From: Dehalococcoidia bacterium
Lineage (GTDB): Bacteria; Chloroflexota; Dehalococcoidia; Lucifugimonadales; UBA3495
Direction: 5' to 3'
Assembly (NCBI GenBank): GCA_030740155.1
Contig: JASLXV010000041.1
Span: 1-64,000, forward strand
Length of the DNA stretch: 64,000 bases
In this document: positions 1 through 64,000 of the stretch, piece by piece
How positions within the stretch are numbered: position 1 is the stretch's first letter
How the letters are laid out: each line of letters starts with the position of its first letter
Program-made: the position numbers and the translations under genes
Notes under the pieces: model-generated
The model's input: only the letters and a program-made list of their open reading frames with translations
The model's database searches: none
Told to the model about the DNA's origin: nothing

Positions 1-920
1 TGGACATGCCCAACGTGAACACGTTGATCGTGGACCGGGCCGACCGGTTTGGCCTATCCCAGCTCTACCAACTCCGGGGAAGGGTCGGCAGGGGCGATCA
101 CCGGGCCTACACCTACCTGCTCATCCCCCGGGGCCGGCGAATTACGGAGGCGGCGGAACGGAGGGTCCAGGCCATTCTGGAAGCCTCCGATCTGGGCTCC
201 GGTTTCCGCATCGCCATGCGTGACCTGGAGATACGTGGCGCGGGCAACCTGCTGGGTGCGGCGCAAAGCGGCCACATCCAGGAAGTGGGCCTGGACCTCT
301 ACAGCCAGTTGCTCCAGGAGGCCGTCCGCGAGCTGTCCGAGGAAACGGGCCTGGAAGTCCCGGCGCCCAAACAAGACACCACCGAGCTGCCACGGCTGGA
401 GCTGCCCATCCAAGCCCGCATCCCCGAGAGCTACATCGCGCACCTGCCCACCCGGCTGTCCGTATACCAGCAGATTGCCCGCGTCGCCCAGCGGCGGGGC
501 GTGCCGCTGCTTCGGGACGAGCTACTCGACCGGTTCGGACCCGTGCCCCCGGAGGTGGAGAGCCTGCTGCTGCTGGCCGACCTTCGGGCCCTGGGCGCCC
601 ACGTCGGCGTTGAGTCCATGCAGCACAATGGAGAATCGGTTGTGCTGACGCTACGTTCTTCGGTGGGTGGGGCCAGGACCCCCCTGCAGCGGGCCATGGG
701 CCCATTGGTTAACGTCGGCCACAAGCAGATCAGCATGTCCGTGCGGCGCTTGGGAGACCAGTGGCTGTCCCGGCTCACCAAAGTGCTGGAGCGGTTTCAA
801 GTGTTCCAGGCGAAGCTTCAAGCCATGGCGCGGGAGGAAGCCACCGGCGCCGCGGGTGACCCGTCCGGCGATGGAAGGGAGCCCACCGATGCCGCCCGTT
901 TGCCTTTCGGCGGTGCTTAA
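1..920 (+). CDS. mfd: Transcription-repair coupling factor, C-terminal part (starts before window)
   Basis: ADRFGLSQLYQLRGRVGR and DLEIRGAGNLLG..QSGHI motifs, followed by TRCF domain (DELLDRFGPVP). Confidence 0.97.
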   Translation, partial: DMPNVNTLIVDRADRFGLSQLYQLRGRVGRGDHRAYTYLLIPRGRRITEAAERRVQAILEASDLGSGFRIAMRDLEIRGAGNLLGAAQSGHIQEVGLDLYSQLLQEAVRELSEETGLEVPAPKQDTTELPRLELPIQARIPESYIAHLPTRLSVYQQIARVAQRRGVPLLRDELLDRFGPVPPEVESLLLLADLRALGAHVGVESMQHNGESVVLTLRSSVGGARTPLQRAMGPLVNVGHKQISMSVRRLGDQWLSRLTKVLERFQVFQAKLQAMAREEATGAAGDPSGDGREPTDAARLPFGGA

Positions 921-1010
921 ATGAAGCGCCCGCCGGGGTAGGCAAGGGGATTGAAATCGCGGCACGAGGACCCATTCCCGGCGGCTCCGATGAGCAAAAG
1001 GAGATAAGCC

Positions 1011-1562
1011 ATCTCAGCTACTGAAACGACACTCTCCGCCCTGGAGCGCAACTGGCAGATGGTCCATTGGGCGCTGGAGGGCATGACCGAGGCGACCATG
1101 GCCGGCCGCCCCAACGATCAATCCAACTCCATTAGCTGGCTGCTGTGGCACATGACCAGGGTGGCTGACCGCTTCATCCATACCCGGTTGAAGGGTGCGC
1201 CGCAACTGTGGATCGAGGACGGTTGGCACGGGAAGTTCGGGATGCCCGCCGACCCTCACGACTTCGGCATGGGCTGGAGCCTGGAGGAGGTGGCTGCCTG
1301 GCAGCCGCCGGGTAGGGAGGTGCTGGTGGAGTACTTCGAAGCCGCGAACTCCGCAACCCGGGACTATCTCCGGCCTCTCACGGCGTCCGGCCTGGAGCGG
1401 AAGATATACTTTCCCGCTCCCCCCGACACGATTTCCGTTGGCGACGCCCTGGGCATCCTGGTCTGGGACAACATCGCCCACGGCGGCCAGATTGCCTACC
1501 TGCGGGGCTACTATCAGGGTATGGGCTGGCAGCGGGAGAGACAGAACCCTCGCTTGATCTAG
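1011..1562 (+). CDS. DinB-family protein; start ATC 1011 or ATG 1059
   Basis: NSISWLLWHMTR and late HGGQIAYLRG His motifs typical of the DinB fold; GGAG upstream of 1011. Confidence 0.8.
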   Translation: MSATETTLSALERNWQMVHWALEGMTEATMAGRPNDQSNSISWLLWHMTRVADRFIHTRLKGAPQLWIEDGWHGKFGMPADPHDFGMGWSLEEVAAWQPPGREVLVEYFEAANSATRDYLRPLTASGLERKIYFPAPPDTISVGDALGILVWDNIAHGGQIAYLRGYYQGMGWQRERQNPRLI

Positions 1563-1889
1563 CCTCAAAATGCCTGTGAGCAAACCTAGCGGGTAGCCGT
1601 CTCTGCTCTTAATGGCAGATTGCCGCCCGCCAAGCGCCGTGAAACGGACCCCGGCGTTGACTGGCGCGAAGAGCTGGATGTACACTCCCGCCGCGGGCCG
1701 TCGTTTCCAATAGGCCGTGCTCGGGGCCGTCGAAGGGCAAGAAGCCGGACGAGCAACCCATTAAGCCGGAATCTGTCCGCAACCCAGGCGCCCATTTCAA
1801 CCGGGAGCACGGTAGGCTCGGGCCTCCCATACACTCAGACCGGTGGCCGGCCTCTTTACCTCACCCCTGACAACTTTCGGGAGACGATT

Positions 1890-3620
1890 ATGGCACGGCA
1901 GGCCAAGGGCAAACCACGCCCCGGCGGCAAAAGAGAAGGCTCGGCCCTTGACCCGGCGGCCAAACGGCAGTGGGAGCAAACGGTACTCAAGGCGGAGTTG
2001 AAGGGGAAGCCGGAGAGGCAAGAGGAGTTCCGCACCCTGGGCGGGGAGTACCCGGTGGAGCGGCTGTACGCCCCGGCCGGCGCCGAGCACGCGGATTATC
2101 TGCGGGACGTCGGTTTTCCGGGTCAGTACCCCTTCACCCGGGGCCGGTATGCCGCGGGCTACCGCAACTTCGAGTGGCCCCACGACTTCTATACCGGCTA
2201 TGGCGGCGGCGAGGACGCCAACCAGCGGTACCGTCAACTGGTCGCCCACGGCGCAACCTCGCTGACCATGGCCATGGACCTGCCAACCCAGCTAGGATAC
2301 GACCCGGACCACCCCATGGCGGCCGGGGAACCGGGAAGGGTGGGGGTGGCCGTCGGCTCCCTCCGGGACGCAGAGGACCTGCTGGAGGGCGTTCCGCTGG
2401 ACCGGGTGGGCATCAGCACCGTGGGTAACTGCATCGGACCCTACGTCTTGGCCCTGTTCCGGTCGGTCGGCCAGGTGAAGGGCTACGACCCGCGGCGGAT
2501 GCGGGTGCGTCTTCAGAACGATCCGATAAAGGAGTACACGGGGCGAGGCACCTACATCTTCCCCATCCGCATGGCCCTCGAGTTGTCCATGGACGTGGTG
2601 GAGTACGTCATCGAGAACCTGCCCGGCTGGGTCCCTCAGTACGTGTGCAGCACCCAGGTACGATGGGGCGGTGTGGGTCCCGCCGAGGAGACGGCTTTTG
2701 GCATCGCCAACTTTCTCACCTACGTGGAGGCGGGCCTGGCGCGTGGGCTGAAGCTGGAACAGTTGGTGCCCACCATGGACCTTCACATGTCCACCGAAGG
2801 GGACATCTTCGAAGAGGTAGCCAAGTTCCGCGCCACCAGGCGGCTCTTTGCCAAGCTCATCAACGAGCGGTACAACGTTGACGACCCGGGAATCGCCGGG
2901 CTGCGTCTTTCCACCTACACCTCTGGACACCGTTTGACGGCCCAGCAGCCCCTCAACAATGTGGTTCGCAGCACCCTGCACGTGCTGGCGGCCATGCTGG
3001 GCGGCGTGGAGCATATCTGGGCGCCCGCCTACGACGAAGCTCTGGCCCTGCCGACCTACGAGTCCACCCGGGTTGCCCAGCTCACCAAGCAAATCATCCA
3101 CCACGAAAGCGGTGTCACCAACACGGTGGACCCCCTGGCCGGCTCCTACTTCATGGAGGACCTGACGGCCAAGCTGGAGGAGGAGGCTCGCCTCATCCTC
3201 GACCAGGTTGACGGCATGGGCGGGGCCATCCCGGCCATCGAGGCAGGGTTCTACGACCGGAAAATGGTGGAGGGGACGGTGCGGTACCAGCGGCAGGTGG
3301 ACAGTGGGGAACGGGTTGTCATCGGAGTCAACAAGTTCCAGGAGCAGGAGGAGCAGCCCGTGACCATCTTCCAGGTCCATCCGGAGACGGAGCAGCGCCT
3401 GGTCCAGCGCGTTGTGCGGCTCCGCCAGGAGCGGGACGGCGCCCGGGCGAAGGAGACTCTGGCGCGGTTAGAGGACGCTTGCCAGCGGAAGGTGGAGAAC
3501 CCCCATTACAACACCGTTCCCGCCATGCTGGAAGCGGTCCAGGCGTCCTGCACCGTCGGCGAGATCTTCGGCGTGATGCGGGATGCCTTCGGCGAGCACG
3601 TTCATTCGGGAACCTTCTAG
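1890..3620 (+). CDS. B12-dependent acyl-CoA mutase family large subunit, highly divergent
   Basis: PGQYPFTRG, DLPTQLGYDPD, QND..KEY..RGTYIFP, EEVAKFRA, DEALALPT, DPLAGSY, IGVNKF; GGAG before ATG 1890. Confidence 0.92.
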   Translation: MARQAKGKPRPGGKREGSALDPAAKRQWEQTVLKAELKGKPERQEEFRTLGGEYPVERLYAPAGAEHADYLRDVGFPGQYPFTRGRYAAGYRNFEWPHDFYTGYGGGEDANQRYRQLVAHGATSLTMAMDLPTQLGYDPDHPMAAGEPGRVGVAVGSLRDAEDLLEGVPLDRVGISTVGNCIGPYVLALFRSVGQVKGYDPRRMRVRLQNDPIKEYTGRGTYIFPIRMALELSMDVVEYVIENLPGWVPQYVCSTQVRWGGVGPAEETAFGIANFLTYVEAGLARGLKLEQLVPTMDLHMSTEGDIFEEVAKFRATRRLFAKLINERYNVDDPGIAGLRLSTYTSGHRLTAQQPLNNVVRSTLHVLAAMLGGVEHIWAPAYDEALALPTYESTRVAQLTKQIIHHESGVTNTVDPLAGSYFMEDLTAKLEEEARLILDQVDGMGGAIPAIEAGFYDRKMVEGTVRYQRQVDSGERVVIGVNKFQEQEEQPVTIFQVHPETEQRLVQRVVRLRQERDGARAKETLARLEDACQRKVENPHYNTVPAMLEAVQASCTVGEIFGVMRDAFGEHVHSGTF

Positions 3621-3638
3621 CAGGAGGTCTCAGGGACC

Positions 3639-4067
3639 ATGACCACCCCATTGCAACCGAAGCGGGCGCAACCGGTTCGGGTCCTGGTGGCCAAGCCCGG
3701 CCTGGACGGCCATGAAATGGGCGCCAAGCTGGTGGCCCGCATCCTGCGGGACGCGGCCATGGAGGTGGTGTACACCGGGCCTCGCCAGTCCCCGGAGATG
3801 GTGGTTGCGGCCGCCCTCCAGGAGGATGTCGACATCATCGGCTTGAGCTTCCTCTCCGGCTCACATGAAGGGCATTGCCGCCGGATTCTGGGGCTTCTTA
3901 AAGAACAGGGACTTGGCGATATCACCGTGATTGTCGGGGGCATCATTCCCCAGCAGGACATCCCGGCGCTGAAGTCCATGGGTGTAGCCGCGGTGTTTGG
4001 CCCGGGCACCGACCACCGGGACATCATCCGAACGGTGCAGGACTTGGCGAAGGGCTGCGGGGGGTAA
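3639..4067 (+). CDS. Cobalamin-binding small subunit of mutase
   Basis: KPGLDGHEMG (DxHxxG), SxL, VGGIIP, FGPG. Confidence 0.95.
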   Translation: MTTPLQPKRAQPVRVLVAKPGLDGHEMGAKLVARILRDAAMEVVYTGPRQSPEMVVAAALQEDVDIIGLSFLSGSHEGHCRRILGLLKEQGLGDITVIVGGIIPQQDIPALKSMGVAAVFGPGTDHRDIIRTVQDLAKGCGG

Positions 4068-4097
4068 CTCGCGGAAGCCAGGCCGGCTCCAGGCCGG

Positions 4098-4126
4098 TTG
4101 ACGGCGTTGGTGAGAGATACTACCAT
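4098..4126 (+). promoter_or_regulatory. sigma70-type promoter for acyl-CoA dehydrogenase genes
   Basis: TTGACG-17 nt-TACCAT; near-identical copy on the minus strand at 9477-9505. Confidence 0.75.
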
Positions 4127-4251
4127 GGCCCTCGTCGGAGATGGCGCCTTGGCCGTGCCCCAGCGCGTCGTTTTGCGACACTTCGAGCCGCGAATGTCCG
4201 TCCCGCAACCATTCCGTGGTTGCGCTCTATTCCTCCGGCAGGAGGGCCGCC

Positions 4252-5427
4252 GTGGACTTCAAGTTCAGCCCGGAAGACGACACCTTTCGCAACGACCTCC
4301 GAGGTTTCCTCGAAACGGAGCTTCCTCCCGATTGGGAGGGCCAAGGCCGGCGGCCCGAGGTTCAAAATTGGGACTTTGCCAGGCAAGTGCGCAAGAAGCT
4401 GGCGGCCAGGGGCTGGTTGACCATGCACTGGCCGGAGGAGTACGGCGGTCAAAACGTTTCGCACGTGCGCACGGCCATCTTCAACGAGGAAATGACCTAC
4501 CTGCGGGCTCCGGGGCGGGACCATGCCGGGGTCCGGATGCTGGCCCCCACCTTGATGATTCACGGCTCCGAGGAGCAGAAGCAGACCCACCTCCCTCCGG
4601 TCGCCCGAGGTGAGGTCCAGTGGTGCCAGGGGTACAGCGAGCCGGAGACGGGGTCGGACCTCGGCTCTCTCAGCATCCGCGCCGTCCGGGATGGCGACGA
4701 CTTCGTCATCAACGGCAGGAAAATATGGACCAGCCTGGCCCACCTGGCGGATTGGATAATGCTGTTGACCCGATCCGACCCCGACGCCCCCAAGCACCGG
4801 GGTATCAGCTTCATCCTGGTGGATATGAAGACCCCGGGAATCGAGGTGCGGCCCATCGACAACATCGCCGGGGGCCGGGAGTTCAACCAGGTAATCTTCG
4901 ATAACGTCCGGGTCCCCCGCAAGAACGTGGTCGGGGAGGAGGACCGGGGTTGGTATGTGGCCGTGACCCTGCTGGACTTCGAGCGGTCCGGCATCGACTT
5001 TTCGGCCGCGGCCCGCCGCTTGCTGGACGACGTGCGGGGGTACGCCGCCGAGACCACCCGCCAGGGCCGGGCCTTGATCGACACCCCCTGGGTGCGCAGC
5101 CTGTTGGCCGACCGGTACATCGAATGCGAAGCGGCCCGCCTGATGGCCTATCACGTGGCCTACATGCAGAGTCAGGGGCTGGTGCCCAACAAAGAGGCAT
5201 CCACGAGCAAGGTATTCGGGACCGAGACACTCCACCGGGCGACGGTGGCGGGGATGCAGGTTCTGGGCCCTTATGGAGCGCTGGGCCGTGGGGAAAAATG
5301 GGCGCCCCTCCGGGGCCGGGTTCAGGAAAACTGGATGATCAGCTTTTCCAACACGATCGCCGGGGGGACCTCCGAGATCCAGCGGAACATCATCGCCAGC
5401 AGAGGCCTGGGCCTTCCCCGAGGCTGA
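4252..5427 (+). CDS. Acyl-CoA dehydrogenase (FadE26/FadE34-like type)
   Basis: WCQGYSEPETGSDL, INGRKIWTS, LDFER, TIAGGTSEIQRNII; GGAG before GTG 4252. Confidence 0.95.
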   Translation: MDFKFSPEDDTFRNDLRGFLETELPPDWEGQGRRPEVQNWDFARQVRKKLAARGWLTMHWPEEYGGQNVSHVRTAIFNEEMTYLRAPGRDHAGVRMLAPTLMIHGSEEQKQTHLPPVARGEVQWCQGYSEPETGSDLGSLSIRAVRDGDDFVINGRKIWTSLAHLADWIMLLTRSDPDAPKHRGISFILVDMKTPGIEVRPIDNIAGGREFNQVIFDNVRVPRKNVVGEEDRGWYVAVTLLDFERSGIDFSAAARRLLDDVRGYAAETTRQGRALIDTPWVRSLLADRYIECEAARLMAYHVAYMQSQGLVPNKEASTSKVFGTETLHRATVAGMQVLGPYGALGRGEKWAPLRGRVQENWMISFSNTIAGGTSEIQRNIIASRGLGLPRG

Positions 5428-5535
5428 GGTCCGGGCGGGCCGCTGGCCGCGGAGCGGGAAAGGACCGCGCCCAAAGGCCCGTCGTCATGCGACTATTGAG
5501 TAGTCGAACCCTATTTATCGAACAGGAGAGTCAGC

Positions 5536-6711
5536 GTGGATTTCAAGTTCAGCACGGAAGACGACACCTTTCGCCGGGAACTCCGAGAGTTTGTACAAGC
5601 GGAGCTTCCATCCGATTGGGAGGGCCCCGGCCGGTGGCCCGATGATTACGATTGGGACCTTACCCGGCGGATGCGCAAGAAGATGGCGGCCAGGGGCTGG
5701 CTGACCATGCACTGGCCGGAGTCGTTTGGCGGCCAGGACGCGTCGCCGGTGCGCAATGCCATTCTCAACGAGGAAATGACCTACATGCGGGCTCCGGGCC
5801 GGGACATATTCGGGGTCCGGATGCTGGCTCCCACGTTGATGATCAACGGCACCGAAGAGCAGCGGCAGGCCCATCTTCCCGGGGTTGCCAAGGGTGAGGT
5901 CAATTGGTGCCAGGGGTTCAGCGAGCCGGAATCTGGGTCGGACCTGGCTTCCCTCAGCACCCGCGCCATCCGGGATGGCGACGACTTCGTCATCAACGGC
6001 AGCAAGATTTGGACCACACTGGCCCACCGGGCGGATTGGATGATGCTGTTGACCCGCACCGAACCCGACGCCCCAAAACACCGGGGCATCAGCTTTATTC
6101 TGGTGGATATGAAAACCCCGGGCATCGAGGTGCGGCCCATCACCAACATTACCGGGACTCAGGAATTCAACCAGGTAATCTTCGATAACGTCCGGGTGCC
6201 CCGCCGGAACGTGGTCGGAGAGGAGGACCGGGGCTGGTACGTGGCCGTGACTCTGTTGGACTTCGAACGGTCCGCCGTCGATTACTCGGCCTGGGCCCAC
6301 CGGTTGTTGGACGATGTTCGGGGGTACGCCGTGGAGACCACCCGCAACGGCCGGCCCCTGATCGGGACCCCCTGGGTGCGGAACCTGCTGGCCAACGGGT
6401 TCATCGAAACCGAGGTGGCCCGCCTGATGGCCTACAACGTGGCCTACATGCAGGGCAAGGGACTGGTGCCCAACCGGGAGGCGTCCATGAGCAAGCTGTT
6501 CGGGAGCGAGACCCTCCACCGGGCGACAGTGGCCGGGATGGAGATCCTGGGCCTGTACGGAACACTGGGTCGCGGCGAGAAGTGGGCGCCCCTCCGGGGC
6601 CGGATCCAGGAAAACTGGCTGATGAGCTTCTCCCACACGGTCGGCGGCGGGACCTCCGAAGTCCAGCGAAACATCATCGCCAGCCGGGGTCTGGGCCTTC
6701 CCCGAGGTTGA
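5536..6711 (+). CDS. Acyl-CoA dehydrogenase, tandem paralog of 4252-5427
   Basis: Same motifs, same length, long identical stretches with the upstream copy. Confidence 0.95.
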   Translation: MDFKFSTEDDTFRRELREFVQAELPSDWEGPGRWPDDYDWDLTRRMRKKMAARGWLTMHWPESFGGQDASPVRNAILNEEMTYMRAPGRDIFGVRMLAPTLMINGTEEQRQAHLPGVAKGEVNWCQGFSEPESGSDLASLSTRAIRDGDDFVINGSKIWTTLAHRADWMMLLTRTEPDAPKHRGISFILVDMKTPGIEVRPITNITGTQEFNQVIFDNVRVPRRNVVGEEDRGWYVAVTLLDFERSAVDYSAWAHRLLDDVRGYAVETTRNGRPLIGTPWVRNLLANGFIETEVARLMAYNVAYMQGKGLVPNREASMSKLFGSETLHRATVAGMEILGLYGTLGRGEKWAPLRGRIQENWLMSFSHTVGGGTSEVQRNIIASRGLGLPRG

Positions 6712-6740
6712 GGTCCGGGCGGGCATTGAAGCCGAACGCA

Positions 6741-6768
6741 GAAAAGGGGGCCGCTACGGCCCCCTTTC
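6741..6768. terminator. Probable bidirectional intrinsic terminator
   Basis: GAAAAGGGGGCCG-CTA-CGGCCCCCTTTC between convergent genes. Confidence 0.75.
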
Positions 6769-6810
6769 TAGTCTCGGAGTTCCCCGGCATGAGACCCCGG
6801 GGCGCCCAGC

Positions 6811-7932
6811 CTAGGTCATCGCGGAGAAGCCCTGCAACCTTTGCAACACCTCAAGAGCGCCCAAGACCAGGTCATCCATTATCCTGGCGGCGGGTTTAGA
6901 TTCCTTGAGCAGACCGCCGATCTGCCCCGCCGGGTTGTTTATCAAATCCTGGCGTCCCGCTTGGTGCGCCGCGTCCACCAGGTCTTCCATCAGGGCCCCC
7001 TGCAAGGGCATGGGCAACGGGTCCAGGTCCGAGTTCTCCCACGCATCCATGACCACGTTCTTGTATTGGCGGACAGGCTTCCCGGTGGAGGACCGGCTGG
7101 TCGGGAAGTCCTCGGAGGCTCCCCGGAGGATGTCCTCCTTATGGAGGTCTGGAATCTCGCACTCCTCGGCTACCAGGAAGGCGGTGCCGACCCAAGCTCC
7201 CACGGCGCCCAGGGCCAGGGCGGCGGCAACTCCTCGCCCGTCTCCGATGCCTCCCGCCGCGATTACCGGGGTGGGCGCGACGACATCTACGACCTGGGGG
7301 ATCAAAGGGAAGTTCGCGATTCTGCCGGTATGCCCACCGGCCTCGAATCCCTGGGCCACGACGATGTCCACGCCGGCCTCCATCTGCCGCCGGGCATGGC
7401 GCACCGAGCCCGCCATGCCGAAGACGGTGATGCCTTGCTCGTGGGCCATCGGGACCATCCAAGATGGGTCGCCCAGAGCCGCCGCGAACACCGGGACCTT
7501 CTCCTCCAGCACCACCTCCACCGCCTCCTGAACGTTCTTGCGGGTAACCAGCCTCTTCCTCTCCGCATAGGCGTCCGGAAGGTTGAATTCTCGCATCAAG
7601 CTCTGGACGAACGCCACGTGTTTGGGGTATTCACGCCGGAGCTGTTCCCGGACGGCCGAGCGGGTGTCTCCGGTTTCGGCCAGGCTGACGGGCAGGAGCA
7701 AGTCCACCCCGAAGGGCTTGTCCGTCAGTAGCCGGACCTCCTGAATGCAAGCGCGGAGATCCGCGAGGTCCAGTCCGGTACCCCCAATGACACCCAGGCC
7801 GCCGGCGTTGGAGACCGCCGCGACGAGGCTGGGCGGCGTGACCTGGCCCCTCCCGCCCATGCCTGCCAAGCAGATGGGGTACTCGATCCCAAGACGGTCG
7901 CAGAGTGGGGTCCGCAAAGCCGGTCTTTCCAT
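6811..7932 (-). CDS. Nitronate monooxygenase / FabK-like FMN oxidoreductase
   Basis: LGIEYPICLAGMG, AVSNAGGLGVIG, AQGFEAGGHTG, PVIAAGGIGDGRG, VGTAF. Confidence 0.93.
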   Translation of the reverse strand: MERPALRTPLCDRLGIEYPICLAGMGGRGQVTPPSLVAAVSNAGGLGVIGGTGLDLADLRACIQEVRLLTDKPFGVDLLLPVSLAETGDTRSAVREQLRREYPKHVAFVQSLMREFNLPDAYAERKRLVTRKNVQEAVEVVLEEKVPVFAAALGDPSWMVPMAHEQGITVFGMAGSVRHARRQMEAGVDIVVAQGFEAGGHTGRIANFPLIPQVVDVVAPTPVIAAGGIGDGRGVAAALALGAVGAWVGTAFLVAEECEIPDLHKEDILRGASEDFPTSRSSTGKPVRQYKNVVMDAWENSDLDPLPMPLQGALMEDLVDAAHQAGRQDLINNPAGQIGGLLKESKPAARIMDDLVLGALEVLQRLQGFSAMT

Positions 7933-8069
7933 CTTGATGCCTCCTTGCCCAGTCCCGGTTTGTCATTTTGATGCGAGGTGTTTCCCGGATGCCAATCCGC
8001 CGGTTGGGCCGTGGCAGACACCTCCGGCTCAGACCCCGAAGCCGGAAGCCGGGCGCCGGACGAGCCCGC

Positions 8070-8138
8070 GGGGGTCTGGGTTTTCCCCGAGGCTGAGCCC
8101 CGGCCGGTGCATTGGTCGTGGAGCAATAAGGGACCGCG
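8070..8138 (+). pseudogene. Remnant of an acyl-CoA dehydrogenase 3' end and downstream flank
   Basis: Reads GLGFPRG-stop versus GLGLPRG-stop in both ACADs; following bases resemble 5428-5469. Confidence 0.65.
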
Positions 8139-8149
8139 GAGAGCCTTGC

Positions 8150-9277
8150 CTAGGTCACCGCAACGAAGCCCCGCAACCGTTGCAGCACCTCCACGGCGCC
8201 CTGGACCAGCTCATCCATTATCCTGGCGGCGGGCTTGGATTCCTTGAGCATCCCACCGATCTGTCCCGCCGGGCTGTTTATCAGATCGTGGCGTCCCGCT
8301 TGTTCCGCCGCGTCCACCAGGTCTTCCATCAGGGCGCCCTGCAATGGCATGGGCAACGGTTCCAGGTCCGAGTTCTCCCACGCATCCATGACCACGTTCC
8401 TGAATTGCCGGACCGTCTTCCCGGTGTAGGTTCGGCTGATGGCGAAGTCTTCGGTGACTCCCTGGAGGATGTCCTCCTTGTGGCGGTCCGGTATCTGGCA
8501 CTCCTCGGCCACCAGGAAGGCGGAGCCAACCCAAGCTCCCACGGCGCCCAGGGCCAGGGCGGCGGCGACTCCTCGCCCGTCTCCGATGCCCCCCGCCGCG
8601 ATCACCGGCATGGGCGCGACGATGTCCACGACCTGGGGAATCAAGGGGAAGTTCGCGATTCTGCCGGTATGGCCGCCGGCCTCGTGTCCCTGGGCCACGA
8701 CGATGTCCACTCCGGCCTCCATCTGTCGCCGGGCATGGCGCACCGAGCCCGCCATGCCGAAGACGGTGATGCCTTGCTCGCGGGCCAGAGGGACCACCCA
8801 GGACGGGTCGCCCAGGGCCGCCGCGAACACCGGTACCTTCTCCTCCAGCACCACCTCCACCAGCTCCTTGACGTTCTTGCGGGTGACAAGCCGCTTCCTC
8901 TCGGTATAGGCGTCCGGAAGGTTGAATTCCCGCATCAAGCTCTGGACGAACGCCACGTGTTTGGGGTATTCACGCCGGAGTTGTTCACGGACGGCCGAGC
9001 GGGTGTCCGCCGTTTCGGCCAGGCTGACGGGCAGGAGCAAATCCACCCCGAAGGGCCTATCCGTCAGGGACCGGACCTCCTGAATGCAAGCGCGGAGATG
9101 CTCGGGGCTGAGTCCCGAACCCCCGATGACGCCCAGACCGCCGGCATTGGAGACCGCCGACACGAGCTTGGGCGGTGTGGCTCTGCCCCGGCTTCCCATG
9201 CCTGCCAAGCAGATGGGGTACTCGATCCCCAGACGGTCGCAGAGCGGGGTACGCAAGGCCTGCCTTTCCATATCCAT
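8150..9277 (-). CDS. Nitronate monooxygenase-family protein, tandem paralog of 6811-7932
   Basis: Same motifs, near-identical protein; AAGGAGG RBS. Confidence 0.93.
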   Translation of the reverse strand: MDMERQALRTPLCDRLGIEYPICLAGMGSRGRATPPKLVSAVSNAGGLGVIGGSGLSPEHLRACIQEVRSLTDRPFGVDLLLPVSLAETADTRSAVREQLRREYPKHVAFVQSLMREFNLPDAYTERKRLVTRKNVKELVEVVLEEKVPVFAAALGDPSWVVPLAREQGITVFGMAGSVRHARRQMEAGVDIVVAQGHEAGGHTGRIANFPLIPQVVDIVAPMPVIAAGGIGDGRGVAAALALGAVGAWVGSAFLVAEECQIPDRHKEDILQGVTEDFAISRTYTGKTVRQFRNVVMDAWENSDLEPLPMPLQGALMEDLVDAAEQAGRHDLINSPAGQIGGMLKESKPAARIMDELVQGAVEVLQRLRGFVAVT

Positions 9278-9476
9278 GCCTCCTTGCCCAATGCCACCTT
9301 GTCACTCGGAGTTGGGTGTCCCGGATGCCATTCCGCGGGTTGGGTCTTTCAAGACGCCTCCCGCTCAGACCCCGAAGCCGGAAGCTGGGCGCCGGCGAAG
9401 CCCCCGGTGTCTTCCGCCGGGTTTCCCCATACTCAAATGCCTGAACGCAACCAAGGTACCGATCTTGACGAGGGGT

Positions 9477-9505
9477 ATGGTAGTATCATTCACGAATGCC
9501 GTCAA
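9477..9505 (-). promoter_or_regulatory. sigma70-type promoter for the NMO-family genes
   Basis: Minus strand TTGACG-17 nt-TACCAT; 25/29 identical to 4098-4126. Confidence 0.75.
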
Positions 9506-9605
9506 TCGCTTCAGAATCGATGATTCCCGCTTTCGTGGTCCGCCTCCGGCAGGCGCGGTCACCCGGCACCAGGGTCGTTGGCGGATTCCGGTACAGGAGG
9601 TTCTA

Positions 9606-10772
9606 GTGAAACGTTCGCCCGACGTGATCGTGGTTGGAGGCGGTGTGGTGGGCGCCGCGGTTGCTTACTACCTGAGCCGGGAAGGAACACGAGTCCAGGT
9701 CCTTGAACGGCAGGCCCTGGGCAGCGGGTGCTCTTTCCACGGGACCGGGATGGCTATCTCGAACCTGAGGGAGACGCAGAGAAAGGGTGCGGCCTTTGCT
9801 ATCAACCGCGCCAGCCGGCTCCTTCTCAGCGACATCTGCGGCCAGCTCGCCGAGGAGACGGGGACCGACACCCTGTTTCAGGAGCGGGACATGCTTCTGG
9901 TGGCCATGAACGAGCAAGAACTGGCGCAGCGGACAGCGGACATGGAATGGGTTTCTCAGAGGGGGGTACGGGTCCGCTGGCTCGAGAGAGATGAGGCCTT
10001 GGCTCTGGAGCCTCGCATCAGCCCGGCGGTCCTGGGAGCGGTCTACGAAGAAGGGACAGCGCAGGTGGACGGATACCGCTTCACCCTGGCGTTCGCCGCG
10101 GCGTCGGAAAAGCGGGGCGCTACCGTGCGTCAGCGGGAAGTCGTGGGTCTGGAGTGGGAGGGCAGCCGCGTTACCGGGGTAAGAACGCCCACTGAAACCA
10201 TTCCCTGTGACGCGGTGGTCCTGGCCATGGGTGCGGAAACCGGCGCCGCTTCCGAGTGGATTGGTTTTCCGATCCCGGTCCGGCCCCTCAAAGGGCAGAT
10301 TCTCCGGTTGCGCCTACCGGGGAAACCCCTCGACTACTTCGTTAACATCCTCGAGCTGGGTACCATCGTTCCCCGGCGGGACGGGCTTACGAGCATTGGG
10401 ACCTCATACGAGGATACCGGCGATCCCCAACCTACCGAGGACTTCAAGCTTAGAATTCTCTCCCGGGGGATGGAAATCCTACCCTACATTGAAGAGGCGG
10501 AGGTGGTAGAGCACCTGGCAGGCTTTCGGCCCCTCTCTGCCGACATATGCCCCATTATAGGTCCGGTGCCCGGCTGTGAGGGGTTGCACCTGGCTACCGG
10601 CCATGGACCCTGGGGAATTCAACTGGCCCCGATAACCGGCAAGCTTATCGCCGACCTCATACTTCGGGGTGAAACCTCGGAAGACCTGGCCATGGAGCAT
10701 TACTTGCCGGCGCGTTTCGAGGGATTCACACCGGGACCGGACAGCTTCCGGCACCTGGGGACGATCGACTAG
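9606..10772 (+). CDS. FAD-dependent oxidoreductase, glycine oxidase / D-amino acid oxidase family
   Basis: VIVVGGGVVG, PVRPLKGQI, AGFRP..D..PIIG, ATGH..GIQLAP; AGGAGG before GTG 9606. Confidence 0.9.
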   Translation: MKRSPDVIVVGGGVVGAAVAYYLSREGTRVQVLERQALGSGCSFHGTGMAISNLRETQRKGAAFAINRASRLLLSDICGQLAEETGTDTLFQERDMLLVAMNEQELAQRTADMEWVSQRGVRVRWLERDEALALEPRISPAVLGAVYEEGTAQVDGYRFTLAFAAASEKRGATVRQREVVGLEWEGSRVTGVRTPTETIPCDAVVLAMGAETGAASEWIGFPIPVRPLKGQILRLRLPGKPLDYFVNILELGTIVPRRDGLTSIGTSYEDTGDPQPTEDFKLRILSRGMEILPYIEEAEVVEHLAGFRPLSADICPIIGPVPGCEGLHLATGHGPWGIQLAPITGKLIADLILRGETSEDLAMEHYLPARFEGFTPGPDSFRHLGTID

Positions 10773-11106
10773 ATGCTTCCTTCCCTCTCTAAGCATTGAT
10801 CGACGGGCGAAATCCTCCTCTGTGCCTCTTTTCTAGAGAGGGTTAAAGGGGGATTTCCTCGCCGCAAGTTTTGGCGGCTCGTTCGAAGGCCGGTGGGACG
10901 ACGGTCGAGGGTGTTCGGTTTGATGTTAATATACTCAACAAAACGCCGCCGCCTCTCCATGGGATGTCGGATTGATCGATCTGGTTGTGGCCGCCTGACG
11001 GACCGAGCCGGGTTTTGACGGCGGTACGAAAGCGGCCTATGCGGGCCTGGGTAATCGAGTCCATAATGCCGGGAGGCGAGGTTCAGACTAGCTGAAGGAG
11101 AGTTTC

Positions 11107-11859
11107 ATGGGCGATCTAGATGGAAAAGTGGTGATCGTTACCGGTGCGAGCCGGGGTATCGGCAAGGGCATCGCCAAGACCTGTGGGGTGGAGGGCGCCA
11201 CGGTGGTGGTGGTGGCGCGCACGGAACAGGAGGGCGGCAGGTTGCCCGGCACTATCCACCAGACGGTCCAGGATATCAAGGACGCCGGCGGCCAGGCGCT
11301 GGCAGTCAAGTGCGACGTGACCGACGAGGAACAGGTACAGGCGTTGGCCAATCTTATGGTCGATACCTACGGCCGCATCGACGCGGTGGTGAATAACGCG
11401 GGAGTCCAGGTCAACACAGAACTCCTGGACCTGCAAACGCGCCACTGGGACCTGACGATGCGGGTCAACCTGCGCGGCCCGTTCCTGTGCTGCAAGTACC
11501 TGACGCCGGTGATGATCCAACAGAAATCTGGCAGCATCGTCAACATTACGTCCAGCGCCGGAGAGCGGGTGAGGCCCAAGGGCATCAGCTACTCTGTAAC
11601 CAAGGCGGGGTTAAACATGATCACCCTCGGGCTGGCCCAGGAGCTGGAGGAGCACGGCATCGCGGTCAACGCCCTGAGCCCGGGACCGATAATGACCGAG
11701 GGGGCGGTGTTGGTGCGCCCCGCTGACTTCGACTGGACGGGTTGGGAACCGCCGGAGGTGGTGGGACTCGCGGCGGTGTGGCTGGCGCGGCAAACAGCTA
11801 AAAGTTTCACCGGCCAGGTGGTGAACCGCTCAGACTTCGGCAAGACCTGGGGGACTTAA
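11107..11859 (+). CDS. Short-chain dehydrogenase/reductase
   Basis: TGASRGIG, NNAG, YSVTK (YxxxK), VNALSPG. Confidence 0.95.
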   Translation: MGDLDGKVVIVTGASRGIGKGIAKTCGVEGATVVVVARTEQEGGRLPGTIHQTVQDIKDAGGQALAVKCDVTDEEQVQALANLMVDTYGRIDAVVNNAGVQVNTELLDLQTRHWDLTMRVNLRGPFLCCKYLTPVMIQQKSGSIVNITSSAGERVRPKGISYSVTKAGLNMITLGLAQELEEHGIAVNALSPGPIMTEGAVLVRPADFDWTGWEPPEVVGLAAVWLARQTAKSFTGQVVNRSDFGKTWGT

Positions 11860-11940
11860 GGCCCGCTGCCCCCCTCTGCAAACTGAATAACGCGAAAGCT
11901 AAGTTTCCCGTCATGCAGCCCAATTTCGTGCCATCCGGAA

Positions 11941-12016
11941 CCCCTGTCGGTCACCCTGAGCCCTGGTCGGTCACCCCGAGCCCCTGTCTGTCACCCCGAG
12001 CGGAGCGAGGGGTCTC
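11941..12016. repeat. Three tandem 20-bp units running into a REP-like palindrome
   Basis: CCCCTGTCGGTCACCCTGAG / CCCTGGTCGGTCACCCCGAG / CCCCTGTCTGTCACCCCGAG then CGGAGCGAGGGGTCTC. Confidence 0.8.
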
Positions 12017-12137
12017 AGGGTTTGTCCGGCGCCGGGGTCAGAGGCGCGGCCTCCCCTCCGTGCGCACCCGGCTGGCCGGCGGAACCGCCGGACATGATGG
12101 CAGAGTCGTTGAGAAACCGAACACTAGGAGGTAAAGA

Positions 12138-12524
12138 ATGTTCAAGGGAATAGACCACATGGTCATCGCGGTCAATGACCTGGAGCAGGCGGTCAAACAC
12201 TACGAGTCGAAGCTGGGTCTCAAGGCCAACGAAGGAGGCGGAGAGCACCCGGAACTGGGTTTGCGAAATGCCTATCTTCCCCTGGGTGATGGGGGGGCGT
12301 TCATTGAGTTGGCGCAACCCCTGGGACCCGAAACTCCTCTGGGACGCACCATCGCGCGCAAAGGCGAGGGTATCCATCTGCTGGCGATGGCGGTGGACGA
12401 CCTCCAAAAGGCGGTGGCCCAATTGAAGGAGAACGGCGCCCAGATAATCGAGGCGGGCTCCATGGTCTTTATTCACCCCAGGGACGCCCATGGCATCATG
12501 TTCCAGCTTGTGGAGCGCAAATAA
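12138..12524 (+). CDS. VOC-family protein, methylmalonyl-CoA epimerase-like
   Basis: IDHMVIAV, IELAQP, GEGIHLLA, FIHP..AHGIMFQLVE; AGGAGG RBS. Confidence 0.85.
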   Translation: MFKGIDHMVIAVNDLEQAVKHYESKLGLKANEGGGEHPELGLRNAYLPLGDGGAFIELAQPLGPETPLGRTIARKGEGIHLLAMAVDDLQKAVAQLKENGAQIIEAGSMVFIHPRDAHGIMFQLVERK

Positions 12525-12736
12525 GAGCCAAGTGCCCTTCGTGTAGCCGGGCACGACACCAGGGGGAGCCGCTGCGGCGGGCGTCAGCGTCAGGCAAGCA
12601 ATCGCGGGCCCAGCCGGCTCCTCCATAATTTTGCCTGGCTCTCTGGTAACACCCTCTGCTGTAGTGCCCCACCACGCTATCCGACGGTTCTCGACGCGGA
12701 TAGCGTTGGGGTGGCCCTGCCGACCCGGGAGGTCAT

Positions 12737-15346
12737 TTGATGTCACGGCGTCCTCTGGAAGGAATACGAGTCCTGGACCTGGGCCAGGAGATCTCCGGCC
12801 CTTTCTGCGCAAAAATGTTGGGGGCCCTCGGCGCCCAGGTAATCAAGGTGGAACCGGAGCAGGGTGATGCCGCCCGCCGTCTCGGCCCTTTCCCCGGAGA
12901 CGTGCCCCATCCGGAGCGGAGCGGGCTGTTTCTCTATCTCAACACCGGTAAGCAGGGGGTCACCCTGGACCTCGGCACCGCCGGGGGCCGGGAGCTGTTC
13001 CTGCGCCTGGTAGCCTGGGCCGACGTGGCCGTGGAGAACTCCGGGCCCCGGGTGCTATCTTCCCTGGACCTCAGCTACGAGGTGCTGCGGCAGGTCAACC
13101 CGCGCCTGATCCTCACCTCCATCACCCCCTTCGGCCAGAGCGGCCCCTACCGTGACTACCGGACCTCGGAGATAGGCCTCCACGCCATCAGTGGCGAGAT
13201 GTCGGTGGCGGGCCTGCCGGGCCGGCCTCTAAAGAAAGGTGGGGAACTCGCCCATTACCTGGGCAGCCTCAACGGCTTCCTTGGCACCATGGGCGCCCTT
13301 TTCCTGCGGGAAGATACCGGCTGCGGGCGGCATGTGGACGTGTCTCTATCCGAGGGCTTCAGCGCCATCTTGGGGGGCGCCATTATGGAGCATTCTTTCC
13401 TGGGCCATCCACCCATGCGCCGGGAGGGGATGCCCTGGCCTCAGGGTGTCTATCAGTGCAGAGACGGCTACATGATGAACATGGTCCGCGGGGGCTCCAA
13501 ATGGCGGCCAGACTTCGCCGCTCTGATTGGCGACCCCGCGCTGGCTCGGGAGCCGGCGCCGCCCGCCGCCTCAACGTCTTCTGATGACCAGGCCCCGGAG
13601 CCGGACGAACTGGTCGCTCCCTACGTAGCCTGGCTCAAAGCCAATACCAAGGAGCATATCTACCACATTGCCCAGAAGGTCCGATTGCCCTTCAGCTACG
13701 TGTGTACCGCGCCGGACATATTGGCCTCGCCCCAGTTGGCCCACCGGGGCTTTCTGGAGCAGGTGGAGCACCCGGTAGCGGGGACCCTCACGCTCATGGG
13801 CATGCCCTTTCTCCTGGACGGCGAGCGCTGGTCCCTGGGCCGGGCGCCGCTTCTGGGAGAGCACGACGAGGCTGTATTCCACGGGATACTGGGGCTGAGC
13901 AAGCAGGAGGTGCTGCGGCTCGGGAAATCCGGAATCGATCGCCCGGCTGACGAAGGCCCCCGGATAATCCCCGGCAGCTCCGGGCCTGATACCCCTGAGC
14001 CGGCTACCCTCGAAAACCAACCATCTCAGCCACTTCCGGCCGCCCCGGAGGAGGGCGTGACGGCCTCGCCATCGGAACGCCTCCCGCTGGAGGGAGTCCG
14101 GGTGTTGGACTTCACCCAGGTCTGGGCCGGCCCGATGTGCACCATGCTCCTCGGCGATCTGGGCGCCGAGGTGATCAAGCTGGAGTCCACGGTCCGCGCC
14201 GACCCTGAGCGAGGCCCGTTGAAGCCACCGCCGGAGCGGTTGCGCCGCTATCCCGGCGGCGACCCGGGAGAGCAGCCCTTCAACCGGTCCGGCCGTTTCA
14301 ATATGTACTCCCGCAACAAGCTGGGTGTCACCCTGGACCTGAAGGACGCCGATTGCTTGGCCATGGCGCGAGATATGGTGCGCGTCAGCGACATCGTGGT
14401 GGAAAACTTCGCCGCCGGCGTCCTGGAGCGTCTGGGCTTGGGCTATGAGGAACTCAAACGTCTCCGGCCGGACATCATCCTGCTCGCCCTCCCCGGCTGG
14501 GGCGGCACCGGCCCCGAGGCCCACTACGTGGCCTATGGCCCAAACCAGGAAGCCATGTCCGGCCTCTCCAGCATCACCGGGTACCTCGACGGGCCGCCCC
14601 TGCTGACCGGTACCTACTACGGCGATCCCACCGGCGGCACCACCAGCGCGGTGGCCGCCATGGCGGCCCTCTGGCACCGGCGCCAGACGGGCCGGGGCAT
14701 GAAAATCGACCTGTCGCAGCGCGAGGCCGTTTCTTCCGTACTGCCCGAGGTGCTTTTGGAGTACCAGTTCAACGGACGCATCCTGGCTCCACAGGGGAAC
14801 CGCCATCGCTCCATGGCGCCCCACGGTTGTTATCCCTGCAAGGGCGAGGACTCCTGGATAGTCATCGCGGTCGACTCGGACCAGGGCTTCCACCGGCTGT
14901 GCCGGGCGATGGGCTATCCCGAGACGGCCAACGATCCTCGCTTCTCAACCCTGTTGACGCGGCTTCAGCACAACGATGAACTGGACGAGTTAGTGTCCGG
15001 CTGGACCCAAGACCAGGATCACCACATCCTGATGCACACGCTCCAGAGATCGGGAGTCGCGGCTCAGGCCGTGTTGAACACGGCGGAGCTTCTGGACGAC
15101 CCGCACTACAGGGCCCGCGGCTACTTCCAGACCGTCGCGCATACCCAGGCCGGGACCCATCCTCACGTCAGCAGCGCCGCGCGTCTATCGGCGTCCCCGC
15201 TGCCTGTCCGGCGTCCCGCGCCCTGCCTGGGCGAGCACAACGGTTGGGTATTGGGCGAGCTGCTGGCCGCGCCAAAGGCGAAGTTGCAGAGGCTAGAGGA
15301 AGAGGGGAAGATAGGCACGTCACTCGTTCCAGCCGCCCCCGGCTGA
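12737..15346 (+). CDS. Family III (CaiB/BaiF) CoA-transferase, two fused modules
   Basis: Two PLEG(I/V)RVLD...G(A/D)LGA.VIK.E units and two APxLGEH ends joined by a Pro-rich linker. Confidence 0.93.
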   Translation: MMSRRPLEGIRVLDLGQEISGPFCAKMLGALGAQVIKVEPEQGDAARRLGPFPGDVPHPERSGLFLYLNTGKQGVTLDLGTAGGRELFLRLVAWADVAVENSGPRVLSSLDLSYEVLRQVNPRLILTSITPFGQSGPYRDYRTSEIGLHAISGEMSVAGLPGRPLKKGGELAHYLGSLNGFLGTMGALFLREDTGCGRHVDVSLSEGFSAILGGAIMEHSFLGHPPMRREGMPWPQGVYQCRDGYMMNMVRGGSKWRPDFAALIGDPALAREPAPPAASTSSDDQAPEPDELVAPYVAWLKANTKEHIYHIAQKVRLPFSYVCTAPDILASPQLAHRGFLEQVEHPVAGTLTLMGMPFLLDGERWSLGRAPLLGEHDEAVFHGILGLSKQEVLRLGKSGIDRPADEGPRIIPGSSGPDTPEPATLENQPSQPLPAAPEEGVTASPSERLPLEGVRVLDFTQVWAGPMCTMLLGDLGAEVIKLESTVRADPERGPLKPPPERLRRYPGGDPGEQPFNRSGRFNMYSRNKLGVTLDLKDADCLAMARDMVRVSDIVVENFAAGVLERLGLGYEELKRLRPDIILLALPGWGGTGPEAHYVAYGPNQEAMSGLSSITGYLDGPPLLTGTYYGDPTGGTTSAVAAMAALWHRRQTGRGMKIDLSQREAVSSVLPEVLLEYQFNGRILAPQGNRHRSMAPHGCYPCKGEDSWIVIAVDSDQGFHRLCRAMGYPETANDPRFSTLLTRLQHNDELDELVSGWTQDQDHHILMHTLQRSGVAAQAVLNTAELLDDPHYRARGYFQTVAHTQAGTHPHVSSAARLSASPLPVRRPAPCLGEHNGWVLGELLAAPKAKLQRLEEEGKIGTSLVPAAPG

Positions 15347-15425
15347 GGCTCTTGCCCTAAGACCATCAGCCTGCCTTAGGATTGTCATTCCGAAGAGGGA
15401 AGATACTTCGTCATTGCTCCGAAAG

Positions 15426-15583
15426 TGTCAAGCTGAGCCAGCCGCCGCGGCGAAGCATCTGGGCAGAGATTCTCCACCACCTCCACAGATCCCTCGTCCT
15501 TCCCGCGAAGGACTCGGGATGACAGGGCAGTGCCCATCTTCGTGGCCCGTGGTGCGCCATGCAACCGGGGCATGAAAGATTCC
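15426..15583. repeat. ~160-bp dispersed intergenic element, copy 1
   Basis: Colinear with 23164-23323; shared core CAGATCCCTCGTCCTTCCCGCGAAGGACTCGGGATGAC. Confidence 0.85.
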
Positions 15584-15695
15584 GAGGAAGGGAGCTACTT
15601 TGTCATTCCGAGGAGCGCAGCGACGAGGAATCTGGTGCGGGGCCCATTCATCGCAGCCTCGACCCGCCACTCCAAACTCCTCGCTTCACGCGGGG

Positions 15696-15724
15696 TTGAC
15701 GCCGGAGACTGAGGAGCATACATT
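15696..15724 (+). promoter_or_regulatory. sigma70-type promoter
   Basis: TTGACG-17 nt-TACATT upstream of the XDH-family gene. Confidence 0.6.
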
Positions 15725-15810
15725 ACCGGCACCGCGTTGGTACCGACTGGGGTGCCACCTGGTCTGTTAACCCCGACCTAATCGGGCAACCTTTCTGTGA
15801 GGGAAGTTGT

Positions 15811-18120
15811 ATGGCTACTACGGTCGATCGAGACAGTAAGAGTCCGGGGAAGTACCGGGTCTTGGGCACCAGGCCTGACCGCCATGACGCCGTGGACAAG
15901 GTGACCGGCGGCGCCAAATTCGGGGCGGACATTCACCCGGCCGGGTTGCTGCATGGCAAGATTCTCCGAAGCCCCCATGCCCACGCCCGGATCCGGTCCA
16001 TCGATACCTCCAAGGCCGAGGCGCTGCCCGGAGTTACCGCCGTCGCCACCTCCAAGGACTTTCCGATCATCGCGGACAAGAGCATCGATTTCTCGGATAT
16101 TCGCGGGAATGCCCGAATAGCGGCGGAGAACGTGCTGGCCAATGACCGGGTATTCTACGTCGGGCACGCGGTGGCGGCAGTCGCGGCCACCAACGCCCAT
16201 ATCGCCGAACAGGCCTTGAAGCTTATCGACGTCGACTTCGAGGTGCTGCCCGCGATCCTCACCCTGCACGATGCTTTGAAAAAGGACGCGCCCCTCCTCC
16301 ACGATGACATGACCACCAGGTTTCGCGTTGAGCGGTTCGCCGCCGGCGATGACACCGGAGAGAAGAGCAACGTGGCCGGCCACATTCAGCACAAACTGGG
16401 CGATGTGGAGAAAGGGTTCCGGGAGGCCGACGTCGTCATAGAGCGCGAGTTTCACACTCAAACCGTCCACCAGGGGTATATCGAGCCCCAGGCCTCCACG
16501 GCGTCTTGGGGCGCCGATGGCCGGGTCACCATCTGGACCAGCACCCAGGGCGTCTTCGCCATCCGGACGTCGACCGCCGCCATCCTCGGCCTTCCCGAGT
16601 CCATGGTAACGGTTGTCCCCATGGAGGTTGGCGGGGGTTTTGGCGCCAAATCCGTCACCTACCTGGACGCGGTTGCCGCCGTTCTCTCCAGGAAGAGCAA
16701 CCGTCCGGTCAAAATGGTGATGAGCCGTGAGGAGGTGTTCAAGGGCGGCGGCCCCGCCTCCGGCACACATATGCGGGTCAAGATAGGCGCCAAAAAGGAC
16801 GGGCGCATCAACGCGGGCTATCACTACCTGGCCTATGAGGCTGGACCCTACCCCGGCTCTCCCGTGGGTGGGGGCGCGATGACCAGCTTGGCCCCATACA
16901 ACATAGAGAACTTGCTGGTGGATGGCTATGACGTGGTCTGCAACAAGCAAAAGGTGTCGGGCTACCGGGCTCCGGGGCAGCCTCAGGCTACCTTCGCCGT
17001 TGAATCGGTCATCGACGAATTGGCGGCAACGCTGGGGATGGACCCTATCGACCTGCGGCTGAAGAACGCCGTCAAAGAGGGCGATAGAATGCCCAATGGG
17101 GTGCCGCACTCGCGGTTTGGCTGCCGGGAGCTGGAGGAAGCCATGAAGGCCCATCCTCACTACAGTGCTCCCCTTGAAGGTCCCAACCGCGGCCGGGGAG
17201 TGGCCGTGGCATTCCGCTGGCAAGGGGGCCAGGCATCGTCGGCCACCATTAACGTCAACAGCAACGGCACCATCAGCCTCACCACCGGATCCGTTGATCT
17301 GTCCGGCACCCGCACCACCGTGGCAATGCAGGCCGCCGAGGTGTTGGGCCTCGATGTCGAGGACGTAACGTCAAACGTTGGAGATACTGACGCCGTCGGC
17401 CACACCGGGAACAGCGGCGGCAGCCGGACCACCTTTGATACCGGCTTGGCGGCCATTGCGGTGGCCGAGGAGATAAAGCGGCAGATGGGCGCCAGGGCGG
17501 CTCTGCTGTGGGAGGTGCAAGCGGAGGATGTCGAGTTCCGGGACGCCACATTCATCTGCACCAAGAACCCGGCGGACCGGATAACCTTCAAAGACCTGGC
17601 CCGCCGGCTCATGCGGACCGGCGGCCCCATAACCTGTTCGGCCTCGGCCAACTCAACCGGGGTTGGGCCGTCCTTCGCCGGCAATATCGTCGACGTGGAG
17701 GTGGACCCCGAGACGGGGAAGGTGGACATCCTGCGTTTTACCGCGTTCTTGGATGCCGGCCTGGCGATACACCCGGGCTTCGTGGAAGGGCAAATGCAGG
17801 GCGGTACCGTCCAGGGCATCGGCTGGGCACTGAACGAGGAGTACTTTTACACCGGGGACGGCACCATGGCCAACTCGAGCTTCCTCGACTATCGTATGCC
17901 CACCTGCCTGGACGTCCCCGAGATCGAAACGGTCATAATCGAGGTCTCGAACCCGCGCCACCCCTTCGGGCTGCGTGGGGTGGGCGAGGTCACCATCATC
18001 CCGGTGCTGGGGGCTGTTGCCAACGCCGTTTACCATGCCGTTGGTGTCCGGATGCCCGGACTGCCCATGTCCCCCGGGTCAATCCTGAAGGCGCTTCAGG
18101 CGAAGGACCTCCAGCAGTAG
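15811..18120 (+). CDS. Xanthine dehydrogenase family molybdopterin-binding large subunit
   Basis: DKVTG.AKF..D, LRSPHAHARI, HQGYIEP, VGGGFGAK, GYRAPG, EGQMQGG, RGVGE. Confidence 0.95.
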   Translation: MATTVDRDSKSPGKYRVLGTRPDRHDAVDKVTGGAKFGADIHPAGLLHGKILRSPHAHARIRSIDTSKAEALPGVTAVATSKDFPIIADKSIDFSDIRGNARIAAENVLANDRVFYVGHAVAAVAATNAHIAEQALKLIDVDFEVLPAILTLHDALKKDAPLLHDDMTTRFRVERFAAGDDTGEKSNVAGHIQHKLGDVEKGFREADVVIEREFHTQTVHQGYIEPQASTASWGADGRVTIWTSTQGVFAIRTSTAAILGLPESMVTVVPMEVGGGFGAKSVTYLDAVAAVLSRKSNRPVKMVMSREEVFKGGGPASGTHMRVKIGAKKDGRINAGYHYLAYEAGPYPGSPVGGGAMTSLAPYNIENLLVDGYDVVCNKQKVSGYRAPGQPQATFAVESVIDELAATLGMDPIDLRLKNAVKEGDRMPNGVPHSRFGCRELEEAMKAHPHYSAPLEGPNRGRGVAVAFRWQGGQASSATINVNSNGTISLTTGSVDLSGTRTTVAMQAAEVLGLDVEDVTSNVGDTDAVGHTGNSGGSRTTFDTGLAAIAVAEEIKRQMGARAALLWEVQAEDVEFRDATFICTKNPADRITFKDLARRLMRTGGPITCSASANSTGVGPSFAGNIVDVEVDPETGKVDILRFTAFLDAGLAIHPGFVEGQMQGGTVQGIGWALNEEYFYTGDGTMANSSFLDYRMPTCLDVPEIETVIIEVSNPRHPFGLRGVGEVTIIPVLGAVANAVYHAVGVRMPGLPMSPGSILKALQAKDLQQ

Positions 18121-18153
18121 AAGCCGATTCAGGCGGATATTTTGCAACCGCGC

Positions 18154-18214
18154 ATCAAGACACCTAACCGTAGGGGCGGGTTTCATACCCGCCCCTACGG
18201 TTAGGTGTCTTGAT
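18154..18214. repeat. Perfect 28-bp-arm inverted repeat with GTAG-type REP core
   Basis: ATCAAGACACCTAACCGTAGGGGCGGGT-TTCAT-ACCCGCCCCTACGGTTAGGTGTCTTGAT between convergent genes. Confidence 0.9.
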
Positions 18215-18232
18215 AGTGCACTAGAAGCGGTA

Positions 18233-18823
18233 CTAGTCTACGCCGAACTCCTTGCGTAGGCCGTGCATGGCCTCGGCGTTATTGCGGCGGCGGTGCCGCT
18301 GGCCGCCCTCCTGGTCGCGCTGGCCCCGGCCGCGAGGGTTGGGCACCGTTTTGACGCAGACAAACACCGGGCCGGTCTCGCCCAGCACCTTTCCGATCTG
18401 GGTGGCAAAGTCTTCCAGGTCGTCGAACTCGTAGGCCGCGGCGTACCCTGCCGCGCGGGCCATGTCGCGGAAGGACACGATGTCTTTTCCGGGAGTGGGC
18501 TGTCCCCCGGTGGTGGCGTACATCCCGTTCTCAAGTACAAAGTGGTACAGGTTCTTGGGACCCTTGTTGGCGATCGTCACCATGCTGCCAAGGTTCATCC
18601 GGAGGCTGCCGTCGCCGTCCATGATGATGACCTTGGTGCCGGGCTGCGCGAGGGACACCCCGAGGCCCAGGGAAGAGCACTTGCTCATGGCAGCGGAGGA
18701 AATGTCCCGCTCCTGATTGTCGCTGAACTCGGGCCAGGCCACGCCGGCGCGGTGTGCCGGCACCACCACGGCATCGCCCCGGTGTTTCTGGATCACTGAC
18801 ATCATGTCGGCCATGTCTATCAT
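18233..18823 (-). CDS. TPP-binding subunit, sulfopyruvate/phosphonopyruvate decarboxylase beta (ComE-like)
   Basis: DGDGSLRMNLG...ENGMYATTGGQP TPP motif; single domain of 196 aa. Confidence 0.85.
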   Translation of the reverse strand: MIDMADMMSVIQKHRGDAVVVPAHRAGVAWPEFSDNQERDISSAAMSKCSSLGLGVSLAQPGTKVIIMDGDGSLRMNLGSMVTIANKGPKNLYHFVLENGMYATTGGQPTPGKDIVSFRDMARAAGYAAAYEFDDLEDFATQIGKVLGETGPVFVCVKTVPNPRGRGQRDQEGGQRHRRRNNAEAMHGLRKEFGVD

Positions 18824-18941
18824 GCTGCACTCCTTGCTGTATCCCCGGCTCTCAAAACCGGCTCAAACCCAAATGCCCGGACCGGCCGGGCGGCCGCCAC
18901 AGAGCATGATATGTCAGAGCGGCGTCCTTGGCAAATCCGTT

Positions 18942-20375
18942 CTAGCTGCCATCTTGGACGGCAGGCCACCGGCCGAGGCTGGGGGATATGGCTTCATAAG
19001 CCAGGGCTGCCTGAAACAGGGTGCCTTCATCAAAGGGACGGCCAATAAACTGCACCCCGATGGGGAGGCCCGTCTGGGTAAACCCGCAGGGCACCGAAAT
19101 GGCCGGGAGTCCGGTGCCGTTCATGGGAGCGGTGCACCTGGAAATTATGCCCGACCCCGGCCCGCGGATGAGGTACTCGGCGCCGTTCAGGGTGAGGGAC
19201 CTGGCGCCGATGGGCGGGGCAGCCACCGGCGCCGTGGGTGTCACCAGAAAATCCACCTCTTGGAGGATGCGGGCGTGCTCCTCTTTGATGATCCGTTGCA
19301 CCTTCAAGGCTTTGGAGTAGTCCCGGCCCAGGACGAACTGGCCGGCCAGGGTGCGGTACAAAGTGTCGGGGCTGTAGTCCTGGCGGCTGGACCTGATGTA
19401 CGGCTCGTGGGCCACCACGCTGTCGGCCATGCCGGCGATGCGCATGGCCCCAGCATACTTCATGCTGGGCAGGCTGATTTCTCTCGATTCGACTCCCAGC
19501 TCCTCCAGGGCGGCGATGGCCTGCCGGACGGCCCTTTCCACCTCCTCGTCCACCAGGTCGAAGTAGTAGTTGGAGGGAATGCCCATCTTCATCCCTCGCG
19601 GGCCTCCATCCAGGCCGGCTGAGTAATCGGCCACCAGCACCGGCACCGTGCTGGGGTCCAGCGGATCGTAGCCGGCGATGGCCTGGAGCATCAGGGCGCT
19701 GTCCCGTACCGACCGGGTCATCGGGCCAATATGGTCGCCGTTGAAGCTGGTTACCAGCAGGCCTCGCTGGCTCACCCGGCCGTAGGTCTGCTTGAGGCCA
19801 ACCACACCGCAGAAAGTCCCCGGCAGGCGCACCGAGCCGCCGAGGTCCGTGCCCAATGAAGCGAAGGTGACTCCCGCCGCCACGTTGGCCCCGCCTCCCC
19901 CGCTGGACCCTCCGGGGACATGGTCCAGGTTCCATGGGTTGTGCACCGCGCCGTAATGGGGATTGTTCGAGGTGACTCCGGCGGCGAATTCCTCCAAGTT
20001 CTCTTTGCCCAGGATGATGGCGCCGGCCTCTTTGCAACGCCGGACCACCTCGGCGTCTTCCTCTGGAACGTTATCCGCGAGCACTTTGGAGCCCACCGTG
20101 GTGCGAGTACCCCCGGTGGCGATGTTGTCCTTTATACCGATGGGGATACCTTGTAGCGGTCCCCGGTACTCGCCTCGGGCCAGCGCCGCTTCCTGATCCT
20201 TCGCCTGGCTCCTCGCCTGGTCGTGCATCAGGGTGATGAAGGAGTTCAGGGTGGGCTGGAGCCGGTCCGCCTGGGCCAGGGCCGCCTCGGTGAGTTCCAC
20301 CGGAGACACCTCACGGGCCCGGATTTTCGGCGCCATCTCCGAAATGGTCAGCCTGAGCAGTCCAAGGTCAGCCAT
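18942..20375 (-). CDS. Amidase signature family enzyme
   Basis: GPLQGIPIGIKD, GGSSGG, GTDLGGSVRLP (Ser-cisSer-Lys triad). Confidence 0.95.
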   Translation of the reverse strand: MADLGLLRLTISEMAPKIRAREVSPVELTEAALAQADRLQPTLNSFITLMHDQARSQAKDQEAALARGEYRGPLQGIPIGIKDNIATGGTRTTVGSKVLADNVPEEDAEVVRRCKEAGAIILGKENLEEFAAGVTSNNPHYGAVHNPWNLDHVPGGSSGGGGANVAAGVTFASLGTDLGGSVRLPGTFCGVVGLKQTYGRVSQRGLLVTSFNGDHIGPMTRSVRDSALMLQAIAGYDPLDPSTVPVLVADYSAGLDGGPRGMKMGIPSNYYFDLVDEEVERAVRQAIAALEELGVESREISLPSMKYAGAMRIAGMADSVVAHEPYIRSSRQDYSPDTLYRTLAGQFVLGRDYSKALKVQRIIKEEHARILQEVDFLVTPTAPVAAPPIGARSLTLNGAEYLIRGPGSGIISRCTAPMNGTGLPAISVPCGFTQTGLPIGVQFIGRPFDEGTLFQAALAYEAISPSLGRWPAVQDGS

Positions 20376-20568
20376 CAGCCTCGCCTCCTTCATCGACGTT
20401 CAGGAGGCGGCCGGACACTACGCCGGATAGGTCCAGGTCTCGAAGTTTTTCCACCTCCGCGAGGTAGCTATCGAGTTCGAGTCCGACCAGCTCCATCTCC
20501 GCGTCTGAAAGGTCGAAGCCGTGAAAGTCACGGATCATCCGGGCCAGGGTCTCTTTTTGAACGGCCAT
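20368..20568 (-). CDS. Small GatC/AtzG-like amidase partner
   Basis: 66 aa helical protein ending EKLRDLDLSGV; stop overlaps the amidase ATG. Confidence 0.65.
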   Translation of the reverse strand: MAVQKETLARMIRDFHGFDLSDAEMELVGLELDSYLAEVEKLRDLDLSGVVSGRLLNVDEGGEADG

Positions 20569-20824
20569 TGCCTTCACCCCCTACGAGAGGCCATCGTGGG
20601 GCCGAGTGTACATGGGGGACGCGGAAGAGGCAACTGCCCGGCCCATTTTCCCGGCATCCGGCCGCTCTCGGTGCTCCCACTTCGCAAAGGTGTGCTACTG
20701 GCGTTGCCGGGCGGGGATCCCGGAGTTTCAGGCGGACCGGGGTTCGGCACGTTCCGAGAGACCGGGCTTTTCCCCCGTTCGTGGTGAGCTTGTCGAACCA
20801 CCGCGGCTGCTTATTGGATTCGGA

Positions 20825-22054
20825 TCAGGCCCGCCGAAGCTTGGGTGCGAAGAAGGCCAGCGTGCCTATCAGGGTGATTCCGACCACGGCGTTGATGCGA
20901 GCGGCTTGGGGCGCACCCCAGGCCTCGGCGGTGGCGCCGGAGAGCAGGCTCCCGAAGAAGTGGGCGTAGATAGCCAGGACCCGCAGGCCCATGATGCGCC
21001 CTCGAAATTCGGGTGGCGCCGTCCGCAGAATAACGGTCAGGATCAACACCAGGGTCGATGCGAATGCCATCCCCGTGACCAACAGAATGGCCAGGGAAAG
21101 AGGGAAGAAGGTCGATTGAGCGAACGCCACCATGGACGCGTGCCAGACTACAACAGCCACCCCCAGCAGCTTGCCGGCGTGTTTCAGGTCTTGGACCGAA
21201 GCCAGGACCAGGGACCCGACAAGGGCGCCGATGCCGAAGGCCGACATCAACATCCCCAGCTCCGTCGGCCCTTTGCCCAGAACATCCCGGGCGAAGATGG
21301 GCATGAGGCTGATATGGAAGGGGAATCCGGTGAGATTGATTATGACGGCGGCCAGCAGGGCAGCCCAGATCACCTGCTGCCCTTTCACATACTTCAACCC
21401 CTGGAGCACCGTACTGAATACCGACTCCGCCTGCCGGGAAATAGCTGACCGGGTGGTCCTGACCATCAGAGCGGCGATCCCACCCGAGAAGTACAGAATA
21501 ACGATCAAGGCGTAGGCTGCCTCTGGGCCGCGTGCTTCAAACAGCCGGCCACCGACAATCGGCCCGATGATGAGGGTGATGTTCATCCCCATGTTGGTCA
21601 AGGCCACGGCGTTGGAGATGCGGTTCTCCGGAACGCTGTCGGCCGTCAGAGAGTGAGCGGCAGGCATGAGAAATATCCGGCCCAGCCCCCCCACGAGGGT
21701 TATGGCGAAGATGTGCCACGTTTCGAGAGAATCGGTCGCTATCAGAACTAGCATCACCAGGGCCAGGGAGGCCATGAGGAACGCCGCTGACGCCATGAGC
21801 AGCTGCCGGGGCACCCGGTCGGCGACGGCCCCGGCGAACAGGGCCAGGAAATTGAAGCTGATCCGGGCCGACGCGGCCAGCCCCAGCAAGAAGGGGGAGT
21901 CGGTCAGCTTGAGCACGAACCAAGCCAGTACCAGCGTCTCCATCTGCTGGCCCATCCCCGTCAGCATGATAGCCGACCAGACCAGGCCGAAATTGCGCTG
22001 GCGCAGGATCGCGAGAGGATGTGCTGCCGAATGTAATCTAGCGGTCAGTTTCAA
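20825..22054 (-). CDS. MFS transporter
   Basis: About 12 hydrophobic segments; GAVADRVPR motif A; PEFRGRIMG. Confidence 0.92.
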   Translation of the reverse strand: MKLTARLHSAAHPLAILRQRNFGLVWSAIMLTGMGQQMETLVLAWFVLKLTDSPFLLGLAASARISFNFLALFAGAVADRVPRQLLMASAAFLMASLALVMLVLIATDSLETWHIFAITLVGGLGRIFLMPAAHSLTADSVPENRISNAVALTNMGMNITLIIGPIVGGRLFEARGPEAAYALIVILYFSGGIAALMVRTTRSAISRQAESVFSTVLQGLKYVKGQQVIWAALLAAVIINLTGFPFHISLMPIFARDVLGKGPTELGMLMSAFGIGALVGSLVLASVQDLKHAGKLLGVAVVVWHASMVAFAQSTFFPLSLAILLVTGMAFASTLVLILTVILRTAPPEFRGRIMGLRVLAIYAHFFGSLLSGATAEAWGAPQAARINAVVGITLIGTLAFFAPKLRRA

Positions 22055-22362
22055 TTGAATCTAAGTGGCTGCATCAGCCTTCGGGCGAAAAGCTCCGGCT
22101 TCTCCGGCGGAATGGGGTCCGGGGCCGTGAGACAGAAATAGGTGGCATCGCCGCTTCTACTGGGCTCATTGCCGCGACGTATCCGGGAACAAGGTATCAC
22201 GGGTCGCTCGGTTGAGGACCGGCTTCTACTCAATTTCGGGGCCGGGCCATCTGTCGCCGGAGTCCGCGCTTGTTGTCACTGGGGAATGGTAACGTTGAAG
22301 GAGACCACTTGTCCACTGGGAGATTCGCGGGGACGTGCCGGCAGTCTTGTTGAGGTGGCAGC

Positions 22363-22391
22363 TTGACCAGCGGCGGGCTGCCGAATACACT
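22363..22391 (+). promoter_or_regulatory. sigma70-type promoter
   Basis: TTGACC-17 nt-TACACT upstream of the pentapeptide repeat gene. Confidence 0.55.
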
Positions 22392-22521
22392 CGACACCGC
22401 CGACGGTGTGCCGCGTCCTGTCTCGCGATCGTTGACCGGTGGCGATGGCCGCGACCGGGACCGGCCAAATGGGGATAAACTTCATGAAACGGCCGATTTC
22501 TATTCGGCCGGGAGGTGTGCC

Positions 22522-22986
22522 TTGGAAAAGAGTGAACTCGTAGCGATCCTCCGCAGCGACAAGGCGGAGTTCCAGCGCCTGCGGGACCGGGACCCCAGAG
22601 CCGAGGTGGACCTGTCCGGCGCCGATCTTTCCGGATGCGACCTGTCCGAAGCGCCCCTCGCCGGGGTCAAGCTCAGCAACGCCTCCCTTCGCGGCGCCGA
22701 CTGCACCAAGGCCCAGTTCCGGTTTGCCGACCTCTGCTGCGCCGACCTTAGCGGCGCCAAACTGGAGGGCACCAACTTTCACCAGGCGCAGCTGGAAGGC
22801 GCCAACCTGGAAAACGCCACGCTGGGGACCTTCGAGAGCTCGCCACGGATGTGCCTGCACGCGGACAGCTTCCGCAAGGTGCGGTGGAGCCGGGAGCAGA
22901 TGGAGATGATGCTGGAAATTCTCAATCAGAACGCGAATTGGGAGATTCAGTATCAATTGTTGCCCAAGGATGCGCCTCAGGCCTAG
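22522..22986 (+). CDS. Pentapeptide repeat protein
   Basis: ADLSG/CDLSE/ASLRG/ANLEN repeats; GGAGG before TTG 22522. Confidence 0.88.
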   Translation: MEKSELVAILRSDKAEFQRLRDRDPRAEVDLSGADLSGCDLSEAPLAGVKLSNASLRGADCTKAQFRFADLCCADLSGAKLEGTNFHQAQLEGANLENATLGTFESSPRMCLHADSFRKVRWSREQMEMMLEILNQNANWEIQYQLLPKDAPQA

Positions 22987-23163
22987 CACCTAGCCAGCTT
23001 AACGCGGATAATTCTCATTCTGGCCGATGCTTGCCATCGGGTCGAAAATGCCCTCCGGGGCCGCTCTTCCTCCCTCTGTCTCCGGGGACCAGGTGAAAGG
23101 CGCCGGACGGTCTTCATATTTCGTGGCGCCGGTCGCAAGCGGCATGGGGGATAGCTCCTGAAA

Positions 23164-23323
23164 TGTCATGCCGAGCCAGCCGCAGCGGCGAGGCATCTGG
23201 GGTGGGGATTCTCCTCCGCCTCCCCAGATCCCTCGTCCTTCCCGCGAAGGACTCGGGATGACGCGGCGGCGTCCATTTTCGTCGGCCGTGGTGCCCCGAT
23301 TCAATCGGGGCATGAGTGATTCC
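23164..23323. repeat. ~160-bp dispersed intergenic element, copy 2
   Basis: Colinear with 15426-15583. Confidence 0.85.
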
Positions 23324-23433
23324 TCGCTTCGCTCGGAATGACATCCTGTGATTACCAAATTGGCTAAACGCTAACGTTCTGTTATGTGGATAGCATTACA
23401 TCGGCGAAATTGGGCATCATCCACGCCGGCCAC

Positions 23434-23500
23434 CGTCTTTCCGGCGAAGGCCGGAATCCAGAGCAGGGCCGGCTGGGTCCCGGCCTTCGCCGGGATGACG
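23434..23500. repeat. REP-like inverted doublet
   Basis: CGTCTTTCCGGCGAAGGCCGGAATCCAG ... CTGGGTCCCGGCCTTCGCCGGGATGACG; relatives at 50351-50453, 62630-62697, 62759-62826. Confidence 0.85.
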
Positions 23501-23574
23501 GACCGGGAATCGATCCGTTTACGAAAAACCGGGCTGGTGCGGCCAACGGCACGCCGGACGGAGCCGGGCCGGCC

Positions 23575-24399
23575 TCACGTCCGAGGAGGGCTCCACCAGA
23601 CCAGGGCGGAGCGCATGCCATCCGGCCATACCCATTGCCCGTCGCGAGCCGTGAGCCGCTGGTTTAGCACGGAGCGGATGGTATCGTCGTAGGCCGTGGA
23701 CTCCCCCAGGCGAAGGTGCCGCTTGGCCCGGCCCATCGCGCCGTCGAACGTCTCGTCGGTCCAGTAGCGCACTTCCGGTTCCATCGAGACGTTGGGGCAG
23801 ATGCCCGCGTCGAGAAGGATATTGTAGGCCAGGATGAAGTTGGGACTGTCGTGCCACCGCCCGTGAACGCGCTGGGCCAGCTCGCCGATAATCCCGTCGT
23901 GGCTCGGCACCCTCAGGGCCAACGCGCAGAGCCTTCGCGCCACCCGCTCCATCTTGGAAACGAAGGCCATCAGGTCGGGGTTCGAGTACATGGCATGGGA
24001 GCACAGGGCCACATCGTGGGGCCCGACCTCCGCATCTTCCCAAGAGGACTCCACCACAGTGATGTTGGTGAGGAGGGACGCGTTCTCCCTCAGCCGGGCG
24101 AGCATGGCCGGGGACGGCTCCAGGGCGGTTACTTTTTTGACCAGCCGGGCCAGGGGAACGGTCCACCGGCCGATGCCTGCGCCGATGTCGACGAGGGAAT
24201 CGCCCGGACGAAGCAAATCCGCCAGCGCGTCCACCAGAACATCCGGCTCATCGCTCCGGCGCCTCTTCGCCGAGGCTTCGAACCTCGCGGCCTGCTTCCG
24301 TCCTGGGTCATCTCCCCGGTGTCCTCGCCCTGCCGGCTTGCGCACCCGGAGGCTCAGCTCCCGCCACAGCGATATGCGGTCACTACGCGGGTCCGTCAC
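23575..24399 (-). CDS. Class I SAM-dependent methyltransferase
   Basis: LVDIGAGIGR motif I, TALEPSPAM, HDVALCSHAMY. Confidence 0.9.
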   Translation of the reverse strand: MTDPRSDRISLWRELSLRVRKPAGRGHRGDDPGRKQAARFEASAKRRRSDEPDVLVDALADLLRPGDSLVDIGAGIGRWTVPLARLVKKVTALEPSPAMLARLRENASLLTNITVVESSWEDAEVGPHDVALCSHAMYSNPDLMAFVSKMERVARRLCALALRVPSHDGIIGELAQRVHGRWHDSPNFILAYNILLDAGICPNVSMEPEVRYWTDETFDGAMGRAKRHLRLGESTAYDDTIRSVLNQRLTARDGQWVWPDGMRSALVWWSPPRT

Positions 24400-24572
24400 T
24401 CAGTTACCCTTATCCGGCCGCCGCGTCGAGGGCGCTCACGGCCTGCCGTTTCCATCTGCTCGACTACCGGCACCGAGACCCTAGCACGGGCCCCGATTTT
24501 GGGGATCGGGCTTATGAGGACCCGCCAATATGAGGCGCCTGCCTGGCGCTCTGTGAATCATTCAGGATGGGC

Positions 24573-25304
24573 TTAATAAACCATTTCCCCGTGCACGAAG
24601 GCCCGAGTTCGATGGTCTTCAGCAAGTGCAAAGATACTTTCCGCTGGGCCAACCTCTATCAACTTCCCATCCAGCATAAAGGCCGCGTCGTTGGCCAACC
24701 GCTCGGCCTGAAAGACATTCTGTGTTACCAGGACAACGGTGGTTCCGCGCTCGTTCACAGCCTGGGCAATCAAGGCCTCCACCAACGCCACATTCTGGGG
24801 ATCGAGGTTGGCCGTGGGCTCGTCTAACAATACAACGCTTGGGTCAAAGATCAGCGCCCGTGCGATGGCAACCCTCTGGGCCTCCCCTGCAGACAATGAA
24901 CCCACCCTAGCTTTAGCCAAGTGAGAAAGGTTCAGGGCTTCAAGGATCTGCTGAACCCTGGGTTTGATGTTCTCCCCGCCCCGGAGCTTCAAACCATAGG
25001 CCACGTTTTGCTCCACCGAACCCCTAAAGAACACCGGCGTCTGGAAGACCATGGTCACCCTTCGGCGGACCTCCAAGGGGGGCAGCTTCCCGTCAAGAAA
25101 CGTGGTGTCACCGAAGATCACCTTACCCGCGGTTGGTGACTCAAGAAAGCCCATCAATCTTAAGAGCGTGCTCTTTCCGGCACCGTTCGGCCCCATCAGC
25201 ACCGTGATCGAGCCACGTGGAACCTCTAGGTACTCGACGTGGCAAACCTCCCGTTTGCCATAGGCCTTGCTAAGCATTTCCAGGCGATACTCCGTGCCGT
25301 TCAT
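24573..25304 (-). CDS. tupC: Tungstate ABC transporter ATPase
   Basis: GPNGAGKST, LSAGEAQR, LLDEPTANLDP; adjacent to tupB/tupA. Confidence 0.85.
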   Translation of the reverse strand: MNGTEYRLEMLSKAYGKREVCHVEYLEVPRGSITVLMGPNGAGKSTLLRLMGFLESPTAGKVIFGDTTFLDGKLPPLEVRRRVTMVFQTPVFFRGSVEQNVAYGLKLRGGENIKPRVQQILEALNLSHLAKARVGSLSAGEAQRVAIARALIFDPSVVLLDEPTANLDPQNVALVEALIAQAVNERGTTVVLVTQNVFQAERLANDAAFMLDGKLIEVGPAESIFALAEDHRTRAFVHGEMVY

Positions 25305-25963
25305 GGGTCGACCAAACTGCGCCCCTGTAGGGCTATCCAGGCAAGGCTCACCAGGAAGGAAAGGCCAAGCAGGATGGCTCCCAGAGCGATTGCCTGCTCG
25401 AAGAGACCCATTCGGGTTGATTGAACAATGGCGGTCGTGAGCACCTGGGTTGAGCCTTTGAGGTTGCCTCCCACCATCATCACGGCCCCCACCTCGGAAA
25501 CGATGCTGCCAAGACCTGCGAGAAGCGCCACCAGGACCCCCACTCGCGCCTCGCGTAAGACCACGAGGGTGGTCTGGAAGCTATTCGCACCGAGTGTGGT
25601 AGCCTGTCGCCGAACGGCTTCGCCCACGCCCATGACTGCCGCCATAGTAAAAACGGCGATAATTGGAAACGCGATGATTACCTGGGCGAAGACCATCGCC
25701 TTGGCGGTGTACAGCCAGCCCAACCCGCCCAAGGGGCCGCTGCGGGATAGCAGAAGATATACCAGCAGGCCGACAACCACAGGGGGGAACCCCATTCCCG
25801 CATACACAAATGCGATGGCCAGCCGTCTCGCTAAGAACCTGCGAAACCCCAGCCAGACCCCGACTGGTATCCCTATGGCGCTGCTTATCAAGAGCGCGCT
25901 GCCAGAGACCCCCAGCGAAAGCAGCACAATGTGCAGGATGTCTGTCAGATCAAATGAATTCAA
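25301..25963 (-). CDS. tupB: Tungstate ABC transporter permease
   Basis: MGFPPVVVGL, SRSGPLG, SEVGAVMMVGGN, TQVLTTAIV. Confidence 0.92.
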   Translation of the reverse strand: MNSFDLTDILHIVLLSLGVSGSALLISSAIGIPVGVWLGFRRFLARRLAIAFVYAGMGFPPVVVGLLVYLLLSRSGPLGGLGWLYTAKAMVFAQVIIAFPIIAVFTMAAVMGVGEAVRRQATTLGANSFQTTLVVLREARVGVLVALLAGLGSIVSEVGAVMMVGGNLKGSTQVLTTAIVQSTRMGLFEQAIALGAILLGLSFLVSLAWIALQGRSLVDP

Positions 25964-26046
25964 ACGGGTTTGCCTGAGCTGGCGCTATCAATTGGCGGTG
26001 AGCCATTATCCGTGTTCGCTTGATCGGCCCATTGCCTCATAAAGCG

Positions 26047-26907
26047 CTATCGCTGGGATTTCCATTCCACGCTATTGGGGTAGAACAGGGGTTGACCGTA
26101 GGTGTCCAGACCGAAGCTGGCGATGCGTTCCTGAGTCTCGTACTTGGTAAGGTACTCCACGAACGCCAGGGCCAGAACATGGTTTACCCTGGCGTGGCGC
26201 TCGGGGTTCACGGGTATTACCGCGTACGGGTTGAGCAACGAGGAGTCTCCCTCTATTAAGATATCAAGATCCAGCCTATCTTGCCGCGCCAGGTACGTCG
26301 CCCGGTCGGAAAACGTGTAGGCCTGGAACTCATTTGCTACGGTCAGGGTGTCACCCATTCCCTGGCCGGTGGGCTGGTACCAACTCCCATTGGGCTCGAT
26401 ACCAGCCAACTGCCAAACCAGAAGCTCTTTCGAGTGAGTTCCGGACTGGTCGCCGCGCGAAACAAAGATCGCCCGGTCGTTCGCTCCCGCCTGGGAAATC
26501 CGAGCGAATGCTTGCGCAGCGCTGGCCGCGCCGGAAACACCGGCAGGGTCGAGGACGGGCCCGACGACGACGAAGTCATTATACATCACATCCTTTCGCT
26601 GCGTGCCCCAACCTTCAGCGACGAAGCGTTCTTCCCGGTCCCTCTCATGAATCAGGATGATGTCCGCATCGCCACGTTCGCCCAAGGCGATGGCCTGGCC
26701 GGTGCCTACCGCCAGGACTCGTACAGTTGCTTTCGCCTCGTCTTCGAACGGTGGCAGGATATCGTCAAGAAGGCCGGAATCGGCGGTACTGGTGGTCGTG
26801 GCCACTATGAGGATTTGCGGGGAAGTGTTGCAAGCCCAGAGGGCGGCCAGCACGGCAAGAGTGGTGAACAGTCTGAGGAGAGCTTTCCCTTGTGAGATCG
26901 TCTGCAT
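26047..26907 (-). CDS. tupA: Tungstate-binding lipoprotein (start uncertain)
   Basis: ATTTSTADSGLL signature, VGTGQA, MYNDF, FVSRGDQSGTH; lipobox LWAC. Confidence 0.92.
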   Translation of the reverse strand: MQTISQGKALLRLFTTLAVLAALWACNTSPQILIVATTTSTADSGLLDDILPPFEDEAKATVRVLAVGTGQAIALGERGDADIILIHERDREERFVAEGWGTQRKDVMYNDFVVVGPVLDPAGVSGAASAAQAFARISQAGANDRAIFVSRGDQSGTHSKELLVWQLAGIEPNGSWYQPTGQGMGDTLTVANEFQAYTFSDRATYLARQDRLDLDILIEGDSSLLNPYAVIPVNPERHARVNHVLALAFVEYLTKYETQERIASFGLDTYGQPLFYPNSVEWKSQR

Positions 26908-27510
26908 CCGAATGGTTGGTGCGTTGGTGATGGGCTGAACCTTAACACCCTCTACCGAGGCAGTCAACCTTCATCCATTGGGCCGAGAACCACGCCTGCC
27001 CTGGTCCGCTAGATCCATGTCGATTGAAGAGAGTGGGCGCCGGTGATTTCGCTCAGATATGATCCCCTGTAGCCCCCGCCGATCTTGATCAGCCTGGTTC
27101 GCAGACCCTGAGTGGGTTCGCGAATCCGCAGCCGCAGGCTGGGAAGCCGTTTGACCGGGCCGTGGGATGGTACTTGACCCATGGCCCATTTAGGTTAAGA
27201 ATGTGATTTAGTAGATCGGCAACTGTATTCCCGCAACCGGCTCATGTACCATTTGGCAGTATGCCAGCTATCGTCCACCCACAGATTCACTTGTTTCCGA
27301 AACATTGCGCACTCGCTCAGGATGCACCCGATGGTTGACAGCGAAAAGGCCTATCCGAATTCAGGCCAACCCAGGATCAGGATTGCCAGCATTGGACACC
27401 CACATATTGTCCGGAGAATGCCGGGGCGGGCTCTTGCTTCGGCGGCCTGAGCGTCGATGCGCCGGCCGGCGGCATGTGGCACCTTGGAATGACTTAGAGG
27501 GAGGTACACC

Positions 27511-29247
27511 GTGGCGAAAATAATACGGGTCAACATGGCAAAACGAACGGTGACAGAGCAGGCAGTCCCCGCCAAATGGGAGACTCTGGGAGGCCGCGGC
27601 CTCACCGCTCAGGTGGTCATGGACGAGATTCCACCAGGCTGCCATCCCCTGGGCCCCAATAACAAGCTGATCTTTTCGCCGGGGATCGTTACCGGGACCG
27701 TGGCATCCAGCTCCGGGCGCATTTCCGCCGGCGCCAAGTCGCCTCTGACCGGAGGGACCAAAGAGAGCAACGCGGGCACCCCGGTTTCTCAGATGCTGGG
27801 CCGGTTGCGGATAAGGGCGATCATCATCGAGGACCAGCCCGCGGAGGGTTGGTGGCTGCTCCGGGTGAGCACAGCCGGCGCCGAGCTGCTGCCGGCGGAC
27901 GACCTGGAGGGGAAAATCACCTCGGAGGTCAACGAAACCCTCTTCAAGCGGTACGGGGATAGTGTCGGCATCGCTAGCATTGGGCCCACCGGAGAGAACC
28001 GGATGACGATGGCCGGGATTTGCTTCAGCGATGCCGAGGGCCGGGCCAGCCGTTATTCCGGGCGGGGCGGGCTGGGGGCAGTCATGGGGAGCAAGAGACT
28101 GAAGGCCATCGTGGTGGATCCGGCAGGTGCTCCCGGAGTAGAGATCAAAGACCAGGACCTCCTCCGGCAGGGCGAGCGCAAGCTGTTGGAGGCGCTACGC
28201 AACCACGCCATAACCAAGCCCGGCGGCGGATTGAACACCCTCGGTACCGATGTGCTCATAAACGTGATGAGTGAGGCCGGCGGGCTGCCCACCCGTAACT
28301 TCAGCAGCGGTTCTTTCGCGGGGGCCAACAAGGTCGGCGGCGAGACCCTGGCAGAGGCCATAGCCAGCCGGGGCGGGGTGGGTAAGACGGGACACTCCTG
28401 TCACCCGGGCTGCGTAATCCAATGCTCCAACATCTACCCCAATGCCGATGGAACCGAGCGCGTTTCCGTGATGGAGTACGAGTCGGTCTGGGCCCTTGGA
28501 CCCAACCTTGAAGTCGACGACATGGACGATATCGCCGAGATGGTCCGGCTCTGCAACGACTATGGGGTGGACACCATCGAGGCCGGGGTCACGCTGGGGG
28601 TCGCCATGGAGGCAGGCCTGGCGTCTTTTGGCGACAGCAAGGCGGCGATCCAGCTTCTCCACGAGGTGGGCCTGGCTTCGCCGGTGGGACGCATCCTTGG
28701 CAATGGGGCCGCTTTTACCGGGCGCGCCTATGGGGTCACTCGAGTGCCCGTGGTCAAAGGCCAGGGAATGCCGGCCTACGAGCCCAGGGTGGTGAAAGGG
28801 CTGGGGGTTACCTACGCCACTAGCCCCCAGGGCGCGGACCACACGGCGGGATACACCAACGCCCAGGAGATCTTGGGTGTCGGCGGGAAAGTGGACCCGG
28901 TCACCGTTGAAGGTAAAGCGGAGCTTTCGCGCATGATGCAGGCAGCCACGGCGTTCATCGATACCTACGGCTACTGCCTTTTCATCACCTTCGCCATCCT
29001 GGACACTCCCAGCGGCATGGAGGGGATGGTGGAGACGGTAAACGGCGTACTGGGCACCAACTGGACGGTGGCGGACATCGACAGGGTCGGGATGGAAATC
29101 CTCCGGCAGGAGCGCCAGTTCAATGAAATGGCCGGGTTTACCAACGCCCATGACCGTCTTCCCGAGTTCATGTCCGACGAGCCGCTCCCTCCGCTCAATG
29201 AGGTGAACAACATCCCGGAGACGATGCTAGATAGCGTGTTTAGCTAG
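27511..29247 (+). CDS. aor: Tungsten aldehyde:ferredoxin oxidoreductase family protein
   Basis: LGGRGL, KSPLTGG.KESNAG, GRGGLGAVMGSK, CHPGCVIQC, EYES, GADH, DRLP. Confidence 0.93.
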   Translation: MAKIIRVNMAKRTVTEQAVPAKWETLGGRGLTAQVVMDEIPPGCHPLGPNNKLIFSPGIVTGTVASSSGRISAGAKSPLTGGTKESNAGTPVSQMLGRLRIRAIIIEDQPAEGWWLLRVSTAGAELLPADDLEGKITSEVNETLFKRYGDSVGIASIGPTGENRMTMAGICFSDAEGRASRYSGRGGLGAVMGSKRLKAIVVDPAGAPGVEIKDQDLLRQGERKLLEALRNHAITKPGGGLNTLGTDVLINVMSEAGGLPTRNFSSGSFAGANKVGGETLAEAIASRGGVGKTGHSCHPGCVIQCSNIYPNADGTERVSVMEYESVWALGPNLEVDDMDDIAEMVRLCNDYGVDTIEAGVTLGVAMEAGLASFGDSKAAIQLLHEVGLASPVGRILGNGAAFTGRAYGVTRVPVVKGQGMPAYEPRVVKGLGVTYATSPQGADHTAGYTNAQEILGVGGKVDPVTVEGKAELSRMMQAATAFIDTYGYCLFITFAILDTPSGMEGMVETVNGVLGTNWTVADIDRVGMEILRQERQFNEMAGFTNAHDRLPEFMSDEPLPPLNEVNNIPETMLDSVFS

Positions 29248-29281
29248 CGAGCGAGGCTCCGGAACGGCGAGGAAAGCCGGG

Positions 29282-29524
29282 TTGATATCGATCGAGGTGG
29301 CCCTTTTTGCGACCCTTCGGAAGTACCGTCTCGGCGGGGGCGGAAGCAGCGCCTTCTGGCTGGACGTACCCGATGGGACCACCGTTGACACGCTCTTGGA
29401 GTTGCTGGGCATACCGGCAACCGAGGCTCAACAGACGTTTGTAAATCGCCGTCACCAAGAGGGCGATTACGTGTTGCAGGACCAGGAAAGGGCGGCCATC
29501 TTCCCCCCGATTGCCGGAGGATAG
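29282..29524 (+). CDS. MoaD/ThiS-family sulfur carrier
   Basis: VALFATLR start, C-terminal IFPPIAGG. Confidence 0.9.
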   Translation: MISIEVALFATLRKYRLGGGGSSAFWLDVPDGTTVDTLLELLGIPATEAQQTFVNRRHQEGDYVLQDQERAAIFPPIAGG

Positions 29525-29649
29525 GCTGCGAGCTCGGAAGCGGGTATACAAGATTGATCCTAGGAACCGATAATGAGAGTCGGGTCCTTCCTGCCTCCGG
29601 CTGGTCCAGCGTCGAGCCCGGAGTCGATTGTTCAAGCGGCCAAACGCGC

Positions 29650-29857
29650 CGAGCCAAATTCAACGTGACCGGGCCAGCCCCTGGGGGACGGGCGCGGGAT
29701 TTTCTATGGCTCGCTGGGCGAGATGAAGTCGGATATCCAAGCCACCAGGGCCCTCGGCGCGGACGAGTTGTGTTTCGACCCAACGTTCTCGCCCGACGGC
29801 GTCTCGCTGGAGGGCTTCCTGAAGACCATGGATCAGATGAAGAAGCTGGCATCCTAG
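29650..29857 (+). pseudogene. Probable 3' remnant of a luciferase-like (LLM) oxidoreductase gene
   Basis: Start-less frame QPLGDGRGIFYGSLGEMKSDIQATRALGADELCFDPTF...MKKLAS-stop resembles the last LLM barrel segment; frameshift near 29673. Confidence 0.55.
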
Positions 29858-29972
29858 GCACGGCAAGGCCCGGGGCCGAGCGGGCGGAGGTATCCTTTCT
29901 TGTTCCAGGTAAGTTTCGATTCCATCGAGAGTCTCGACGAAGCCGCACCCGTAGACCTTGGGCAGTAGGCTG

Positions 29973-30731
29973 ATGGACCAGCCCGACGACCCGGGCAGAC
30001 AGCCCGTTTTCGAGGCCACGAACGTCGATTTCAGCTACGGCTCGCTGAAGGTCCTTGACGGCCTATCGTTGCAGGTCACCAGGGGTGAGATATTCGGAGT
30101 CCTGGGCGCCAACGGCGCTGGGAAGACGACGCTGATGCGGCTACTGGTGGGCCTGCTGAAGCCGCAGTCCGGCGAGGTCCGCGTGTTCGGTGAGCATCCC
30201 TCGCCGAAGGGTGCGCGGGGCATCGGCTACATGCCCCAGTTGAGTGCGCTCTACCTGGAACTCTCCGCCGAGCAGAATATCGATTTCTTCGCCCGCATGT
30301 ACGGGCTGTCCGATGCGGCGGAGAGACGGGAGGCGGTTCAGAGGGCGATAGACTGGGTAGCGTTGTCGGAGAGGCGTAAGGAGCCGCTCCTTCGCCTCAG
30401 TGGCGGCATGCGGCAGCGGGTCAGCCTCGCCGTCGCCCTGGTGCACAGTCCACCGCTCCTGGTCCTGGACGAGCCCACGGTGGGCCTGGACCCGGAACTT
30501 CGCGCCGGCTTCTGGGACCGTTTCCGCGATATGGCGGCTTCCGCCACAACCTTGATCATCTCCAGTCACACCATGGACGATGCCGCCCACTGTCACCGGC
30601 TGGCGTTCATCCAGGAAGGGCGGGTCATCGCCCAGGGGAGCCCTGGGGAGCTGCGAGCCTCCACCGGAGTTCCAAACGCCAGCCTGGAAGATGCTTTCCT
30701 GCACTTTGTGAGAGGCGGGGTGGCGCCGTGA
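29973..30731 (+). CDS. ABC-2 exporter ATPase
   Basis: GANGAGKTT, LSGGMRQR, LDEPTVGLDP. Confidence 0.93.
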   Translation: MDQPDDPGRQPVFEATNVDFSYGSLKVLDGLSLQVTRGEIFGVLGANGAGKTTLMRLLVGLLKPQSGEVRVFGEHPSPKGARGIGYMPQLSALYLELSAEQNIDFFARMYGLSDAAERREAVQRAIDWVALSERRKEPLLRLSGGMRQRVSLAVALVHSPPLLVLDEPTVGLDPELRAGFWDRFRDMAASATTLIISSHTMDDAAHCHRLAFIQEGRVIAQGSPGELRASTGVPNASLEDAFLHFVRGGVAP

Positions 30732-31459
30732 ACGCGGACCGCACCATCGCCATCGCGCTGAGGATCGTGAACCAGATCGTGCGCGACCGCCGGTCCATCG
30801 CCCTGATAATCGTCGCCCCGATCGTCGTGATGTCCCTGGTGGGATTCAGCTTTGCCGACCAGCGTGGCGTCCTAGACCGGGTCGCGCCCGCCCTCATCGG
30901 CGTCTTCGCGATGTTCTTCACCTTCATCCTGACCGGTGTGAGCTTCCTTCGGGAGCGGGCCCAGGGCACCCTGGAGCGGCTGCTGACCACCCCGGTGAGC
31001 CGGGCGGACATCCTGGTGGGCTACATGATCGGTTTTCTGCTGTTTGCGTCCCTGCAATCGCTGGTCATACTCCTGTTCACCATATTCGCACTGCAGATCG
31101 AATACCAAGGCGCGCTTTGGCAGATATTCGTGCTGCTCATGGTGCTCACCGTCGTCGCCGTGAGCCTGGGTATATTCATCTCGACCTTCGCCAGGAACGA
31201 GTTCCAGGTGGTGCAGTTCATTCCCATTGTGCTGTCGCCCCAGATATTTCTCTCCGGAGTCATCCTGCCCGTCGAGGAACTCCCCGGCTACTTCCAGGCC
31301 GTATCCAAGGTGCTGCCGCTGACCTACGCCGTGGAAGGCCTCAGGGAGATCATGCTGACGGGGGAGACCCTCGCCGGGGTGTGGCGGGAGATGGCGGTGT
31401 TGGGGGGCTACGCCGTGGCGCTACTGGCACTGGCGGCGGCAACGGTCCGGCGGACCTAG
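30728..31459 (+). CDS. ABC-2 exporter permease
   Basis: RERAQGTLERLLTTP, ARNEFQVVQFIP, PLTYAV; six hydrophobic segments. Confidence 0.93.
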   Translation: MNADRTIAIALRIVNQIVRDRRSIALIIVAPIVVMSLVGFSFADQRGVLDRVAPALIGVFAMFFTFILTGVSFLRERAQGTLERLLTTPVSRADILVGYMIGFLLFASLQSLVILLFTIFALQIEYQGALWQIFVLLMVLTVVAVSLGIFISTFARNEFQVVQFIPIVLSPQIFLSGVILPVEELPGYFQAVSKVLPLTYAVEGLREIMLTGETLAGVWREMAVLGGYAVALLALAAATVRRT

Positions 31460-31573
31460 GCGGGAAGAACCCCCGCGAAGGCTGAGGCGCGGACGAGCCG
31501 TGTTTCCGTCAGACGTTCTCACTCGACCGCATCTCGCTGGAGGTGGGCCATCGACAGCGAGAATCCAGCTTCA

Positions 31574-31708
31574 CCCCCCTTTCTAAAAGGGGGGTTGGGG
31601 GGATTTCGCCACCCCAGAAAATGGTTCGACAGGCTCACCACGAACGGAGGGGCTCGCCACGAACGGAGGCGGGAGCGCCCTATACGTCCGTCATGAGCCT
31701 GTCGAAAG
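31574..31708. repeat. Cluster of REP-like palindromes
   Basis: CCCCCTTTCTAAAAGGGGG plus TGGTTCGACAGGCTCACCACGAACGG and inverted partner GAGCCTGTCGAA; relatives at 20775, 48152, 48195, 51977, 52014. Confidence 0.8.
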
Positions 31709-31742
31709 ATAGTCCTCTCCGGGCCGCGTTGCCGTGGGTGGA

Positions 31743-33638
31743 TTATCGCGCCGTGGCAACTTGGGAGGAAACCCAGCCGATGCCGAGTTCCACCAGCTTC
31801 TCCTCGGTTGGCGCTCCGGTCTCCGGGTCCCAGCCCATCATTTCGTAGAAGGTGTGGATGGCCCGTTCCATCTCCCCCGGGTCGATGGCGGTGTTCTTGA
31901 GGGCGCCTCGGGGTGTGGGGGAGAAGAACCGCTTGGGGAGGGCGTCGTCGGCCGCGGTGAGCCCTTCGCGCAGGTTGAAGGCCCGGCCCATGGTCGCCAC
32001 GCGCTCACCCACCTTGAGCGCTTCGACTGCCGAGAACTCCCAGCCGGTCATCGCCCGCAGCATATCCACCTGCTGGTGGAGGGTCCAGGGCACGAAGTGA
32101 CACATCACCAGGGAGTCCCCGAACATCCGCCACAGGTGTTGGCTCTTCACCATGGCCACTTTGGCCACGCTGAGGTCGGTCGCCGGCAGGGGATCCATGA
32201 CGCCTAGCTGGCGCACCAGGTCCATCCCGGGGCCCTCTTTGGTGAACATTGTATCGTGGAGGCCCGCCATGTGGTCGGCGCCGTGGGCAGCCACCGAATA
32301 GATGAGGCCGAGGCCCTGTTTCAACCGGGGCTCGTGCATCCCGAATTCGAGGCCCTTGACTTGCATCGCGTACTCTTCGGCGCCGCGGCCGATGCGTTGG
32401 GCGGCCTTCTTGCTCCCATCGGCCAGAAGGTCACCGATGCCCTCCCGGGTGTTGATCAGGTCGAGCACCTGAAGCATGGCCTCGGCGTTGCCGAAGCGGA
32501 GATCGATCCCGCCGGTGTCTTCGAGGGTGAGAATCTCCTTCTCGAAGCACTCCATGGCGAAGGCGATGGCGCCGCCGGCGGAGATGGTGTCCAGCGAGTA
32601 CAGGCTGCAGAGTTCGTTGCCGCGGCAGATGGCGTCCAGGTCGTCGATCCCCAGGAACGAGCCCAGGGCGGCCAGCGTCTCGTATTCCGGGCCGCCGTTC
32701 CGGCGGTCGACCTTGTAGGACGCGTTCTCCAGCTCCACTACCTTCTTGCAGCGGATCTGGCAGGCGGGGCACGCGTCCATGCCGACCCTCACCGTTTCCT
32801 TGATGGTGTCCGCGGTGATCTTCTCGACTTCATCGAAGGAGCCATCGCCCCAGTTGCGCACCGGGAGGTTGCCGATCGAGTTTCCGCCCACCATGTTCGC
32901 GGCCGACCCGGTGCCCAGCTCGTGAAAGGCGCCCGCCCCGCCGATGTTCATATAGTTGTGGTTCATGTACAGGGCTTTCTCTCGGAGTTCGCCGGGGTTG
33001 GCCGGCTTCGGTGCGTTCCGTCCCTTCACGGCCACCAGTTTCAGGTTCTTGGACCCCATCACCGCTCCCAGGCCGCCCCGTCCCGCCGCGTTGCGCAGGT
33101 CGGTGATGATGCATGAGACGGCGGCCATCTTCTCCCCGGCCTGCCCGATGGTCGCGGTACGGACATTTCGCTCGCCCAACTCCGCTTCGAGGGCATCCTG
33201 AGCGTCCATGACGGTCATTCCCCAGAGGGCGGAGGCGTCCCTGATCTCCACCTCTCCGCCGTGGAGCCAGAGGTACACCGGAGAGTCGGCCCGGCCCTCG
33301 ACGATGAGGGAGTCGTAACCGGCGCGTTTCAGCTCGAAGCCAAAAAAGCCTCCGACCTCGCTCTTGGCCATCCCGCCGGTCAACGGTGACTTTGCTCCGA
33401 TACAGTTGCGCGCCCCTCCGGGCACCGGCGCACCGGTCATGGGGCCGAGGGCGAAGATGAGGATGTTACCCGGCGAGAGTGCGTCGGTGCCGGGCTCCAT
33501 CTCATTCAACAGGTAGTAGCCCACAAACCCGGCGCCGCCGAGATACCTTCGGTAGAAAAGCTCATCCGGTTCATCCACGGAAACCCGGCGGTCGGTCAGG
33601 TTGACCCTCAATATCTTGCCGGTGATGCCCTGTACCAT
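31743..33638 (-). CDS. aor: Second tungsten aldehyde:ferredoxin oxidoreductase
   Basis: GKILRVNL, YLGGAG, KSPLTGG, GRGGLGAVMGSK, CPACQIRC, GPEYET, GADH. Confidence 0.95.
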   Translation of the reverse strand: MVQGITGKILRVNLTDRRVSVDEPDELFYRRYLGGAGFVGYYLLNEMEPGTDALSPGNILIFALGPMTGAPVPGGARNCIGAKSPLTGGMAKSEVGGFFGFELKRAGYDSLIVEGRADSPVYLWLHGGEVEIRDASALWGMTVMDAQDALEAELGERNVRTATIGQAGEKMAAVSCIITDLRNAAGRGGLGAVMGSKNLKLVAVKGRNAPKPANPGELREKALYMNHNYMNIGGAGAFHELGTGSAANMVGGNSIGNLPVRNWGDGSFDEVEKITADTIKETVRVGMDACPACQIRCKKVVELENASYKVDRRNGGPEYETLAALGSFLGIDDLDAICRGNELCSLYSLDTISAGGAIAFAMECFEKEILTLEDTGGIDLRFGNAEAMLQVLDLINTREGIGDLLADGSKKAAQRIGRGAEEYAMQVKGLEFGMHEPRLKQGLGLIYSVAAHGADHMAGLHDTMFTKEGPGMDLVRQLGVMDPLPATDLSVAKVAMVKSQHLWRMFGDSLVMCHFVPWTLHQQVDMLRAMTGWEFSAVEALKVGERVATMGRAFNLREGLTAADDALPKRFFSPTPRGALKNTAIDPGEMERAIHTFYEMMGWDPETGAPTEEKLVELGIGWVSSQVATAR

Positions 33639-33671
33639 TGCGTACCCTCCTCTGGCTAGCTAGCGGATGGT

Positions 33672-33908
33672 CTAACTCCCCCCCGAGATGGGAGGGAAGA
33701 CGAGAATCAGAGACCCCTCGGACACCTGGTCGGAGGGATCGGCAAGCGTTCCGTTCAGGCTGGCATTCCAGGGCTGGTCCACCTGGACGCCCACTTTGCG
33801 CAGCACCTCTAGGACCGTGGCGTTTTGCTCGATATCCACGTCTACCTTACGTCGCTCGTCCGCGACCAGACCCTTCTTCAATCCGTACGTCTCTACGGTT
33901 ACCCGCAT
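33672..33908 (-). CDS. MoaD/ThiS-family protein ending GG-S
   Basis: MRVTVETYG...VFPPISGGS; directly upstream of the second aor. Confidence 0.85.
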   Translation of the reverse strand: MRVTVETYGLKKGLVADERRKVDVDIEQNATVLEVLRKVGVQVDQPWNASLNGTLADPSDQVSEGSLILVFPPISGGS

Positions 33909-33944
33909 TCTAGAACACCAGTCCAAGAATTTGCGTCAGCCTCA

Positions 33945-33973
33945 ATTATCGAGACCGGCGTTGATTGTGTCAA
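33945..33973 (-). promoter_or_regulatory. sigma70-type promoter for moaD-like/aor
   Basis: Minus strand TTGACA-17 nt-GATAAT. Confidence 0.6.
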
Positions 33974-34172
33974 ATATCCGTTTACGATCCCGCATCTAGG
34001 ACATCGATGCCTGGCCGCGGCGCGGTGGATTCCGGAGTAGCGAAAGTATATGATTACCTGGCGGAGGCCCTCTTCTCGTTGCCCGTCGATCGACCTCGGT
34101 CCCGTTGGATCACGGGCGGCCGGAGACCCGAGGGGCGATGCCACTGCCCGCTATCTGGCCGGAGGATAAACC

Positions 34173-35405
34173 TTGCCGGAGCTATTTAACGTCGTTACGC
34201 CGGAAGAAGCGAGACGGATCTTCTTTGGCCACCTCAGCCCCAACGCCACGCTGGAGAGGGTGGCCGTGGCCGATGCCCTGGACCGGATCACCCGCCGGGA
34301 CGTGCATTCGCCCTCGGACCTGCCCGCTTTTTCCCGCTCCACCATGGACGGGTACGCCGTCCGGGCGGCGGATACCTACGGCGCGACGGAGGGGATCCCC
34401 GCCTATCTCGACGTGATCGGCGAGGTACTCATGGGACGGCAGGCGGAGGTCACCGTATCCGCCGGCCAGGCCGCCATCGAGCACACGGGGGGCATGCTGC
34501 CCGCCGGGGCCGATGCGGTCGTCATGGTGGAGAACACCCAGCAGGTAGACGCCGCGACCATCGAGGTTGTCCGGCCCGTGGCCCCGGGAGAAAACGTCAT
34601 TCAGGTGGGGGAAGACCTGCGGCGGGGAGACCTGCTGGTGCCGGCGGGCCGCTGGCTGCGGCCCCAAGACCTGGGCGGCCTGATGGGCGCCGGTGTAACC
34701 GAGATCGACGTGGCGCCCCGTCCGTTGGTGGCGGTCATCTCCACCGGAGATGAGATCGTGCCACCGGAAGAAGAGATCGGTCCGGGCCAGGTCCGGGACA
34801 TCAACACCCACACCCTCTCGGCGCAGATCAGGCAGGCGGGCGGTGTTCCCTGGTCACTGGGCATTATCCCCGACAACCGGAAGGCGCTGACGGAAGCAGC
34901 CGAGCGGGCGCTGCAGGGCGCGGACGTGGTGATAGTCACCGCCGGCAGCTCGGTGAGCGTCCGGGACCTTACCGCCGGGGTCATCGCCGGCCTGGGTGAG
35001 CCGGGCATCCTGGTCCACGGCGTGGCCACCCGGCCGGGCAAGCCGACGATTCTGGCGGTCGCGGCGGGGAAACCCGTGATCGGCCTGCCGGGCAACCCGG
35101 TTTCCGCGATGGTGATCTTCGACTTGCTGGTCGCACCGGCCCTGTATCTGCTCGCCGGGTCCTCCAATCCTCCGGCCCGGCCCACCGTGGAAGCCTTTCT
35201 GGCGCGGAACGTGGCATCCACCACCGGCCGCGAAGATTACGTGCAGGTGAGGGTTGAAGAGCGCGACGGACAGCGGTGGGCGGTGCCGGTTTTCGGGGAG
35301 TCGAACTTGATAATGACGATGATCAAGGCGGACGGCACGGTGCAGGTCCCCCTGGACAAACATGGATTGCCGGAGGGGGAACGGGTTACCGTCACCCTTT
35401 TCTGA
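34173..35405 (+). CDS. moeA: Molybdopterin/tungstopterin metal insertase MoeA
   Basis: PAFSRSTMDGYAV, TGGMLP.GADAVVM.E, STGDE, PGKPT, GLPGNP. Confidence 0.95.
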   Translation: MPELFNVVTPEEARRIFFGHLSPNATLERVAVADALDRITRRDVHSPSDLPAFSRSTMDGYAVRAADTYGATEGIPAYLDVIGEVLMGRQAEVTVSAGQAAIEHTGGMLPAGADAVVMVENTQQVDAATIEVVRPVAPGENVIQVGEDLRRGDLLVPAGRWLRPQDLGGLMGAGVTEIDVAPRPLVAVISTGDEIVPPEEEIGPGQVRDINTHTLSAQIRQAGGVPWSLGIIPDNRKALTEAAERALQGADVVIVTAGSSVSVRDLTAGVIAGLGEPGILVHGVATRPGKPTILAVAAGKPVIGLPGNPVSAMVIFDLLVAPALYLLAGSSNPPARPTVEAFLARNVASTTGREDYVQVRVEERDGQRWAVPVFGESNLIMTMIKADGTVQVPLDKHGLPEGERVTVTLF

Positions 35406-35555
35406 GCCACGGCTTTTGGACCGCTGTTCCTGGCGCGGGCGGCTTAACATAACAGAGGGCTCCACCGGGGGATGAATCCCCCTTTTCCTAAGGTGGACTA
35501 TCCCGGCGGCCTATTCCCCGCACAGCTTGGCAGCAGATTAATGGACCGGTAGGAC

Positions 35556-37487
35556 GTGATGCAACGCAGGGTCTACTTGGAAGACATCCCATTGGACGAG
35601 GCACTGTCCAGGCTTTTCGGCGCACTGGAAGGGACGGGGTCCGCGCGTCCCCTTCCGGCGGAGGAAGTCTCGATAGAGGAGTCGGCGGGGAGGGTTACCG
35701 GCGGGCCGGTTATCGCCAGGACCTCTTCGCCTTTCTATCACTCGGCGGCCATGGACGGGGCCGCGGTACGGGCGGCGGACACCACCGGCGCCACCAAGAC
35801 CTCACCGGTCCGGCTGGCGCTGGGCGGGCAAGCGTCTTGGATCGACACGGGGAATCCCCTTCCCTCCCAATTCAACGCCGTCATCATGATCGAGGACATC
35901 CAGAAGGTTGGCGATGACCAGATTGAAATCATCAACCCGGTAGCCCCGTGGCAGCACGTGCGCCCGCTGGGAGAAGACCTGGTGGCCACCGAGCTGGTGC
36001 TGCCGGAGAACCACGTGGTCCGCGCCACGGACCTGGGCGCCATGGCCTCGGCCGGCCTGAGCGCCGTGCCGGTCCGCCGCCGGCCCCGGGTGGCCATCAT
36101 TCCAACCGGCTCGGAGCTGGTGGCGGTTGGCGAGCCGTTCAAGTCCGGCGACATCATCGAGTCCAACTCCCTGGTCATGGCCCGCCTGGTGACCGAATGG
36201 GGCGGGGCCGCCTACCGGGTTCCCATCGTCCGTGACGAGTTCGAGGCCATCCAGAGCGCGGTCAATGAGGCCCTGGAAACCCACGACGTGGTGGTCTTGA
36301 ATGCCGGGTCATCGGCGGGCTCCCACGACTACACCGCGTCCGTGATCGAGTCCGTTGGCGAGCTGCTGGTCCACGGCATCGCCATCAGGCCGGGGCATCC
36401 GGTGGTCCTGGGCGTGGCGGAAGGCAAGCCGGTAATCGGTATTCCGGGATACCCGGTCTCCTGCGTGCTCACCATGGAGCTGTTGGTCAAGCCCCTCGTG
36501 GAGCGGATGCTGGGAGTGCCCGGCCTGCCGAGGCCCAGCCTATCGGCGGCGATCACTCGCAAGGTGTTCTCGGCACTCGGACAGGACGAGTTCCTGCGGG
36601 TCACCGTGGGCAAAGTTGGGGGCCGCTACGTGGCGACGCCGCTTACCCGGGGAGCCGGCGTCATGATGTCCATGGTGCGGGCCGATGGCATCGTACGGGT
36701 CCCCCGGTTTTCGGAGGGTATCGCCGCCGGAGGACAGGTGGATGTTGAACTCTTTCGCCATCCGCTGCAAATCGACAACACCATCGTGGCCATCGGCAGT
36801 CACGACCTGACCCTGGACCTGCTGGCCAGCGAGTTGCACCGCGTCGACCCTCGGGCCAACCTCTCTTCGTCCAACGTGGGCAGCCTCGGCGGGTTGATGG
36901 CGCTCCAGCGCGGAGAGGCCCATCTGGCGGGCTCGCACCTGCTGGATGAGGAGACGGGGGAATACAACGTATCGTATATCCGGAGGGTGTTGTCCGCCGT
37001 GCCGGTTGTGTTGGTCAACCTGGTCTACCGTCAGCAGGGGCTCCTGGTGGCCGAAGGAAACCCGAAGGGCATCACGAGCCTGAGCGACCTGGCGCGCGGC
37101 GGCGTCTCTTTCATCAATCGCCAACGGGGCTCCGGCACTCGGGTGCTGCTGGACTATGAGTTGCGTCGTGGCGGCATCGACCCCTCATCCATCAACGGCT
37201 ACGAGCGCGAGGAGTACACCCACACCGGCGTGGCGGCCGCGGTGGCCAGCGGGACGGCCGACACGGGCCTGGGGATTCTGGCGGCGGCTCGGGCCCTGGA
37301 TCTCGACTTCGTGCCCCTTTTGAAGGAGCGCTACGACCTGGTTATTCCCCGGGATCAATACGAATCTCCCCTGCTTCAGCCGCTGCTGGAGATCATACGC
37401 GGCGACGGGTTCAAGACGCTGGTCGAGGGGCTCGGCGGCTATGACGCCTCGGAGATGGGCCGGACCATGGCCGAGCTGAATCCCTAG
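35556..37487 (+). CDS. moeA: MoeA fused to C-terminal PBP-like domain
   Basis: SAAMDG.AV, PTGSE, GIPGYP, then IGSHD, GSLGGL, FINRQRGSGTR. Confidence 0.93.
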   Translation: MMQRRVYLEDIPLDEALSRLFGALEGTGSARPLPAEEVSIEESAGRVTGGPVIARTSSPFYHSAAMDGAAVRAADTTGATKTSPVRLALGGQASWIDTGNPLPSQFNAVIMIEDIQKVGDDQIEIINPVAPWQHVRPLGEDLVATELVLPENHVVRATDLGAMASAGLSAVPVRRRPRVAIIPTGSELVAVGEPFKSGDIIESNSLVMARLVTEWGGAAYRVPIVRDEFEAIQSAVNEALETHDVVVLNAGSSAGSHDYTASVIESVGELLVHGIAIRPGHPVVLGVAEGKPVIGIPGYPVSCVLTMELLVKPLVERMLGVPGLPRPSLSAAITRKVFSALGQDEFLRVTVGKVGGRYVATPLTRGAGVMMSMVRADGIVRVPRFSEGIAAGGQVDVELFRHPLQIDNTIVAIGSHDLTLDLLASELHRVDPRANLSSSNVGSLGGLMALQRGEAHLAGSHLLDEETGEYNVSYIRRVLSAVPVVLVNLVYRQQGLLVAEGNPKGITSLSDLARGGVSFINRQRGSGTRVLLDYELRRGGIDPSSINGYEREEYTHTGVAAAVASGTADTGLGILAAARALDLDFVPLLKERYDLVIPRDQYESPLLQPLLEIIRGDGFKTLVEGLGGYDASEMGRTMAELNP

Positions 37488-37526
37488 ATACCGGCGCCGG
37501 CGATCCCAGCCCCCGGCCACGCGGGG

Positions 37527-38237
37527 CTAAAGCTCAATTCCCTGCTGTTTCGCCCAATCGTACACCTTGGGGAGGTCCGGATCGATGGGCCGCTGTCGAT
37601 AGTACGGCAGCAGAGGGTGGAACTTGTCGAATATCCGGCGCAGGTCCGCCACCGGTTCTGGGTGGTCATCGACCCGCAAAGACATCAGCGGATAGGACTC
37701 GGTCTCATACACGATCAACGCCGCGCTACGTTGGCCCCCGTGCTGTCCTCCGGCGGCGGTGCCCGCCTCGAGTCCATGAAGCAGACGCACCTCCAGGTCT
37801 AGGTCGAAGGAATCCTCCAACGCGGCGGCCATCGCTTTGGCGACGTGCTCGCCCTGCAGGTTGTTGCCCATCGCGATATATCCGTCGCCGATGATGTGTC
37901 CGGCCCAGTCACTGTTGTAACTGCCGGTCCGCGCCAACGCGGTACCCCAACTGTCGATGATGCCCAGCTGCCGCCGCTCGATATGGGGATCGTTGGCCTC
38001 CAGTTCGGACATGACCCGGGTGGCGGTGAATCCCAATCCAAGCAGTTGCAAGCCCAAGGGCCCCAGCCGTGGATCGGAACTCGCTTGGGTCGCGATAGCT
38101 CCGACGTGGGCCTTCACGTTGGGCACTCGGGAGCCCACCGCCATCTCACGGGTGGTCGTCGCGATGCCGAGCCGGCCGGTCCGGCGGCAACGTCCCAGGA
38201 CAGTGAACGTGTTGATCGGGAAACCGGGGTCGAACAT
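37527..38237 (-). CDS. DUF1028 Ntn-hydrolase-like protein
   Basis: TFTVLGRC..TG.LGIA, GAIATQA, RQLGIID, AGGQ..GQRSAAL, LRVDDH..P. Confidence 0.88.
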   Translation of the reverse strand: MFDPGFPINTFTVLGRCRRTGRLGIATTTREMAVGSRVPNVKAHVGAIATQASSDPRLGPLGLQLLGLGFTATRVMSELEANDPHIERRQLGIIDSWGTALARTGSYNSDWAGHIIGDGYIAMGNNLQGEHVAKAMAAALEDSFDLDLEVRLLHGLEAGTAAGGQHGGQRSAALIVYETESYPLMSLRVDDHPEPVADLRRIFDKFHPLLPYYRQRPIDPDLPKVYDWAKQQGIEL

Positions 38238-38459
38238 ATGTAACCTCCGTCGGTCGGAAGACTCCCATCCCCAAGGCTGCACCTACCCAACGCACCCGGC
38301 TACTTTACCATCCCGAACAGCCCCGTCACAGCCTCACCCGCCTCAGGGTAGCTCACCCAAAGTCTCCCTTTATTAAAGGGAGACTTTGAGGGATTTCGCC
38401 CGTCAACCAATTCTCACATTCCCTCCAAGAACCGGTGACACCCATCCCCGGCGGCAAAC

Positions 38460-39794
38460 TCACCGGCCGCCGGAGGCGTCTACCGTCACGGGGCCTGCCT
38501 CCCGGCTGGGAGTCCGGGGCCGGGGAAGGTTCCAGAAGATGAGAGTCGCCGCCAGATACATGGCGACTATGGGGATGAGGGCCCAGTAATAGCTGCCGGA
38601 AGTGTCGAATACCCAGCCGGCAAACACCGGCACGCCCATGGACATGAAGCTATAAACGGTGGTGATCCCGCCCCGGAGGGTGCCGAAGTAGCGGCGGCCA
38701 AAGAAGTCCCCGATCAGGGACCAGGCCAGGCCGCTGACCGCCTCGGGAACAGAGAAGAGCAGGGCGAAGACGGCCAGTTGCCACAGCGACCCTCCGGGTA
38801 TCAGGAGAATTCCCAGACTGACAGCTCCCAGGGCCATGGTGATGCCAACCATTTTCTGCTTGGCCCACTTGTCGCCAAACCAGCCGAGGAGGACCCTGAG
38901 GGGGATCGTGATGAAGGCTACGGAGGCCACGATGAGGGCTCCGGTGGCCTCGGACTGTCCCTTCCACACCATCAAAGGCACCAGGTGCACGAACACCCCG
39001 GTGTGGGCGGAAATCCGAAGGCCCATGGCCAACGCCAGGAGCCAGTAGGCCCGCGTCTTGATCGCCTCTCTCGCGGTGAAATCCACGGTGGTGTAATGGC
39101 GGCGGAACACCGACGACCGGGTGACTGGGACGCCCTCAACGGGGATAGCCTGCGGCTGATCTCCATCCGGCAGCAAGCCCATGCTTTCCGGCGAGTTGCG
39201 TATCACAAAAGCCATGGGAGCCACCAAAGTTAGCAGGGCCACGCCTGAGATCAGGGCGCCGGTCCTCCATCCCAGATTCAGCACTATCAAGGCGACCGCC
39301 GGCGTGATAACAGCGCCGCCTATGGACATGCCCATGGTCGATATGGACATGGCAAGGCCGCTACGTCGAATGAACCACTGGTTGACCGCGGCGAAGATGC
39401 CGTGGTTGAAACCCACGTTCACGCCCAGGGTCACGGCGGCAACGTACACAATCATGAACGTGGTGAAGCTGTGGGTAAAAGACAGCAAAATGAAGCCGAC
39501 GCCGGCCAGAGCGCCGCCGGCGGCTATCATCGTTCGGGGTCCCAGGCGGTCCACCAGATAGCCCGCCAGAGGCCCTTCAATCCCGCCCTCCATCCGGCCC
39601 AGGCCGTAGGCCAAGGAGGTGGCCGCCCGGCTCAGGCCCAGGTCACGGGTCACGGGCAGGAAGTAGATCGAGAAACCGGTCCAGTAGAGGCCTCCCGCCA
39701 GGACATTGAGGGCGCTGCCCGCCGCCACAACCCACCAGCCGTAGAAAATCTTACGTTGTCCCCTGGTGCCGCTGGTGGGTGGCCGGTCCCTCAT
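38460..39794 (-). CDS. MFS transporter
   Basis: IFYGWWVV, GYLVDRLGPR, DFFGRRYFGTLRG. Confidence 0.93.
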   Translation of the reverse strand: MRDRPPTSGTRGQRKIFYGWWVVAAGSALNVLAGGLYWTGFSIYFLPVTRDLGLSRAATSLAYGLGRMEGGIEGPLAGYLVDRLGPRTMIAAGGALAGVGFILLSFTHSFTTFMIVYVAAVTLGVNVGFNHGIFAAVNQWFIRRSGLAMSISTMGMSIGGAVITPAVALIVLNLGWRTGALISGVALLTLVAPMAFVIRNSPESMGLLPDGDQPQAIPVEGVPVTRSSVFRRHYTTVDFTAREAIKTRAYWLLALAMGLRISAHTGVFVHLVPLMVWKGQSEATGALIVASVAFITIPLRVLLGWFGDKWAKQKMVGITMALGAVSLGILLIPGGSLWQLAVFALLFSVPEAVSGLAWSLIGDFFGRRYFGTLRGGITTVYSFMSMGVPVFAGWVFDTSGSYYWALIPIVAMYLAATLIFWNLPRPRTPSREAGPVTVDASGGR

Positions 39795-39996
39795 GCAATC
39801 TCCATCATTACTGGTGCCGGAAAGCCAACGCCATTATAGCGGTATTCGTCGCGGGCCGCAGGGAACGTGACCGGTGAAAACGATAATCCGGCCCGGTGCT
39901 CGTGGCGCTGAGCGCCGGTAAGAAGCCTGAGCGGCTGGGCGCATCGGCCTTTTGCATCGGCCTTTTGAATGAGCAAATATCGGTAATAATCCCGAG

Positions 39997-40024
39997 TTGC
40001 ACCGGAGAAAACGTGGAGTATAAT
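39997..40024 (+). promoter_or_regulatory. sigma70-type promoter, probably leaderless transcript
   Basis: TTGCAC-16 nt-TATAAT ending 6 nt before GTG 40031. Confidence 0.65.
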
Positions 40025-40030
40025 GGCTCG

Positions 40031-40933
40031 GTGCCTGCACTTCTTGAAGCCAAAGGGCTAACGAAACACTACGGAAAAACCATCGCGTTGGAGTCCGTAA
40101 ATTTCGAAGTCCACGAGGGGATAACCGGCCTGCTGGGGCCCAACGGCGCCGGCAAGAGCACGGCGATCAAGCTGTTCCTGGGCCTCCTCAAGCCGACCGC
40201 CGGCTCCGCCGAGGTGATGGGCGAGAAGCCCTACGACTCCGTGGGAGTCCGAGGGCGTCTCGGCTACATGCCGGAACACGACTGTCTGTCCTCCGCCATA
40301 ACGGCGTCTGAGTTCCTGGCTCACATGGCGGAGGTCAGCGGTATACCGCCGGTCTACGCCCGGACCCGCGCCGCCGACATCATGCGGCACGTAGGGCTCG
40401 AGGAGGAGCGCTACCGCTCCATCGGCGAGTACTCCACCGGAATGAAGCAGCGGGTCAAACTGGCCCAGGCCCTGGCCCATGACCCGGCCATCGTCCTACT
40501 GGACGAGCCCACCGCGGGCCTCGACCCGGGCGGCCGGGAGGATATGTTGCGCCTGATCCGCCGCACCGGGCGGGAGTTCGGCATCAGCATCATTCTCTCG
40601 TCGCATCTGATGGGGGACATCGAGACCACCTGCGACCGGATAATCGTTCTTGAAGGCGGCCACGTGGTGGAGGACGGGGCCGTGTCCCGCTTCACCCAGG
40701 AGACCGAAACCATCTACATCGATGTCGACGGCCGTCGGGACGAACTGGTCGCGGCCCTTACGAAACGGAGAGTCGAGGCCACGGTCGACGGGCCCTCGTT
40801 GGCGGTTGAGCTGAAGAACGAATCGCAGTACGACGACATCCGCGACGCCCTTGTCGAGGTTGACGCCCGGTTGCGACGGTTAGCGCCTCGCCGCCACCAG
40901 CTGACCGACATTTTCCGGAGCGCCGGGAAATGA
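40031..40933 (+). CDS. ABC transporter ATPase
   Basis: GPNGAGKST, YSTGMKQR, LDEPTAGLDP. Confidence 0.93.
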   Translation: MPALLEAKGLTKHYGKTIALESVNFEVHEGITGLLGPNGAGKSTAIKLFLGLLKPTAGSAEVMGEKPYDSVGVRGRLGYMPEHDCLSSAITASEFLAHMAEVSGIPPVYARTRAADIMRHVGLEEERYRSIGEYSTGMKQRVKLAQALAHDPAIVLLDEPTAGLDPGGREDMLRLIRRTGREFGISIILSSHLMGDIETTCDRIIVLEGGHVVEDGAVSRFTQETETIYIDVDGRRDELVAALTKRRVEATVDGPSLAVELKNESQYDDIRDALVEVDARLRRLAPRRHQLTDIFRSAGK

Positions 40934-41868
40934 CCCAGTCGAGCGGTGAGCTGTTCGACCTGGGCTACCAGCACTACTAGGGTCCGCGCGAGGGAAGGAT
41001 GCGCGCCCGCAAGGCCGTGTTCGCCAACGGCTTTCGCACCACCCTTGGTCTTGGGCGCGGCTCTCTGGCCAAGGTCCTCCCCATCCTGCTCTTCGCCGCC
41101 GTCATGGCCCCGGCCGTGATCATTGCCCTAGTCGTCTCCCAACTCGAACCCCTGGCCGACTCTGTCCCCGACCACTCCAATTATTACCAAATCGTATCGA
41201 CAATCTTGATTCTTTTCTCCGCCATCATCGCCCCCGAGTTGCTCTGCCCAGACCGGCGCAATGGCGTCATCAGCCTGTACCTCGCGAGACTGTTGACGGC
41301 CACCGACTACGTCGCCGGGCGCTGGCTGGCGTTCTTCTCAATCACCCTCCTGCTGGTCTACTCCGGACAGATTGTCCTCTTCATTGGACTGGTCCTCTCC
41401 GCGGTAGAGCCGTGGGACTACCTCCGCGACAACTGGCTGGATATCCCCCGCTTCCTTGGGGCCGGCCTCGTGGTAGCGGCCTTCATCACCACGATACCGC
41501 TGGCCGTGGCCTCGTTCACCAACCGCCGCGCCTATGCTGCCGCGTTTGTAATCGGGTTCTTCATCATCTCCCACGCGGCCGGCAACATATTGACCGCATG
41601 CGAGGAGAATGGCGAACTGCGCCGGGACGTTCCCGCCGAGGCGCAGTGCGAACCCCTGACGGGAGACGCCGCCAAGTGGTTTAGCCTTGTTGCCATGTTC
41701 GCGGTGCCGATGCACGTGAGCGACATGATCTTCGGTGTTGAGGACGAAGAAGGGGACTCGGACCGGGTGGCGGAGTTGCCCAGCATTGTCCCCATCGGCT
41801 GGTACCTGCTGCTGACGGCGGGTCCGGGCTATGCCCTCTGGTGGCGCTATCGGAGGATATCGGCATGA
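40930..41868 (+). CDS. ABC permease with in-frame TAG at 40978-40980 (possible pseudogene; alternative start 40999)
   Basis: ATGA overlap with upstream stop; MTQSSGELFDLGYQHY-TAG-GPREGRMR in frame; DRRNGVISLYLAR permease motif. Confidence 0.8.
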
Positions 41869-42818
41869 GGACGACCGGGCCCTCCAGCGGTGCGTCCGCC
41901 ACGGACCCCGTCATCGACGTGCGCGGCGTCTCAAAATGGTTCGGCAACGTCGTGGCCGTCAACGAGGTCTCGCTGCAGGTCTATCCCGGCATAACGGGTC
42001 TGCTGGGGCCCAACGGCGCGGGCAAGACCACCCTGCTTCATCTCGTCGCGGGCCTGGCGAAATGCTCGGAAGGAGAAGTGAAGCTGCTCGGCGAACCGGT
42101 GCGTGATAATCACCGGTTGTATCGACGGATCGGCGTCATGTCGGAGCACGAGGCGGTCTACGGCTTCTTCACCGGGCGGCAGTTCGTGGAGTTCGCCGCC
42201 CGGCTGCACGGTCTGAGTCCGTTGGGACCGCCGGTGGACCGGGCCGTCGCGCTGGTGGGACTGACCGAGGCCCAGGGCCGCCCGCTGAGCACCTATTCGC
42301 GAGGGATGCGGCAGCGGACGCGGCTGGCCGCCACGCTGGTCCACGACCCCGAAATCCTGATATTGGACGAACCGCTCAACGGGACCGACCCTCGCCAACG
42401 CATCGAGTTCCATGAAGCCATGCTCCGCCTCGCCAGCGATGGCCGGACCATCCTCATCTCGTCCCATATCCTGGAAGAGGTTGAGACGCTGGCCACGCGC
42501 ATCCTCTTGATGGTCAGCAGTAAGCTGGCGGCGGCGGGCGATTTCCGGGCCATCCGCGCCAAGCTGGACGAGCAGGCCTACAAGGTCCGGGTGGTGACCG
42601 ACTCCCCACGGGCCATGGCGGCGGCGTTGGTCCGAATGGACGAGGTGGACTCGGTCAGCATGGGCGACGAAGGTGACCTGGTGGTCCTCAGCCGAAACGT
42701 TACCGCGCTCCAGAGGTCCATCCCCCGGCTCGCCCAGGAGCAGGGTCTGCGGCTGTTGCGCGTCGAGCCCATGGATGACTCGCTGGAGAGCATTTTCAGC
42801 TACGTGGTGGAGCGCTAG
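41865..42818 (+). CDS. ABC transporter ATPase
   Basis: GPNGAGKTT, YSRGMRQR, LDEPLNG.DP. Confidence 0.93.
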   Translation: MRTTGPSSGASATDPVIDVRGVSKWFGNVVAVNEVSLQVYPGITGLLGPNGAGKTTLLHLVAGLAKCSEGEVKLLGEPVRDNHRLYRRIGVMSEHEAVYGFFTGRQFVEFAARLHGLSPLGPPVDRAVALVGLTEAQGRPLSTYSRGMRQRTRLAATLVHDPEILILDEPLNGTDPRQRIEFHEAMLRLASDGRTILISSHILEEVETLATRILLMVSSKLAAAGDFRAIRAKLDEQAYKVRVVTDSPRAMAAALVRMDEVDSVSMGDEGDLVVLSRNVTALQRSIPRLAQEQGLRLLRVEPMDDSLESIFSYVVER

Positions 42819-43544
42819 ATGGGCACCGTGTTCTGGTTGTCGTTGCGCCAATCGACAGGGCGGTGGCGCCTCGCGCTGGTCTTCTTCCTGGCGGCGCTGC
42901 CGGTCGGCCTGGCCATACTACTGTCTCTGTTCGCCGACGAAGACTCTGGGTACAGAGAGGGCTTCATCAACGTCCTGATCGACGGATTGACCGTCGGCGG
43001 TATCCTGCCCATCGTCACCATGGCGTTTTCAACGGCGGCATTTGGCAACGAGCTGGAAGACCGAACCCTGAGCTACCTGGTGCTAAAGCCCATACCCCGG
43101 TGGCAGATCGTGCTGCCGAAAATGCTCGCATCCGTGGCCATCAGCGGCCCGCTGCTGATCGTGAGCGGAGTCGTGGCGATGGTGGTGGGGCTCGACGCCG
43201 AACCTCGGGCCGCGGCGGCCGTCGGTCTGGCCCTGCTCGCGGGTGTCGCGGCCTACGCGGCCATCTTCACCTGGGCCGGGCTCGTCACCAGCCGGGCCCT
43301 CCCCTTCGCCCTCGTATACGTTTTCCTGTGGGAAGGGCTGATCGGCTCGTTCATCAATGGCGTCGGCTACCTCAGCGTGCGGGGCTACACCCTGGCTGTC
43401 ATGCACGGGATCGATGAGCCGGGATTCGAGACATTGAGTTCGAGGGTGATCGAGTTTCCCGCTGCCCTCGTGGGTGCGGCCGGCGTGACCGTGGTGTTCT
43501 TCTGGCTGACGGTACGCCAGATGCGGCGGATGGACGTGCCCTAG
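42819..43544 (+). CDS. ABC transporter permease
   Basis: ELEDRTLSYLVLKP; hydrophobic segments. Confidence 0.9.
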   Translation: MGTVFWLSLRQSTGRWRLALVFFLAALPVGLAILLSLFADEDSGYREGFINVLIDGLTVGGILPIVTMAFSTAAFGNELEDRTLSYLVLKPIPRWQIVLPKMLASVAISGPLLIVSGVVAMVVGLDAEPRAAAAVGLALLAGVAAYAAIFTWAGLVTSRALPFALVYVFLWEGLIGSFINGVGYLSVRGYTLAVMHGIDEPGFETLSSRVIEFPAALVGAAGVTVVFFWLTVRQMRRMDVP

Positions 43545-43957
43545 CGGCCCGTTGCCGCCTCATTAGCCCAATTCGCCTCCTGGCTGCATCACCGCCCGGC
43601 GTTGGCTGGGCGGTTCCTCTTGCCGAAACCGCGGACCGCTCCGGGCCAAGCTGGTGGTAAGATGACGCCGTACCCCGCTGATTCGCCCGCTTTGCAGGGT
43701 ATGATTCTTGCCCGGGCGGACGGTCACAGGTGCGGGTCCGCCCGCGGATTTCTGGCGCCGAGGACTTCAACCTAATGCTACAATCAGGACCGGCCCGGTA
43801 TACGCCAGACGGAGGCCGCCGTCCGGAGGCATTCCCCCCAGCTTTGGCGAGCGCGCCCGCGTGCTCCCCGTGGGTTCAATGAATATGCGGGGCAGGCGCG
43901 ACGCTGCCCCCGCCGGCTTGACGGGCCGGCTTTCTTCGCCGGCCGCGATGAGGCCGG

Positions 43958-45289
43958 ATGAGTAGTATTGCTTCAACTCTCCGCCACCCGCGAAGAATAG
44001 CCCTCGGATGGAGACTGCTCGGACTGGTCAGCGTTATCGTGGCGCTGAACAGCAGCTTCTTCGAAAGAGGCGCCACCATCTACCTGATTCCGGTGCAGGC
44101 CAGCTTGAACCTCAGCCGGGCCAGAGCTTCGCTCATCTTCTCGCTGGCCCGTTCCGAAGGGGCCATGGGGGGGCCACTGGTGGGTTACGCGGTCGACCGG
44201 TTCGGCACCAAGAAGACGATGACCGTCGGCGCGATACTCGCGGGAATCGGGTTCATTATCTTCGGCACCGCTTCCAGCTTCTGGGCCTTCGCCGTGGCCT
44301 ACATGCTGTTCATTTCCTTTGGGGCCACGATGGCTTTCCAAGACGCCACGTCTGCCTGGGTCAACACCTGGTTCAACCGGTTCCGGGTGCGGGCCATGGC
44401 GGTTCGTGAGGTTTCGGGGAACCTGGGCTCATCCATCATGATACCCATCATGGTCATGTTGATCGCGGCGTACTCCTGGCGGACCGTCGCGATAATGGCT
44501 GCGGTGGCCTACCTGGCCATCATCTTGCCGCTCACCCAGATGCTGAAAGACTCTCCGGAAAACGTTGGTCTGCTGCCCGATGGAGTGACCCCGGAAGAAG
44601 AGTCCATCGCTCGAGAGGCCGCGGTGCAGAGACAGTCTGCCGCCGCCCGGCGGGGAGCCAGTTACCAACGCCAGGTCGATTTTACCGTTAAGGAGGCCTT
44701 GGGGACCTCCTCCTTCTGGTTTCTGCTGGGCGGCACCACGCTCCGGCACGTGGCCAAGGCGGGGGTAGAGGTACACTTGATCGCCATTTTCCAGTGGCGG
44801 GGGCTGGATGCGGCTACCGCCGGCTTGATCTTCACTCTGTGGGTGGCGATGAATATTCCGGCCAAGCTGGTCCTCGGATACTTCGCGCACCGGGCTCCAA
44901 GACGGACAACCCTGGCCGTGGGTGTACTGCTCTACGTCGTGGCTTTCATGCTGCTGCTGAATGCCCATGAGGTTTGGCTCATCGCTCTCGCGGCGGCCAT
45001 CGGCGGGACCTCCGAGGCGATCACTCCCCTGAATTGGGGGACTCTGGGCGATTACTTTGGGCGGCGGTATTACGCCACTCTGAGGGGGGTTATCAACCTT
45101 AGCTACAGCTGGGCCTGGCTGGTCATGCCCGTCGCCGCGGGCTGGTGGTTCGATCACCACGCGAACTACTCGGTCCCCTTGGTGGTAGCCTCCATCGCCG
45201 CCATTCTTTCGGCGGTTGCCTATGCTCTGATCCGGCGCCCACCTCTGCCGGCGCGGCTGGCTGCCCTAAGCAAGGTGGTCGAAAGCTAG
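43958..45289 (+). CDS. MFS transporter, same subfamily as 38460-39794
   Basis: GYAVDRFG, SPENVGLLPDG, DFT.KEAL, DYFGRRYYATLRG. Confidence 0.92.
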   Translation: MSSIASTLRHPRRIALGWRLLGLVSVIVALNSSFFERGATIYLIPVQASLNLSRARASLIFSLARSEGAMGGPLVGYAVDRFGTKKTMTVGAILAGIGFIIFGTASSFWAFAVAYMLFISFGATMAFQDATSAWVNTWFNRFRVRAMAVREVSGNLGSSIMIPIMVMLIAAYSWRTVAIMAAVAYLAIILPLTQMLKDSPENVGLLPDGVTPEEESIAREAAVQRQSAAARRGASYQRQVDFTVKEALGTSSFWFLLGGTTLRHVAKAGVEVHLIAIFQWRGLDAATAGLIFTLWVAMNIPAKLVLGYFAHRAPRRTTLAVGVLLYVVAFMLLLNAHEVWLIALAAAIGGTSEAITPLNWGTLGDYFGRRYYATLRGVINLSYSWAWLVMPVAAGWWFDHHANYSVPLVVASIAAILSAVAYALIRRPPLPARLAALSKVVES

Positions 45290-45597
45290 GAGCCTTCTCC
45301 CTCCGCTGCCTTGGAAATTCAAATCGCTAGGCGGGCTGAGGGAAACCCTTGAGGAGGTACGGTCCATCTGAGGAATCGCTTCAGAGTTGGTGGCTGGGAG
45401 CCGGCATTCAAATTCCCACCCAACCGCCCAGAAAAGAGTTTGAGGAGCATTGCAACCGCCGTGCCGATCGTCAATCCAAGGGTAAGCCCAGCGGGCTTGC
45501 CGGGCACCCGCCTGCCAGCGGGGTGCGGGAATAGAGGCCCTCGTCCACGTCTCCGGAAACGTGAGGAAGTCCGGTAGCCGGACCCAGGGCGGGTGGC

Positions 45598-47078
45598 TCA
45601 GCCGTGGTTGTTTTCATGGGTACCGCCGACTCGCGTCCAGTGGTGTCCGGTCTGGGCCAACAGCCGGTCGGCGGCCTCGGGACCCCACGAGCCGGGCTCG
45701 TAGACTTGCCGTGTGGGCGTGTCCCGGCCGTCTTGTTCCACCAGCAGCGGTTCGACGATCCGCCACGCCTCTTCGATATGGTCACTCCGGATAAATAGCG
45801 AGGCGTCCCCCTCCAGGGAATCCTGCAGCAACCGTTCGTAGGCCTCGGGGATGGCCTGCTCGGTGAAAGCCGACTCGTAGTGGAACTCCATGTCCTCCGT
45901 ACGCGTCAGCATGCCCTGGTCGGGGACCTTGACGCCGAACTGGAGGTGCACCCCCTCGTCGGGTTGGAGGCGCATGGAGAGAAGGTTCGGACTCAGGGCC
46001 TCTCCAGGACTCGCCGAAAACATCATGTGCGGCGGACGGCGAAACTGGATCGCGATCTCGGTTATCTTGTCGTTCATCGCTTTTCCGGTGCGCAGGTAGA
46101 AGGGCACTCCGTGCCAGCGCCAGTTGTCGACATAGAGGCGCAATGCCGCGTAGGTGGCGGTGCTCGACCCAGAGGCCACGCCCGGTTCGTCGAGGTAACC
46201 CCGGTACTGGCCGAGGACGGTGCTCCGTGCCGCCTCCTCGGGGGTCCAGCGCCGGATTGCTCTCAGCACCTCGACCTTATGATTGCGCAGGGAGTCGGCG
46301 TCCATGGCGCTGGGCGGCTCCATGGCCACCATGGTGAGTAGTTGGAGCAGATGGTTCTGCACCATGTCACGGACCACTCCGGACTGGTCGTAGTAGCCCG
46401 CCCGGTCACCCACCGGGACCGTCTCCGCCGCGGTAATCTGAACGCTGTCCACGTAGGTGCGGTTCCACAGCGGCTCGAAGATGGTGTTGGCGAAACGGAA
46501 GACCAGGATGTTCTGCACCGTCTCTTTGCCCAGGTAATGGTCGATGCGGTATACCTGGCGCTCGTCGAAGACCCGGTGCACCAGGTCGTTCAGGGACCGG
46601 GCGGATTCCAGGTCCTTGCCAAAGGGCTTCTCGATCACCACCCGGCGCCAGCCGGCTCCGGTAGCAGAGAGCGCGGACCCTCCCAGGTTCTTCACCGCGG
46701 TCCCGAAGAAGCGCGGGCGATGGACAGGTAGAACAACCGGTTACCGGCGCCGTCACCGCCCTCCAGCTCCTCCAGCCGCTGCCGCAGTCCGACGTAGTCT
46801 TCGGGCTCGTCGAGGTCGCCACGGACGTAGAAGATGTTCTGGGCGAACATGCTCCACTCATCCCGGCGCAGTGCCAGATCGCCGAACTGGCGGACGCTGT
46901 CTCCCATGAGGTCGCGGAACCGGTCGTCGGAGTACTCCTGGCGGGAGAAGCCCACGATGCGCAGATTCTCGGGGAGGCGGCCCTTGCACCCGAGCTGAAA
47001 CAGGGCCGGCAGCAGCTTGCGCCGGGCCAGGTCGCCGGTACCGCCCATAATAACGATGGTGGTGGTCTCGCCGGCCAT
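45598..47078 (-). pseudogene. zwf: Glucose-6-phosphate dehydrogenase split by a 1-nt frameshift near 46716
   Basis: GGTGDLARRKL in the 5' [27 protein letters not shown] in the 3' ORF. Confidence 0.9.
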
Positions 47079-47080
47079 GA

Positions 47081-48010
47081 CTATGACCTCCCTTCGGCCT
47101 CGCTCTGGGCAGGCTTCACCGCGTGGCCCCCGAACCGGTTGCGCAGGGCAGCCAGCATTTTGACTCCGAAAGGCCCATCCTGACGGGAGCGGAAGCGTTG
47201 TTGCAACGAGAGGGTGATGACCGGCGCGGGCACCGCCAGGTCAATCGATTCCTGCACCGTCCAGCGGCCCTCCCCCGAATCGTCGACGTAGGCTTCCAGG
47301 CTGTCGAGTTTGGGGTCCTCTTCCAACGCGGTGGCGGCCAAGTCCAGCAGCCAGGAGCGTACCACGCTGCCGTAGCGCCAGCCCTCGGCGATCTGGCCCA
47401 AATCCAGACCGAACTCCTTCTTGGCTTCCATGATCTCGAAGCCCTCGGCGTAGGCCTGCATCATGCCATACTCGATGCCGTTGTGCACCATCTTCACGAA
47501 ATGGCCCGCGCCGGCGGGTCCCACATGGCTGAGGCCCTGGTTTTCGCCGGGAGCCAGGGTCTGGAAGATGGGCTCCAGGCGCTGATATACCTGCTTCTTC
47601 CCGCCGATCATCAGGGCGTAGCCTTCGGCCAGCCCCCAGATGCCGCCGCTGGTGCCCACGTCCATGAAATCGATGTCGTGCCCCGCCAGTTTTTCGGCCC
47701 GGCGCATGCTGTCTTTGTAGTTGGAATTGCCGCCATCGAGAACGGTGTCCCCGGCCGACAACAGGGGTATCAGGCTGTCGATGGTGTCTTCAGTGGGCTG
47801 CCCAGCTGGAACCATAACCCATACGGCACGGGGTTGGGATATCTGGCCGGCCAGGTCCTCCAGGGAGGACGAACCCACCGCTCCCTGGGCCTGGCTGGCA
47901 GCCACCGCTTCGGGGCTCCGATCGTAGGTCACCACCCGGTGCCCGCCCTTCAACAAACGCTGCACCATATTCCCGCCCATGCGGCCCAGGCCGACTATGC
48001 CTATTTCCAT
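47081..48010 (-). CDS. gnd: 6-phosphogluconate dehydrogenase, short form
   Basis: GLGRMG, DGGNS, DVGTSGG, GHFVKMVHNGIEY, DSGEGRW, FGGH. Confidence 0.96.
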   Translation of the reverse strand: MEIGIVGLGRMGGNMVQRLLKGGHRVVTYDRSPEAVAASQAQGAVGSSSLEDLAGQISQPRAVWVMVPAGQPTEDTIDSLIPLLSAGDTVLDGGNSNYKDSMRRAEKLAGHDIDFMDVGTSGGIWGLAEGYALMIGGKKQVYQRLEPIFQTLAPGENQGLSHVGPAGAGHFVKMVHNGIEYGMMQAYAEGFEIMEAKKEFGLDLGQIAEGWRYGSVVRSWLLDLAATALEEDPKLDSLEAYVDDSGEGRWTVQESIDLAVPAPVITLSLQQRFRSRQDGPFGVKMLAALRNRFGGHAVKPAQSEAEGRS

Positions 48011-48087
48011 GATGGACTCCCTCCGTGTTTGACGGTGTTGGGTGTTGGTAGGGTTTGGTCTTTGTTGAATGATAGCTGGTGGGGGGC

Positions 48088-48220
48088 GAAATCCCCCTAA
48101 TCTCCCTTTACGAAAGGGGGACTTTTGGAGTTTGTTCAGTAGCCGGCGGGGTGGTTCGACCGGCTCATCACGAACGGGGGACGGGGGAAGGTCCCCGTTC
48201 GGTCTGAGCTTGTCGAAGGA
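48088..48220. repeat. Cluster of REP-like palindromes
   Basis: CCCTTTACGAAAGGG and inverted pair TGGTTCGAC...ACGAACGG / CCGTTCG...TGTCGAAGG. Confidence 0.8.
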
Positions 48221-48302
48221 CTGGGAGTGGCCCCCATTTACGCTGCTGGATAGGCTCTGAAGGCAATTTGCTCCTTGTGGGGCTCGGCATTGGGCCCGCG
48301 GC

Positions 48303-49241
48303 CTAGCGGGCGGCCGCCTTGGCGCGGGCGTCGATGAACAGCCGGTAGAGCCGCCCGTAGGTGCCCGCGATACGGCTGACCGCTTCGGCTCGGGATATGC
48401 CTCCGTCCTTGTACTCCACCAGGGGCGCCCAGAATACGGTCCTGCCCACGGCAAAGCCGATGACACCCTCGGTCTGGGCGCCGATGGTCAGCCAGTCTTG
48501 GACCCGCTGTTCGTTCTCTCCGCGCCCCAGGACGATCACGCCAACGTTGTCCCGGCCGCCGGCGCGGGCCTGGGCCACCACGTTGCCCGCCGCTTGCCGG
48601 TCGTCCACCCCCTCCAATTTCCAGACGTCCGGCTCGATTCCCGCCTCTTGAAGCTCCTTGATGGACCGCACCACCAGGTCCGGGCGAACGTCCCGGTCGT
48701 AGACATGGCTGTCCTGCCCCGCCGCTTCCAGCTGGCTTTCGGTGGCGGGCGCCAGCAGCTCGAACATGAACTTGAGCCCCGCCGAGTGGGTGTGGTCGGA
48801 GAGCACCTTCAGCCGGCGGCGCTGGTTCGCGTTTCCAGCTCCGTCTCCATCGGGGTTGTACCGCACCAGTGCCTTGGCGAAGGTTGGCGCCGCGTCCCGC
48901 AGGCGCTTTCCGAAGTCGTCTCCGTACTCGAAATCGAATTCGGCCTGGCCGCTCTTCTCCACCGAGGTGCAGGTCGTGATGCCCCGCCGGTTCGCGTCGG
49001 CGAGGATTGCTTCGCCGTACTTCTGGTCCACCAGGATTGCGGCGATGTCGCCGGGCACCCCCTGTTCGAGAGCTTCCAGGAAGCCTTCGAAGATGACCCG
49101 TTTGTACGCCGAAAGCTGCTCCACCTCGTCGGGGCTGGCCGGCCGGCCGCGGATCCCTAGCAGGCCGGCTTCGAATGAGCTTCGGTGGTCGAAAGGCAGA
49201 ATGAAAAGGTTCTTGCCGTAGCCCAGAGTTGAGACGTCCAT
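48303..49241 (-). CDS. Stand-alone DUF2090 / IolC C-terminal-like class I aldolase domain
   Basis: LFILPFDHRSSF, KALVRYNP, FMFELL, GIEPDVWKLEG, VLGRG, GFAVGRT. Confidence 0.85.
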   Translation of the reverse strand: MDVSTLGYGKNLFILPFDHRSSFEAGLLGIRGRPASPDEVEQLSAYKRVIFEGFLEALEQGVPGDIAAILVDQKYGEAILADANRRGITTCTSVEKSGQAEFDFEYGDDFGKRLRDAAPTFAKALVRYNPDGDGAGNANQRRRLKVLSDHTHSAGLKFMFELLAPATESQLEAAGQDSHVYDRDVRPDLVVRSIKELQEAGIEPDVWKLEGVDDRQAAGNVVAQARAGGRDNVGVIVLGRGENEQRVQDWLTIGAQTEGVIGFAVGRTVFWAPLVEYKDGGISRAEAVSRIAGTYGRLYRLFIDARAKAAAR

Positions 49242-49290
49242 TAGTGTGCCTCCTTTCGATTCGTTAATTGCACGCCGGGCACGGAGCGGG

Positions 49291-50049
49291 TCAGTGCGCC
49301 GTCCGGTCATGTTCGGCAATCCGCTCCTTCACCACGTCGAGCAGCTTCTCGTGGTCGTGGACGACCCAAGCGTGGTCCAACACCTGGCTGGCCTGGCTTG
49401 AATGAAGCCCCGCGATGGTGAAGGGTGTGGCCACGGCTACCACGTTGGCGCCGGCGGCGACGGCCGCCCGCACGCCGTTCGGCGAGTCTTCCAGCACCAG
49501 GCAGTCCTGGGGTTCAACCCCCAGCTTCCGGGCTGCCAGCAGGTAGATTTCCGGGTCCGGTTTGGCCTGCTTCACGTCCTCGCGGGTCAGGATCACGTCC
49601 AACGCCTGCTCAAGGTCGAGGACCCGCAGGATATGCAGCGCCTCTTTGCAGTACGACATGGTCGCCAGGGCGGTCCGGCAATGGGTGTCCTTGGCAATAC
49701 GCAGCAGGCCGACGGTGTGAGGCCATTGGTTGTCCCGGATGACCTGAGGGTCGGCGACGATCTCATCGTAGATCTTGGTCCGCATGGCGGTGAGCACTTC
49801 CCAGGGCTCGGCCACGCCGTACTCGGCCAGCAGCGGACGGGTCTCGGTTTCGAGCCCGAGGCTGTCCAGGATATGCTTGGAGGCGACATCCCGGGCGGCG
49901 CCCACTATCTCCCGGTAGGCCTCGATGGCCTGGGGATCGGGTTCGGCCAGCCCCCGCAGCCGCTGGGCGGCCACCCCGTAAGAAAATGCTTTAAGTTTTT
50001 CGGTCTGCACCAGCGTACCGTCCAGATCGAACACGATCGCACTGATCAA
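49291..50049 (-). CDS. HAD-family phosphatase
   Basis: FDLDGTL, KPDPEIY, LEDSPNGV. Confidence 0.92.
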   Translation of the reverse strand: MISAIVFDLDGTLVQTEKLKAFSYGVAAQRLRGLAEPDPQAIEAYREIVGAARDVASKHILDSLGLETETRPLLAEYGVAEPWEVLTAMRTKIYDEIVADPQVIRDNQWPHTVGLLRIAKDTHCRTALATMSYCKEALHILRVLDLEQALDVILTREDVKQAKPDPEIYLLAARKLGVEPQDCLVLEDSPNGVRAAVAAGANVVAVATPFTIAGLHSSQASQVLDHAWVVHDHEKLLDVVKERIAEHDRTAH

Positions 50050-50321
50050 CGTGCACCTCTTCAGGCCGGACTCGAAACACCCTCTTCACCGGACGCCAAT
50101 CGCGCGAAGGAAGGGCGTTTCAGCTTACATCCCGTCCGGGTTAGGCTCCTCAAATAGCCCCGGCGATAGGGCCGGGAGCCAGGGCAAAATGCGCCCTGGA
50201 TGCGGGCGCCGGTTCCCGTTCATTCGGAGAGCTTCTAAAATAGCTGGTGACGCGGCCTCCTTGCTCACCTTGGTCCTACCGCCTGCCCGCCGTTCCCCGG
50301 CCTGACCGCCTTCATCGATCC

Positions 50322-50453
50322 GGCCCACCCTCGTCGTTCTGGCCCACCCTCGTCATTCCGGCGTAGGCCGGAATCCACGTGCACCTTTCGTGACAAGAGC
50401 AAACGTTGCAGTGTAGTTTACGCCCCTGGGTTCCGGCTTTCGCCGGAACGACG
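50322..50453. repeat. REP-like doublet with a duplicated 19-bp left end
   Basis: GGCCCACCCTCGTCGTTCT / GGCCCACCCTCGTCATTCC then GGCGTAGGCCGGAATCCA ... TGGGTTCCGGCTTTCGCCGGAACGACG. Confidence 0.8.
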
Positions 50454-50567
50454 AAGGTGGGGCATATTATTAGTATGCCCAGCCCAATAACTAAAAACTA
50501 GTCGCCACGTCCTTGAACCCCTGCGGAGAGCGTGTGTACGGTCTTTCAGAACATGGCCGGGGATGCG

Positions 50568-51935
50568 TCATGGGTACTGCAGCTCTCCAAAGGCCCGCTG
50601 GACCACCTCCGGCAGGGCCGGATGCACGTAGATCGACTGGGTGATCGCGTCGGTGGTGAGGCCTAATCGCATGGCGTTGGCCACTTCCTGGATCAACACA
50701 GACGCGTCGGTGCCCACGATGTGGCTCCCCAATATCACTCCGGTATCCGGTCTGGCCAGCACCTTGACGAAGCCGTCCCGGTCATTGATGGATGAGCCGT
50801 AGGCGGTATCGAAGTAGTTGTAGGTGGCGGCGGCGTAGGGGATGCCCGAATCCCTGGCTTCCCGCTCGGTCAGGCCGACGCTGCCGACCTGGGGCGAGGC
50901 GAAGATCGCGTGGGGCATGGCGCGGTAGTCGACGGGCACCTTTTGGTCCGGATTGAAGATGTTGTTGGCCGCGTAGGCTGCCTCCAAGTTGGCGCTGTGC
51001 TTCAAGAGGTATTTGCCCACGATATCGCCCAGCGCCCAGACGCCGGGTACGCCGGTTTCGAGGTACTGGTCGGTTTGTACAAAGCCACGCCCGTCGATCT
51101 CCACGCCGGTTTCGGCCACGGCCAGGTTGTCGGTGTTGGGCACCCGGCCCGTCGCCAGCAAGAACGCGTCGGTGGCCACCTTCACGGTGTTTCCGCCCAT
51201 CGACACTTCCAGGGCGATCTCGTCTCCCTGCCGGTACGCCCGGGTGACCTGGGCGTTCAGCAGCAGGTTGAACTTTCGCTGGTACACCTCGGTGAAGCGC
51301 CGGGCCACGTCCTCGTCCTCGGCCCGGAGCATCGTGGCCCCCCGGTGGATGAGGGTCACCTCGGTTCCCAGGGCGCCGAAGAAGTGGGCCAGCTCCGCGG
51401 CGATGTACCCACCGCCCAGGATGGCCAGGCGGCGTGGCTGCTCCGGCAGCCTCAAGGCCTGGTCCGAGGTGATGTAGGGGACGTCGCTCAGGCCGGGAAT
51501 GCCGGGCACCCAGGGCCGCGTCCCGGCGGCGATAACCACGGTCTCCGCGCTGATTCGCTCCCCGTTGACCTCCAGGGCCTTCTTCCCCACGAAGCGGCCG
51601 GTGCCCTTGAACACGGTGATGTTGGAAGCTTGCCGGTTCCCCCTTTCTATCGCCGCGGCATCCGCATCGACTTCTTCAAACGCCCGCCGGATGATGAAAT
51701 CCCAGTCAATCGACTCCACGGTAGCCTTGATGCCAAAGAGTTCAGCCCGTTGGATGGTCTCCATCACATCGGCGCAGTGGATCAACATCTTGGAAGGGAT
51801 GCAGCCGCGGTTCAAACAGGTGCCGCCAAAGGGTCCTTCTTCGACCACGGCCACCGAGAGGCCCCGGTCCGAGGCTTCCGCGGATATCTCCAGGCCTGAG
51901 CCCGAACCGATTACCATGATGTCGAAGCTGTTCAC
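50568..51935 (-). CDS. Pyridine nucleotide-disulfide oxidoreductase (dihydrolipoamide dehydrogenase / mycothione reductase-like)
   Basis: GGTCLNRGCIPSK, GGGYIAAE, HPALPE; AGGAG before GTG 51935. Confidence 0.9.
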   Translation of the reverse strand: MNSFDIMVIGSGSGLEISAEASDRGLSVAVVEEGPFGGTCLNRGCIPSKMLIHCADVMETIQRAELFGIKATVESIDWDFIIRRAFEEVDADAAAIERGNRQASNITVFKGTGRFVGKKALEVNGERISAETVVIAAGTRPWVPGIPGLSDVPYITSDQALRLPEQPRRLAILGGGYIAAELAHFFGALGTEVTLIHRGATMLRAEDEDVARRFTEVYQRKFNLLLNAQVTRAYRQGDEIALEVSMGGNTVKVATDAFLLATGRVPNTDNLAVAETGVEIDGRGFVQTDQYLETGVPGVWALGDIVGKYLLKHSANLEAAYAANNIFNPDQKVPVDYRAMPHAIFASPQVGSVGLTEREARDSGIPYAAATYNYFDTAYGSSINDRDGFVKVLARPDTGVILGSHIVGTDASVLIQEVANAMRLGLTTDAITQSIYVHPALPEVVQRAFGELQYP

Positions 51936-52033
51936 ACGCCTGTCTCCTGGTTTCGGCAATAGCCGTTAACGATCATCCGTTCTTCCGAAGCCTGTCGAAA
52001 GGCCCGCGGCTGGTGGTTCGACAATCTCACCAC

Positions 52034-52195
52034 GAACGGTGTTGGTAGCGCCCATATTCTAAACGGTGTTGGTAACGCCCATCATCTCTACGGTGTTGGC
52101 AACGTCCACATTCTAAACGGTGTTGGTAATGCCCACCATCTAAACGGTGTTGGTAATGCCCATCATCGAAACGGTGCTGGTAACGCCGATTATCG
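52034..52195. repeat. Six tandem degenerate 27-bp units
   Basis: Consensus AAACGGTGTTGGTAACGCCCATCATCT; units start at 52034, 52061, 52088, 52115, 52142, 52169. Confidence 0.92.
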
Positions 52196-52205
52196 AAGGG
52201 AGATA

Positions 52206-54947
52206 CTAATCCAACTCGGCGGCCAGCCCGAGGATGCCCGCCTCGCCGCGGGAACCCAGGTGGACCCGGGCGACGCTCCGTCCCGCCGCCTGCAATGCTT
52301 CCAGGTCACCCACTGCCTGGGCGTCGGCCAAAACGCCGAAGGTATACGGCTCGCCGGGGATCGGGATATCCACCTGGTGGTCCGCCGTGAGCTGCAGGAA
52401 CATCCCAGAGCCGGGGCCTCCCTTGTGCAGTTGCCCCGTGGAGTGGAGAAAGCGGGGGCCGTATCCAAAGGTCGTGGCGACACCGTACCGTTCCATCACC
52501 TTGAGGCGCAGGGAGTCCAGGGCGGCATTCACCTCCGGTGTCTGATGGATGTAGGCCATGATGGCCAGGTAGCGGCCCGGCCCGGCGCCGGCCACCAGGC
52601 TCTTGAATGATGACGGGGGCTCCGAGGGGGGGAGATTGCCGGAGGCCCGGTATTGCTGCAGCACGCTCTCGGTCATCTCCTTGGCCGCCTGGACGTTGGG
52701 CTGGTCGAAGGGGTGGATGCCCAGAACGGCGCCGGCCACGACGGTGGCGAACTCCCATCGGAAGAACTCGGCGCCCAGGTCGTACCGGTCCGCGAGGGTC
52801 AGGCGCACCACGGGTTGCCCGGAGGCCTGGATTGCGTCGATGGCGGCGTCGGTAGGGGAGTTGTCGTCATCCTCCAGCCGGAGGTACACGAAGAGGCGGT
52901 CGTTGCCGTAGTGGCCGGGGGCCGATAGGGGTTCGCCCGCTATCGGGACTATACCCGTGCCCTCCTTGCCGGTGCTCTCGGCGATGAGTTGCTCGACCCA
53001 CAGCCCAAAGCCGCTGATGCCGGGAGAGGTGACCAGCGTGAGTTTGTCGCGGCCCTGACGGGCCAGCGTGCCCATGGCCGTCCCCAGCCAGGCGCCGGGG
53101 TTATCGTGGGCGGGAACACATGAGGCGCAGCCCTCACGCATCCGTTCTGCCCGGTCGAGCAATTTCCCGATGTCGATCCCGGAGAGGGCCGCGGGCACCA
53201 GCCCAAAGTAGGACAGCACCGAGTAGCGGCCGCCGATGTCCGGAGGGTTCAGGAAGACTCGCCGGAATCCCTTTTCCCGGGCCAGCTTCTCAAGCGGCGT
53301 TCCAGGATCGGTGACGGCGACGAAGTTCCCCCCGGCCTGCTCCGGCCCGGAAGCCTTCTCCACCAAGCCCCTGAAATGGGCGTAAAAGGTGTTGGGCTCG
53401 GTGGTGGAGCCGGACTTGGATGAGACCAGGAAAAGGGTGCGCGCCGGGTCGATGGCCTCGGTCACGTCCCGCACCCAACCCGGCACGGTGGAGTCGAGGA
53501 CGATGAGTTCAGGGTAGCCCGGGGCGCCTCCGAACGCCTGGCGCAGGACTTCGGGACCCAGGCTGCTGCCTCCCATGCCCAACAGCACCACGTGCCGGAA
53601 ACCGGCGTCGCGCACCTCGCGGGCGAAGGCGTCCAGCGCGGAGGCCTGCTCGCCCATGGCGTCGGTGACGGTGAGCCAGCCGAGGCGGTTGGTGATCTCG
53701 GTGGGGTCCGGCTTCCAAACTGTATGGTCCCCGCGCCAGAGGCGGCCCATTATATCGAGCCGCTGGTATTCGGCCAACGACGCTTCCACGTCGGGCAAGT
53801 AGCTCCCGAGGCTGACGCCGGGGTGAGCGTGGGGCCGGGCCAGCAGCCGGGTCTTCTTGTCCTCAATGTTCGCCAGCAGCGTCCGGAAGGACTCGGCAAA
53901 GGACGCCAAGCCGTCGGCCAGCAGCTTCGCCGTGACTCGCTCCATGTCGATGCCGGCGGCGGCCAGGCTCTGGGTCAGCCGCGCTGCCTCGTCCACCTCC
54001 TGCTCCAGCGTGCCGGCGGAGCTGCCGTGGTCCAGGAAGGCGCTGAGGGTCGCCGGCGGTACGGTATTCACGGTGTCGGGGCCGATCAGTGACTCCACAT
54101 ACAGGATGTCGCTGTAGGCCGGGCTCTTGGTGCCGGTGCTGGCCCATAGGGGACGCTGCACCCGGGCCCCTCTTCCTCGCAGCGCGGCGAAGCGCTCATC
54201 ACCGAACAGCACCTTGAAATCCCGGTAAGCCAACCTGGCGTTGGCGATGGCCGCCTTTCCCAGCAGGCCCTTCAACTCCTCCCGGCCCTCGCGGATGCCG
54301 TCCTCCAACTGTCCGTCGACCGCGGTGTCCACCCGGCTGACGAAGAAGGACGCCACCGAGGCGACCCGGCTCAGGTCTCCACCGGACTGGGCCAGGTCCT
54401 CCAGCCCGGCAATGTAGGCCTCGGCCACCTGCTTGTAGGCGTCCAGGGAGAAGATCAGCGTCACGTTGATGTTGATCCCATGGCCGATGAGGTGACGGAT
54501 GGCGGGTATTCCCTCAGGGGTGGCCGGCACCTTCACCATCACGTTGGGGCGGCCCAAGGCGGCGAAGAGCCGCTTGGCCTCAGAGATGGTTTCCCCGGTG
54601 TCGTGGGCCAGCTCCGGGCTCACTTCCAGGGAGGCGTAGCCGTCGGCGCCGCCGGTCCGGTCGTACACGGGCTTCAGCAGGTCCGCGGCGGCCTGGATGT
54701 CTTCAATGGCCAGCGCTTCGAAAAGCTCCTGGGTGCTCTTGGCGTCTTGGGCCAGCCCCAGCAGCGCCTCATCGTAGTCGGTGCTGCCGGCAATGGCCTT
54801 CTCGAATATGGTGGGGTTGGAGGTCACACCGCTCACCCCGACGTCGATCATCTGCTGGAGTTCGCCGGACCGGATCAGGCCCCGCCGGATGTTGTCGTAC
54901 CAGACTGATTGGCCAAGGAGTTGGACTTCCTGGAGGGGATTGGTCAT
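52206..54947 (-). CDS. tal-pgi: Bifunctional transaldolase / phosphoglucose isomerase
   Basis: GVTSNPTIF, VMVKVPAT, ASFFVSRVD, then GMGGSSLG, GGRYS, FDQPNV, HSTGQLHKGG. Confidence 0.95.
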   Translation of the reverse strand: MTNPLQEVQLLGQSVWYDNIRRGLIRSGELQQMIDVGVSGVTSNPTIFEKAIAGSTDYDEALLGLAQDAKSTQELFEALAIEDIQAAADLLKPVYDRTGGADGYASLEVSPELAHDTGETISEAKRLFAALGRPNVMVKVPATPEGIPAIRHLIGHGININVTLIFSLDAYKQVAEAYIAGLEDLAQSGGDLSRVASVASFFVSRVDTAVDGQLEDGIREGREELKGLLGKAAIANARLAYRDFKVLFGDERFAALRGRGARVQRPLWASTGTKSPAYSDILYVESLIGPDTVNTVPPATLSAFLDHGSSAGTLEQEVDEAARLTQSLAAAGIDMERVTAKLLADGLASFAESFRTLLANIEDKKTRLLARPHAHPGVSLGSYLPDVEASLAEYQRLDIMGRLWRGDHTVWKPDPTEITNRLGWLTVTDAMGEQASALDAFAREVRDAGFRHVVLLGMGGSSLGPEVLRQAFGGAPGYPELIVLDSTVPGWVRDVTEAIDPARTLFLVSSKSGSTTEPNTFYAHFRGLVEKASGPEQAGGNFVAVTDPGTPLEKLAREKGFRRVFLNPPDIGGRYSVLSYFGLVPAALSGIDIGKLLDRAERMREGCASCVPAHDNPGAWLGTAMGTLARQGRDKLTLVTSPGISGFGLWVEQLIAESTGKEGTGIVPIAGEPLSAPGHYGNDRLFVYLRLEDDDNSPTDAAIDAIQASGQPVVRLTLADRYDLGAEFFRWEFATVVAGAVLGIHPFDQPNVQAAKEMTESVLQQYRASGNLPPSEPPSSFKSLVAGAGPGRYLAIMAYIHQTPEVNAALDSLRLKVMERYGVATTFGYGPRFLHSTGQLHKGGPGSGMFLQLTADHQVDIPIPGEPYTFGVLADAQAVGDLEALQAAGRSVARVHLGSRGEAGILGLAAELD

Positions 54948-54950
54948 GGG

Positions 54951-56963
54951 CTAACTCCTCTTCACCAGGCTCGCCGCCTCTCGAGCCATCCGCTCGGCGG
55001 TGAGGTCGAATTTCTCGTAAAGCACCCCGATCGGGGCCGAGGCGCCGAAGTGGGGGAGACCGAGGGCGACACCGTCCAGCCCAACGTACCGCTCCCACCC
55101 CAGGGGTGTGGCCGCTTCGATGGAAACTCGCGCTCGCACGTTGGGCGTTAAAACGCTGTCCCGGTACTCCGCCGGCTGGGCGTCGAACAGCTCCCAGGAA
55201 GGCAACGAGACCACCCGGGCCATCACGCCCCGGTCTCGCAACAACTGCCCCGCCTCGAGGGCGATGTGGACCTCGGAGCCGGTGCCGATGAGAATGGCGT
55301 CCGGCTTGTCCGACGCCTCCCAGATTACGTAGCCACCTCGTTGGACGCCTTCGGCCTTGGGGTAGGCGCCCCGGTCCAGCACCGGAAGGTTCTGGCGGCT
55401 CATCACCAGGGCGGTCGGGCCGCTTCGGCGCTGGACGGCCGCTTTCCACGCCTCAACCGCCTCGGTGGCGTCGGCGGGGCGGAGCACCACCAGGTTGGGG
55501 ATGGCCCGCAGGGCCAAGAGTTGCTCGATGGGCTGGTGGGTTGGCCCGTCCTCTCCCAGGCCGATGGAGTCGTGGGTGAAGACGTAGGCCACCCGCAGGT
55601 CCATCAGGGCGGCCAGCCGCATGGGCGGCCGCATATAGTCGGAGAAGATCAGGAAAGTGGCGGTGTACGGGATGGCGCCTCCATGCAGCGCCATTCCGTT
55701 GGCGATGGCGCCCATGGCGTGCTCCCGGACGCCGAAGTGCAGGTTATGGCCGGAGTGATCCTCGGCCCCATAGTGGCCCCGGCCGTCGAGGATGGTCTTG
55801 GTCGAAGGGGCCAGGTCCGCCGAGCCGCCGGTGAAGGAGTGCACCGTCTTGGCAAGGGCGTTCATCACCCGGCCCGAAGCCTCCCGGGTCGACACCGGCT
55901 TGTCCCCGGCGTGGAACAGCCCGTCCAGGCCCCAGGCCCAACCCTCCGGCAGGTCCCCTTGCAGCGCTTCCTCAAGCTGCGCGGCCTCGGCCGGGTGGGC
56001 CTGGCGGTAGGCCTCCATGCGGACCTGCCATTCCTCCTGGCAGTGGCGGCCTCTGTCCTGGGCTTGGCGGAAGTGTTCCAGGGCCTCCTCGGGGACGGTG
56101 AAGGGTTCTGGTGAAGACCAGCCCAACTGGGCCTTGGTCAGCTGAATCTCCTCATCACCCAGCGGCTCGCCGTGGGCCGCAGCGGTGCCCGCCTTGTTGG
56201 GGCTGCCGTAGCCGATGACGGTGTGGCAGACAATCAGGCTCGGCTTGGTGGTCTCCGCCTGCGCCGAGCGGATCCCCGAATCCACGCTGCCCGGGTCCAT
56301 CCCGTCTATCGGGCCGGCGACGTGCCAGCCGTAGGCCCGGAACCGCTGCGCCACGTCTTCGGTGAAGGAGATGTCGGTGCTGCCCTCTATCGAAATGTCG
56401 TTGTCGTCGTAGAGGTAGATCAGCTTTCCCAGGCGCAGCGTTCCCGCCAGGGAGGCTGCCTCGGAGGCGACTCCTTCCTGCAGGTCGCCGTCGGAGACGA
56501 TGGCGTAGGTGTAATGGCTGACGATATCGTGACCGGGCCGGTTATAGTGCTCGGCCAGCCACCGCTCGGCCATGGCCATCCCGACTCCGTGGGCAAATCC
56601 CTGGCCCAGGGGACCCGTGGTCATCTCGACGCCGGGGGTCAGGCCGTACTCCGGGTGTCCCGGTGTCTTGCTGCCCCACTGCCGGAACTGCTTCAGCTCG
56701 TCCATTGGCAAGTCGTAGCCGGTGAGGTGCAGGAGCGCATAGAGCATGGCCGAGGCGTGACCCGGTGAAAGGAGGAACCGGTCCCGGTCCGGCCATTGGG
56801 GGTCCCCCGGGTTGTGCTTGAGGAACCGGTCCCACAACACGTAAGCCAGGGGAGCCGCCCCCATGGGCGCCCCGGGGTGTCCGGACTTGGCCTGCTGCAC
56901 GGCGTCCACCGCCAGGAACCGCATTGTGTTGATACAGAGCTCGTCAAGCTTGGGGTCGGTCAT
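54951..56963 (-). CDS. tkt: Transketolase
   Basis: [40 protein letters not shown]. Confidence 0.98.
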
Positions 56964-57359
56964 GCTCAGCTCCTCGGGATGATTTTGGCCGGTAGGCCTC
57001 GGTCTCCCGACCGGGTCTAACCTATATCATCCGGCAGATTTCTGCATTGATCAACCATCCGCCAAAGTTGATCGGCCCCGTGGAAAAGCATTCCTCGCAA
57101 CCCTCGCGACGGCCGGTTTCATTTTGGAGCGCGGGCCTGCGCGTTTCACGAATGCCGGGGACCGGGAATTCTGCTGCTATTAGGCCCCACCACCGACGAA
57201 TACCGGGTGTGCTCCCCGATAGCTGGAGAGAGTTATAGCGCTGCGTCAAACTAGATGCTGACTATCGCCATTCCGAGCGAGGCGAGGAATCTCAGCGTAA
57301 CTATGAGGTTCATGGCTCCGTTCGGAACGACATCATCCAACAGCTAAGCTGACTGAGTG

Positions 57360-58571
57360 CTAGTCTCCTTTGTACCCGCGGCTTCCCTCGGTCTTCTCCA
57401 GGTATTGCCGGATCATCAGGGCGGCGGTGGCCCCCTCTCCCACGGCGGCGGCGACCTGTTTCGTGCTGCCGGCCCGTACATCTCCGGCGGCGAAGACGCC
57501 CTCGATGTTGGTCTCCAGGCTCATGCTGGTCTGGATGAACCCCCACTTGTCCAGGTCAACGGCGCCGCGAACGAAGTCGACGTTCGGGTCCAGGCCGATG
57601 AAAACAAAGACCGGTCCCGGCGTCAGTTCTTCGATCTCACCGGTATCCCCGGACTTGACCAGCACCGAGCTGAGCTTGCCGTTGCCTTGGAAACCCTCGA
57701 CCGTGGTGTTCAGCCTGATCTCCATCTGCGGATGGCTGGCCGCTTTCTCCTGAAGTATCTGGCTCGCGCCAAGGCGGTCCCGCACCTCCAGCACGGTAAC
57801 TTTCGTGGCGAATTTGGTGAGGAACAAACCCTCTTCGACGCCGCTGTTGCCGCCGCCGACGACCACCACCATCTCCTGGCCTTTGTAGAACGGGCCATCG
57901 CAGGTGGCGCAGAAGTGGATGCCCGCTCCAATGAAGTCCTCTTCGCCCGGCACGCCCAGCCGGCGGTACCGGCTGCCGGTGGCCAGCAAGATGGCGCGGG
58001 AACAGTACTCGTCCCCGCCATCGGTGCGGACCATCCCGTATTCCCCCTCAGACCCGATGCCGGTCACTCCCCGAGCCGGGAGTATCTCGACGCCGAAGCG
58101 CTCCGCCTGGGTCTTCATTTCGTCGGCCAACTCCGCTCCGTGCACGCCCTTGGAGAACCCCGGATAGTTCTCGATCTGCTCGGTGGACCCCGCCTGCCCG
58201 CCCACGGTGCTACGTTCGATGATGAGCGTGTCCATTCCCTCGCGGGCGGCGTAAATGGCCGCCGTCAACCCGGCCGGGCCCCCACCCACGACGATCAGGT
58301 CGTAGAACTCTCGCTTGGCCCTTGGGCTGATCCCCAGTTTGGCGGCTATCTCTGAGTTGGTAGGCTCAACTAGAATCGAGCCATCCTCGAATATGATGGT
58401 GGGGATGATCTGCTTGCCGTTGTTGGCCTGCTGGACGTACCGCCTGCCCTCCTCGTCAAAATCGATGTCGACCCAGTTGTAGGGAACGCGCTGCTCCCCC
58501 AGAAACTGTTTGGACTTCTTGCAATCGGGGCACCAGGGCGCCCCGTACACTGTAATTTTAGCATCAGGCAT
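57360..58571 (-). CDS. trxB: Thioredoxin reductase with N-terminal glutaredoxin-like domain
   Basis: YGAPWCPDC domain, then GGGPAG, IENYPGF, CATCDG, GGGNS, FAAGD. Confidence 0.93.
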   Translation of the reverse strand: MPDAKITVYGAPWCPDCKKSKQFLGEQRVPYNWVDIDFDEEGRRYVQQANNGKQIIPTIIFEDGSILVEPTNSEIAAKLGISPRAKREFYDLIVVGGGPAGLTAAIYAAREGMDTLIIERSTVGGQAGSTEQIENYPGFSKGVHGAELADEMKTQAERFGVEILPARGVTGIGSEGEYGMVRTDGGDEYCSRAILLATGSRYRRLGVPGEEDFIGAGIHFCATCDGPFYKGQEMVVVVGGGNSGVEEGLFLTKFATKVTVLEVRDRLGASQILQEKAASHPQMEIRLNTTVEGFQGNGKLSSVLVKSGDTGEIEELTPGPVFVFIGLDPNVDFVRGAVDLDKWGFIQTSMSLETNIEGVFAAGDVRAGSTKQVAAAVGEGATAALMIRQYLEKTEGSRGYKGD

Positions 58572-59166
58572 GGGTCTACCTCCAACGACTGGCGATCTGG
58601 GCGCTAATAATACTTGCTTCCGCCTCAAACTCGGAAAACAATCGGCGCAGGCGAGAGTCTATCCGGAAATCACTTCCTCTCGAGCTGATGGTCGCGCCCT
58701 CCCGCTATACCGGTTCTTGGAATCTCTTCATCGCTTCCCCACGGCCGTGAAGCGTTACGAGTGTCCGCTTTAGGAAGCTTTATTCTAGCAGAATGGCTGA
58801 GTCGTAGGCAATCGAGCGTCATTTCAGGGCTACGCAATCGACTTGCCGTGGCGGTTTCAGTCAATTGATCCTTCGGCATACCGGGAGCGATTTCGGAGGG
58901 CGCGCTGACGCCGTCCCGGAACGTTTCGCGGCTCGGTGTTCGCTTCGCGCCCGGTGGCGGTGAACTGCCGGGACGCACGTGGCCCTGCTTGGGAGACCGG
59001 GTGGAGATAGCAGCCACAGCTTCGCGGGCCTGGCCGCTAGGAAGCGCCGGGAATACGCCACATCACAGTGTGATCAGACAACCATTATGATGCCGGGCGG
59101 AAGCCACTCGATTCGAAGGTTCGACCAAGCACCTTCCCGGCGAAGGCCGGTACGGCGCGGGGGGTT

Positions 59167-59451
59167 CTAGGCCACGGGAACACTGCCTCGCCAGAGAGAC
59201 TCTGTGTCCCAGCGGGTCCGGCGCGCGGTGCATGTCGGGCAGAGGCAGCCCCGCTTATCTTCAAAGACCGGGTGGAGCACAGCCCTGATTACATCGGCCG
59301 TGGTGAGGCCGTGGGCGGCGGCCTGTTCGCACATGCCCTGGAGAGCCCCGCGCGCGGTTTCAACACTCTCGAATGACGTCGCTTCCCCGCGCAGCAGCCC
59401 ATTGACCACACCGCGCACCTGAGAGACCTCCATTCGTTCGCTCTGGCCCAT
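59167..59451 (-). CDS. Small hypothetical protein with CxCxxC
   Basis: Strong GGAGGAGG RBS; GCLCPTC motif. Confidence 0.65.
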   Translation of the reverse strand: MGQSERMEVSQVRGVVNGLLRGEATSFESVETARGALQGMCEQAAAHGLTTADVIRAVLHPVFEDKRGCLCPTCTARRTRWDTESLWRGSVPVA

Positions 59452-59549
59452 CACCTGTTCCCTCCTCCCCCGTGTTGTCATAATGCAGGGCAAGCCGGCT
59501 CTTCTCGGGTCTCGCCCCTTGATTTTCGATTCAGTCCCCGAGTCCGGCC

Positions 59550-59744
59550 CTAGGCGGCTACCGCTTCCTCCCGGCCGACAGCGACGGCTTGGGTGCCGGA
59601 ACCTGAACTCGCTCCCCTGATAAGGGTGTCTTCGGGCTCAGTCAGATAACGGCTGCACTGCAAGCAGGCGACGTACGCCCCGTAAACATCTTTGCTTTCA
59701 TAGAGATCACCTTGACACTTGGGGCATGCCTTCAACCAGAACAT
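59550..59744 (-). CDS. Small zinc-ribbon-like protein
   Basis: CPKC...CLQC; GGAG upstream of ATG 59744. Confidence 0.8.
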   Translation of the reverse strand: MFWLKACPKCQGDLYESKDVYGAYVACLQCSRYLTEPEDTLIRGASSGSGTQAVAVGREEAVAA

Positions 59745-59866
59745 GTGCTCAACACTCCGTATTTGTGGTTCCGGTGGGTCATTGCCTACCGTCCAATTCA
59801 TCCGATTGAACTTATAGTAAACCCCTGAAACCGGGCGGACATCGCCCAATTAACCTATTTCAGATA

Positions 59867-59899
59867 GCAAAAAGGTTGATGCCTCGATCAACCTTTTGC
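59867..59899. terminator. Probable intrinsic terminator
   Basis: GCAAAAAGGTTGAT-GCCTCG-ATCAACCTTTTGC downstream of the 60069-61325 gene. Confidence 0.65.
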
Positions 59900-60068
59900 G
59901 GGAACGGGGAGGCGGATGCCGGTGTCCGCCTCTTGGATGACAGGCCTTCCTCCAGACGATGGAGCGCGAGCCGGCCGTGGGACGCGTGACGGCCCGCCGG
60001 CTTCGCTCCACCTGTTCCGGGACCACGACAACGGCGAAGGCCGTGTGAAGCGGTCCCGGACCAGGTGG

Positions 60069-61325
60069 CTAACGCCTCCCGCTGCCCTGGCCTCTGTTGT
60101 TGCCTGGACCGGCGCTCTGGCCCCGGCCTCGGCCCGGGGGAGGTCCTGCCTTGGTTCGGGCCTCGGCCGCCCTGGATCGAGCCTGACCCCGGTCACCCTC
60201 GTTTCTCTCGAGCGCCCTTCGCATGCCCTCGACGGCCCGCGGCGGCAAATTCCTTCTGATCAGCTTTTCGAGTATGTCCACGCGTTGGTCGGCATGGTTC
60301 TCCAGTATCAGCGCAACATCATCAACAAGCTGGGCGCGGTGGCCGTCCGCTTCCTCGGGCATGCTTCCGTCCTCGGTCGTCAGGTTCCGAAGGAAGCGCT
60401 CCAGCCGTTCGCGCACCTTGGCAGCCTTCACCAGACCCTTGGTCACCGGAGGGCCCTCGGCATCTTGGGCCTCGCCGTCACCCGCCGGGCCCGCGAAACC
60501 GGTCACCACCTCTCCAACCTCAGGCGGGGCAACTCCCCGGCCGAGCTTGATGGACTTGGTGGTCCCGTCGCGGCGCATGATGGTGAGGACCCCGTCCTCG
60601 ACGCCGACGACGGCGCCGGTCACCGGCTGAGCCCTCGGCCCCGTCGGCTTTACCAAAACCCACAATGCGGTCCACTCGTCGCCATCCCTCCGGGCCAGGA
60701 TCACCACCTTGGCGCCGGCGGTGAAGGAACCGGCCACCGGCCCGCCCGGAGTCCGGAGTTTGTAGCTGTCCAGACGCACCGTAACTCGCTCCGCGGTTGC
60801 CTTACGAATGAGGGTCACGGTGGCGCCCGGCTCGACATCCACCACGCCCACGAAGGCCCTTCTCCGTTTACCGGCACCGGCGCCCTCATCATCCTGGCTG
60901 GGCTCGCCGGCGCCGGTGGCATCGGGTTCCTGGCTGGGCTCTCCCGCACCGGCATCCGTACTCGGTTCAGGAGTTTGGGCAATCGAAGAGGTCAGGTTCA
61001 GCGCGGTCGCTCCACCCTGCTCCCAAGGGGCCGTCTCGTTGGTCGCCGCGTCGCCAATCTTGAACGAGACGGTCATTCCCGCGTAAGAAGTGTTCTCCGG
61101 CTGTTCCACCAGGAGCATATATTGGCCATCTGAAACCGCCGTCGATGTTGCCTGGGCATCATCGACCCAGGCGGTCACCATCGTCCCGTCGGCGACCGGC
61201 GCGTCGCCCTCGGTGACACTCCCGAGAAACACATGGGGTGGCATCGCCTGCGCCAGTACGCTCGCCGGGAGCGCAATCAAGAACGCCATGGCGGCCAACA
61301 GGGCCGTGACTCTAGCTATAACCAT
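60069..61325 (-). CDS. Secreted/surface hypothetical protein
   Basis: Signal peptide ending VLA-Q; PPHVF.G beta domain, repeated GAGEPSQ linker, beta-rich middle, helical C-terminus. Confidence 0.75.
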   Translation of the reverse strand: MVIARVTALLAAMAFLIALPASVLAQAMPPHVFLGSVTEGDAPVADGTMVTAWVDDAQATSTAVSDGQYMLLVEQPENTSYAGMTVSFKIGDAATNETAPWEQGGATALNLTSSIAQTPEPSTDAGAGEPSQEPDATGAGEPSQDDEGAGAGKRRRAFVGVVDVEPGATVTLIRKATAERVTVRLDSYKLRTPGGPVAGSFTAGAKVVILARRDGDEWTALWVLVKPTGPRAQPVTGAVVGVEDGVLTIMRRDGTTKSIKLGRGVAPPEVGEVVTGFAGPAGDGEAQDAEGPPVTKGLVKAAKVRERLERFLRNLTTEDGSMPEEADGHRAQLVDDVALILENHADQRVDILEKLIRRNLPPRAVEGMRRALERNEGDRGQARSRAAEARTKAGPPPGRGRGQSAGPGNNRGQGSGRR

Positions 61326-61615
61326 TGCGTATCACTCATCATTATTCAGGATTTACCGGGCTCACCTCGAGCCCTAGCACCACCCTCACGGGTGAGCGGT
61401 TATCTCAATTGTACCGAGGATATTGTGGTTGTCCGTGATCAACGTCACATCCGAGCCGAGCAGGGCCATCCTGCTTGATCCGGCTGCCTCCGGCCGGACC
61501 GGCGACGAACGGGCGGCCATCATCGAAAAAGCAGGCCGTCCCCGATCAGCGCCGAACGAGATACCCTATGGAACAAGAAACCTCAGTGACCGGCCGCCAA
61601 ACACCCCGGCCAACC

Positions 61616-62443
61616 TCACGGCAGGTAGAATACCACCAGGGCTTCGAAGCGGACATCTTCCTGAACATCGGCGGATAACACCTCGATCAGGTTGGCGCCC
61701 TGCTCCAGGGTAACAGTCGAGGAAAAGAGTCCCAGAACATTCACCTCGACCGGGGACCCGTTGACCGCCACCGCCGCGTCGGCCCTGGTGCCCCCGATTA
61801 CCGTGAGGTTCGGCTGGTCAACCTCCAACCCGTCGGGTGGGTAGAACACGGTGAAAGGCAAACCGTCGGCGGGAGGCGAGTAGAGGACCATCACCGGCTG
61901 AAGCTCGGCCTCGCCGGAGAGGCTTTCAACCGTCACCTCAAACTCGTTCTCCCCCTCTCCCAGCACCATGTCGCGCTGGAAGCTCCCGTCGGCAGCGACT
62001 TCCACGGAGACTCCATTGATTTCAACCACCGCATCGGACCTGGTTTTGCCCAGAATGGTGACCGCCGGAATCTCCGAGCTGGCGCCGTTGACGGGATACA
62101 TAAGCTCCAGCGTTAACGGTCCGGGCATGGAAGCCGGCGTGGGAGCGACCGTCGGCGCCGGTGTTGCGGTTGGTGGAGCCATAATGCTTGGCGTAAACGT
62201 GGGTATCAGTGTGGGTACCGGTACTGTTGCCGGGATGGTGGCCGGCGGCGCCGGCACGGGTGTGGCAGGGGCCGGACTGGTGGGCGTCGCCGCCGCCACG
62301 GGTGGCGCCGGTGTGGGCGCCGGGGTTGGATCTTGCCCACAGGCAACCAACGCGAGGCTGAAGAGCACTACCCCCGCGAGGGGAAAAGTCCCAAAACGCT
62401 TTGGAAACACGCGCTTCTGTTCCCTCCTTTCCAAACATCTCAT
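61616..62443 (-). CDS. Lipoprotein with Pro/Thr linker and two Ig-like repeats
   Basis: Lipobox LVAC; PTPAP repeats; two G.T..DA.V.(I/V)NG..V.V...G.F...L..G.N units. Confidence 0.85.
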   Translation of the reverse strand: MRCLERREQKRVFPKRFGTFPLAGVVLFSLALVACGQDPTPAPTPAPPVAAATPTSPAPATPVPAPPATIPATVPVPTLIPTFTPSIMAPPTATPAPTVAPTPASMPGPLTLELMYPVNGASSEIPAVTILGKTRSDAVVEINGVSVEVAADGSFQRDMVLGEGENEFEVTVESLSGEAELQPVMVLYSPPADGLPFTVFYPPDGLEVDQPNLTVIGGTRADAAVAVNGSPVEVNVLGLFSSTVTLEQGANLIEVLSADVQEDVRFEALVVFYLP

Positions 62444-62600
62444 TTATTGAGTCTATACCGCAGTGATAGTAATGGCTAGCCGCACGAAAACGCGCAGCAG
62501 TCATGCCCGTCATTACGCGAAAGGAGGGGGCGCCCGCGCCGGAATCACACGGGCGGACGAGGGTACGCCAAAAGCAAATGTTGCAGAGGGCGCTAGTTCA

Positions 62601-62831
62601 GTGTCTCGTAAACGGCATGATTCCCAATCCGTCACCCGGGCGAAGGCCGGGGTCCAGCCGACGCTTCTCTGGATTCCAGCCTTCGCCGGAAAGACGAACA
62701 TGGGGGGATGCGGGAAATCATCGAGGCTAGTGTCTCGTAACTGGCCCGGTACCCAATCCGTCACCCGGGCGAAGGCCGGGGTCCAGTCCACGCTTCTCTG
62801 GGTTCCGGCCTTCGCCGGAAAGACGAGCATG
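62601..62831. repeat. Two tandem ~100-bp units at 129-bp period, each with a REP-like doublet
   Basis: GTGTCTCGTAA...CCCAATCCGTCACCCGGGCGAAGGCCGGGGTCCAG...CCTTCGCCGGAAAGACG at 62601 and 62730. Confidence 0.88.
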
Positions 62832-62919
62832 TGCTTGGATTCCGGGCTTCGCTGAAAAGACGATCGTGGGGGGAAGATGCCGCGCGGTTCACCGAGGTGC
62901 GGCTACCCACAGACGGTAG

Positions 62920-63333
62920 CTAGGGTAACCCCTCGGGGTCCTCCGGCGCCCGATGGGCGTAGACGAATTCCGCGATGTCCGGGATGCGGGACCCGGGGCC
63001 GAAAACGCCGAGCACCCCTAGCTCCTCCAGGGCCGGGACGGCTTCTTTGAGGACGACGCCCCCCACGATGATTGGGATGTGGGAGATGCCCCGTTCCTTC
63101 ATGGCCGACCGAAGGGCGGCCACCAGGGCTACCGGGTCCCGGTCGGTGATCCGGTAGCCGACGAAGTCGACATCCTCTTGCAACGCGGCGTCGGCGACCT
63201 CCGCCGGCTCGGCATGGCCCAGGGAAATGACCTCCATGCCGGCGTCTTGAAGCCCCCGGGCCACCACGTGGTAGCCGGCCGTGTGGCCGGGGGTATCGCT
63301 GCTGAGTAGAAAGCGCGTTTGTTCTTGTTTCAT
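62920..63333 (-). CDS. Cobalamin-binding small subunit with atypical motif
   Basis: L.DAGMEVI..G, AALQEDVD, VGGV, FGPGS; PGHTAG in place of DGHxxG. Confidence 0.88.
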   Translation of the reverse strand: MKQEQTRFLLSSDTPGHTAGYHVVARGLQDAGMEVISLGHAEPAEVADAALQEDVDFVGYRITDRDPVALVAALRSAMKERGISHIPIIVGGVVLKEAVPALEELGVLGVFGPGSRIPDIAEFVYAHRAPEDPEGLP

Positions 63334-63339
63334 ATCTCT

Positions 63340-64000
63340 CTACCCCCGGAGGTCCGCGCCGTAGGCCCGGTAGATGAATCCGCCTCGCTGCAGTAGCTCG
63401 GCGGGGTCCCCGGCTTCAGACAGGGCGCCGACGATCTCGCCAATGCTGAGGTAGGACCGGACGGCCTCGAAGGTGGGCTCCACGATGTTCTCTTTGGCCA
63501 GGTAAGCCTTTACCAGTCGCCGCTTCGCCTCTTGCGCTCGGGCCTGGTCCCGGCGCTGCTTGACCTGCTCCAGCCGCCGGACCTGCTCGTGGCGCCAGGC
63601 GGGGTCCGCCTTCAGCACCTCCACCTGCGGCTCCGGATAACCCGAGTCGGCATCCGTCCGGAAGCGGTTGATCCCCACCACAACCTGCCGGCCGGAGTCG
63701 ATGGCGTTCTGACGCCGGTAGGCCGCTTCGTTGGACTGTCCCGCCATGTAATCGAGGGCTTGAGGGAGGTCCATCTCCTCCAGGGTTTCCAGGATGCGGG
63801 CGGCACTCTGCTCAAGCTCGCCGGTAATGGCCTCCACGCAGTAGGAACCACCCAAGGGGTCCACCACGGAGGTGACGCCCGTTTCGCAGGCGATGATCTG
63901 CTGGGTGCGCATCGACAGCGTCTGGCTGAACTGGGTTGGGGTGGCCAACGCCTCATCGAAGGCGTTGATCGACATGGACTGGGCGCCGCCGAGCGCGGCG
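63340..64000 (-). CDS. Second acyl-CoA mutase family large subunit, C-terminal part (starts beyond window)
   Basis: AALGGAQSMSINAFDEALATPT, RTQQII, DPLGGSY, IDSG..VVVGIN.F. Confidence 0.92.
   Translation of the reverse strand, partial: AALGGAQSMSINAFDEALATPTQFSQTLSMRTQQIIACETGVTSVVDPLGGSYCVEAITGELEQSAARILETLEEMDLPQALDYMAGQSNEAAYRRQNAIDSGRQVVVGINRFRTDADSGYPEPQVEVLKADPAWRHEQVRRLEQVKQRRDQARAQEAKRRLVKAYLAKENIVEPTFEAVRSYLSIGEIVGALSEAGDPAELLQRGGFIYRAYGADLRG

Follow-up and report, generated by a model that had tools for sequence, protein, structure and literature searches.

To our knowledge, only a handful of carbon-skeleton rearrangements dependent on AdoCbl are known, and every characterised one on the methylmalonyl-CoA mutase (MCM) fold uses a CoA thioester. 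Threading of this ester through the barrel is tied to radical generation; section 6.2 of PMC6257451 describes how the barrel closes on the substrate. The closest described relative of the enzyme reported here is HcmAB, the 2-hydroxyisobutyryl-CoA mutase of Aquincola tertiaricarbonis (4R3U), which is the top match of the large subunit by sequence in the PDB (HcmA, 4R3U_A, 404 bits) and by Foldseek (TM 0.84) and has the same split architecture of a large and a small subunit.

The window analysed, a stretch of 64,000 nucleotides from a Dehalococcoidia bacterium, carries two adjacent genes for such a pair (Table 1). The large-subunit ORF starts with ATG, has GGGAG at 1879-1883 and encodes 576 aa; the small-subunit gene begins 18 nt past its stop, with AGGAGGT at 3622-3628. 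A DinB/mycothiol-transferase-like gene lies upstream of the mutase at 1059-1562; it is absent at the matching place in G001 (L059) and was thus left out of the system. An Rfam scan of the 64-kb window gave zero matches, so no cobalamin riboswitch was found there, and promoter and terminator scans gave results near chance. At 99 % identity or more, RNA contigs from 3 of 4 runs map to the large gene and those from 1 run to the small gene (depth 2-8), which does not imply transcription.

Table 1. Features of the mutase locus (residue numbers of this protein, with the usual MCM numbering in brackets)
Feature	Position	Strand	Evidence
Large TIM-barrel, substrate-binding subunit of MCM-fold AdoCbl mutase (P0001)	1890..3620	+	TIGR00641, 4R3U_A match, AlphaFold2, VIA-align
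Codons 99-101: D99 (R87 position, CoA contact lost) to Y101 (Y89, kept)	2184..2192	+	
QNDP...GR motif: Q209 (Q197) to R219 (R207); P212 and G218 specific to the clade	2514..2546	+	
Strand 5 and loop: Q250, Y251, C253 (S241), T255 (Y243), Q256 (H244), W259 (E247)	2637..2666	+	
H299 (F287 position), new invariant active-site His	2784..2786	+	Homologue alignment
D382-E383 (D369/E370), kept	3033..3038	+	Homologue alignment
Small B12-binding (Rossmann) subunit, 142 aa (P0002)	3639..4067	+	TIGR00640, complex model
Cobalt-ligand motif DGHEMG (canonical DGHDRG)	3705..3722	+	Sequence

Judged from its sequence, the pair is an intact member of the MCM-fold AdoCbl mutase family (PF01642 plus PF02310), with a TIM barrel above the profile cut-off and a B12 domain carrying DxHxxG. 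The large subunit scores 483.5 bits against TIGR00641 (acyl-CoA mutase N-terminal, cut-off 303.8) and 501.5 bits against PF01642, and the small subunit 140.5 bits against TIGR00640 (cut-off 57.45). The AlphaFold2 model of the large subunit (pLDDT 90.8) aligns with MCM and HCM by VIA-align at Z 44-47 and an rmsd of about 2 Å over 500+ residues. The predicted complex of both subunits has a model score of 0.67, against 0.00 for the best control; CoA was included in the model unscored, so this score carries no information on CoA binding. The first-pass annotation had called the partner's DxHxxG intact; the motif is indeed there, with the refinement that it departs from the canonical form, and DGHE[TSAM]G is found in all 56 clade partner subunits (not dereplicated). 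The same exact protein occurs on 20 contigs of the sequence collection, ruling out an assembly error; together with a GC content matching the flanks, this excludes a frameshift or assembly artefact. The host genome encodes four further large-subunit paralogues, among them a canonical Y/R mutase as a separate gene (contig C93) and one with F/Q at 89/207 (contig C54), as well as MeaB (contig C38) and two adenosyltransferase families.

We aligned the large subunit by HMMER to the P. shermanii chain 1REQ_A, where the chain index plus one gives the usual numbering. The first-pass annotation had described a retained scaffold around a rewired channel, and this alignment bears out every substitution it listed: R87D, Y243T, H244Q, E247W, R283T, S285D, F287H, H328S, Q330Y and QSLHTN to EHIWAP. 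Beyond these we find T77A, M78G, R82F, T85P, S114T, T166V, T195R, I200P, N236V, I238Q, S239Y, S241C and N366P. The protein thus has the carboxylate site of methylmalonyl-CoA mutase (EC 5.4.99.2), the Y89, Q197 and R207 equivalents being kept as claimed, and has T, Q, W, H, Y and P in place of its Y243, H244, E247, F287, Q330 and N366. D369 and E370 are likewise retained, and E370 has a role in Co-C homolysis. Of the proposed loss of basic CoA contacts, R87D and R283T are real, but R283T is private to this protein (K or R in 49/56 clade homologues) and R326 is kept (R/K in 52/56), so some basic residues remain in the clade.

Conservation was counted in 56 homologues from a protein search, dereplicated at <80 % identity and chosen without motif selection. 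Q197, R207, D369 and E370 are invariant (each 56/56) and Y89 is retained in 53/55. The new residues are shared as well: His at 287 in 56/56 (Phe in 21/23 canonical enzymes), the Pro and Gly of the QNDP...GR motif (P212 and G218 sites) in 55/56 and 56/56, Gln at the Q250 site in 52/56, an aromatic at 239 in 54/56, Cys241 in 51/56, W247 in 45/55, an aromatic at the Q330 position in 51/56 and E/D at the Q361 position in 53/56. Other tunnel positions vary, with D18/G14/S7/K4 at R87 and R30/W6 at T195. C241 and H244 are mutually exclusive across the 56 homologues.

To score the tunnel we used 14 positions that putatively line the CoA/pantetheine tunnel in MCM-CoA structures and are invariant in canonical enzymes. 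This protein keeps 2/14 and all 65 scorable clade sequences keep 1-3/14, while 14/14 are found in 19/23 canonical enzymes, a set that includes a divergent Sphingobium plasmid protein (L128) itself at 3/14. Mutases acting on other substrates hold 14/14 (HCM), 11 (PCM) and 10 (ECM). Adding up the side-chain volumes at 12 of the tunnel positions gives 1616 Å3 in the clade (n = 66) and 1646 Å3 in this protein, compared to 1332 Å3 in canonical enzymes (n = 22).

In the tree the clade does not group with a characterised type of mutase, in agreement with what the first-pass annotation expected. Its SH-aLRT support is 100, and AU tests reject its union with HCM (p 0.003), ECM (p 0.003) and PCM (p 0.0006); its separation from MCM is a matter of tree placement, with ScpA and the enzyme of S. 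meliloti on other branches. Residues and gene structure concur: Y/R at 89/207 differs from the I/Q of HCM and from the F/Q signature of ICM (IcmA, IcmF; IcmF model 192.7 against 1500), PCM lacks the Y89/R207 pair retained here, and ECM is a fused chain with H244 where these split genes have Q. At the 14 putative tunnel positions, the protein does not show the conserved CoA/pantetheine residues of the acyl-CoA mutases (MCM, ICM, ECM, HCM, PCM). ESM Atlas returned generic mutase clusters only, and no NCBIfam model named 2-methyleneglutarate mutase matched at E 0.001. Clade members named in the sources carry the label methylmalonyl-CoA mutase, so annotation hides the clade.

That the residues gripping an acid are kept while nearly all CoA tunnel residues are gone would fit a free keto acid better than a CoA ester. 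The first-pass annotation had suggested a very different acyl group or a non-CoA substrate, and this interpretation gains support; because HCM, PCM and ECM hold their tunnel residues despite different acyl groups, the second option would fit the 2/14 seen here better. We tentatively propose that the two-subunit mutase rearranges a free 4-oxo acid to a 2-methyl-3-oxo acid without CoA, the product being afterwards ligated to CoA and thiolysed; the identity of the substrate is our inference. The reaction would convert R-CO-CH2-CH2-COO- to R-CO-CH(CH3)-COO- by AdoCbl radical rearrangement. R207 and Y89 would hold the carboxylate as in MCM, the ketone would occupy the usual place of the thioester carbonyl, and R would lie at the entrance of what was once the pantetheine tunnel, which larger side chains would now fill. 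The adenosyl radical would take a hydrogen from the carbon adjoining the carboxylate, the ketone acyl group would undergo a 1,2-shift via a cyclopropyloxy radical, and the hydrogen would then be restored, with His287 and Cys241 replacing His244 in catalysis. MCM accepts the ketone analogue methylmalonyl-carba(dethia)-CoA, and in model radicals ketone acyl groups migrate faster than thioesters. A CoA ligase or family III transferase would trap the product, and thiolase plus DUF35 would cleave its CoA ester to propionyl-CoA and R-CO-CoA; SCP2/BbsB-type thiolases handle 2-branched 3-oxoacyl-CoAs. R may vary among subclades, the simplest candidate substrate being levulinate (R = CH3).

Gene neighbours were counted in 27 dereplicated clade loci of at least 6 kb each; among the 39 pattern loci, L024 and L048 are without a mutase, L047 is a duplicate and 12 sister-clade loci were excluded from the clade counts. 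A thiolase is present in 17 loci, mostly accompanied by DUF35 and a CoA ligase or transferase; overall, DUF35 occurs in 14, a CoA ligase in 14 and, within 6 kb of the mutase, a ligase or family III transferase in 19. An acyl-CoA dehydrogenase, hydratase or MaoC occurs in 4/27 loci and in 0/17 thiolase loci, as would be expected if the mutase itself delivers a 3-oxo compound. An SDR, which could oxidise a 3-hydroxy product, occurs in 2/17 thiolase loci (L038, L100). NCBIfam profiles gave no specificity for the neighbouring ligases, transferases or thiolases. The nucleophile Cys is conserved in each of the 35 thiolases linked to the mutase, with an HD-type motif in 32 and YDTM in one. We therefore rejected a downstream retro-aldolase, the Ltp2 and Sal aldolases having YDHF/YDCY motifs as given in PMC12329534.

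The copy in this window is the exception and counts against the 4-oxo-acid reading: two acyl-CoA dehydrogenases lie downstream, as in G001, with no adjacent thiolase or ligase. Cys-type thiolase plus DUF35 pairs are located elsewhere in the host genome. Also against this reading, gene order gives no clue as to which step comes first, ligase or mutase, a 4-oxoacyl-CoA would yield identical final products, and the basic residues at 326 and 283 could bind phosphates.

The main rival explanation, which we regard as possible but rather unlikely, is that the enzyme is still an acyl-CoA mutase, with CoA bound in a remodelled tunnel or in part beyond it, and that its acyl group is a new one; the substrate could be a 4-oxoacyl-CoA or 4-hydroxyacyl-CoA formed beforehand by the neighbouring ligase or transferase. 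The frequency of these enzymes near the mutase and the basic residues mostly retained at 283 and 326 would be explained, tunnel drift is tolerated in ECM and PCM, and it is established that characterised MCM-fold mutases all use CoA esters. However, 1-3/14 tunnel residues are left, with aromatics at 239 and 330; many tunnel positions vary in the clade although CoA is a constant ligand; and the fixed Y89/R207 argues for a carboxylate common to all substrates rather than for an acyl end that varies.

Alternatively, a free acid may undergo aryl or alkenyl migration (2-arylpropionate to 3-arylpropionate, or of 2-methyleneglutarate type), followed by CoA ligation and ordinary beta-oxidation. This we consider unlikely: the 17 thiolase loci are without the dehydrogenase and hydratase required to reach a 3-oxoacyl-CoA, and L025, with active-site segments nearly identical to those of this protein, adjoins a thiolase and DUF35. 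It does account for the same residue pattern, including the loss of His244, fits the acyl-CoA dehydrogenases that adjoin the mutase here and in L042 and L057, and has a radical-shift precedent in 2-methyleneglutarate mutase.

More improbable still is a Cys241-His287 dyad that takes over the role of CoA by binding the substrate covalently as a thioester, or that passes the radical on through a thiyl. The two residues lie at the acyl end, on adjacent strands of the barrel, and the four sequences with His244 are all without Cys241, but Cys241 is also present in the MeaA/ECM reference and in a paralogue (G000 C60), both with more of the tunnel, five clade members do without it, and the thiolase link would be left unexplained. 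Finally, gene decay or a role as inactive partner, as known from the MutA beta subunit, compatible with the loss of Y243, H244, E247 and N366 and with the four paralogues, is very improbable and was rejected, since the homologues conserve the new residue set with Q197, R207 and E370 invariant, selection is purifying (dN/dS about 0.17; 0.069/0.394 and 0.225/1.431), TIGR00642 scores 130.5 against 617, and the mutase has its own B12 subunit in 20/27 loci, distinct from that of any second mutase encoded alongside.

In the literature searched, mainly openly accessible papers, we found no account of the clade, nor of any mutase acting on free 4-oxo acids. Even with a CoA-ester substrate, the active site as read from sequence points to an undescribed reaction. 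The clade may form a branch of the MCM family that works without CoA, a 4-oxo-acid (ketone acyl-shift) mutase with an undescribed catabolic route. If so, that route would lead from a 4-oxo acid through a 2-methyl-3-oxo acid and its CoA ester to propionyl-CoA and acyl-CoA, an oxygen-independent path open to levulinate and other 4-oxo acids, in uncultured Chloroflexota, Deltaproteobacteria, Rokubacteria and marine Proteobacteria. Such a rearrangement would be new to natural B12 chemistry and to this enzyme family, would show how the barrel is set off in the absence of CoA, and would provide a radical isomerase for unactivated keto acids. The clade would then belong to a wider radiation: Y/Q/R together with at most 4/14 tunnel residues is seen in 19 of the 131 representatives of the family. 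Complete five-gene operons, as at L021, L044 and L056 (ligase, mutase pair, DUF35 and thiolase), make the clade directly testable.

Among known systems, glutamate mutase and 2-methyleneglutarate mutase are CoA-free class I enzymes whose free-acid carbon-skeleton rearrangement resembles the proposed mode; glutamate mutase is distant from this protein (Z 20.6, 15 % identity) and not family by descent. The neighbouring thiolases match models of BbsB, of the benzoylsuccinyl-CoA thiolase BbsAB, and archaeal DUF35-type models, and keep the nucleophile Cys, but at 217-292 bits fall far short of the 750 set as threshold for BbsB; among the neighbours scanned, neither bbs nor bss genes were found.

MeaA, Xaut_5043 and ICM/IcmF share the family and presumably the radical 1,2-acyl shift. 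MeaA, presumably ECM, and Xaut_5043, presumably PCM (recorded as 'protein meaA' and 'methylmalonyl-CoA mutase, large subunit'), keep H244 along with 10 and 11 of the 14 tunnel residues, unlike this protein, though MeaA also carries Y/Q/R, C241 and P366. MutB of P. shermanii (1REQ/4REQ) agrees in fold (against 4REQ_A, Z 44.5 with 510 residues aligned at an rmsd of 2.0 Å), and MutB and E. coli ScpA share Y89, Q197, R207, D369, E370 and the base-off/His-on DxHxxG with this system. At about 32 % identity to them, it differs in its replaced CoA tunnel and replaced Y243, H244, E247, F287, Q330 and N366, and the clade in its neighbours thiolase, DUF35 and ligase. The HCM operon, on a plasmid of M. 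petroleiphilum, likewise contains a CoA ligase. HcmA is about 36 % identical to this protein, but has I/Q instead of Y/R at 89/207, keeps 14/14 rather than 2/14 tunnel residues, and retains the Y243/H244/E247 that are T/Q/W here.

The large mutase subunit P0001 and the small B12-binding subunit P0002 (see table) pass the NCBIfam cut-offs for the acyl-CoA mutase N- and C-terminal domains respectively. No NCBIfam equivalog was reached (MCM 397 vs 876, IcmF 193 vs 1500, beta subunit 131 vs 617), the MCM and IcmF models describing longer, fused proteins. Among solved structures HcmA (4R3U) is the best relative of P0001, and the AlphaFold2 model of P0001 (pLDDT 90.8) gives Z 44-47 with MCM and HCM but Z 20.6 with glutamate mutase. 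The modelled P0001-P0002 complex scored 0.67 compared to 0.00 for the best control, with at least 92 % of contacts agreeing between runs and a partner pLDDT of at least 83; the mark used for this score is attained by 116 of 157 solved pairs and 2 of 215 mismatched pairs. The model supports an association between the two subunits, although for such a textbook pair the pass may echo likeness to solved structures. The modelled interface contains P0001 residues 259-261 (E247W) together with the P0002 motif DGHEMG. The DxHxxG described as intact in the first-pass annotation is present, but departs from the canonical DGHDRG; clade small subunits read DGHE[TSAM]G in 56 of 56 (not dereplicated).

Mutase pair, neighbouring genes and related loci (G000, host genome; C, its contigs; G001, same-genus relative; L, other loci)
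Feature	Location	Strand	Remarks
P0001, large subunit	1890-3620	+	576 aa; ribosome-binding-like purine run ahead
P0002, small subunit	3639-4067	+	142 aa; 18 nt after P0001; ribosome-binding-like purine run ahead
Tandem-duplicated acyl-CoA dehydrogenases	4252-6711	+	391 aa; single copy at this place in G001
Tandem-duplicated FabK/nitronate-monooxygenase-like genes	6811-9277	-	single copy at this place in G001
Methylmalonyl-CoA epimerase-like VOC protein	12138-12524	+	79 vs 115 bits (below cut-off); 8 kb from mutase; adjoins double family III CoA-transferase
Small subunit of second pair	about 62920-63339	-	TPGHTAG where LDGHDRG expected
Second divergent large subunit	63340-64000, running on to G000:C41:65091	-	V at 89, R243/N244; most of CoA tunnel kept
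Fourth host paralogue (L122)	G000:C60:787-2529		Y89, Q197, R207 and H244 kept; C241, N287, G328, G330, A366; adjoins two aldehyde:ferredoxin oxidoreductase-like genes; small subunit not seen nearby
Tandem clade members, Chloroflexota MAG	L046:4673-8715		a single small subunit and MeaB shared by both

Alignment to P. shermanii MutB (1REQ_A) with HMMER bore out every P0001 substitution that had been named, as well as the retention of Y89, Q197 and R207; D369 and E370 are likewise kept. One of these substitutions, R283T, is real but peculiar to P0001, since 49 of 56 homologues have K or R there. The best 120 protein-search matches gave 95 with the new motifs; 56 were left after dereplication to less than 80 % identity, a set chosen without motif selection. 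Q197, G206, R207, D369, E370 and a new His at the F287 position are invariant in all 56, for a baseline of 53 invariant columns in 545, and the counts for other kept residues are P200 55/56, Y89 53/55, Q238 52/56, C241 51/56 and W247 45/55. dN/dS is 0.069/0.394 in the comparison with the G001 copy and 0.225/1.431 in that with the L025 homologue; P0001 is not decaying but belongs to a conserved clade. In an IQ-TREE phylogeny with 52 rows, all 22 rows of the clade fall on a single branch (SH-aLRT 100), and AU tests reject joining it with HCM, MeaA/ECM or PCM (p 0.003, 0.003 and 0.0006).

Members of the clade are scarce and patchily distributed, occurring in 1 of 40 relatives and, with the window's own genome counted, in 2 of the 401 genomes that represent the class. 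A species-level genome scan found 24 distinct loci (Chloroflexota, Deltaproteobacteria/Thermodesulfobacteriota, Rokubacteria, Alpha- and Gammaproteobacteria), 60 metagenome loci also carry it, and the named sources are MAGs throughout. The MAG with tandem members (L046) has several further divergent mutases on separate contigs. The host, a Dehalococcoidia genome detected in seawater metagenomes, encodes MeaB, two adenosyltransferase families and five large-subunit paralogues, of which one (C93) is fully canonical. P0001/P0002 is very probably active as an AdoCbl enzyme, on a substrate yet to be described.

Fourteen positions presumed to line the CoA tunnel of MCM (T85, R87, S114, S164, T166, T195, N236, S239, R283, S285, R326, H328, Q361, S362) were scored for matches; the ECM, PCM and HCM labels of the reference sequences and the residue roles are similarly presumed. 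The positions behave as tunnel residues should, all 14 being kept in 19 of 23 canonical-set sequences, HCM included. PCM keeps 11 and MeaA 10, compared to 1-3 in all 65 scorable clade sequences and 2 in P0001. Many of the positions differ between clade members: R87 becomes D (18), G (14), S (7) or K (4), T195 becomes R (30) or W (6), and N236 becomes E (17), V (17) or I (7). Aromatics are gained at the S239 (54/56) and Q330 (51/56) positions. Side-chain volume summed over 12 positions is 1616 Å3 in the clade compared to 1332 Å3 in canonical sequences, a gain that would be on the order of the pantetheine arm. His244 is replaced in 52 of 56 homologues, and the four that keep it all lack Cys241, which suggests that Cys241/His287 substitute for it.

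Gene neighbours were compared within 6 kb at 27 loci (84 clade loci, 47 of at least 6 kb, 27 below 85 % mutase identity, the window being represented by the identical L066). Labels come from BLAST to Pfam-annotated representatives, with Pfam scans on 86, 32 and 44 proteins, part of the neighbours. We found a small subunit at 20 loci, thiolase at 17, DUF35 at 14, CoA ligase at 14, ligase or family III transferase at 19, and thiolase plus activation at 13. Acyl-CoA dehydrogenase, enoyl-CoA hydratase or MaoC occurs at 4 of the 27 and at none of the 17 thiolase loci, two of which have an SDR gene; 3-hydroxyacyl-CoA dehydrogenase was absent among the Pfam-scanned proteins. The linked thiolases have the nucleophile Cys in 35/35 and an HD-type motif in 32/35, and the five tested match SCP2/BbsB/archaeal-type models below cut-off; steroid aldolases sharing the fold have YDHF or YDCY (PMC12329534). 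TAXI-TRAP, Tct and Liv-type importers recur.

The combination of ligase, mutase and true thiolase, lacking dehydrogenase and hydratase, leads us to infer that the mutase itself would already yield a 3-oxo compound. We tentatively favor a putative mutase of free 4-oxo acids, in which a 4-oxo acyl would become a 2-methyl-3-oxo acyl through an MCM-type 1,2-shift. A 4-oxo acid amounts to succinyl-CoA with a carbon group for S-CoA, which would jointly explain the fixed carboxylate site, the lost CoA tunnel and the dispensable His244. As precedents, methylmalonyl-carba(dethia)-CoA, a ketone analogue, is turned over by MCM, and in model radicals ketone acyls shift faster than thioesters. The equilibrium would likely lie on the linear-acid side, from which an ATP-driven ligase would pull it. 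Aldehyde:ferredoxin oxidoreductase (3/27 loci), amidohydrolase-2 (5/27), old-yellow-enzyme-type reductase (1/27) and hydantoinase/oxoprolinase (1/27) are suggestive of genes that could furnish 4-oxo acids.

The window's own neighbours run counter to this pattern: as in G001, two acyl-CoA dehydrogenases follow the pair and thiolase and ligase are absent nearby. Elsewhere the host has three Cys-type thiolases with DUF35, on separate contigs; one (C69), adjoining a CoA ligase, has the shortest path to the L025 thiolase, with no branch support. The L025 mutase (68 % identity to P0001, active-site segments nearly identical) adjoins DUF35, thiolase and two PrpD genes on the opposite strand.

A recurring operon (L021, L060, L078, L079, L082, L088, L106, L108, L110) combines amidohydrolase-2, CoA ligase, mutase pair, DUF35, a thiolase with GDP where GHP is expected and a UGSC-family (seleno)protein, and in many cases aldehyde:ferredoxin oxidoreductase and an importer of the Liv type as well; the UGSC family thereby gains pathway context. 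At L032, L043, L075, L100 and L113 the clade occurs with a second small subunit (DGH[DT]VG) and, except at L075, with a divergent mutase of another type (residues 241-247 C.NH.NAA), which would point to two rearrangements, successive or parallel.

Somewhat less likely than the 4-oxo-acid reading is a CoA-ester mutase with a rebuilt tunnel. A free acid with a migrating aryl or alkenyl group is doubtful, a Cys-thioester or thiyl mechanism is improbable, and a non-catalytic protein is hardly credible. The P0001 mutase would likely work in the manner of a CoA-free mutase.

A clade profile was searched against 1.84 billion representatives (best 150 matches, 149 new ones aligned, 131 well covered). 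Of these 131, 36 retain no more than 4 of the 14 tunnel residues, and 19 of the 36 have Y89, Q197 and R207; the ranking by likeness to the clade enriches such sequences. Together with sister clades, whose neighbours are family III transferases, classical thiolases, hydratases or HMG-CoA-lyase-like genes, this indicates that relatives of the clade within the family repeatedly combine a lost tunnel with a preserved carboxylate site. One sister clade (L022, L029, L052; CGSQ.RW, H287, Y89/Q197/R207 kept) adjoins HMG-CoA-lyase-like and family III CoA-transferase genes. Its member L022 and the clade member L025 are some 16 kb apart, in a single large catabolic island with hydantoinases, the PrpD pair, ADC-family and 2-oxoacid dehydrogenase genes. 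Another (L027, L030, L031, L036, L037, L049, L051, L054, L058) has lost the tunnel, gained Arg at S164 and kept the full MCM catalytic set (Y89, Q197, R207, Y243, H244, E247, F287), beside classical thiolases, family III transferases, hydratases and AtuA. A 'methylmalonyl-CoA mutase' pair on Sphingobium plasmid AP027325.1 (L128), with Y89, Q197 and R207 and most tunnel residues lost, falls within the divergent radiation and, coming from a cultured organism, is an accessible test case.

A full-text literature search returned, in the excerpts retrieved, no description of the clade or its reaction, though it may be mentioned as an 'uncharacterised group'; the SAR202 MCM is, in the excerpt of PMC5395668, named for propionyl-CoA use only. 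The clade is a real, conserved and uncharacterised branch of MCM-fold B12 mutases, and P0001 is a member of the fold family that probably lies outside every characterised acyl-CoA mutase type. In the known variants the tunnel is retained and positions 89 and 207 of the acyl pocket change; the clade does the reverse, with the carboxylate pair fixed and the tunnel rebuilt.
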